Below, piece after piece: positions 1 to 11,147 of a stretch of 11,147 nucleotides of DNA. Origin of the DNA: a virus. Taxonomy: Duplodnaviria; Heunggongvirae; Uroviricota; Caudoviricetes. Each line of letters opens with the position of its first letter. The stretch's first letter is position 1. A model generated the notes under the pieces. It did no database searches, had not been told where the DNA came from, and saw only the letters and a list, made by a program, of their open reading frames with translations. The translations under genes were made by a program, and so were the position numbers. Location of the stretch: positions 1 through 11,147 of the IMG/VR virus record IMGVR_UViG_2585427748_000016; one strand, 5' to 3'.

Positions 1-1284
1 TTACTTCTTCGCCTCTGCAACCACTTTACTACCCACGCCGCGGTTATTGTATTCCCACATGCGGTTGTAGTTAGTGTCATTCAGATTGCGCTGTATTTCG
101 TCGTTATCATCTACGCTGCCGGTATTACCCGCAAACGGACGATTAGAGATCACCGCATCGGCCCACGGTTTAGCCGTGTTAAAACCTTCGTTGATGGCGC
201 TATCACGGATCACCACCTGACCGTTGGTATTGGCATCAACATCCAGCGAGCGGCCCAGTTGCGCCACACCATCACCGAAAGCATTGAAACGGCTGTTTAC
301 GGCGAGGAAACCGTAGTAAATGTTGGACAGCGTAGCCGGTGCAAACACATACGCTTCTTGCTGAGTACGTGAGTTCACCACGCGGAATTCGGTGTTATCG
401 AACACCACTGCGCCGCGACCAAAAACGATATCCACATCCCCTTCAATGTAGCTGTTGGTCACCAGCGTACGCGGCTGACGATTTGTTTCCAGACGGTTCT
501 GCACACCGCTGTTGGTGACAAAGAAGGTGTTCTGACGACCGAGAATGTTAACGTTGTTAATCTGTACCTGGTCACCATCAGTACGCAGTGCCACCGCCGG
601 ATGGTTACCTGCATCTACGCTATCGCCCAGCGTGTTTTCGATGGTCAGATTTTGCAGTTGCAGGCCATTGTTTTGTGACCAGAAGACCGCAGAGCAGAGA
701 ACACCGATACTGTCGCTGCGTTTGCTCTGGCAGCTATCGTACATATACCACGCTGGTTTACCTGGCATATATTTGCCGCGCGGGTTGACGTCGTGACGCC
801 AGTCGGCAGGGCTCATGCCACCATCAAGGGAAAGCCCAATCTTCACATCAATCGGTTTTTCACCTGTACCGTACAGAGTAATTCCACCCGGAGCGGCAGG
901 GACATATACCGTTCCCTGATACTCACCAGGCATCACGGCAATATACTGGCGCTTGTTGGTACGCTTGATAATTGCCGCATCTACCGCCGCCTGAATCGTG
1001 GTATGCGTTACACCTTGAGTGCCCGCCGGGCCGACAACAAAGTCAGGTTGCGCAGGCAGGGTAATCGGGGAAGGATTCCACGCTGCAGCACCTGGTGTCA
1101 GGGATGCAAAATAGTGTTGAGCATCGAAATTCTGCGCTTCTTTTGCCGACAGAATCGGGCGAGAAGAGGTACCAGGCGCGGTTTGATCAGAAGGACGTTG
1201 ATCGGGCGGGGTTGAGCTACAGGCGGTCAGCGTCACGCCAAAAGCCAATGCCAGCGCCAGACGGGAAACTGAAAATGTGTTCAC
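1..1284 (-). CDS. ybhC: YbhC-like outer-membrane lipoprotein (pectinesterase-like acyl-CoA thioesterase family)
   Basis: Complete 427-aa ORF with the stop codon at window position 1-3. N-terminal signal peptide with lipobox LTAC. Length and position immediately beside the lambda att core match E. coli ybhC as recalled. Confidence 0.85.
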   Translation of the reverse strand: MNTFSVSRLALALAFGVTLTACSSTPPDQRPSDQTAPGTSSRPILSAKEAQNFDAQHYFASLTPGAAAWNPSPITLPAQPDFVVGPAGTQGVTHTTIQAAVDAAIIKRTNKRQYIAVMPGEYQGTVYVPAAPGGITLYGTGEKPIDVKIGLSLDGGMSPADWRHDVNPRGKYMPGKPAWYMYDSCQSKRSDSIGVLCSAVFWSQNNGLQLQNLTIENTLGDSVDAGNHPAVALRTDGDQVQINNVNILGRQNTFFVTNSGVQNRLETNRQPRTLVTNSYIEGDVDIVFGRGAVVFDNTEFRVVNSRTQQEAYVFAPATLSNIYYGFLAVNSRFNAFGDGVAQLGRSLDVDANTNGQVVIRDSAINEGFNTAKPWADAVISNRPFAGNTGSVDDNDEIQRNLNDTNYNRMWEYNNRGVGSKVVAEAKK

Positions 1285-1315
1285 AGGTTGCTCCGGGCTA
1301 TGAAATAGAAAAATG

Positions 1316-1418
1316 AATCCGTTGAAGCCTGCTTTTTTATACTAAGTTGGCATTATAAAAAAGCATTGCTTATCAATTTGTTGCAACGAACAGGTCACTA
1401 TCAGTCAAAATAAAATCA
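1316..1418. other. attL: bacterial B arm, 15-bp core GCTTTTTTATACTAA (1331-1345), phage P' arm with Int arm-type sites
   Basis: Exact lambda att core at 1331-1345. The downstream sequence GTTGGCATTATAAAAAAGCATTGCTTATCAATTTGTTGCAACGAACAGGTCACTATCAGTCAAAATAAAATCATTATTTG matches the lambda P' arm as recalled, including the direct repeats AGGTCACTAT and CAGTCAAAAT. Upstream GAAGCCT matches the attB flank. Confidence 0.9.
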
Positions 1419-2489
1419 TTATTTGATTTCAATTTTGTCCCACTCCCTGCCTCTGTCATCACGATACTGTGATGCCATGGTGTCCGACTTATGCCCGAGA
1501 AGATGTTGAGCAAACTTATCGCTTATCTGCTTCTCATAGAGTCTTGCAGACAAACTGCGCAACTCGTGAAAGGTAGGCGGATCCCCTTCGAAGGAAAGAC
1601 CTGATGCTTTTCGTGCGCGCATAAAATACCTTGATACTGTGCCGGATGAAAGCGGTTCACGACGAGTAGATGCAATTATGGTTTCTCCGCCAAGAATCTT
1701 TTTGCATTTATCAAGTGTTTCCTTCATTGATATCCCGAGAGCATCAACATGCAATGTTGTTGGGATGGCAATTTTTACGCCTGTTTTGCTTTGCTCGACA
1801 TAAAGATATCCATCTACGATATCAGACCACTTCATTTCGCATAAATCACCAACTCGCTGCCCGGTAACAACAGCCAGTTCCATTGCAAGTCTAAGCCAAC
1901 ATGGTGATGATTCTGCTGCTTGATAAATTTTCAGGTATTCGTCAGCCGTAAGTCTTGATCTCCTTACCTCTGATTTTGCAGCGCGAGTGGCTGCGACCGG
2001 GTTTGTTGTTATATGGCCTTCAGCTATAGCCTCTCGGAATGCATCGCTCAGTGTTGATCTGATTAACTTGGCTGATGCCGCCTTGCCCTCGTCTATGTAT
2101 CCATTGAGCATTGCCGCAATTTCTTTTGTGGTGATGTCTTCAAGTGGAGCATCAGGCAGACCCCTCCTTATTGCTTTAATTTTGCTCATGTAATTTATGA
2201 GTGTCTTCTGCTTGATTCCTCTGCTGGCCAGGATTTTTTCGTAGCGATCAAGCCATGAATGTAACGTAACGGAATTATCACTGTTGATTCTCGCTGTCAG
2301 AGGCTTGTGTTTGTGTCCTGAAAATAACTCAATGTTGGCCTGTATAGCTTCAGTGATTGCGATTCGCCTGTCTCGGCCTAATCCAAACTCTTTACCCGTC
2401 CTTGGGTCCCTGTAGCAGTAATATCCATTGTTTCTTATATAAAGGTTAGGGGGTAAATCCCGGCGCTCATGACTTCGCCTTCTTCCCAT
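1419..2489 (-). CDS. int: Lambda-type integrase (tyrosine recombinase)
   Basis: 356-aa ORF next to attL, the same length as lambda Int. C-terminal catalytic motifs are present: HELRSLSARLY (His/Arg) and LLGHKSDTMASQY (His and the nucleophilic Tyr). Confidence 0.95.
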   Translation of the reverse strand: MGRRRSHERRDLPPNLYIRNNGYYCYRDPRTGKEFGLGRDRRIAITEAIQANIELFSGHKHKPLTARINSDNSVTLHSWLDRYEKILASRGIKQKTLINYMSKIKAIRRGLPDAPLEDITTKEIAAMLNGYIDEGKAASAKLIRSTLSDAFREAIAEGHITTNPVAATRAAKSEVRRSRLTADEYLKIYQAAESSPCWLRLAMELAVVTGQRVGDLCEMKWSDIVDGYLYVEQSKTGVKIAIPTTLHVDALGISMKETLDKCKKILGGETIIASTRREPLSSGTVSRYFMRARKASGLSFEGDPPTFHELRSLSARLYEKQISDKFAQHLLGHKSDTMASQYRDDRGREWDKIEIK

Positions 2490-2685
2490 TTCTGATCCTC
2501 TTCAAAAGGCTACCTGTTACTGGTCGATTTAAGTCAACCTTTACCGCTGATTCGTGGAACAGATACTCTCTTCCATCCTTAACCGGAGGAGGGAATATCC
2601 TGCACTCGCGTACCCATCGACGAACTGTTTCAAGGCTTCTTGGGCGTCGCTGGCGTGCGTTCCACTCCTGAAGTGTCAAGTACAT
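2467..2685 (-). CDS. xis: Excisionase
   Basis: 72-aa ORF whose 3' end overlaps the int start by 23 nt. Starts MYLTLQEWNARQRRPRSLETVRRW, a lambda Xis-like winged-helix N-terminus. Same length as lambda Xis. Confidence 0.9.
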   Translation of the reverse strand: MYLTLQEWNARQRRPRSLETVRRWVRECRIFPPPVKDGREYLFHESAVKVDLNRPVTGSLLKRIRNGKKAKS

Positions 2686-2724
2686 CGCAAAGTCTCCGCA
2701 ATTACACGCAAGAAAAAACCGCCA

Positions 2725-2892
2725 TCAGGCGGCTTGGTGTTCTTTCAGTTCTTCAATTCGAATATTGGTTACGTCTGCATGTGCTATCTGCGCCCACAGC
2801 ATCCAGTGGTCATAGCAGTCGCTGATGTTCTCGGCTTCGATAACTCTGTTGAATGGTTCTCCATTCCATTCACCTGTGACTCGGAAGTGCAT
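2725..2892 (-). CDS. Small exo-xis region protein (55 aa, lambda orf55-like by position and length)
   Basis: ATG at 2892 to TGA at 2725-2727 on the minus strand, translating MHFRVTGEWNGEPFNRVIEAENISDCYDHWMLWAQIAHADVTNIRIEELKEHQAA. It lies directly upstream of xis in the same orientation. It is absent from the supplied ORF track only because it is shorter than 60 aa. Confidence 0.55.
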   Translation of the reverse strand: MHFRVTGEWNGEPFNRVIEAENISDCYDHWMLWAQIAHADVTNIRIEELKEHQAA

Positions 2893-2905
2893 TTATCATC
2901 TCCAT

Positions 2906-2928
2906 AAAAAAAACTCGCCGTAGCGAGT
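2906..2928 (-). terminator. Putative intrinsic terminator downstream of the DUF1311-like gene
   Basis: Hairpin ACTCGC-CGTA-GCGAGT at 2913-2928 followed on the minus strand by a U-tract (plus-strand A-run 2906-2912). Confidence 0.5.
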
Positions 2929-3128
2929 TCAGATAAAAGAAATCCCCGCGAGTGCGAGGATAGTTATTCATTGTCGATATTTACATTTATTTCGAATATC
3001 TTTACTGGGTAATCGCCAAAGTCATATATTTTTTATTCTGTTTTATAAGCACTACCAAGTACTGCTTATTACAAATAAGAAAAGGCTGAAAAAAATATTT
3101 AAGACCACAACTGTGGCCCTAAATTTAC

Positions 3129-3827
3129 TTACGGCACTGCGTTAATCAGATTACAAATACCTCTTTTGGCAGGGTCTGAATTCAACTTCTGAAAATTGGC
3201 GTTCAACATAGCCGTGTGTAAGTGATTCTCAACCTCAAAGAATAGGTCGATTTTGCCCTCTTTGGCTGCCTGTTTCTTCCAAATATTCACTTGGTCATCA
3301 GCAATACGACTAGCGCAAGTGAACAAGAACGAACTGCCTCTAGGAATGGATGTCGTGCTGTAATACTCACCATCTACTTCTACATATTTAGCTCGGAATG
3401 ACTCTAAGGTTAGCTTATTGCCGTTCTTGACCGACTTAGCTTCTGCCTTACTTGTATCTTCCTGCTCTTTAGAATGTTTCTGCGCCGACGTGGGTATGTC
3501 ATTGGCCGCTGTTACGCTGACTGAACTCCCCAAACCTTTGAGGCCATTAATTTGGATAAGATAAGCCAGCTCCAGAGCCTTATTATCAGTGAGTTTTCCA
3601 CGCATATTTACCCACTGACGTTGAACCATTTTTAGGGTGTCTGCGTTCTCTGGGTTTCCTTTGAGGGCACTAGAATAGGCAGAGCTAAGCTGTTCGTCTA
3701 ATTTTGACAGACGTTCGTTATCGCAGATTTTATGTTCGATTGCTGTCGAAGCCTTTTGGCAGTCAAAGCTGGCTGCAAATGCACCCGGCGATGCCACTAA
3801 CAATGATGCCAGTAGGATATTTTTCAT
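3129..3827 (-). CDS. Secreted protein with N-terminal DUF1311/LprI-like domain and uncharacterised C-terminal domain (putative moron)
   Basis: 232-aa ORF from the ATG at 3827, preceded by a GGAG Shine-Dalgarno. Sec-type signal peptide MKNILLASLLVASPGAFA. The mature N-terminus FDCQKASTAIEHKICDNERLSKLDEQLSSAYSS...VQRQWVNMRG resembles the DUF1311 (LprI N-terminal) motif. The track ORF 3129-3854 starts at an upstream in-frame Met with no good RBS. Confidence 0.6.
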   Translation of the reverse strand: MKNILLASLLVASPGAFAASFDCQKASTAIEHKICDNERLSKLDEQLSSAYSSALKGNPENADTLKMVQRQWVNMRGKLTDNKALELAYLIQINGLKGLGSSVSVTAANDIPTSAQKHSKEQEDTSKAEAKSVKNGNKLTLESFRAKYVEVDGEYYSTTSIPRGSSFLFTCASRIADDQVNIWKKQAAKEGKIDLFFEVENHLHTAMLNANFQKLNSDPAKRGICNLINAVP

Positions 3828-3855
3828 ATTCACTCCATAAATACAAAAGCGCATT

Positions 3856-3890
3856 ACTATAGCACTTAACCGATCGCTTATCTCGCCCGT
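3856..3890 (-). promoter_or_regulatory. Candidate sigma70 promoter with extended -10 (TGcTATAGT) for the DUF1311-like gene
   Basis: Minus-strand sequence GTGCTATAGTAATG lies about 30 nt upstream of the ATG, in the 103-bp gap between the ea22 stop and the gene start. The -35 element is weak. Confidence 0.3.
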
Positions 3891-3957
3891 TCGTCATTCT
3901 TATCTAACCAGAACATGCGACTGCCACAGCACATGTCGAGGATTGCTGCATGTCCAG

Positions 3958-4506
3958 TCACTGGTTGCCTCCTTTGCGAAGCTGGGCGGCTAACTCATCA
4001 CATATGTGCGTCAAAGAGCAAAGTTTGATTGATGGATGTTCGCGCATCATCTCCACCCCCTGCGCCCGTACTTCAGCCAGGAAAGCATCGGTGGCTGGCA
4101 TATTTCCTGTTGCCTTCATGGCCTCCAAAATAACCAGAACACCATCTCTCCCAATCTCCTCGCAGATAACCTCGGTGCTGTCGCCAACAACATCGCAGAA
4201 TTCCTGAACTGCTTTACGAGCCAGCTCATTCTCCGCCGCCAGCGCCGAAAACTTCTCGTGTGCCAACTTAACAGCTGCATCAGCCTGCTTAATTGACTCA
4301 GTCGCTTTCTGGTGGTCTTCGGCCAGCCCTGCTAAATCAGCCTCCAGTTCGGCTAGGCGTTCATTTAATGCATCTCGTTCATCCAGTAGAGCCAGCACAA
4401 CCTGAGGTGTGACTTTCATACGAAATGCCAGCAATTTTTGAGGTGTTGCTACTGTTTCAATTGCTACTGCCGCCTCACGCAGTGCCTGAGAGTTAATTTC
4501 GCTCAC
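3958..4506 (-). CDS. ea22: Ea22-like exo-xis region protein (coiled-coil)
   Basis: 182-aa ORF with a GTG start overlapping the upstream stop (GTGA). The N-terminus MSEINSQALREAA and the LALLDERD segment match lambda Ea22 as recalled; the C-terminal two thirds appear divergent (mosaic). Confidence 0.65.
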   Translation of the reverse strand: MSEINSQALREAAVAIETVATPQKLLAFRMKVTPQVVLALLDERDALNERLAELEADLAGLAEDHQKATESIKQADAAVKLAHEKFSALAAENELARKAVQEFCDVVGDSTEVICEEIGRDGVLVILEAMKATGNMPATDAFLAEVRAQGVEMMREHPSIKLCSLTHICDELAAQLRKGGNQ

Positions 4507-4724
4507 TTCGAACCTCTCTGTTTACTGATAAGTTCCAGATCCTCCTGGCAACTTGCACAAGTCCGACAACCCTGAACGGCCAAGCGTCTTCGTTCATCTA
4601 TCGGATCGCCACACTCACAACAATGAGTGGCAGATATAGCCTGGTGGTTCAGGCGGCGCATTTTTATTGCTGTGTTGCGCTGTAATTCTTCAATTTCTGA
4701 TGCTGAATCAATGATGTCTGCCAT
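4503..4724 (-). CDS. TraR/DksA-family C4 zinc-finger protein (lambda orf73-like)
   Basis: 73-aa ORF with CCECG-(17)-CRTCASC, a CxxC...CxxC zinc finger typical of phage TraR-like proteins. Its position between orf63 and ea22 matches the exo-xis region. Confidence 0.7.
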   Translation of the reverse strand: MADIIDSASEIEELQRNTAIKMRRLNHQAISATHCCECGDPIDERRRLAVQGCRTCASCQEDLELISKQRGSK

Positions 4725-4773
4725 CTTTCATTAATCCCTGAATTGTTGGTTAATACGCTTGAGGGTGAATGCG

Positions 4774-4800
4774 AATAATAAAAAAGGAGCCTGTAGCTCC
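4774..4800 (-). terminator. Weak candidate intrinsic terminator within the exo-xis operon
   Basis: 5-bp GC-rich stem GGAGC/GCTCC (4786-4800) followed on the minus strand by UUUUUUAUUAUU. Confidence 0.25.
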
Positions 4801-4822
4801 CTGATGATTTTGCTTTTCATGT

Positions 4823-5038
4823 TCACCGTTCCTTAAAGACGCCGTTCAACAAGCCGATCGCCAGCCTTAAATGAGTCGGTGTGAATCCCATCAGCGTTAC
4901 CGTTTCGCGGTGCTTCTTTAGTACGCTACGGCAAATGTCATCGACGTTTTTATCCGGAAACTGCTGTCTGGCTTTTTTGATTTCAGAATTAGCCTGACGG
5001 GCAATGCTGCGAAGGGCGTTTTCTTGCTGAGGTGTCAT
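4823..5038 (-). CDS. Hypothetical exo-xis region protein (71 aa from the Met at 5038; the track ORF extends to 5104)
   Basis: ORF in the same orientation, tightly packed between orf63 and the orf73-like gene. The start codon is ambiguous (ATG at 5104 or 5038). No recognisable motif. Confidence 0.45.
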   Translation of the reverse strand: MTPQQENALRSIARQANSEIKKARQQFPDKNVDDICRSVLKKHRETVTLMGFTPTHLRLAIGLLNGVFKER

Positions 5039-5114
5039 TGAACAAGCCCCATGTCGGCAAGCATAAGCACACAGAATATGAAGCCCGCTGCCAGAAAAAT
5101 GCATTCAGTGGTTG

Positions 5115-5306
5115 TCATACCTGGTCTCTCTCATCTGCTTCTGCTTTCGCCACCATCATTTCCAGCTTTTGTGAAAGGGATGCGGCTAACGTATGAAATT
5201 CTTCGTCTGTTTCTACTGGTATTGGCACAAACCTGACTCCAATTTGAGCGAGGCTATGTGCCATCTCGATACTCGTTCTTAACTCAACGGGAGATGCTTT
5301 GTGCAT
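5115..5306 (-). CDS. Exo-xis region protein, lambda orf63-like
   Basis: 63-aa [40 protein letters not shown]..., matching lambda orf63 in length and position. Confidence 0.6.
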
Positions 5307-5422
5307 ACAGCTCCCCGTTTATTATTTATCTCCTCAGCCAGCCGCTGTGCTTTCAGGGGATTTCTGATAACAGAAAGGCCGGGAAGCCCAATATTTGATA
5401 CCAGACCTCTCCGCGCCGCCAT
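5279..5422 (-). CDS. Small ORF (47 aa) overlapping the orf63 start by 28 nt; possible truncated or chimeric orf60a-like gene at the deletion junction
   Basis: ATG at 5422 with an AGGAGA Shine-Dalgarno 9 nt upstream. A 28-nt overlap with the orf63 start is the same arrangement as recalled for lambda orf60a/orf63. The N-terminal part may derive from junction sequence. Confidence 0.3.
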
Positions 5423-5454
5423 GATTGTCTTTCTCCTGATGCAGGAGGCCAATA

Positions 5455-5649
5455 ATGCTTAGCCCATCTCAATCCCTTCAATACCTGAAAGGAAGCATAG
5501 AGCGGGCTTCAATGTGCACAGAGTGGATTCTATCTAGGTTTAGCGCATACAGAAGATTGCCGGTAAAGGGCATGCCAAGCAAGTCGATGCTGCATATGCA
5601 AAAGAATGCGCGCTGGAAGGTATGGCGAAAACACAGGTTATGTGGCTGA
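5455..5649 (+). CDS. Hypothetical 64-aa ORF at the junction, with a strong Shine-Dalgarno
   Basis: AGGAGG followed by 7 nt and ATG at 5455. No recognisable motif. Overlaps the ybcO-like remnant in another frame, so it may be fortuitous. Confidence 0.25.
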
Positions 5650-5672
5650 AAGAGGGGATTATTAAGGCGTGA
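5544..5672 (+). pseudogene. 3' remnant of a ybcO-like (DUF1364 nuclease family) nin-region gene, lacking a start
   Basis: The frame ending at TGA 5670-5672 translates ...[34 protein letters not shown], resembling the C-terminus of DLP12 YbcO as recalled. An in-frame stop at 5541-5543 leaves no N-terminal region. Its stop overlaps the rusA GTG start. Confidence 0.4.
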
Positions 5673-6031
5673 ATACCTACAGCATCACATTACCCTGGCC
5701 TCCGAGCAATAATCGCTATTACCGCCATAATCGCGGGCGCACGCACGTCAGCGCAGAGGGGCAGGCATACCGCGATAACGTCGCCAGAATCATTAAAAAC
5801 GCAATGCTGGATATCGGCCTGGCTATCCCTGTGAAAATCCGCATTGAGTGCCACATGCCGGATCGCCGTCGCCGTGACCTGGATAATCTGCAAAAAGCCG
5901 CTTTTGACGCACTCACTAAAGCAGGTTTCTGGCTGGATGATGCTCAGGTCGTTGATTACCGCGTTGTGAAGATGCCTGTTACCAAAGGTGGGAGGCTGGA
6001 ACTGACCATCACCGAAATGGGGAATGAATGA
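5669..6031 (+). CDS. rusA: Holliday junction resolvase RusA
   Basis: 120-aa ORF with a GTG start, [37 protein letters not shown]..., matching the RusA family (DLP12-type) in length and sequence as recalled. Confidence 0.85.
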
Positions 6032-6168
6032 TGTTTGAGTTTTATGTGGCAGAACGTCTTCGCCACCGCTGGATGCGCCTGCGCTTATATCGTTTTCCTG
6101 GTTCTGTTTTGACCGATTACCGAATACTGAAGAATTACGCCAAAACCCAGACAGGAGCAGGAGTATGA
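6028..6168 (+). CDS. ylcG: Small nin-region protein (46 aa), YlcG-like
   Basis: ATGATG start overlapping the rusA stop (ATGA), translating [46 protein letters not shown]. Its position between rusA and the Q-like gene is as in DLP12. Confidence 0.5.
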
Positions 6169-6253
6169 AGTCAGAGATAACAATCAACTAATACTGTTTT
6201 GTTGATTTTTGCTTGTAATTGGCGTTCTGGTCTGATTTTTGTGGAGTAAGTTG

Positions 6254-6637
6254 ATGCGTGATATTCAGATGGTTCTTGAGCGTTGGGGAGCGTGGGCGGC
6301 TAATAATCATGAAGATGTGACCTGGTCGTCCATTGCCGCCGGTTTTAAGGGATTAATTACTTCAAAAGTAAAATCTCGCCCGCAATGTTGTGACGATGAC
6401 GCGATGATTATTTGCGGGTGCATGGCCCGTCTGAAAAAGAACAACAGCGATTTGCACGATTTATTAGTAGATTATTATGTAGTCGGTATGACATTCATGT
6501 CACTGGCAGGTAAGCATTGCTGCTCTGATGGTTATATCGGGAAAAGGTTACAGAAGGCTGAGGGCATAATTGAAGGGATGTTAATGGCATTAGATATCCG
6601 GTTAGAGATGGATATCGTTGTTAATAACTCTAATTAA
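6254..6637 (+). CDS. quuD: Late-gene antiterminator, Q-like (QuuD type)
   Basis: 127 aa from [18 protein letters not shown]..., with GGAG 7 nt upstream. Cysteine-rich ([18 protein letters not shown]) small Q-family protein located between rusA/ylcG and the lysis genes. The track ORF begins at an upstream in-frame Met at 6239. Confidence 0.8.
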
Positions 6638-6670
6638 TATGCCAGTTGTTTACTAAAAATTATTAAAAAT

Positions 6671-6688
6671 GGGGCGTTGCAACGCCCC
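6671..6688 (-). terminator. Perfect palindrome GGGGCGTTGCAACGCCCC, probable terminator for the convergent porin gene
   Basis: 7-bp GC-rich stem with a 4-nt loop, followed on the minus strand by AUUUUUAAUAAUUUUU. Confidence 0.45.
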
Positions 6689-6776
6689 CAAAAATAAAGG
6701 GTAATATATAACAGAAGGTTTATATAGTTAGAAGCAAGGTTGTGCTCCTAAAGGAAGTGGCTTGAGGGAGCCACTT

Positions 6777-6816
6777 ATATGTTGGGGAGGCAAAGCCTCC
6801 CGCAACATATCTTTTT
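6777..6816 (+). terminator. Long hairpin plus T-run between the Q-like gene and the porin 3' end (bidirectional terminator region)
   Basis: ATATGTTGGGGAGGC-AAA-GCCTCCC(G)CAACATAT: a stem of about 15 bp with one bulge, followed by CTTTTT at 6811-6816. It lies 10 nt beyond the porin stop, so it may serve both strands. Confidence 0.5.
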
Positions 6817-6826
6817 CGTAATCAGA

Positions 6827-7924
6827 TTAGAACTGGTAAACCAGACCTACAGCAACGATGTCATCAGTGCTTACACTGAGTGCTTTAGTGAAGTCATTTT
6901 TGTCAAGCAGGTTGATTTTGTAATCAACGAAAGTAGACATATTTTTGTTGAAGTAATAGGTTGCACCTACATCAACATATTTGACTAAGTCCTGATCGCC
7001 CCATACTCCAAGATCCTTACCTTTAGATTGCAGGTAAGCAACGGACGGACGCAGACCGAAATCGAACTGATATTGTGCAACAGCTTCGAAGTTTTGGGCT
7101 TTATTAGCAACGAAGTGATCAGCAAATACAGTCATATTCTGGGTTTCAGAATAGGTAGTGGCCAGGTAAATGTTGTTAGCGTCATATTTCAGACCTGCGG
7201 CCCAAACTTCTGCATTTTTACCGGAAGCAAATACTTCAGGAAGAACTTTCCCTGCATTAACTTGAGTGTCGGTACGATCAGATTTCGCATAAGTTGCACC
7301 GATACCGAATCCTTCGTATTCATAGGTAGCAGAGAAACCGAAGCCATCACCGTTACCTTCAGTGTAGTTATCGAAATCGCTACGATCGTTTTTGCCTTGG
7401 TACTGAGCAGCAAAGTTCAGACCATCAACCAGACCAAAGAAGTCGTTGTTACGATAGGTTGCAACACCAGTTGCACGTTGAGTCATGAACACGTCGGTTT
7501 GAGTCCAAGTGTCACCACCGAATTCTGGCAGGACGTCAGTCCACGCGCCGATGTCGTATGCTACACCGTAGTTACGGCCGTAATCGATGGAGCCGTAGTC
7601 ACCGAATTTCAGGCCTGCAAATGCAAGACGGGTTTTGTCTTTGGAGGAGCCTTGAGATTCAGCGCGGTTGCCTTTGAATTCATATTCCCACTGACCGAAA
7701 CCAGTCAGTTGATCGTTGATTTGGGTTTCACCTTTGAAGCCAAGACGGGCATAAGTAGTATCACCATCATCTGCATCATTAGAGGAGAAGTAGTGCTTAG
7801 CATTAACTTTCCCGTACAGATCCAGCTTGTTACTGTCTTTATTATAAATTTCAGCTGCCTGAGCAGACATCGCCATCAGTACTGATGCAGCTACAGCAGA
7901 AATTGCCACTGTTAATTTTTTCAT
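6827..7924 (-). CDS. nmpC: Outer-membrane general porin, OmpC/OmpF/PhoE/NmpC family (prophage moron)
   Basis: 365 aa from [23 protein letters not shown], a signal peptide with AQA cleavage site. Mature protein starts [16 protein letters not shown], with a porin-typical C-terminal VGLVYQF ending in Phe. Uninterrupted in this window. The track ORF starts at an upstream Met at 7984. Confidence 0.85.
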
Positions 7925-8351
7925 CGTGAGCCCTTTTTTTGAACTATTATTAAAAAATGATGTCACTGCGCGATAAATATTCATCTAATCAATGTGATTA
8001 TTTCAAGATGTAAGTTTTGGTTTCTCGTTTGATTTGTGAAGTAGATCTCTATTTTTATCTGAACTTTTTTCTATCGAATCCTATTCATGGCTCTTGGCTG
8101 AATAAAAATAAATCTGTTAGCCAATTTATATTAACGGCTGTTATTTATAAGTGCTCTATAATTTGAAGGTTCAATTTAAACCGGCTAAAAATAACACTGG
8201 AAATTATTTGTTGGTTATTTGTTGAGATTTTCTTATGTATTTGTAGTGGTGTTTTCAATACTCGGTAGCATTCTCGCAAATATCATTTAGTGGTTTACGT
8301 ACGTAAAAAATTGGTTATGCTGTTAAGAGTGGTTACTTCGTCACACAGCTT

Positions 8352-8380
8352 AAACCCGCCGTCGAGCGGGTTTTTCCATT
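8352..8380 (+). terminator. Intrinsic terminator-like hairpin upstream of the holin (tR'-like; the late promoter is probably just upstream)
   Basis: AAACCCGC-CGTCGA-GCGGGTTT stem-loop followed by TTCCATTTTTT, about 120 nt upstream of the holin start. Confidence 0.45.
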
Positions 8381-8496
8381 TTTTGAGTCTCGATATTAGC
8401 TGATAACCCAATACCTGAGTTATTCACTGACTCCGAGTCTGTTACGTTTCGTAGTATTCCCTCAATTTACACCCGCTTTGTCTGCGAGGTGGGGTT

Positions 8497-8712
8497 ATGA
8501 AATCCATGGATAAGTTAACAACGGGTGTCGCCTATGGCACCTCAGCAGGTAGTGCCGGGTACTGGTTTTTACAGCTGCTAGATAAAGTCACGCCCTCACA
8601 GTGGGCGGCAATTGGAGTGCTGGGTAGCCTGGTATTTGGCCTGCTGACGTACCTGACAAACCTTTATTTCAAGATTAAAGAAGATAAGCGCAAGGCTGCG
8701 AGAGGTGGATAA
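8497..8712 (+). CDS. S: Class II holin (phage 21 S-type pinholin) with dual-start motif
   Basis: 71 aa, [26 protein letters not shown]..., with Met1 and Met4 (holin/antiholin dual start), two TM segments and a charged C-terminus. GAGGTGG RBS. Confidence 0.85.
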
Positions 8713-9209
8713 TGCCTCCATCATTACGAAAAGCTGTTGCTGCTGCTATTGGTGGCGGGGCTATTGCTATAGCATCTGTATTAATCACTGGCCCAAGTGG
8801 TAACGATGGTCTGGAAGGTGTGAGACATAATCCTTACAAAGACATAGTTGGTGTATGGACTGTATGTCACGGGCATACAGGAAAAGACATCATTCCCGGT
8901 AAAACGTATACCGAAGCAGAGTGCAAAGCCCTCCTGAATAAAGACCTTGCCACTGTCGCCAGACAAATTAACCCGTACATCAAAGTCGATATACCGGAAA
9001 CAACGCGCGGCGCTCTTTACTCGTTCGTCTACAACGTGGGTGCTGGCAATTTCAGAACATCGACGCTTCTTCGCAAAATAAACCAGGGTGATATTAAAGG
9101 CGCATGTGATCAGCTACGTCGCTGGACATATGCTGGCGGTAAGCAATGGAAAGGTCTCATGACTCGTCGTGAGATTGAGCGTGAAATCTGTTTGTGGGGT
9201 CAGCAATGA
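8712..9209 (+). CDS. R: SAR endolysin (phage 21 R-type lysozyme)
   Basis: 165 aa. The start overlaps the holin stop (TAATG). Gly/Ala-rich N-terminal signal-anchor-release segment [20 protein letters not shown], followed by a T4-lysozyme-like catalytic region. Confidence 0.85.
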
Positions 9210-9667
9210 ACAGAGTAACCGCGATTATCTCCGCTCTGGTTATCTGCATCATCGTCGGCCTGTCATGGGCTGTTAATCATTACCGTGATAACGCCATTAC
9301 CTACAAAGCCCAGCGCGACAAAAATGCCAGAGAACTGAAGCTGGCGAACGCGGCAATTACTGACATGCAGATGCGTCAGCGTGATGTTGCTGCGCTCGAT
9401 GCAAAATACACGAAGGAGTTAGCTGATGCGAAAGCTGAAAATGATGCTCTGCGTGATGATGTTGCCGCTGGTCGTCGTCGGTTGCACATCAAAGCAGTCT
9501 GTCAGTCAGTGCGTGAAGCCACCACCGCCTCCGGCGTGGATAATGCAGCCTCCCCCCGACTGGCAGACACCGCTGAACGGGATTATTTCACCCTCAGAGA
9601 GAGGCTGATTACTATGCAAAAACAACTGGAAGGAACCCAGAAGTATATTAATGAGCAGTGCAGATAG
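9206..9667 (+). CDS. Rz: Rz i-spanin
   Basis: 153 aa from [23 protein letters not shown] (N-terminal TM), then coiled-coil. ATGA overlap with the endolysin stop. Near-identical to lambda Rz as recalled. Confidence 0.85.
9426..9608 (+). CDS. Rz1: Rz1 o-spanin lipoprotein, embedded in the +1 frame of Rz
   Basis: 60 aa, [20 protein letters not shown] with lipobox VVGC, then a proline-rich mature part [15 protein letters not shown]. Fully contained within Rz. Confidence 0.85.
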
Positions 9668-9698
9668 AGCTGCCCATATCTATGGGCAACTCATGCAA

Positions 9699-9992
9699 TT
9701 ATTGTGAGCAATACACACGCGCTTCCAGCGGAGTATAAATGCCTAAAGTAATAAAACCGAGAAATCCATTTACGAATGTTTGCTGGGTTTCTGTTTTAAC
9801 AACATTTTCTGCGCCGCCACAAATTTTGGCTGCATCAACAGTTTTCTCCTGTCCAATTCCCGAAACGAAGAAATGATGGGTGATGGTTTCCTTTGGTGTT
9901 ACTGCTGTCGGTTTGTTTCCAACAGTAAACGTCTGTTGAGCACATCCTGTAATAAGCATTGCCAGAGCGGCAGAAAACAACATTTTTTTCAT
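9699..9992 (-). CDS. bor: Bor lipoprotein (serum-resistance, Iss-like)
   Basis: 97 aa from MKKMLFSAALAMLITGC, with lipobox LITGC. The track ORF 9699-10040 starts at an upstream in-frame Met. Confidence 0.85.
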   Translation of the reverse strand: MKKMLFSAALAMLITGCAQQTFTVGNKPTAVTPKETITHHFFVSGIGQEKTVDAAKICGGAENVVKTETQQTFVNGFLGFITLGIYTPLEARVYCSQ

Positions 9993-10108
9993 CTTATTAT
10001 CCTGCATTGTTAAAAACGGCAGAATCCTATGTGACAACAATTAAACGATAGTTAAATGGATTGATGAAAATTAAAACTATATAGGTGGATGCTCAGCCTA
10101 TTGGAGGA

Positions 10109-10117
10109 GGGGGGGGG
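10109..10117. repeat. Homopolymeric G9 tract in the intergenic region upstream of bor
   Basis: GGAGGAGGGGGGGGGCACTC; nine consecutive G at 10109-10117. Confidence 0.9.
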
Positions 10118-10354
10118 CACTCAGAATCCTGTGGAATGAAATAAACCGCTCTTTCTGTCCATTACCCTTTTAGCTGCGCTGTATCGTCGCCGTATTCCCG
10201 CATTAACCATGACCGTAGCCCGACGGGGAATTCCTTCTGCGTGAGTGTGCGGGAATAATCAAAAACGATGCACACCGGGTTTTACTGTGCTGACAGACGC
10301 AGGGTTACCCTCATAGTCGCTTTTCCGGTGCGATGGTGGAAGAAACCGGGATGT

Positions 10355-10549
10355 TTATTCATCATCACTCTGGATTGATGTATATGCTCTCTTTTCTGAC
10401 GTTAGTCTCCGACGGCAGGCTTCAATGACCCAGGCTGAGAAATTCCCGGACCCTTTTTGCTCAAGAGCGATGTTAATTTGTTCAATCATTTGGTTAGGAA
10501 AGCGGATGTTGCGGGTTGTTGTTCTGCGGGTTCTGTTCTTCGTTGACAT
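10355..10549 (-). CDS. Small basic protein, YlcI-like (DUF3950 family), adjacent to cos
   Basis: 64-aa ORF MSTKNRTRRTTTRNIRFPNQMIEQINIALEQKGSGNFSAWVIEACRRRL..., with an Arg-rich N-terminus and a ribbon-helix-helix-like segment. In DLP12 the position just before the nu1 homolog is occupied by ylcI, as recalled. Confidence 0.5.
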   Translation of the reverse strand: MSTKNRTRRTTTRNIRFPNQMIEQINIALEQKGSGNFSAWVIEACRRRLTSEKRAYTSIQSDDE

Positions 10550-10699
10550 GAGGTTGTCCCGTATTCAGTGTCGCTGATTTGTATTGTCTGAAGTTGTTTT
10601 TACGTTAAGTTGATGCAGATCAATTAATATGATACCTGCGTCATAATTGATTATTTGACGTGGTTTGATGGCCTCCACGCACGTTGTGATATGTAGATG

Positions 10700-10937
10700 A
10701 TAATCATTATCGCTTTACGGGTCCTTTCCGGTGATCCGACAGGTTACGGGGCGGCGACCTCGCGGGTTTTCGCTATTTATGAAAATTTTCCGGTTTAAGG
10801 CATTTCCGTTCTTCTTCGTCGTAACTTAATGTTTTTATTTAAAATACCCCCTGAAAAGAAAGGAAACGACAGGTGCTGAAAACGAGCTTTTGGGCCTCTG
10901 TCGTTTCCTTTCTCTGTTTTTGGCCGTGGAATGAACA
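10700..10937 (+). other. cos region: cosQ side, cosN with 12-nt cohesive end GGGCGGCGACCT (10749-10760), cosB
   Basis: The sequence ...GGTGATCCGACAGGTTACG|GGGCGGCGACCTCGCGGGTTTTCGCTATTTATGAAAATTTTCCGG... matches the lambda right-end/left-end junction as recalled. Confidence 0.9.
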
Positions 10938-11147
10938 ATGGAAGTCAACAAAAAGCAGCTGGCTGACATTTTCGGTGCGAGTATCCGTACCATTCAGAAC
11001 TGGCAGGAACAGGGAATGCCCGTTCTGCGAGGCGGTGGCAAGGGTAATGAGGTGCTTTATGATTCTGCCGCCGTCATAAAATGGTATGCCGAAAGGGATG
11101 CTGAAATTGAGAACGAAAAGCTGCGCCGGGAAGTTGAAGAACTGCGG
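10938..11147 (+). CDS. nu1: Terminase small subunit Nu1 (5' part; truncated by the window end)
   Basis: ATG at 10938, translating MEVNKKQLADIFGASIRTIQNWQEQGMPVLRGGGKGNEVLYDSAAVIKWYAERDAEIENEKLRREVEELR, matching the lambda Nu1 N-terminus. It has no stop within the window, so it is absent from the ORF track. Confidence 0.9.
   Translation, partial: MEVNKKQLADIFGASIRTIQNWQEQGMPVLRGGGKGNEVLYDSAAVIKWYAERDAEIENEKLRREVEELR

Follow-up and report, generated by a model that had tools for sequence, protein, structure and literature searches.

Organisation of the locus

The stretch of viral DNA that was analysed (IMGVR_UViG_2585427748_000016:1-11147, 11,147 bp), referred to here as the window, carries lambdoid prophage genes next to the Escherichia coli gene ybhC (Table 1). 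Homology to lambda and to the lambdoid phage mEp332 begins at 1330/1331, and attL (1331–1420) is identical to lambda 27724–27813 at 90/90 positions, comprising the core and the next 75 bp of the P' arm. Int differs from lambda Int at residues 164, 245, 248 and 264, none of which is among the catalytic residues R212, K235, H308, R311, H333 and Y342. The hybrid attL beside ybhC and the lambda specificity of Int and Xis are those of a prophage at the lambda attachment site.

The exo-xis region was delineated from Pfam matches and from the annotation of the 99.5%-identical E5 prophage; from window position 4462 onwards, it is 97.3% identical to lambda 30352–31275. Its orf60a gene is truncated and a chimeric ORF of 47 aa extends from it to 5422. 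A database look-up of the 57-aa version of this ORF, which has a TTG start, returned no record, while the 47-aa version with an ATG start did match.

In the right half rusA, ylcG, Q, the porin gene, S, R, Rz, Rz1, bor and ylcI all form complete ORFs, whose proteins are 89–100% identical to those of DLP12, mEp332 or lambda. Window 10338–10748 corresponds to lambda 48092–48502 and 10749–11147 to lambda 1–400 (~97.6% identity); from 10700 to 11147 there are 10 differences from lambda in 448 aligned positions and none in cosN. The original prediction had listed int, xis, attL, the lysis genes and cos as intact, and each was found at or near its predicted position. A tRNA scan and an Rfam scan of the whole window gave no matches.

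Table 1. Features of the 11,147-bp window, with the evidence for each. Fractions are identical residues, or codons for nu1; the slash in the junction row marks the point of joining.
Feature	Position	Strand	Evidence or remarks
ybhC	1–1284	-	Host gene, gal-side chromosomal flank of the lambda att site; 427-aa ORF; annotated as ybhC in every matching E. coli genome
attL	1331–1420	+	15-bp lambda core GCTTTTTTATACTAA at 1331–1345, then phage P' arm; bacterial arm on the left
int	1419–2489	-	Lambda-type tyrosine integrase, full length (356 aa); 352/356 lambda Int
xis	2467–2685	-	Excisionase, full length (72 aa); 71/72 lambda Xis; Pfam Exc, E = 3.9e-41
exo-xis region	2725–5306	-	Pfam matches; E5 annotation
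orf55	2725–2892	-	exo-xis region
LprI-family gene	3129–3827	-	exo-xis region; in place of lambda ea8.5
ea22-like gene	3958–4506	-	exo-xis region
orf73	4503–4724	-	exo-xis region; TraR/DksA zinc finger
Hypothetical ORF	4823–5038	-	exo-xis region
orf63/DUF1382	5115–5306	-	exo-xis region
orf60a (DUF1317), truncated	5279–5385	-	Pfam DUF1317 profile positions 26–59 of 60 left
Deletion junction	5385–5386	.	...AGAAAGGCCGGGAA/GCCCAATATTTG...; orf60a' and ninX' joined directly
ninX 3' remnant	5386–5462	+	Last 25 codons, 77 bp; tblastn to mEp332 NinX residues 89–113, 100% identical
ybcO (DUF1364) C-terminal remnant	5583–5672	+	90 bp; 29-residue translation
rusA	5669–6031	+	119/120 K-12 DLP12 RusA
ylcG	6028–6168	+	Full-length ORF
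Q antiterminator, QuuD type	6254–6637	+	127/127 K-12 DLP12
OmpC/NmpC-family porin	6827–7924	-	Intact; moron between Q and lysis genes; 365/365 mEp332 porin; Pfam Porin_1 in identical contig
Lysis cassette S-R-Rz/Rz1	8497–9667	+	All full length
S/essD	8497–8712	+	70/71 DLP12
R/rrrD lysozyme	8712–9209	+	158/165 DLP12
Rz	9206–9667	+	147/153 DLP12; 151/153 lambda
Rz1, embedded in Rz	9426–9608	+	59/60 DLP12
bor/iss-type lipoprotein gene	9699–9992	-	88/97 lambda Bor; Pfam Lambda_Bor
ylcI (DUF3950)	10355–10549	-	62/64 DLP12 YlcI; Pfam match
cos region	10700–10937	+	cosN 12-mer GGGCGGCGACCT exact at 10749–10760
nu1 5' part	10938–11147	+	Small terminase subunit, ends at window end; 70/70 lambda Nu1

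The deletion junction

At 5385/5386 truncated orf60a is joined directly to truncated ninX. Homology of the left side to lambda, mEp332, E5 and L019 stops at 5385. The left parent goes on as ATACCCAG and the right parent reads GCAAAAGGCGTAA/GCCC; exact microhomology is limited to AA (2 bp), and there is an imperfect AAAGGC..AA. No IS element, IS end or repeat was found in the junction sequence. An IS-mediated origin was rejected, there being no IS sequence and nothing between orf60a' and ninX'.

The viable lambdoid phage mEp332 (PV340541) is collinear with the window and 98.4–99.3% identical to it over 1330–2973, 4491–5385 and 5374–11147; on the two sides of the junction identity is 98.4–99.0%. 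The two share int, xis, orf63, ninX, ybcO', rusA, Q, the porin gene, the lysis genes, cos and nu1. They differ in the ea region, where mEp332 has other DNA in place of window 2974–4490 and its LprI and ea22 genes, and in the stretch from exo through ninE (mEp332 3502–13916, exactly 10,415 bp), which the window lacks. Relative to the intact prophage at the same site in strain Eco_24-2013, 9,076 bp are absent and the junction maps to 23681/32758. Lambda 31276 to ~43880 has no counterpart in the window. The missing DNA had been put at 12–15 kb, an overestimate according to alignment with the nearest intact relatives, which gives 9.1–10.4 kb.

A tblastn search with 24 lambda proteins (22 from the early region, with orf60a and orf63) and 17 mEp332 early proteins gave only three matches in the window, to the C-terminal part of orf60a, to orf63 and to the last 25 residues of NinX. 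No homologue of exo, bet, gam, kil, cIII, N, cI, cro, cII, O, P, ren or ninB was found on either strand of the window by tblastn. Once the proteins behind the orf60a, orf63 and NinX fragments are set aside, none of the 22 lambda and 16 mEp332 early proteins (exo to ninE) has a match. As in cryptic prophages, the genes for lytic growth and control (repressor, N, O, P and ori) are lost. The window had been described as a deletion derivative of a lambda-type prophage without recombination, N, immunity and replication modules, which agrees with its alignment, base by base, with lambda, DLP12, mEp332 and the intact prophages of this site. The interval of about 360 bp predicted between orf63 and rusA measures 362 bp. 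The gene order had been thought to jump straight to the ybcO remnant, but the right edge of the deletion is in ninX.

In a single illegitimate-recombination event orf60a was cut at codon ~26 and fused to the 25 final codons of ninX. The ~9–10.4 kb lost in this way hold, in relatives, exo, bet, gam, kil, cIII and ea10, then N and pL/nutL, an immunity region with cI, cro, cII and pR, the genes O and P with ori, and ren, ninB, a methyltransferase gene and ninE. The ybcO remnant is older than this deletion, because viable mEp332 and intact prophages carry a remnant of the same 90 bp. It is annotated both in prophages with a complete early region and in other deletion alleles.

Independent assemblies and sequence past the window

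The same junction is present, base for base, in independent NCBI, ENA metagenome and several SRA-derived (Logan) assemblies of different samples. NCBI GCA_030002175.1 aligns over 11,147 bp with 3 mismatches, and the index lists the junction allele in 37 blocks. None of 5,426 complete RefSeq E. coli genomes carries the junction as a continuous match to a 465-bp junction query. The sole match of at least 80% coverage to this query, in 52F4, falls into two pieces and was rejected as a different allele. An exact 45-nt junction pattern had no matches in GTDB species representatives.

Repeats common to lambdoid prophages often break assemblies, and the right half of the window is 96–98% identical to K-12 DLP12, so an assembly artefact could be imagined in which two prophages, for example one at lambda attB and one similar to DLP12, were joined through shared sequence. 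However, no repeat beyond the AA is shared at the junction, the right side starts in ninX, which DLP12 lacks, and other lambda-attB prophages match this side more closely than DLP12 does (99.5% for F3_13_1_3). With the identical junction in independent NCBI, ENA and Logan assemblies, misassembly, a possibility raised at the outset, is taken as excluded and has a negligible probability.

The closest public contig (L013) is the only one that reaches further. In the 2.4 kb past the window it carries nu1'-stf'-tfa and then an IS1 boundary, with no inverted early genes. About 60 bp beyond the end of the window its nu1 breaks off and is fused to a tail-fibre gene, and the head and tail genes have all been lost. 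The contig ends where E5 carries IS1 downstream of tfa and so stops short of attR, which also lies outside the window. Its three mismatches to the window cluster in nu1 (11063–11080), and therefore the genome from which the window came may differ from this contig to the right of the window, including in the nu1-stf fusion.

These data bear on whether the early genes were moved rather than lost, surviving elsewhere in the same prophage through inversion or transposition. Inversion is known at this locus, as F3_13_1_3 has an inverted P'-ren-ninB-mtase' segment between orf63' and the nin genes. Early genes elsewhere in the prophage had been recognised as the finding that would overturn the deletion, but early-gene homologues are absent from both strands of the window, none lies in the 2.4 kb beyond it in the near-identical contig, and the sister strain E5 has only ~2.7 kb of non-early genes between the corresponding IS1 and ybhB. 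We consider rearrangement highly unlikely.

Relation to other lambdoid phages and prophages

The window resembles lambda in the core and P' arm (100%) and in Int, Xis, Rz, Rz1 (59/60), Bor and Nu1 (Table 1), and orf63 is also common to both. It differs in Q, S, R and the distal nin genes, which are of the DLP12/82 type (lambda Q 11/207, S 16/107, R 36/165), and in its porin moron, which lambda lacks.

DLP12 is a cryptic prophage of K-12 located at argU (12 min). It has the same order of int-xis, central deletion, distal nin, rusA, ylcG, quuD, porin, essD-rrrD-rzpD/rzoD, borD, ylcI, cos and nohD, with 96–98% DNA identity over window 5583–10046 and 10338–11145. The endpoints of its central deletion (exoD'/peaD', equivalent to L019 24033/31205) are unlike those of the window. 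DLP12 keeps P'/ren, emrE, ybcK-ybcN and a full ybcO, of which the window has only the ybcO remnant, and its ybcV and ybcW are absent from the window. The DLP12 porin gene nmpC is split by IS5, whereas the window porin gene is intact, and the integrases differ, the window having attL, int and xis of lambda type. Identity with DLP12 itself was rejected; the element lies at ybhC with lambda int, not at argU with intD, and no DLP12 DNA match is left of 5583.

The lambda-B prophage of E. coli B (REL606/BL21) is a 12.1-kb defective prophage in attB (PMC4395058). Like the prophage in the window, it lies next to ybhC, has int and xis of lambda type and has lost its entire central region. In REL606, however, ea-type genes are followed by a lysC remnant similar to Rz1 and by another set of terminase and structural genes, and the rusA-Q-porin-S-R-Rz module is missing. 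The two elements are different and their histories are independent.

The E5 prophage (NZ_CP104521, at ybhC) is the closest relative of the left half, with 99.46% identity over window 2–5385, a stretch in which both have the LprI/ea22 substitution; identity in the right half is 99.06%. The genes exo, bet, gam, kil and cIII and all head and tail genes are retained in E5, which has lost ea10' through ybcO' beside ISEc52. The two deletions are independent, because E5 lacks window 5386–5631 and the window lacks the exo-cIII genes of E5. Derivation of either allele from the other was rejected, since each retains DNA that the other lacks.

We put at roughly 90% the probability that the window contains the leftmost 9.8 kb of a lambdoid prophage inserted at the classical lambda attachment site of E. 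coli, descended from an mEp332-like ancestor and defective through loss of its core in a single illegitimate-recombination deletion. The prophage is an ordinary cryptic one of the DLP12 type, whose control, recombination and replication core is gone. Little in it is new; it is one more cryptic lambdoid prophage, of a kind known since DLP12 and described for the attB prophage of B strains. It is a clean example, in that the junction is resolved to the base, the type of its intact parent is known and a sister element has an independent deletion. For annotators it is a reminder that a prophage is not made inducible by having int, xis, cos and lysis genes intact.

Other deletion alleles at the same site

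Different deletions of the same core are found at this site in at least eight other E. coli prophages (E5, F3_13_1_3, ML35, BS74R-D, 52F4, F95, EC416 and 1409), in a comparison set that was picked by window coverage and favours short, deleted loci. Two prophages sampled by attL similarity alone, not by signs of deletion, keep the full early region. REL606 lambda-B and K-12 DLP12 also carry deletions of this core (PMC4395058). An IS lies at the deletion junction in E5 (ISEc52) and F95 (IS5).

Loss of the pL-to-P core in lambda-attB prophages might be convergent and preferential to this site rather than random decay, a tentative proposal that we think is probably not correct. At least nine different junction alleles at the site lack this one control and replication core, and so do lambda-B and DLP12. 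In most of the deleted alleles int, xis, Q, the lysis cassette and the porin and bor morons are intact ORFs; the exceptions include ML35, whose porin gene is disrupted by an IS5-family element, and lambda-B, whose late region is different. One deletion right end coincides with an IS5 target, and the right end of the window deletion is 13 bp from that of 52F4. Convergent loss, if true, would point to illegitimate-recombination hotspots or a history of lost IS5, plus selection for grounded prophages that keep useful modules.

Breakpoints recur among the alleles. Three of them (ML35, BS74R-D and 1409) have an identical left end (...GCGCCTA/A), at the base that is the xisD/exoD' mosaic boundary of DLP12. 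A mechanistic hotspot was considered; a simpler account may be that a single ancestral junction, GCGCCTAA, later underwent secondary deletions by slippage onto (GCGC)TAA or TAA microhomologies downstream of it. The lambda attachment locus is a good natural experiment on how and where prophages become disabled, because it is occupied in ~35% of complete E. coli genomes.

Predicted consequences of the deletion

Expression of lambda xis and int is driven by pL, N and cII. Excision, lysis and packaging had been expected to be retained; this holds for the genes and sites only, and pL, pR, N and cII are deleted. The functional consequences are predicted from lambda biology. Without a repressor there would be no immunity and no induction, and without an origin or initiators no replication. 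Lack of pL and N would prevent normal transcription of xis and int, and lack of CII would leave pI without activation. Lack of pR and N would leave rusA and Q without programmed transcription, and so abolish Q-dependent late transcription. With no control or replication functions, the element would therefore be unable to leave the chromosome and would be passed on by vertical inheritance.

Morons that have expression signals of their own (porin, bor/iss and LprI-type) could still act, and the intact porin, the Bor/Iss-type lipoprotein and the LprI-family gene are the parts likeliest to affect host phenotype. Low-level expression of S-R-Rz is also possible, as documented for the near-identical DLP12 module, which is reported to be conserved and transcribed, under the control of a Q-type antiterminator, RpoE and Hha (PMC7918800). 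The att, cos, Q and lysis DNA would be open to recombination with, or complementation by, superinfecting lambdoid phages.

Such complementation could be taken further, to a helper-dependent satellite-like remnant for which a superinfecting lambda-type phage provides excision and packaging in trans, and which is maintained as a phage parasite and not as dead DNA. The int, xis, attL arm sites and cos are essentially identical to those of lambda, and the allele is present in many samples, for which clonal inheritance accounts equally well. Against a satellite, the window has no replication module, AlpA-type regulator or packaging-redirection genes, which are hallmarks of E. coli cos-PICIs; no ORF or Pfam match in it corresponds to a primase/replicase with ori or to an AlpA-type regulator. 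Both flanks are 97–99% nucleotide-identical to ordinary lambdoid phages, in which each gene of the window has a counterpart of 90–100% identity. Lambda packaging requires concatemers with two cos sites, which an excised, non-replicating circle cannot supply. We regard a satellite as very improbable and prefer an ordinary cryptic prophage.

A crude promoter scan of the window gave 11 sites against 17.1 expected in shuffled sequence, a number lower than expected that neither proves nor excludes fortuitous promoters. The sole 10/12 match of the scan is at 6503–6474 on the minus strand, inside Q.

Deletion of the early region

Homology with lambda, with the viable lambdoid phage mEp332 (PV340541), with the prophage of strain E5 and with five other prophages stops at position 5385 of the window, inside orf60a. 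At 5386 ninX sequence takes over, with its last 25 codons; a ybcO remnant, rusA, ylcG and Q come next. What is left of orf60a corresponds to its C-terminal 34 residues (positions 26-59 of the 60 in the DUF1317 profile). The junction reads AGAAAGGCCGGGAA on the left and GCCCAATATTTG on the right. The parental sequences share only AA at this point, plus an imperfect AAAGGC..AA, which rules out homologous recombination, and an IS-mediated origin is ruled out by the lack of IS sequence at the junction. On its sequence, the deletion is an illegitimate, microhomology-poor event.

The flanks of the junction lie at 3501 and 13917 in mEp332 and at 23681 and 32758 in the intact prophage of strain Eco_24-2013, so that 10,415 bp and 9,076 bp, respectively, are absent from the window; the 12-15 kb of the original prediction was somewhat high. 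The distance between orf63 and rusA, put there at about 360 bp, is 362 bp. In the relatives the absent segment contains exo, bet, gam, kil, cIII, ea10, (ral, sieB), N, the immunity region (cI, cro, cII), O, P, ren, ninB, ninE and most of ninX, and in mEp332 also a methyltransferase gene. A tblastn search of the window used 17 early proteins of mEp332 and 24 lambda proteins (orf60a, orf63 and 22 from the early region); beyond the orf60a fragment, orf63 and the tail of NinX it found no early-gene homologue. The recombination, N, immunity and replication modules are thus missing from the window as predicted, and with the break placed at 5385 by alignment to lambda, mEp332 and E5, the element is supported, with caveats, as a deletion derivative. 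The ybcO remnant, previously taken as an edge of the deletion, is not one, because mEp332 and intact prophages carry the identical remnant.

A misassembly joining two different prophages would give the same picture. The public assembly index lists a 47-residue chimeric ORF spanning the junction in 37 of its blocks, and contigs with the junction come from NCBI (GCA_030002175.1), one ENA metagenome assembly and several SRA-derived assemblies. They align to the window over 6.4-11.1 kb, gap-free and with 0-5 mismatches. Since independent assemblies carry the same junction, misassembly is excluded. The junction occurs in none of the complete RefSeq E. coli genomes and in none of the GTDB representatives; the lineage of this allele is represented by draft data only.

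Attachment site and left arm

To the right of the attL core, 75 bp are identical to the lambda P' arm, and the bacterial arm lies to its left; on this sequence the site at 1331 is a genuine attL. After xis the exo-xis region contains orf55, an LprI-family gene in the place of lambda ea8.5, an ea22-like gene, orf73 (TraR/DksA zinc finger), a small hypothetical ORF, orf63 (DUF1382) and the orf60a fragment. The Pfam match to LprI, a lysozyme-inhibitor family, is weak and covers residues 23-78 of the 232. Relative to lambda and mEp332, this gene and its flanks (2974-4490) are a low-GC substitution (about 39-44%), with a strong hairpin terminator beside the gene at 3124-3097. The substitution, common to the window, E5 and strain F95, looks from its sequence like a moron.

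Coordinates of features in the window and in related loci
Feature	Position	Strand	Remarks
ybhC	1-1284	minus	E. coli gene flanking lambda's classical attachment site on the gal side
attL core	1331-1345		GCTTTTTTATACTAA; 15 bp, lambda core
int	1419-2489		352/356 identical to lambda Int
xis	2467-2685		71/72 identical to lambda Xis
LprI-family ORF	3129-3827	minus	232 aa; apparent N-terminal signal sequence
ybcO/DUF1364 remnant	5583-5672		90 bp
rusA	5669-6031		uninterrupted ORF
porin	6827-7924	minus	intact; 365/365 identical to mEp332 porin
cosN	10749-10760		exact match to lambda
nu1-stf fusion ORF	L013 1408-2628	minus in L013	406 aa; Phage_Nu1 and Collar domains
Shared left breakpoint	L004 5429, L005 5443, L012 6459 (= L019 23729)		strains ML35, BS74R-D and 1409; L019, Eco_24-2013

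Late region and the right-hand continuation

The genes rusA, ylcG, Q, porin, S, R, Rz, Rz1, bor and ylcI are all uninterrupted, and their products are 89-100% identical to counterparts in DLP12, mEp332 or lambda. Q (127/127 identical to QuuD of DLP12), S and R are of the DLP12/82 type, unlike those of lambda, while Rz, Rz1, bor, cos and nu1 resemble lambda. Around cos, 10 of 448 aligned positions differ from lambda, and all 70 codons of Nu1 that the window contains are the same as in lambda. The earlier view that int, xis, attL, the lysis cassette and cos are intact is borne out by full ORFs and by an attL core, P' arm and cosN that match lambda exactly. The porin gene is whole, whereas IS5-family elements interrupt both nmpC of K-12 DLP12 and the copy in ML35. 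Records of phage 434 that include an NmpC porin region match the window at 97.5%.

The interval between porin and S (7925-8490, 570 bp) is very AT-rich (33-35% GC) and includes a terminator-like hairpin on the plus strand at 8352-8373, a putative late terminator tR'. The bor-ylcI segment (10047-10337) is without ybcV and ybcW, which DLP12 and strain 52F4 have, and matches lambda and DLP12 over 111 bp only, at 82-83% identity.

The nearest public contig, L013, has 3 mismatches to the window and reaches 2.4 kb past its end. In this contig nu1 breaks off after about codon 90 and continues in frame into the C-terminal part of a side-tail-fibre gene. Next comes tfa, and L013 stops at the site occupied by an IS1 in the sister strain E5. 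Compared with E5, L013 has also lost about 22 kb in a second deletion, which takes out every head and tail gene (A through J, and lom) and whose junction would fall about 60 bp beyond window position 11147. The mismatches between window and contig (11063, 11075 and 11080) cluster within 18 bp of nu1, and there the window shares its allele with BS74R-D and F95. Such a pattern suggests that a recombination tract lies here, or that the window's genome continues differently on the right; given this clustering, the second deletion is assertable for L013 but not for the window's own genome. Relocation of the early genes by inversion to another part of the same prophage would also leave the window without them, but the content of L013 beyond the window, and E5, speak against it and make it unlikely.

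Other prophages at the site

A lambda-type attL and int lie beside ybhC in 1,920 of 5,426 complete E. coli genomes. The prophages of KTa005 and Eco_24-2013, chosen by attL similarity alone, have complete early regions. Among the loci most similar to the window, a set ranked by coverage of the window and so biased toward short loci, all those examined have their own distinct lesion of the exo-to-ninE core: ea10'/ISEc52/ybcO' in E5, orf63'/inverted P'-ren-ninB-mtase'/ in F3_13_1_3, orf60a'/mtase' in ML35, orf60a'/ren' in BS74R-D, exo'/ninX' in 52F4, orf73/IS5/ren' in F95, bet'/ren' in EC416 and orf60a'/P' in 1409. On the left side the nearest relative is E5 (99.46% identity). The window and E5 deletions each keep DNA that is absent from the other and are therefore independent events.

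IS insertions upstream of rusA in DLP12 (rus-1, rus-2) switch on the otherwise silent resolvase. In E5, ISEc52 (10481-11720 of the locus, corresponding to window 5631/5632) lies inside the ybcO remnant, 37 bp upstream of the rusA start, and RusA may be expressed there. K-12 DLP12 has an analogous junction, exoD'/peaD', and REL606 carries the published 12.1-kb lambda-B remnant at the site beside ybhC (PMC4395058). The window element is supported, with caveats, as a DLP12-like cryptic lambdoid prophage at attB-lambda, a new allele of a well-known kind.

Expected behaviour of the remnant

Functional consequences were derived from this anatomy by way of established lambda biology. Loss of pL, N and nutL would leave xis and int without their normal transcription, and without cII activation of pI would be impossible. 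Loss of cI would remove immunity and the SOS-inducible switch, and loss of O, P and ori would prevent replication. Without pR and N there would be no programmed transcription of rusA and Q, and the late transcription of S-R-Rz that depends on Q should consequently be off. With transcription control, repressor and replication gone, we infer a locked-in remnant that is inherited vertically. A satellite-like element mobilised by a helper phage is not supported, as the replication module and PICI hallmarks are absent and both flanks are ordinary lambdoid sequence.

The DLP12 lysis operon is reported to be conserved and transcribed, under the control of RpoE, Hha and an antiterminator of the Q type, and to influence vesiculation and biofilm (PMC7918800); it is plausible that the near-identical module in the window behaves likewise. 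The porin, bor/iss and LprI-family genes are read from the opposite strand, have terminator-like hairpins close by, and are those most likely to contribute to host phenotype. Remnants of this kind also donate DNA to superinfecting lambdoid phages (PMC3945230, PMC9119081).

The best sigma-70-like match in the prophage (6503-6474, minus strand, GTGACA-18-CATAAT, 10/12) is antisense within Q, in a position resembling that of paQ in lambda. With the deletion in place, transcription starting leftward from it would cross rusA and the junction and head for orf63, xis and int.

Breakpoint reuse

The reuse of breakpoints among independent alleles is the sole thread that might repay work. ML35, BS74R-D and 1409 have an identical left breakpoint in orf60a, between GATCGCGCCTA and A, with three different partners (mtase', ren' and P'). 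The xisD/exoD' mosaic boundary of K-12 DLP12 (about 3073 in L007) falls at the same base, from the opposite side. Either a hotspot could account for the shared breakpoint, or a single ancestral junction with later slippage onto (GCGC)TAA microhomologies lying downstream; this latter, mundane account is partly sufficient. The IS5/ren' insertion point in F95 (CTAA target, L019 31585) falls where the IS-free junction of BS74R-D has its right breakpoint (L019 31585-31588), which hints at an IS5-linked history or shared use of CTAA. The right ends of the window and 52F4 deletions are 13 bp apart (window 5386, and L008 5915 in 52F4, equal to window 5399); their left ends are 519 bp apart, and the 52F4 deletion is independent.

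What the first reader, a model, noticed from the sequence alone, without database searches (positions are those of the whole stretch)
2906..3890. Secreted DUF1311/LprI-like protein inserted as a moron in the exo-xis region
Between ea22 and orf55, where lambda carries ea8.5, there is a 232-aa gene with a Sec signal peptide. Its N-terminal domain resembles DUF1311, the N-terminal domain of the mycobacterial lysozyme inhibitor LprI; the C-terminal domain of about 100 aa is unrecognisable. The gene has its own candidate extended -10 promoter in the 103-bp gap upstream and a hairpin/U-tract terminator downstream, which is the signature of an autonomously expressed lysogenic-conversion gene. A periplasmic, prophage-encoded protein of this type could act in envelope protection, lysozyme or toxin inhibition, or superinfection exclusion. 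The function is unknown.
Basis: partly seen in the sequence, partly recalled or inferred. Interest (0 to 1): 0.7.

Follow-up and report, generated by a model that had tools for sequence, protein, structure and literature searches.

The report
Phage-borne secreted DUF1311 two-domain protein cassette
A defective lambda-like prophage carries an ~810-bp horizontally acquired cassette (promoter-like element, gene, terminator) that encodes an exported two-domain protein of an uncharacterised phage family; the database name "lysozyme inhibitor" is not supported, and its function is untested.

Summary
Window 3129-3827 (-) is a real 232-aa gene in the slot where lambda has ea8.5. The protein has a Sec-type signal peptide, a DUF1311/PF07007 N-domain, a disordered linker and a C-domain with no Pfam or PDB match.

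It is already catalogued as PHROG 4675 (function unknown) and as PGAP "lysozyme inhibitor LprI family protein". It occurs in 124 of 5426 complete E. coli genomes.

Gene, TGnTATAGT extended -10, RBS and terminator hairpin form one 808-bp block shared with SSU5-type phage-plasmids. Its insertion truncated a methyltransferase gene. So it is an accessory, moron-like cassette, not a lineage core gene. Promoter activity is untested, but this prophage has lost pL, so only a local promoter could drive the gene here.

There is no MliC domain, which is the part credited with lysozyme inhibition in LprI. Full-length homologues also sit in early regions of virulent T4-like Aeromonas phages, so lysogenic conversion cannot be the family's defining role.

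Best guess (about 0.3): a disulfide-bonded periplasmic binder that neutralises incoming peptidoglycan hydrolases, such as phage tail lysozymes or T6SS effectors. Overall this is a new member of a known kind, of moderate interest.

The parts
3129..3827 (-). CDS of 232 aa (stop codon 3129-3131). PHROG 4675; PGAP name 'lysozyme inhibitor LprI family protein'.
   Evidence: dN/dS is 0.05-0.28 in both domains.
3774..3827 (-). Signal peptide, aa 1-18 (MKNILLASLLVASPGAFA|AS). Type I cleavage motif, no lipobox.
   Evidence: heuristic; SignalP was not run. The mature end ASFDC is invariant.
3528..3773 (-). N-domain, aa 19-100. DUF1311/PF07007 helical bundle with conserved C23 and C35.
3417..3527 (-). 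Linker, aa 101-137. Disordered, variable in length and sequence.
   Evidence: pLDDT below 50; dN/dS about 0.7-1.1.
3132..3416 (-). C-domain, aa 138-232. Short helix, beta-hairpin and three helices, with conserved C171 and C225. No Pfam or PDB match.
3833..3836 (-). Shine-Dalgarno GGAG, 5 nt upstream of the ATG.
   Evidence: Identical in all 35 copies compared.
3856..3864 (-). Candidate extended -10, TGcTATAGT. The -35 at 17-nt spacing is GAGATA (3 of 6).
   Evidence: TG and TATAGT are invariant while n varies (C, A or T). Activity untested.
3088..3124 (-). Intrinsic terminator: 12-bp stem, GUUG loop, then AUUUUUUU.
   Evidence: The hairpin is kept in all copies through wobble or compensatory changes.
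3089..3896 (-). Cassette block, 83% identical to Salmonella phage-plasmid SSU5 (promoter-like element + gene + terminator).
3878..3984 (-). 5' remnant (about 33 codons, QRRQPVTGHAAILDMCCGSRMFWLDKNDERAR*) of a SAM-dependent methyltransferase gene cut off by the cassette. 3873-3896 overlaps the SSU5-type sequence as microhomology.
2911..2961 (-). Two tandem hairpin/T-tract terminators just upstream of orf55. They belong to the shared lambdoid backbone, not to the cassette.
   Evidence: The segment is shared with Stx phages.

Best explanation
The locus is a horizontally acquired accessory cassette in the variable ea22-to-xis slot of a lambda-like prophage.

The product is exported by Sec and the signal peptide is cleaved after AFA18. 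It is then a soluble periplasmic protein of about 23.6 kDa. It has a DUF1311 helical N-domain and a second, uncatalogued alpha/beta C-domain, each holding a conserved cysteine pair (probably one disulfide each), joined by a roughly 37-residue disordered linker.

Transcription probably starts at a conserved extended -10 element about 29 nt upstream of the ATG and stops at the conserved hairpin directly after the stop codon. That would keep lysogen transcription out of orf55-xis-int. In an intact phage, N-antiterminated pL transcripts would also read through the gene early in lytic growth.

Inferred function: the protein binds and neutralises a peptidoglycan hydrolase that enters the periplasm from outside. 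Candidates are the tail-associated lysozyme of a superinfecting phage (as T4 Spackle does) or a T6SS muramidase/transglycosylase effector (as DUF1311-type immunity proteins do). The result would be protection of the infected or lysogenic cell.

Shown here: the gene, its domain architecture, purifying selection, the cassette boundaries, and the distribution.
Inferred: export, disulfides, promoter use, and the molecular target.
For: Gene and architecture:
- ORF, RBS and agreement with PGAP.
- PF07007 above the gathering cut-off.
- AF2 model with both domains at pLDDT about 74-94 and a disordered linker.
- Four cysteines conserved down to about 25% identity.
- dN/dS 0.05-0.28 in the domains against about 1 in the linker.

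Cassette:
- An 808-bp block shared with SSU5.
- 11 distinct upstream variants among 35 copies all keep GGTTAAGTGnTATAGT and a near-identical UTR/RBS, while the CDS is only 78-83% identical. The hairpin is conserved.
- The upstream junction truncates a methyltransferase gene that is intact elsewhere.
- The cassette is found with more than one ea22 allele.
- This prophage lacks pL, N and cI because of a roughly 10-kb deletion, so only a local promoter could drive the gene here.

Function:
- DUF1311/LprI-domain proteins with signal peptides are cognate or orphan immunity partners of periplasm-acting cell-wall effectors: Etsi4/Etse4 by a co-expression rescue experiment (PMC12981562), Salmonella SPI-19 (PMC8867033) and Pantoea (PMC9796082) by prediction.
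- ScwA links the domain to the lytic transglycosylase MltD (PMC7933661).
- Full-length homologues lie in the early 41-61-56 region of virulent Aeromonas T4-like phages. T4 keeps spackle in that region, and Spackle is a periplasmic inhibitor of gp5 lysozyme (PMC7677548).
- The Yersinia homologue sits in a mobile island with Lamassu and PDC-S71 defence genes.
Against: - There is no experiment on any member of PHROG 4675.
- The promoter motif alone is not above chance.
- Part of the 5' conservation may reflect more recent shared ancestry. Synonymous divergence rises from about 0.1 in the signal peptide to over 1 in the C-domain.
- The target has no pairwise similarity to the validated immunity protein Etsi4, which itself scores below the Pfam cut-off.
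- No effector or toxin gene is adjacent in any context examined.
- The PF07007 match is partial (70 of 106 positions), and the two downstream cysteines typical of the family are absent.
- Klebsiella phage Marfa matches both queries: an Sp-annotated gene (weak, partial hit) and a 77%-coverage homologue. The two are therefore not simple alternatives.
Confidence: 0.4

Rival explanations
1. The protein modulates host cell-wall enzymes, as ScwA does. It would alter the level or activity of endogenous lytic transglycosylases or endopeptidases for the phage's benefit, for example in lysis timing, lysis inhibition, or holding leaky SAR endolysin in check, rather than blocking incoming enzymes.
For: ScwA, a periplasmic, disulfide-bonded DUF1311 protein, controls MltD levels, and its overproduction causes lysis (PMC7933661). 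This prophage encodes an S21-like pinholin and a SAR-type endolysin (8497-9209). The family's presence in virulent phages fits a role inside the infected cell.
Against: The cassette moves independently of the lysis genes and occurs in elements with very different backbones: lambdoid phage, SSU5 phage-plasmid, T4-like phage and a Yersinia island. In ScwA the LprI domain is C-terminal in a different architecture. No linkage to holin or endolysin genes was seen, apart from a 2.3-kb distance to t in RB49, whose protein shares only the N-domain.
Confidence: 0.15
2. It has an envelope-level exclusion or protection function unrelated to peptidoglycan hydrolases. The C-domain would be the working part, for example masking a receptor or blocking DNA entry as the Cor/Llp or Sie-type proteins do, and DUF1311 would be a scaffold.
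For: The C-domain is the more strongly constrained part (dN/dS 0.05-0.08). It also occurs without DUF1311, as a lipoprotein (LTGC lipobox) in other integrative elements next to small membrane proteins (P0060 and P0062). The Yersinia homologue lies in a defence island.
Against: No similarity to any known exclusion protein was found (no PADLOC, Pfam or PDB hit). The only functional information available concerns the DUF1311 part.
Confidence: 0.2
3. It is a true inhibitor of animal lysozyme, as the PGAP name implies. It would be a lysogenic-conversion virulence factor protecting the lysogen from host c-type lysozyme.
For: Pfam and PGAP naming, the predicted periplasmic location, and occurrence in gut and clinical Enterobacteriaceae.
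Against: There is no MliC (PF09864) hit, and the C-domain is predicted to be helical. PMC7933661 attributes LprI's lysozyme resistance to its MliC domain, which this protein lacks. The scwA deletion mutant was no more lysozyme-sensitive (PMC7933661). Homologues occur in virulent phages of Aeromonas, where protection from animal lysozyme makes little sense.
Confidence: 0.07
4. It is not autonomously expressed. The gene would simply be one more pL-operon early gene, and the conserved 5' region would reflect translation-initiation constraints or recent common ancestry rather than a promoter.
For: The motif is not enriched. Synonymous divergence is lowest at the 5' end of the gene. In SSU5 the element lies in a 38-nt gap directly after the upstream gene's stop codon, and in Yersinia and T4-like phages the homologue is inside an operon.
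Against: TG and TATAGT are invariant while the degenerate base varies (C, A or T) across two unrelated backbones. The cassette carries its own terminator. The gene is intact (99.9% identical to ev099) in this prophage remnant, which has lost pL.
Confidence: 0.3

Closest known systems
PHROG 4675 / PGAP 'lysozyme inhibitor LprI family protein' (for example WP_000789830, ev099 gp35, SSU5_101, Aeromonas phage 31 ORF027c)
   Same: Full-length membership: E 3.5e-94 over 231 of 232 residues. 99.9% nucleotide identity to ev099 and to many E. coli prophages.
   Different: Nothing differs. This is the family itself, and it has no assigned or tested function.
DUF1311 / PF07007 (structure 3gi7, P. putida PP0307; the N-terminal domain of M. 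tuberculosis LprI)
   Different: Only profile positions 1-70 of 106 match, and the two downstream conserved cysteines are missing. It carries an extra C-domain and has no MliC domain like that of LprI.
DUF1311-type T6SS immunity proteins (Etsi4 of EHEC; Salmonella SPI-19 SED_RS06230; Pantoea orphan immunity genes)
   Same: Signal peptide plus an LprI-type domain, a periplasmic site of action, and occurrence in the same Enterobacteriaceae. Immunity genes can also be orphan and mobile.
   Different: Those proteins are about 146-149 aa with a single domain and lie next to an effector in T6SS clusters. The target has two domains, is phage-borne, has no adjacent effector, and shows no pairwise similarity to Etsi4.
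T4 Spackle (Sp, gp61.3)
   Same: An early-expressed, Sec-exported, small periplasmic phage protein. Family members in Aeromonas T4-like phages lie in the same 41-61-56 early region.
Salmonella ScwA
   Same: A soluble periplasmic protein with an LprI domain and DsbA-dependent disulfides, linked to peptidoglycan hydrolase control (PMC7933661).
   Different: In ScwA the domain is C-terminal in a 275-aa chromosomal protein, and the rest of the protein is unrelated.
Phage morons (for example lambda bor and lom, HK97-type morons)
   Same: A discrete accessory gene with a promoter-like element and its own terminator, present in a minority of related phages and shared with unrelated elements.
   Different: GC content (44%) is close to that of its neighbours (45-51%). 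Promoter activity has not been shown. The insertion came with a deletion, because it replaced a methyltransferase gene.

Membership tests
DUF1311 / Pfam PF07007 (LprI N-terminal domain) | HMM score at or above the Pfam gathering cut-off | tested here: met
   25.2 bits against a cut-off of 22, E 2.2e-5, aa 23-78, profile positions 1-70 of 106. The more distant family members P0055 and P0061 fall below the cut-off.
DUF1311 / Pfam PF07007 (LprI N-terminal domain) | Helical-bundle fold like 3gi7 | tested here: met
DUF1311 / Pfam PF07007 (LprI N-terminal domain) | Four conserved cysteines within the domain (a family property described in PMC7933661) | tested here: not met
   Only C23 and C35 lie in the N-domain. 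The position after Q-x-W-x-x-x-R is not Cys. The other two conserved Cys (C171, C225) are in the C-domain.
LprI-type lysozyme inhibitor (M. tuberculosis LprI) | MliC/PliC beta-barrel domain (PF09864), to which PMC7933661 attributes lysozyme resistance | tested here: not met
   No PF09864 hit at E up to 1. The C-domain is predicted as a beta-hairpin plus three helices.
LprI-type lysozyme inhibitor (M. tuberculosis LprI) | Lipoprotein anchoring (lipobox) | tested here: not met
   No L-[AS]-[GA]-C motif. The cleavage motif is AFA|AS, type I.
LprI-type lysozyme inhibitor (M. tuberculosis LprI) | Inhibition of lysozyme activity | not testable with these tools
   This needs an enzyme assay.
T6SS immunity protein (DUF1311 type) | Encoded next to its cognate effector, or in an orphan-immunity array of a T6SS cluster | tested here: not met
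   The neighbours are phage exo-xis genes, SSU5 early genes, or defence-island genes. No effector is present.
T6SS immunity protein (DUF1311 type) | Sequence relationship to a validated immunity protein (Etsi4) | tested here: not met
   BLASTP gave no significant alignment.
T6SS immunity protein (DUF1311 type) | Neutralises a periplasmic effector | not testable with these tools
   This needs co-expression or competition assays.
Phage moron | Present in some members of a phage group and absent from close relatives, between genes of the backbone | tested here: met
   124 of 5426 genomes have the cassette, while 2130 have the adjacent lambdoid segment. Among lambdoid phage records only ev099 has it. 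Other occupants of the slot were seen.
Phage moron | Own terminator | tested here: met
   A conserved hairpin plus T-run immediately after the stop codon.
Phage moron | Own promoter active in the lysogen | tested here: inconclusive
   A conserved TGnTATAGT at a suitable distance. The motif is not above chance, and there are no expression data.
Phage moron | Nucleotide composition deviating from the surrounding genome | tested here: not met
   GC is 44.2%, against 45-51% in neighbouring genes.
PHROG 4675 | Full-length HMM match | tested here: met
   E 3.5e-94, aa 1-231 on profile positions 1-234 of 235.

The most novel reading that the evidence does not exclude
PHROG 4675 could be a previously unrecognised class of phage-encoded periplasmic anti-hydrolase proteins, functional analogues of T4 Spackle. 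Virulent T4-like phages, temperate lambdoids, phage-plasmids and defence islands would use it to block the tail lysozymes of superinfecting phages and/or T6SS muramidase effectors. Its new C-terminal domain would set target specificity. On this reading a prophage would carry mobile 'orphan immunity' that protects its host.
Probability: 0.25. Interest if true: 0.65.

Novelty: new member of a known kind. Interest (0 to 1): 0.35.

Why it matters
If the inferred role holds, one small cassette that moves between lambdoid prophages, about 110-kb phage-plasmids, T4-like phages and defence islands would give envelope-level protection against competing phages or bacteria. That would add a periplasmic layer to prophage-encoded defence and give the widespread DUF1311 domain a function in phages.

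There is also an immediate practical point. The automatic name "lysozyme inhibitor LprI family protein", carried by more than 100 complete E. coli genomes and many plasmids, transfers a function credited to a domain this protein does not have. It should be read as "DUF1311 domain protein, function unknown".

As it stands, the locus is an ordinary, well-delimited, uncharacterised phage accessory gene.

Tried and rejected
1. Sequence search of the PDB with the family profile and with the N-domain returned only designed repeat proteins at E above 0.06.
2. Foldseek against the PDB returned nothing at E below 2. The afdb50 library was unavailable.
3. The first AF2 run, on a shallow alignment of 70-81% identical homologues, gave pLDDT 46 and was discarded. 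The second run, with divergent members added, gave usable domains.
4. I tested whether the C-domain is a second, diverged DUF1311 copy. hhalign of the N-domain against the C-domain found no similarity.
5. I tested whether neighbouring genes are conserved across contexts (SSU5_100 against the 183-aa ORF in L045, and the two 69-aa ORFs). They are unrelated.
6. PADLOC gave no hit for the target or its homologues.
7. Rfam (gathering threshold) on the whole window and a repeat scan of 2690-4000 found nothing.
8. I tested whether Spackle and the family have strictly complementary distributions. They do not: Klebsiella phage Marfa matches both.
9. I first read 3866-3896 as a remnant of the 3' end of an SSU5_100-like gene. 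I now read the reading frame as the 5' remnant of a methyltransferase gene, with 3873-3896 as junction microhomology.
10. Literature searches for the accession, the PHROG number and the PGAP name found no paper. The LprI paper itself is not in the held library.
Full report
**1. What is in the sequence**

The window starts with E. coli ybhC (1-1284, -), the gene next to attB-lambda. A lambda-like prophage follows:
- int 1419-2489 (-)
- xis 2467-2685 (-)
- orf55 2725-2892 (-)
- the target 3129-3827 (-)
- an ea22-like gene 3958-4506 (-)
- orf73, a TraR/DksA homologue, 4503-4724 (-)
- an orf61-like ORF
- orf63 (DUF1382) 5115-5306 (-)

In lambda the slot between orf55 and ea22 holds ea8.5.

The real start is the ATG at 3827, which gives 232 aa. 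GGAG lies 5 nt upstream of it, and PGAP annotates the same 699-nt CDS elsewhere. The in-frame ATG at 3854 (241 aa) has no RBS and reads CAG in the SSU5 copy. The true gap to the ea22 stop is 130 bp.

**2. The protein**

Residues 1-18 (MKNILLASLLVASPGAFA) look like a type I signal peptide with an AFA|AS cleavage motif and no lipobox. SignalP was not available. The GenBank record of a full-length homologue notes a predicted signal peptide.

PF07007 (LprI/DUF1311) matches aa 23-78 at 25.2 bits, above the cut-off of 22. Only profile positions 1-70 of 106 are covered.

An AF2 model built on a deliberately diversified alignment (A5) shows three parts:
- a helical N-domain, aa about 20-100, pLDDT 74-90
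- a disordered linker, aa 101-136
- a C-domain, aa about 138-228, pLDDT 82-94, made of a short helix, a beta-hairpin and three helices

Four cysteines (C23 and C35; C171 and C225) are conserved down to about 25% identity. That fits two disulfides formed in the periplasm.

Both domains are under purifying selection (dN/dS 0.05-0.28). The linker evolves neutrally.

**3. It is a catalogued but uncharacterised family**

The protein is a full-length member of PHROG 4675, function unknown (E 3.5e-94). PGAP names it "lysozyme inhibitor LprI family protein".

Distribution of the gene:
- 124 of 5426 complete E. coli genomes
- the functional lambda-like phage ev099, at 99.9% identity
- Salmonella phage-plasmid SSU5, at 83% nucleotide identity
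- 126 plasmids carry a full-length homologue, and those listed are mostly about 110 kb, from Enterobacter, E. coli and Citrobacter
- close protein homologues also come from Salmonella and Klebsiella contigs of about 110 kb

A single-sequence search with the C-domain against 1.84 billion representatives gave only 10 hits. One group is a Yersinia enterocolitica protein (P0061). Another is a set of lipoprotein variants that have the C-domain but no DUF1311 (P0060, P0062).

A tblastn search of phage genomes then showed 150 further records, all large virulent T4-like phages of Aeromonas, Escherichia (Krischvirus) and Klebsiella.
- Aeromonas phage 31 ORF027c aligns over its full length with the family profile (hhalign probability 98.8%, E 6.7e-17, 215 columns). 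All four cysteines are kept, and it belongs to PHROG 4675.
- The RB49 protein shares only the N-domain and linker.

**4. The cassette**

Against lambda, nucleotide homology stops at 2967 and resumes at 4462. The replaced segment therefore covers the target and most of ea22.

Against SSU5, homology is one block, 3089-3896. It holds the ORF, 40 bp downstream and 69 bp upstream. I compared 35 copies: the window, SSU5 and 33 IMG/VR loci. They gave 11 distinct upstream variants.
- All variants keep GGTTAAGTGnTATAGT, with n being C, A or T.
- The UTR and RBS are almost invariant, while the coding sequence is only 78-83% identical between the lambdoid and phage-plasmid forms.
- The hairpin after the stop codon is kept in every copy through wobble or compensatory changes. 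Its dG is -14.9 kcal/mol here and -19.2 in SSU5.

Upstream, window 3873-3984 matches the 5' end of a gene that follows ea22 in other lambdoids. PGAP calls that gene a SAM-dependent methyltransferase. Only about 33 codons remain in the window, ending at a TAA at 3878-3880. Positions 3873-3896 resemble both partners, which suggests junction microhomology. So the cassette entered a lambdoid by illegitimate recombination and destroyed a gene.

The cassette now occurs with more than one ea22 allele. 124 genomes have it, but only 68 cover at least 80% of the 2700-4600 query, which includes this ea22 allele. Other prophages hold different genes in the region: ea8.5, ASCH-domain and DUF4752 proteins, or the methyltransferase. 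This agrees with the literature, which describes the block downstream of ea22 as variable (PMC8614690).

That condition is not met.

**5. Is it autonomously expressed?**

This cannot be decided here.

Points in favour:
- The extended -10 (TGcTATAGT, 3856-3864) lies 29 nt upstream of the ATG.
- Its TG and hexamer are invariant in two unrelated backbones while the degenerate base varies.
- The cassette has its own terminator. By inference, that terminator would keep lysogen transcription out of orf55-xis-int.
- This prophage has lost about 10 kb, corresponding to ev099 31004-40977, with a 12-bp overlap at window 5374-5385. In ev099 that interval starts with orf60a, exo, bet, gam, kil and N and ends in the nin region, so it spans the pL and immunity region.
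- The gene is still 99.9% identical to the ev099 copy.

Points against:
- The motif is no more frequent than chance (6 found, 11 expected).
- The -35 is poor (3 of 6).
- Synonymous divergence is lowest at the 5' end of the gene. Part of the conservation may therefore be recent ancestry or a translation-initiation constraint.
- In Yersinia and T4-like phages the homologue sits inside operons.

**6. Function**

"Lysozyme inhibitor" is a transferred name. LprI also carries an MliC domain, and PMC7933661 attributes lysozyme resistance to that domain. The target has no MliC hit, and its second domain is predicted to be helical. The periplasmic DUF1311 protein ScwA gave no lysozyme protection; it controls the lytic transglycosylase MltD instead (PMC7933661).

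Small secreted proteins with an LprI-type domain are also cognate or orphan immunity partners of periplasm-acting cell-wall effectors:
- Etsi4/Etse4 in EHEC, shown by co-expression rescue (PMC12981562)
- Salmonella SPI-19, predicted (PMC8867033)
- Pantoea, predicted (PMC9796082)
- WHIX effector neighbourhoods, predicted (PMC12135965)

What these cases share is binding or control of peptidoglycan-cleaving enzymes in the periplasm.

The phage distribution adds two clues. First, the family is kept by strictly virulent phages in an early-gene region. In Aeromonas phage 31 it lies between primase 61/denV and gene 56. T4 keeps spackle between 41 and 61 in the same region, and Spackle is a periplasmic inhibitor of the gp5 tail lysozyme (PMC7677548, PMC7650644). 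Second, the Yersinia homologue lies in a mobile island with Lamassu and PDC-S71 defence genes and two serine recombinases.

My best mechanistic guess is a periplasmic binder that neutralises incoming peptidoglycan hydrolases, either phage tail lysozymes or T6SS effectors. I put this at roughly 0.3.

The caveats are real:
- The target shows no pairwise similarity to Etsi4, which itself is below the Pfam cut-off.
- No effector gene is adjacent in any context.
- Klebsiella phage Marfa matches both Sp and a family homologue.

The rivals are:
- ScwA-like control of host hydrolases
- an exclusion function driven by the C-domain and unrelated to peptidoglycan hydrolases
- a true lysozyme inhibitor, which I consider unlikely

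**7. Verdict**

The locus is a secreted DUF1311-type protein on a well-delimited, moron-like, horizontally mobile cassette. Its independent expression and any conversion phenotype are unproven. The LprI analogy is weak. The family is not specific to temperate phages.

It is a new, uncharacterised member of known kinds (phage accessory cassette, DUF1311 periplasmic protein). It is already present in databases under a misleading name. Interest is moderate (0.35). It would rise if the anti-hydrolase or superinfection-exclusion role were shown.

Noticed in passing
window 5374-5385 (junction); whole prophage 1419-11147: The prophage is a deletion remnant. Window up to 5385 matches ev099 up to 31003, and window from 5374 matches ev099 from 40978, so about 10 kb is missing with a 12-bp overlap at the junction. 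In ev099 that interval starts with orf60a, exo, bet, gam, kil and N and ends in the nin region, so it spans the pL and immunity region. The exo-xis genes are therefore cut off from pL.
   Followed up: partly
window 3878-3984 (-): This is the 5' fragment (about 33 codons) of a SAM-dependent methyltransferase gene whose start overlaps the ea22 stop. The gene is intact in Stx2c phage EH0430 and in E. coli NRZ14408. It was truncated when the cassette arrived.
   Followed up: yes
window 2911-2930 and 2942-2961 (-): Two tandem GC-rich hairpins with T-runs sit immediately upstream of the orf55 RBS (combined dG -24 kcal/mol, z -6.2). They lie in a segment conserved in lambda and in Stx phages such as 933W. 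The 2400-5400 region has 11 terminator-like sites against 2.9 expected.
   Followed up: partly
window 3129-3827 (-), along the gene: Synonymous divergence between the lambdoid and phage-plasmid alleles rises steeply from 5' to 3': about 0.07-0.24 in the signal peptide, 0.3-0.5 in the N-domain and 1.1-1.9 in the C-domain. This suggests intragenic recombination or a strong synonymous constraint at the 5' end.
   Followed up: partly
L005 486-6576 and 9236-11437 (Yersinia enterocolitica island): The Yersinia homologue is the last gene of a small operon, after a 101-aa lipoprotein and a 69-aa membrane protein. The island also carries Lamassu (LmuA, LmuB, LmuC), the candidate defence gene PDC-S71, an HTH repressor and two serine recombinases.
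   Followed up: partly
L005 8740-9160: About three direct repeats of roughly 120 bp, AT-rich, lie between the Yersinia homologue and the resolvase gene. They may be recombination or attachment sites.
   Followed up: no
L045 8745-8999 and L046 1423-1671: The lipoprotein variants that carry only the C-domain (P0062, P0060) are each followed by a small TM2-domain (PF05154) membrane protein. They lie in integrase- or AlpA-associated elements.
   Followed up: no
window 6827-7984 (-), 8497-9667 (+), 9699-10040 (-): The late region carries an OmpC/NmpC-like porin gene between Q and the lysis genes. It also has an S21-like pinholin, a SAR-type (R21-like) endolysin, Rz/Rz1 and a bor-like lipoprotein gene. 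These are further envelope-directed accessory genes in the same remnant.
   Followed up: no
window 4823-5104 (-): The mechanical ORF here is 93 aa, but PGAP annotates only a 216-nt orf61-like CDS at this position in related genomes. The start codon is ambiguous.
   Followed up: no
window 3958-4506 (-): The ea22-like gene is highly mosaic. Short segments of it match many different lambdoid, Stx and Salmonella phages at 92-100% identity. Only its first roughly 44 nt are shared with lambda ea22 at the nucleotide level.
   Followed up: partly

Follow-up and report, generated by a model that had tools for sequence, protein, structure and literature searches.

A probable internal-deletion scar joins orf60a to ninX in a cryptic lambdoid prophage of Escherichia coli

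Between orf63 and rusA, the prophage-like sequence IMGVR_UViG_2585427748_000016:1-11147 carries a set of short, overlapping pieces of lambda-type genes, which raises the question of how these pieces came to lie side by side and whether any of them forms a new gene. In this study, we examined positions 5279 to 5672 of this 11,147-nt stretch of DNA (the whole of which is referred to here as the window) by comparison with related phages and prophages. The closest complete genome was that of E. coli E5, which is 99.3% identical across 98% of the window, and the gene order was taken from the alignment to E5 together with gene calls on identical contigs (Table 1). Judged from these comparisons, the window is a cryptic lambdoid prophage of E. 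coli adjoining ybhC, i.e., in the lambda attB region. None of the genes for N, the repressor, cro, cII, O, and P was detected anywhere between orf63 and rusA. Since N, the repressor, cro, O, and P are absent, the prophage is therefore defective.

DLP12 and other cryptic ("grounded") lambdoid prophages are likewise integrated and have lost immunity and replication functions via internal deletion (PMC6379469). [quoted passage not shown] In contrast to DLP12, which resides at argU, the prophage in the window is located at the lambda attB side (ybhC). The nin regions differ as well, with a ninX-ninF'-'ybcO arrangement in the window and ybcN-ninE-ybcO in DLP12.

Some further features of the two arms were recorded. 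An orf61-like gene is open for 93 aa at 4823-5104 on the minus strand, and the RefSeq annotation of E5 gives 216 nt (71 aa) only. Its homologue in strain 52F4 (L002) is listed as "cell division protein ZapA" in RefSeq; both the start site and the naming of this gene are inconsistent. Between the porin gene and quuD, a strong terminator-like hairpin was found at 6688-6671 on the minus strand, downstream of the leftward porin gene; it consists of GGGGCGTTGCAACGCCCC followed by a T-rich tail, ATTTTTAATA. A structured RNA search yielded zero matches to Rfam families anywhere in the window, and zero Chi sites were found in it.

Table 1. Features of the window, with positions counted from its first nucleotide
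Feature	Position	Strand	Basis or remark
ybhC	1-1284	-	Prophage flank
Left genes following ybhC: integrase, excisionase, LprI-like, ea22-like, TraR/DksA-like, orf61-like, orf63		-	
orf63 (DUF1382), intact, 63 aa	5115-5306	-	Pfam PF07131, E = 3e-31 over full length; E5 protein identical
orf60a (DUF1317) 3' fragment, codons 26-60 plus stop (last 107 nt)	5279-5385	-	E5, 100%; lambda, 96.8%
47-aa chimeric ORF, 144 nt, ATG at 5422	5279-5422	-	Translation; exact protein called on at least 24 contigs
53-aa ORF across the junction	5301-5462	+	Mechanical ORF; GTG start, no evident Shine-Dalgarno sequence
Crossover	5384-5385		AA assignable to either parent
ninX 3' fragment, last 25 codons plus TAG stop (5460-5462)	5386-5462	+	Translation equals C terminus of ev207 NinX
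AGGAGG, Shine-Dalgarno sequence of ninF', within the coding end of ninX	5443-5448	+	P22 ninX/ninF overlap reads AGGACG
64-aa ORF	5455-5649	+	AGGAGG 6 nt before ATG; ATG overlaps ninX stop
65-nt spacer from ninF head to ybcO tail	5518-5582	+	Source gene not identifiable
ybcO (DUF1364/His-Me finger nuclease) 3' remnant, last 29 codons plus stop	5583-5672	+	tblastn, 26/29 to YbcO residues 68-96
rusA, intact, 120 aa	5669-6031	+	rusA in all related loci; Pfam RusA on matching contigs
Right genes from rusA: ylcG, quuD, porin, essD/rrrD/rzpD, bor/iss		+, except leftward porin and bor/iss	

A three-way alignment of the window with a left parent (E5, L004) and a right parent (L003/L007) placed the crossover at 5384/5385. 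With the break written as a slash, the left parent reads ...AAAGGCCGGGAA/ATACCC and the right parent ...AAAAGGCGTAA/GCCCAAT, and the window runs ...AAAGGCCGGGAA GCCCAAT across the junction. The left arm (5000-5385) is 100% identical to E5. When positions 5100-5900 were compared with relatives by BLAST, the left arm was 96.8% identical to lambda, ending at lambda 31275, and the right arm was 98.5% identical to phage ev207, beginning at 5374 in the gapped and at 5386 in the ungapped alignment. Each arm matches known phage or prophage DNA with 98-100% identity, which excludes a chance pattern. The two genes that meet at the junction are both incomplete. The orf60a fragment matches positions 26-59 of the 60 positions of Pfam PF07026 (DUF1317), with the first 25 codons deleted, and ninX is represented by its last 78 nt, an incomplete reading frame that covers positions 97-114 of 114 in Pfam PF10765 only. 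The sequence-only reading had suspected a breakpoint fusing the exo-xis region to the nin region here and had proposed an alignment for locating the crossover and any microhomology. Such a breakpoint does lie inside the interval, but it separates orf60a from ninX, which had gone unrecognized, and not the ybcO fragment from its neighbors; the alignment gave the exact crossover with a 2-nt overlap not above chance. An intact orf60a or ybcO frame, which would have spoken against the proposal, did not emerge, both genes being partial.

To the phage ev207, which is intact in this region, the left arm aligned at 4214-4599 and the right arm at 15289-15813, both on the plus strand and collinear. The segment between the breaks (4600-15298) contains exo, bet, gam, kil, N, the repressor gene cI, cro, cII, O, P, ren, ninB, dam, ninE, and most of ninX and measures 10,699 bp (~10.7 kb), a size and gene list that describe a relative with a left arm 96% identical to that of the window rather than the actual parent prophage. 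Collinear flanks in the same orientation, the lack of lytic and immunity genes between them, and the presence of the junction in independent assemblies all point to the same event. The interval is very probably (at a rough probability of 0.9) the scar of a collinear internal deletion by which a lambda-like prophage lost its genes for control and replication. Deletion scars of this type are an ordinary kind of prophage decay.

In the leftward early (pL) operon, the break cuts orf60a at codon 25/26, and in the rightward early (pR) operon, it cuts ninX so that 78 nt of this gene remain; the ends were joined at the AA overlap. An overlap of 2 nt or more is expected by chance with P = 0.16, as estimated from 30,000 random breakpoint pairs with L004 as the left parent (ev207 differs at the junction), so that the overlap lacks the above-chance length expected of a microhomology-mediated deletion. 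A longer overlap of the two arms in the BLAST alignments (12 nt, 5374-5385) was also considered as microhomology and was rejected, as it is gapped and patchy and a match as good as its AAAGGC has P = 0.30. Since the overlaps are at chance level, homology did not guide the joining. The mechanism is probably an illegitimate, homology-independent joining, which may have taken place in a single step or as a secondary event inside an older deletion. Having lost pL and pR, nutL/R, the repressor, and its replication genes, the remnant would no longer be capable of induction, replication, or host killing, and both arms would be left without their native promoters. In the lambda record (NC_001416), a misc_recomb feature is annotated at 31266^31267 (L005 767-768) inside orf60a, with no explanatory note in the record; this point lies 9 nt from 31275, the equivalent of the left breakpoint of the window.

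The junction encodes a 47-aa protein on the minus strand, and an exact look-up of this protein, the only route by which carriers of the junction were reached, found it recorded in 37 blocks of an assembly collection. All 24 of the 24 contigs that were read (from NCBI, ENA, and Logan) carry the protein. Seven loci from these contigs, namely, one NCBI draft genome, two ENA metagenome assemblies, and four Logan run assemblies, show the gene order of the window and are 99.93-100% identical to it over up to 11,147 bp. Occurrence of the same junction in at least 24 independent contigs, with GCA_030002175.1 as an example of a carrier, indicates that it is real and not an assembly artefact, and it is inherited in one near-clonal lineage. 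The junction was present in 0 of 5,426 complete E. coli genomes, and its 28-nt string was absent from GTDB species representatives and JGI metagenome contigs.

To the right of the crossover, a second and different seam was found. A stretch matching positions 5386-5672 with 97-99% identity occurs in 27 phage genome records (GenBank submissions together with the corresponding RefSeq copies), among them those of ev207, 2G7b, ev017, mEp332, the PhiR series, and Chlobot. In these phages, the seam sits between a complete ninX and rusA, and many E. coli prophages whose nin region is intact carry it as well. Judging from this distribution, the AGGAGG motif, the 64-aa ORF, and the ybcO fragment predate the deletion and are assigned to an older ninF'/spacer/'ybcO seam derived from the parent phage. 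This older seam accounts for the 64-aa ORF with its strong ribosome-binding site and for the ybcO fragment without a start, all of which the sequence-only reading had correctly described, including the overlap of the 64-aa ORF with the ybcO-like segment in another frame. The Shine-Dalgarno sequence, which had been taken for an orphan, is not one; AGGAGG is identified by comparison with P22 as the native translation start signal of ninF, located in the 3' end of ninX.

The composition of the seam was traced piece by piece. Positions 5440-5517 correspond to a P22-type ninX end and about the first 21 ninF codons, with ~90% DNA identity. The arrangement of the P22 ninX-ninF region, in which the end of ninX and a Shine-Dalgarno sequence are followed by an ATG over the ninX stop and the ~21 ninF codons, is thus conserved. 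Unlike in P22, ninF is replaced after codon ~21 in the window, where the frame runs into the ybcO remnant and the cysteine-rich part is missing. For the adjoining spacer, the only matches beyond the 27 phage records were in four records of Stx1-converting phages (87% identity over 5489-5589), where the related sequence is unannotated DNA downstream of dam, e.g., in SH2026Stx1 (L008 2001-2101). The ybcO remnant keeps the final 29 codons and, as in DLP12 and phage 82, a stop that overlaps the start of rusA. The match to YbcO spans 5583-5669, and the TGA stop (5670-5672) overlaps the GTG of rusA. Unlike ybcO of DLP12 and phage 82, the copy in the window lacks 67 of 96 codons and is a pseudogene fragment, which is also found in viable phages. 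It has no start codon, and besides the in-frame stop at 5541 noted earlier, a second one is present at 5535. The remnant is 95% identical at the DNA level to the intact ybcO in the DLP12-type locus L006, and the same piece is annotated as a pseudogene by RefSeq in L001, L002, and L019. Its score against Pfam PF07102 (YbcO/DUF1364) was 14.2 bits, below the cutoff of 29.9, in line with an incomplete ORF.

The 64-aa ORF consists of three parts, a NinF head (~21-22 aa), the spacer, and an out-of-frame reading of the ybcO remnant. BLASTP against P22 NinF aligned residues 1-22 only, and the match to phrog_672 was likewise confined to positions 1-22 of 58, so that the ORF does not represent a whole NinF protein of ~58 aa with its cysteine cluster. 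Zero matches to Pfam or NCBIfam were obtained. Lambda NinF had no tblastn match in the window, the resemblance being to P22-type NinF only. In RefSeq, the ORF is widely named "protein ninF" (YP_009909696.1 in ev207), which looks like a propagated over-annotation. That it is nevertheless a genuine, functional small gene, i.e., a NinF variant, appears improbable to us. Its near-perfect Shine-Dalgarno sequence, an ATG coupled to the ninX stop, an open frame in the 27 phage records, an NCBI "protein ninF" cluster of 83 protein variants, and the occurrence of the exact 64-aa sequence on 368 contigs would fit such a gene, but the resemblance to NinF ends at residue 22, no Pfam or NCBIfam family is matched, the NinF cysteine cluster (CxxC...CxxCC) is lost, and residues from ~43 on are the out-of-frame ybcO tail. 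The pattern of substitutions also argues against it: compared with the copy in Stx1 phages, 9 of 13 substitutions are non-synonymous in the frame of the ORF, and compared with intact ybcO, all three substitutions inside the ORF are non-synonymous there and conservative or silent in the ybcO frame.

We next turn to the ORFs that span the deletion junction itself. The sequence-only reading had considered that the breakpoint may have created a chimeric small gene. A chimeric ORF was indeed created by the deletion, but it is the 47-aa ORF on the minus strand and not the 64-aa ORF, whose seam is present in the 27 phage records. The coordinates bear out the reported length of 144 nt and the overlap of 28 nt with the start of orf63, and the same 28-nt overlap is found between orf60a (31169-31351) and orf63 (31005-31196) of lambda (PMC6213356, PMC8614690). 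Unlike its lambda counterpart, orf60a in the window lacks the first 25 codons and the native promoter and has a new N terminus of 12 residues antisense to ninX, which are followed by Orf60a residues 26-60. A TTG at 5452 would extend the ORF to 57 aa (5279-5452). An AGGAG at 5437-5433, which precedes the ATG by 10 nt, corresponds to a CTCCT in ninX codons read on the opposite strand. Against the DUF1317 profile (PF07026), the 47-aa protein matched positions 26-59 of 60 with E = 1.6e-18, which is less than full length, and it matched positions 26-54 of phrog_1998. On the opposite strand, the 53-aa ORF consists of the antisense of orf60a and of the orf63 start, followed by the last 25 aa of NinX.

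In a published model (PMC8614690), Orf60a forms one small domain in which a single helix accompanies three or four beta-strands, and the 25 missing residues would include the N-terminal beta-strands. Since the first 25 residues of Orf60a are lost, the 47-aa ORF is most likely a non-functional by-product. A simple consensus scan found no promoter-like site at or near the junction, and a promoter created by the fusion was rejected on this basis. Because pL and pR are gone, no promoter-like site is present, a terminator-like hairpin follows the porin gene, and the domain is truncated, we regard both the 47-aa and the 53-aa ORF as presumably silent by-products. Expression of the 47-aa ORF, with its product acting as a truncated or dominant-negative Orf60a, is very improbable. 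The in-frame ATG, the AGGAG 10 nt upstream, the retained natural overlap with the orf63 start, and its prediction by gene callers are what would be expected of a translated ORF, but pL is deleted, no minus-strand promoter-like site lies upstream, and the sole leftward gene to the right, encoding the porin, ends in a terminator-like hairpin. The product also lacks 25 of the 60 residues of a single-domain protein. Stable inheritance of the junction in at least 24 assemblies might be taken as a sign of function, but the carriers are near-clonal, and the persistence is hence uninformative with respect to selection.

Sister prophages join the same two regions at other junctions, which identifies the deletion as a common fate. 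In YZ_2_2 (L001; ML35 is listed with the same features), orf60a is joined to dam, in the DLP12-type prophage at argU (L006) to ybcN, in ET776 (L017) to the middle of ybcO, and in PK8566 (L018) to the ybcO tail, the last of these 3 nt from the left endpoint of the window. In 52F4, exo is joined to ninX, 14 nt from the right endpoint of the window, and in ES9 (L019), orf63 is joined to dam. In E5, the closest complete genome, the prophage lost its immunity region in another way: here (L004 8289-9458), ISEc52 (IS3-like) lies directly between a fragment of an ea10-like gene and rusA. In a further locus (L136), exo contains an insertion that we take to be an IS3-family end (TGAACCGCCCCGG).

Several of the sister junctions start at one particular TA dinucleotide in orf60a (...GTGATCGCGCCTA/), referred to here as the hot TA. 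It is located at lambda 31322-31323, which is equivalent to 5432-5433 of the window, where it has been deleted, and 48 nt to the right of the junction in undeleted orf60a. IMG/VR and metagenome contigs were scanned for the 20-mer followed by a non-reference base, and complete genomes were included. Deletions or rearrangements whose left end is the hot TA were seen with at least 14 distinct right partners, among them O, ren, dam, two positions in ybcN, the middle of ybcO, the ninF'/'ybcO spacer, and a position immediately upstream of an Rz endopeptidase-like ORF. Loci with this endpoint include L001 (6333-6334), L006 (3333-3334), L017, L027, L048, L100, L113, and L140-L150. In all nine cases for which an undeleted right parent was found, the right break also follows a TA, of which one copy is kept; TA makes up only 4-5% of the dinucleotides in these arms. 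Junctions ending in TA were also seen at other left positions, namely, in L103 (5369), L018 (5388), L049 (6112), L040 (6241), and L109 (6330), which lie in orf60a, exo, and bet (window-equivalent positions). The four of these with a recoverable right parent (L103, L018, L040, and L109) are all TA-to-TA joins. This indicates that the TA bias is not limited to one hot spot.

Potential causes of the TA bias were considered. Chi sites do not account for it, the window having none, and a DNA hairpin around lambda 31323 was not significant (z = -0.64). The two scans for the endpoint yielded 14 loci, none with an IS at the hot TA, and a literature search on TA-specific deletions in E. coli retrieved nothing relevant. 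A restriction site, Vsr, RusA (which cuts 5' of CC), and a serine recombinase would each fit the left site at most. Candidates for the activity behind the hot spot are end joining linked to IS excision, a serine recombinase, a transposase specific for TA, and a recombinase or nuclease directed to TA. The junction in the window falls outside the TA-to-TA class, with GGGAA/ATAC in the left parent, GCGTAA/GCCC in the right parent, and an AA overlap; its distance is 48 nt to the main hot TA and 3 nt to another junction. Conceivably, a specific process acting in the 5' half of orf60a (lambda 31,270-31,325) recurrently excises the early region of lambdoid prophages, with the scar in the window as a product or secondary product, an idea that we hold only tentatively and consider unlikely on balance.

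The sister loci also bear on the number of steps. L001 and L019 have a right endpoint in dam in common within 1 nt (ev207 ~14509), and their left endpoints differ (5433 and 5287, respectively), a pattern suggestive of secondary deletions beginning at a junction that was already present. The window could correspondingly have arisen in two steps, by joining of the hot TA (5433) to dam and a subsequent deletion of ~0.84 kb that produced the junction of 5385 with ninX. The deleted segment of the window, as mapped on ev207 (4600-15298), wholly contains a deletion of the L001 type (4648-14508), the sole difference between L001 and the window is 827 bp of extra sequence between the arms (L001 6287-7112), and L019, which combines the right endpoint of L001 with another left endpoint, suggests that junction-adjacent secondary deletions do occur. 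On the left arm, however, L001 is not the closest relative (97.9% identity, compared with 100% for E5), and no genome was found that combines the arm alleles of the window with an L001-type junction. We therefore view the two-step route as rather unlikely.

An excised IS offers another route to the internal deletion. Excision dependent on an IS-excision enhancer (IEE) is reported to generate adjacent deletions with sizes from a few nucleotides to over 40 kb, and more than 30% of E. coli assemblies reportedly carry IEE (PMC9943667). An IS in orf60a might thus have been excised by its transposase and IEE via microhomology-mediated end joining, with loss of ~10 kb of flanking DNA. Such excision is reported to delete flanks, IEE is reportedly frequent in E. 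coli (PMC9943667), and sisters carry IS elements at or near the equivalent region, i.e., ISEc52 beside rusA in E5, an IS5-like element in L001, and the IS3-family-like end in exo of L136. At the junction of the window, on the other hand, there is neither an IS nor an IS remnant, no genome with an IS at 5385 was found, and the 2-nt overlap, being no more than chance, counts against end joining after IS excision, which makes this route quite unlikely.

The deletion scar alone is of small import, as it represents one more lambda-like prophage of E. coli that was disarmed while rusA, Q, the porin gene, the lysis genes, and bor/iss were kept. For annotation, the RefSeq name "protein ninF" of the 64-aa ORF rests on a 22-residue head followed by unrelated, out-of-frame sequence, and the "DUF1364 pseudogene" adjoining rusA represents a long-standing seam of viable phages and not a sign of prophage decay. 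The string ACAGAAAGGCCGGGAAGCCCAATATTTG provides a nucleotide-exact marker for one E. coli lineage. If true, recurrent TA-to-TA deletions from orf60a would constitute a specific molecular route of prophage inactivation, which may merit a separate study.

Follow-up and report, generated by a model that had tools for sequence, protein, structure and literature searches.

An intact NmpC/Lc-type porin gene between the antiterminator gene Q and the lysis genes of a lambda-like prophage

Introduction

A porin gene in reverse orientation between the antiterminator gene Q and the lysis genes has been described since the 1980s, in the form of nmpC in the cryptic E. coli K-12 prophage DLP12 (qsr') and lc in phage PA-2. 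Work by Castillo-Keller from 2006 is said to have found that lc of PA-2 is an intact, expressed porin gene in the interval between Q and S, and that its 3'UTR lowers host OmpC. In reviews, nmpC of E. coli is paired with Salmonella ompD as its counterpart. In the Q cassette as described, the pR' unit immediately adjoins the Q gene (10.1101/651190). For the lysis operon of K-12, RpoE and a Q-type antiterminator are cited as regulators (PMC7918800).

Here we describe such a locus in a stretch of 11,147 nucleotides (IMG/VR record IMGVR_UViG_2585427748_000016, positions 1 to 11,147), referred to below as the window. The window carries an intact copy of the NmpC/Lc porin gene, which has long been known and is common in lambda-like E. 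coli prophages.

Results and Discussion

Gene order and prevalence

The genes of the locus are as follows.

6254-6637, + strand: Q antiterminator gene, QuuD type, 127 aa (Pfam, K-12 quuD, Q of 933W)
6827-7924, - strand: NmpC/Lc-type general porin gene, 365 aa (Porin_1, PDB alignments, identity to K-12 nmpC)
7856-7924, - strand: porin signal peptide, 23 residues (start of the PDB porin alignments)
6885-6888, no strand assigned: empty IS5 target TTAG, read as CTAA on the porin strand (filled by IS5 in K-12 and 434B)
8497-8712, + strand: holin/antiholin, S21-type (phage 21) (Pfam Phage_holin_2_1; essD in relatives)
8712-9209, + strand: endolysin, SAR-type (Pfam Phage_lysozyme; rrrD in relatives)
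9206-9667, + strand: Rz (Pfam Phage_lysis; rzpD in relatives)
9426-9608, + strand: Rz1 (part of the late lysis cassette 8497-9667)

The porin gene is transcribed towards Q and away from the lysis operon. The stop codon of Q (6637) and the ATG of the holin (8497) are 1859 bp apart. This interval is 99.3% identical to the quuD-nmpC-essD locus of K-12 DLP12, and the two prophages share the order rusA-ylcG-quuD, reversed nmpC, then essD-rrrD-rzpD-bor. They differ in their integration. The window prophage has a lambda-type integrase and occupies the attachment site of lambda beside ybhC, whereas DLP12 lies at argU. The porin is also reversed between Q and holin in 434B, MEI005 and six other phages. 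Of 5426 complete E. coli genomes, 2361 cover at least 80% of a query made of Q, porin and holin, as do 36 phage records; the 3' end of the window's porin allele is uninterrupted in 760 genomes. As the arrangement has been known for DLP12 nmpC and PA-2 lc for decades, it is not a new observation.

The Q protein matches Pfam Phage_antitermQ (PF06530) over its full length (E 3.5e-53), and its gene is identical to K-12 quuD at 383 of 384 nt. It shows 78% amino acid identity to Q of 933W and likewise 78% to Q of VT1-Sakai, and it distantly matches the solved Q21 structures 6p18 and 6jnx. The QuuD type is without the last ~18 residues of Q933W.

The porin gene is intact

The porin reading frame opens at MKKLTV; an in-frame ATG upstream of it, at 7984, is probably not used. 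The protein matches the whole of the Pfam Porin_1 profile (positions 1-337 of 337; E 2e-156), scoring 521 bits where the cutoff is 23.7. It contains the PEFGG constriction motif of loop 3 (in VLPEFGGD) and ends in VYQF, with the C-terminal aromatic residue that serves barrel assembly. Residues 1-23 were assigned as the signal peptide because the PDB chains of mature OmpC, OmpF and PhoE align to residues 24-365, directly after AQA. The protein belongs to the OmpC family and is predicted to form a trimeric outer-membrane pore. By sequence it shares the Pfam family and the 16-strand fold of OmpC, OmpF, PhoE and Salmonella OmpD. Unlike these chromosomal porins, the one in the window is carried by a prophage and is followed by an ipeX 3'UTR.

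When IS5 is removed in silico from K-12 nmpC, the two genes are identical at 1090 of 1098 nt (99.3%) and the proteins at 364 of 365 residues. In K-12 the element sits after codon 346, and the record of phage 434B carries the annotation 'IS5 insertion after codon 346'. IS5 is absent from the window porin, and the TTAG into which it inserted in K-12 is intact at 6885-6888.

The coding sequence has a GC content of 44.3% and the whole window one of 46.1%. The 5' spacer between the porin and the holin (7925-8496, 572 bp) has 34.8% GC, its porin-proximal 326 bp only 29.1%, and it is 99.3% identical to that of DLP12. These results bear out the initial annotation on several points: an intact, nmpC-like porin of the OmpC family with a signal peptide, on the opposite strand, keeping Q and the holin about 1.86 kb apart; the missing IS5 interruption of K-12; and about 570 bp of AT-rich DNA on the 5' side. 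The comparison with DLP12 nmpC that it proposed gives the near identity of the two loci reported above.

The 3' side of the porin

Three overlapping elements lie between Q and the porin.

6660-6826, - strand: porin 3'UTR, ipeX equivalent, 167 nt (identity to the K-12 spacer, fold)
6661-6688, - strand: intrinsic terminator of porin/ipeX, a palindrome with a T-rich tail (terminator scan)
6755-6816, + strand: two adjacent hairpins followed by CTTTTT, candidate intrinsic terminator of the Q transcript

The hairpins 3' of the porin are, by their identity and fold, the published ipeX regulatory 3'UTR. The spacer is identical to that of K-12 at 184 of 189 nt (97.4%), and the RNA folds into five hairpins (-62.4 kcal/mol, z = -7.9). 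Counted from the base after the stop codon of the porin up to the terminator's T-tail, the 167 nt presumably equal the length of ipeX. According to the literature, the ipeX 3'UTR lowers OmpC and OmpF. PA-2 lc is alike in being a phage porin between Q and S with an ipeX 3'UTR, a likeness drawn from the literature and not from sequence. Most of the changes among eight ipeX homologues affect loops, bulges and unpaired stretches; some hit stem pairs. RNAalifold found no compensatory pairs among these eight, which are too similar for covariation to be informative. At the gathering threshold there were no Rfam matches in the whole window. At E up to 1, the region 6600-8520 gave two matches at chance level, Trp_leader (20.8 bits, cutoff 41) and a snoRNA. 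Neither ipeX nor the pR' RNA seems to be represented by an Rfam family.

The terminator of the porin is the perfect palindrome at 6671-6688 (GGGGCGTTGCAACGCCCC). The terminator scan of the - strand gives it 7 pairs, 6 of them G-C, and the tail ATTTTTAATA; among homologues the stem is invariant and the loop variable. The second structure reads in the other direction. It consists of a 15-pair bulged hairpin at 6777-6810, followed on the + strand by C and TTTTT (6812-6816), and of a neighboring hairpin at 6755-6776; both together fold with -36.2 kcal/mol (z = -5.5). On the - strand, 6755-6816 corresponds to hairpins 1 and 2 within the ipeX 3'UTR. The T-run after 6777-6810 is found on the + strand only, where 4-5 T are present in 7/7 aligned sequences (six phages and the window). 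The long hairpin is for this reason not the porin's own terminator, and 6777-6816 probably terminates the Q transcript. The two hairpins that the initial annotation had placed at 6671-6688 and 6777-6816, on the 3' side of the porin, thus lie where they were said to, and only the first of them serves the porin as a terminator.

The 5' spacer: porin promoter and late promoter

Four elements were located upstream of the porin.

7925-8123, - strand: PnmpC region and porin 5'UTR (K-12 literature, conservation, candidate hexamers)
7940-7973, + strand: sigmaE-like TGAACTA-N16-TCACT, +1 at A7973 (read directly from the sequence)
8294-8321, + strand: pR' homologue, TTTACG, 16-bp spacer, TATGCT, predicted start near A8328 (weight matrix, homology)
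8324-8385, + strand: initial transcribed region (TAAGAGTGGTTAC...) and the hairpin 8352-8373 with its T-run, candidate Q-loading/pause region and tR'

In K-12, PnmpC is abolished by deletion of -199 to -1, its transcript starts at a G as determined by 5' RACE, and it is activated by CRP and repressed by OmpR, IHF and MprA (PMC11677980). The corresponding stretch of the window, 7925-8123, differs from K-12 at one base, and 7930-8065 is almost invariant in an alignment of six phages. The built-in promoter scan with its strict rule returned no sites in 7925-8496. It was replaced by a simple weight-matrix scan, whose call of the porin promoter is a guess. On this prediction the candidate hexamers would be TTGAAA (-35, 8006-8001) and GAATAT (-10, 7982-7977), with the start at G7971 or G7969. 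A candidate CRP-like site, TGTGA-N6-TCTCT at 8036-8051, would form part of the same promoter.

The initial annotation had suggested promoter prediction in 7925-8496 for the late promoter as well. The top sigma-70-like site on the + strand of this interval is TTTACG-16-TATGCT at 8294-8321 (weight matrix, 6.9). Its counterpart in alignments with 933W and VT1-Sakai is their annotated pR', which comes directly after Q. Positions 8293-8375 match the DNA annotated in these phages as pR', qut and terminator, and 8294-8385 is homologous to their cassette of pR', initial transcript and hairpin. Upstream of the late genes there is a promoter-like site followed by a promoter-proximal hairpin with a T-run (8294-8321 and 8352-8373), and both elements are homologous to those annotated in 933W. 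In the Sakai Stx phages the pR' start has been mapped by dRNA-seq, 258 nt from the 3' end of tR' (PMC7547250). This start falls on the base homologous to A8328. Of the 28 positions of the promoter, 27 are invariant in six aligned porin-carrying phages. The block 8324-8385 hardly varies between the window, 933W, SfII and PhiR40_1, while its flanks differ; SfII and PhiR40_1 carry different - strand cargo between Q and the late cassette.

The hairpin at 8352-8373 has 8 pairs and the tail TTCCATTTTT in the terminator scan, which found no second terminator-like site between it and the holin. In the Sakai phages, the pR' transcript has its mapped 3' end at a second terminator (PMC7547250). With that end 258 nt from the start, the homologue of the hairpin 8352-8373 may terminate inefficiently there.

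The pR' homologue begins 1657 bp past the stop codon of Q, with the porin unit between them. The window therefore departs from the cassette of 10.1101/651190 in that Q and pR' are both present and not contiguous. It shares Q (78%), the promoter, the initial transcribed block and the first hairpin with the Stx phages 933W and VT1-Sakai. In these phages, however, the Q gene runs with its 3' end into pR', and the cargo (tRNAs, stx) follows tR' on the strand of Q and is controlled by Q. In the window the cargo is on the opposite strand between Q and pR', outside that control.

Two further candidates were rejected. A direct-repeat Q-binding element like that of Q21, made of GTGGTT(T)AC at 8290 and 8329, was dropped because only the downstream copy is kept in 933W, SfII and PhiR40_1. 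A small RNA like StxS was dismissed because the homology to the Stx phages stops just past the first hairpin, before the StxS region.

Where late transcription starts

The initial annotation left it between a late start downstream of the porin and antisense readthrough across it. The homology of 8294-8385 to the pR' cassette of the Stx phages favors the former, and late transcription most likely starts near 8328, without an antisense crossing of the porin. That the late promoter instead lies immediately after Q, as in lambda, with Q-modified polymerase crossing the porin antisense and 6777-6816 acting as tR', we regard as highly improbable. There is a weak sigma-70-like site at 6677-6705 (TTGCAA-17-GGTAAT, 6.2 against 6.9 for the site at 8294), and the + strand hairpin with its T-run lies ~70-110 nt past it, which mimics a canonical pR'-tR' arrangement. 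Yet this site is homologous to none of the annotated pR' promoters, its -35 element falls inside the palindrome of the porin terminator, and the sequence that follows Q in 933W is found here at 8294-8385. Readthrough would also collide with an active porin promoter. In addition, a reporter fusion of the K-12 lysis operon gave an output that varied with pH and osmolarity (PMC7918800). By primer mapping its fragment corresponds to the window from 7852 to ~8619, wholly downstream of the porin start codon.

The same reporter raises another possibility, namely that an RpoE promoter by the porin start codon (+1 near 7973) mainly drives the lysis operon, as reported for 'essDp' of K-12. The pR'-like block would then be part of a ~524-nt leader, and the envelope-stress regulon of the host would have taken over the cassette. 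PMC7918800 cites RpoE as a regulator and numbers the fragment -121 to +650 'according to' Rueggeberg 2015. As the primers map to 7852 and ~8619, this numbering puts +1 at A7973. The sigmaE-like motif lies exactly at this reconstructed position, is conserved across six phages (ev017 has a single substitution in the -35-like element), and is probably the published RpoE-dependent 'essDp'. In the literature, the lysis operon of DLP12 apparently has an RpoE-dependent promoter near 7973, ~355 bp upstream of the start predicted for pR', which is at odds with a simple sigma-70 pR' picture. Against this, the +1 position is a reconstruction from a citing paper, and the conservation of the motif is explained equally well by the overlapping porin 5'UTR on the opposite strand. 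The spacer is absent from a list of constitutive sigmaE promoters obtained by genomic SELEX; a peak of the RpoS holoenzyme is listed between insH and essD. A sigmaE promoter could also coexist with pR' instead of replacing it. We consider control mainly by RpoE possible but on balance unlikely. Very unlikely, in our view, is that the porin is intact yet a silent remnant that leaves the cell unaffected, for example through H-NS silencing of its AT-rich promoter. The promoter region has 29% GC, K-12 tolerates the loss of nmpC, and the prophage is heavily deleted, having lost N, cI, cro, O and P. After this loss Q may never be expressed here, which we also counted against our preferred model. The coding sequence, on the other hand, is free of defects, free-living phages show almost no variation in the promoter block, and the K-12 promoter, with 1 mismatch in 199 bp, drives detectable nmpC-IS5 mRNA.

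A porin moron probably bypassed by late transcription

We conclude that the locus is very probably an intact nmpC/lc moron placed between Q and a Q-responsive late promoter, with phage late transcription bypassing the porin unit. As a self-contained unit of lysogenic conversion, the porin unit is a classic moron. It has its own promoter (from the K-12 literature) and its own terminator (from the scan), and Q and pR', which abut in 933W, are 1.66 kb apart in the window. In base composition the picture is mixed: the promoter spacer has 29-35% GC, but the coding sequence has 44.3%, beside 46.1% in the window.

The porin would be transcribed from its own CRP-activated promoter within 7925-8123, and the 365-aa trimeric protein would be exported by means of its 23-residue signal peptide. 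The transcript would continue through the 167-nt 3'UTR (6826-6660), the ipeX equivalent that lowers OmpC and OmpF, and would end at the hairpin 6688-6671. Q, encoded at 6254-6637, presumably acts in trans on the pR'-pause-terminator cassette (8294-8385), which follows the Q gene after 1.66 kb and precedes the holin by about 170 nt. Polymerase starting near 8328 would halt at the hairpin 8352-8373, the presumed terminator, unless modified by Q. The + strand hairpin and T-run at 6777-6816 would stop unmodified transcription leaving Q, so that the porin would be shielded from antisense transcription.

A further reading is that the Q mRNA, ending at 6816, and the porin/ipeX RNA, ending at ~6660, form a mutual switch by tail-to-tail antisense overlap, which we think quite unlikely. 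With these ends the overlap would be ~155 nt, and the Q 3'UTR would be a perfect antisense of ipeX. After induction, transcription reaching Q would destroy or block the porin/ipeX RNA, and in the lysogen porin transcription would damp leaky Q message. If this were true, the convergent orientation would be functional and not accidental.

Conclusion

With the late promoter of Q most likely downstream of the porin, the Q-porin-lysis layout is ordinary and already known. The porin locus opens no new question, and its value is modest; it helps the annotation of a strain carrying this prophage. Reverse-strand cargo can part Q from its target promoter in lambdoid phages of the Q933/QuuD type, so pR' need not abut Q. 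For the host, an intact NmpC/Lc porin with ipeX can change outer-membrane permeability and lower OmpC and OmpF, which can alter how sensitive the cell is to antibiotics, colicins and OmpC-using phages.

Prophage setting

The window opens with ybhC followed by a lambda-type integrase and an excisionase, which places it as a lambdoid prophage occupying the lambda attachment site. The genes needed here are as follows:

1–1284, minus strand, ybhC, at the window start
1419–2489, lambda-type integrase
2467–2685, excisionase
3129–3827, minus strand, secreted-looking 232-aa protein with a weak match to the LprI (lysozyme inhibitor) domain (E 2e-5), between xis and an Ea22-like gene
5669–6031, rusA, followed by ylcG and then Q
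6254–6637, plus strand, Q antiterminator, 127 aa, PF06530
6827–7924, minus strand, porin
8497–8712, plus strand, S21-type holin
8712–9209, lysozyme, followed by Rz/Rz1, the Bor/Iss lipoprotein gene, and ylcI
9699–9992, minus strand, Bor-family lipoprotein gene, named iss (increased serum survival) in the closest genomes

This prophage is derived from a longer one by deletion. Strain E5 has a related element whose left arm matches positions 2–5385, and strain MEI005 has a full prophage whose nin-to-late arm matches 5374–11,147; these matches share 12 bases (5374–5385), the joint between the arms. The left arm, with int, xis, LprI-like, Ea22-like, TraR/DksA-like, and DUF1382 genes, meets the nin region directly, a short way upstream of rusA. 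The genes exo, bet, gam, kil, cIII, N, the immunity region (cI, cro), O, P, and most nin genes are absent. The LprI-like gene may be further accessory cargo. A second gene for lysogenic conversion is Bor/iss, which comes right after the lysis cassette, on the reverse strand.

The porin locus

The initial annotation described an intact OmpC-family porin gene with a signal peptide on the strand opposite to Q and the holin, and this holds. The translation is unbroken over 365 residues, starting MKKLTV, and the Pfam Porin_1 match spans the entire profile (E 2e-156). The mature chains of OmpC, OmpK36, PhoE, and OmpF align from residue 24 to the final residue; the signal peptide is thus 23 residues long, ending in AQA. 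The PEFGG motif of loop 3 and the C-terminal YQF are both found. The gap between the Q stop and the holin start, put earlier at about 1.86 kb, measures 1859 bp. The roughly 570 bp of AT-rich DNA described on the porin 5′ side correspond to 572 bp (7925–8496) with 34.8 % GC, against 46.1 % for the window, and the porin-proximal 326 bp have 29.1 % GC. The K-12 IS5 is missing, as annotated, and its TTAG target is whole at 6885–6888.

Comparison with the nmpC locus of DLP12, the cryptic prophage of K-12, shows near identity: 383 of 384 positions in Q, 184/189 in the Q–porin spacer, 568/572 in the 5′ spacer, and 1090/1098 in the porin gene after removal of IS5 in silico, with one amino-acid difference. 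This is the already known nmpC/lc porin locus, which published work credits to Blasband 1986 and Highton 1985, with its regulatory 3′UTR element ipeX. Only the strand assignment of the hairpins and the placement of the late promoter pR′ are added here.

With the 2.7-kb stretch 6200–8900 as query and at least 80 % of it covered, the layout occurs in 2361 of 5426 complete E. coli genomes, the matched places being annotated quuD, porin, essD, and rrrD. Thirty-six phage records show it as well, among them mEp332, 434B, the PhiR series, Kati, Turner, ev243, ev207, and ev017. A 120-nt probe spanning TTAG 6885–6888 was unbroken in 760 of the 1059 genomes carrying the window's allele, so intact copies are common. 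Positions 1447–5038 of the laboratory phage 434B are the Q–nmpC::IS5–holin segment of K-12 DLP12, annotated as a "region of 434 nonhomology"; 434B evidently acquired it from its K-12 host through recombination.

The hairpins on the porin 3′ side had been read together as bracketing the gene. The palindrome at 6671–6688 is a perfect one of 18 bp, and the long bulged hairpin (6777–6810, then CTTTTT) is present. Their roles differ, however, because the T-run (6812–6816) lies on the plus strand. The porin transcript passes the hairpins 6810–6777 and 6776–6755 and two more, none with a U-run after it, and then reaches the 6688–6671 hairpin with the tail AUUUUUAAUA, which the terminator scan scores on the minus strand. 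From the base after the porin stop (6826) to the tail end (6660), this 3′UTR is 167 nt, with a predicted fold of −62.4 kcal mol−1 (z = −7.9). Eight homologues differ mainly in loops, bulges, and unpaired parts and to some extent in stem pairs, and no compensatory changes were found. On the plus strand, 6755–6816 resembles an intrinsic terminator and may end transcription coming out of Q. The two predicted terminators stand face to face, ending at 6816 (plus) and about 6660 (minus). This would give the Q and porin transcripts a shared stretch of about 155 nt, with the Q 3′UTR antisense to ipeX.

In K-12, the porin promoter PnmpC is lost on deletion of −199 to −1, and 5′ RACE gave a G as the start; it is described as sigma-70-type, CRP-activated, and OmpR-, IHF-, and MprA-repressed (PMC11677980). 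One base differs between the window and K-12 within this stretch, and 7930–8065 is nearly invariant among the phages aligned. By prediction only, the candidate PnmpC comprises a −35 TTGAAA (8006–8001), a −10 GAATAT (7982–7977), a start at G7971 or G7969, and a CRP-like site (8036–8051).

The late promoter

The initial annotation left two options: late transcription starts downstream of the porin or reads through it antisense. When the phage collection was searched sensitively with the 572-bp spacer as query, full-length matches came only from porin-carrying phages. Around 300 further records, mostly Stx phages, match spacer positions 369–451 alone (window 8293–8375). In the Stx phages 933W and VT1-Sakai, this stretch is annotated as pR′, qut, and terminator and starts within the last codons of Q. 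Aligned with 933W, the window keeps the −35 TTTACG, the block TAAGAGTGGTTAC, and the hairpin AACCCGCCG...CGGGTTTTT; the −10 is TATGCT, against TATCAT in 933W. The two Q proteins are 78 % identical over 126 residues and diverge only C-terminally.

For the Sakai Stx phages, the pR′ start was mapped by dRNA-seq and the 3′ end at the terminator tR′ by Term-seq, and the start lies 258 nt upstream of that end (PMC7547250). Counting 258 nt back from the second VT1-Sakai terminator leads to an A homologous to A8328. A weight-matrix scan of 7925–8496 gave TTTACG-16-TATGCT (8294–8321) as its top plus-strand site. Among six divergent porin-carrying phages, 8286–8449 is nearly invariant, whereas the mid-spacer (about 8085–8285) varies. 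The K-12 fragment equivalent to 7852–8619, which starts within the porin signal-peptide codons, served as a lysis-operon reporter fusion whose output changed with pH and osmolarity (PMC7918800). Taken together, these data favor the first option: the Q-responsive late promoter most likely sits downstream of the porin, and late transcription need not cross the gene.

A sigmaE-like site must also be weighed. The reporter fragment is numbered −121 to +650, following Rueggeberg 2015 (PMC7918800), and mapping its primers with this numbering puts +1 at A7973. The plus strand at 7940–7973 reads TGAACTA-N16-TCACT-N5-A, with A7973 six bases downstream of the motif, and overlaps the porin 5′UTR of the opposite strand. 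We take this to be, probably, the published RpoE-dependent essDp. If real, this start gives a leader of about 524 nt containing the pR′ cassette, and the two promoters could coexist. We rank it below pR′ as the phage late promoter, as a secondary, host-controlled input.

The mapped 3′ end in the Sakai phages lies at the second terminator (PMC7547250), so the homologue of the 8352–8373 hairpin may terminate poorly there. In the window, the scan before the holin found no terminator-like site other than this hairpin. In the leader between hairpin and holin, a 16- or 17-nt CTGCTTTTTTGCGATA-like segment at 8449/8450 is present in Turner, PhiR29_1, ev243, ev207, and ev017 and absent in the window, K-12, and PhiR70_1. 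A perfect TATAAT (8157–8162, plus strand) is invariant in all seven aligned sequences (six phages and the window) within the otherwise variable mid-spacer; no recognizable −35 accompanies it.

The gap between Q and pR′

Compared with 933W, the window carries extra DNA that starts near codon 120 of Q (about 6614) and ends at about 8292. A self-contained minus-strand unit parts Q from its probable target. In PhiR40_1, a PF06530 Q is followed by a minus-strand ORF of 148 aa (990–1436) and then the conserved pR′–hairpin cassette. SfII has minus-strand ORFs, including one of 340 aa at 421–1443, directly upstream of the conserved cassette and holin. Neither the 148-aa nor the 340-aa ORF has a Pfam match. 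Neither the porin unit nor other cargo in this gap depends on Q, in contrast to stx of the Stx phages, positioned downstream of tR′. The interval from Q to pR′ seems to be a tolerated, recurrent slot for reverse-strand morons, that is, self-contained lysogenic-conversion units.
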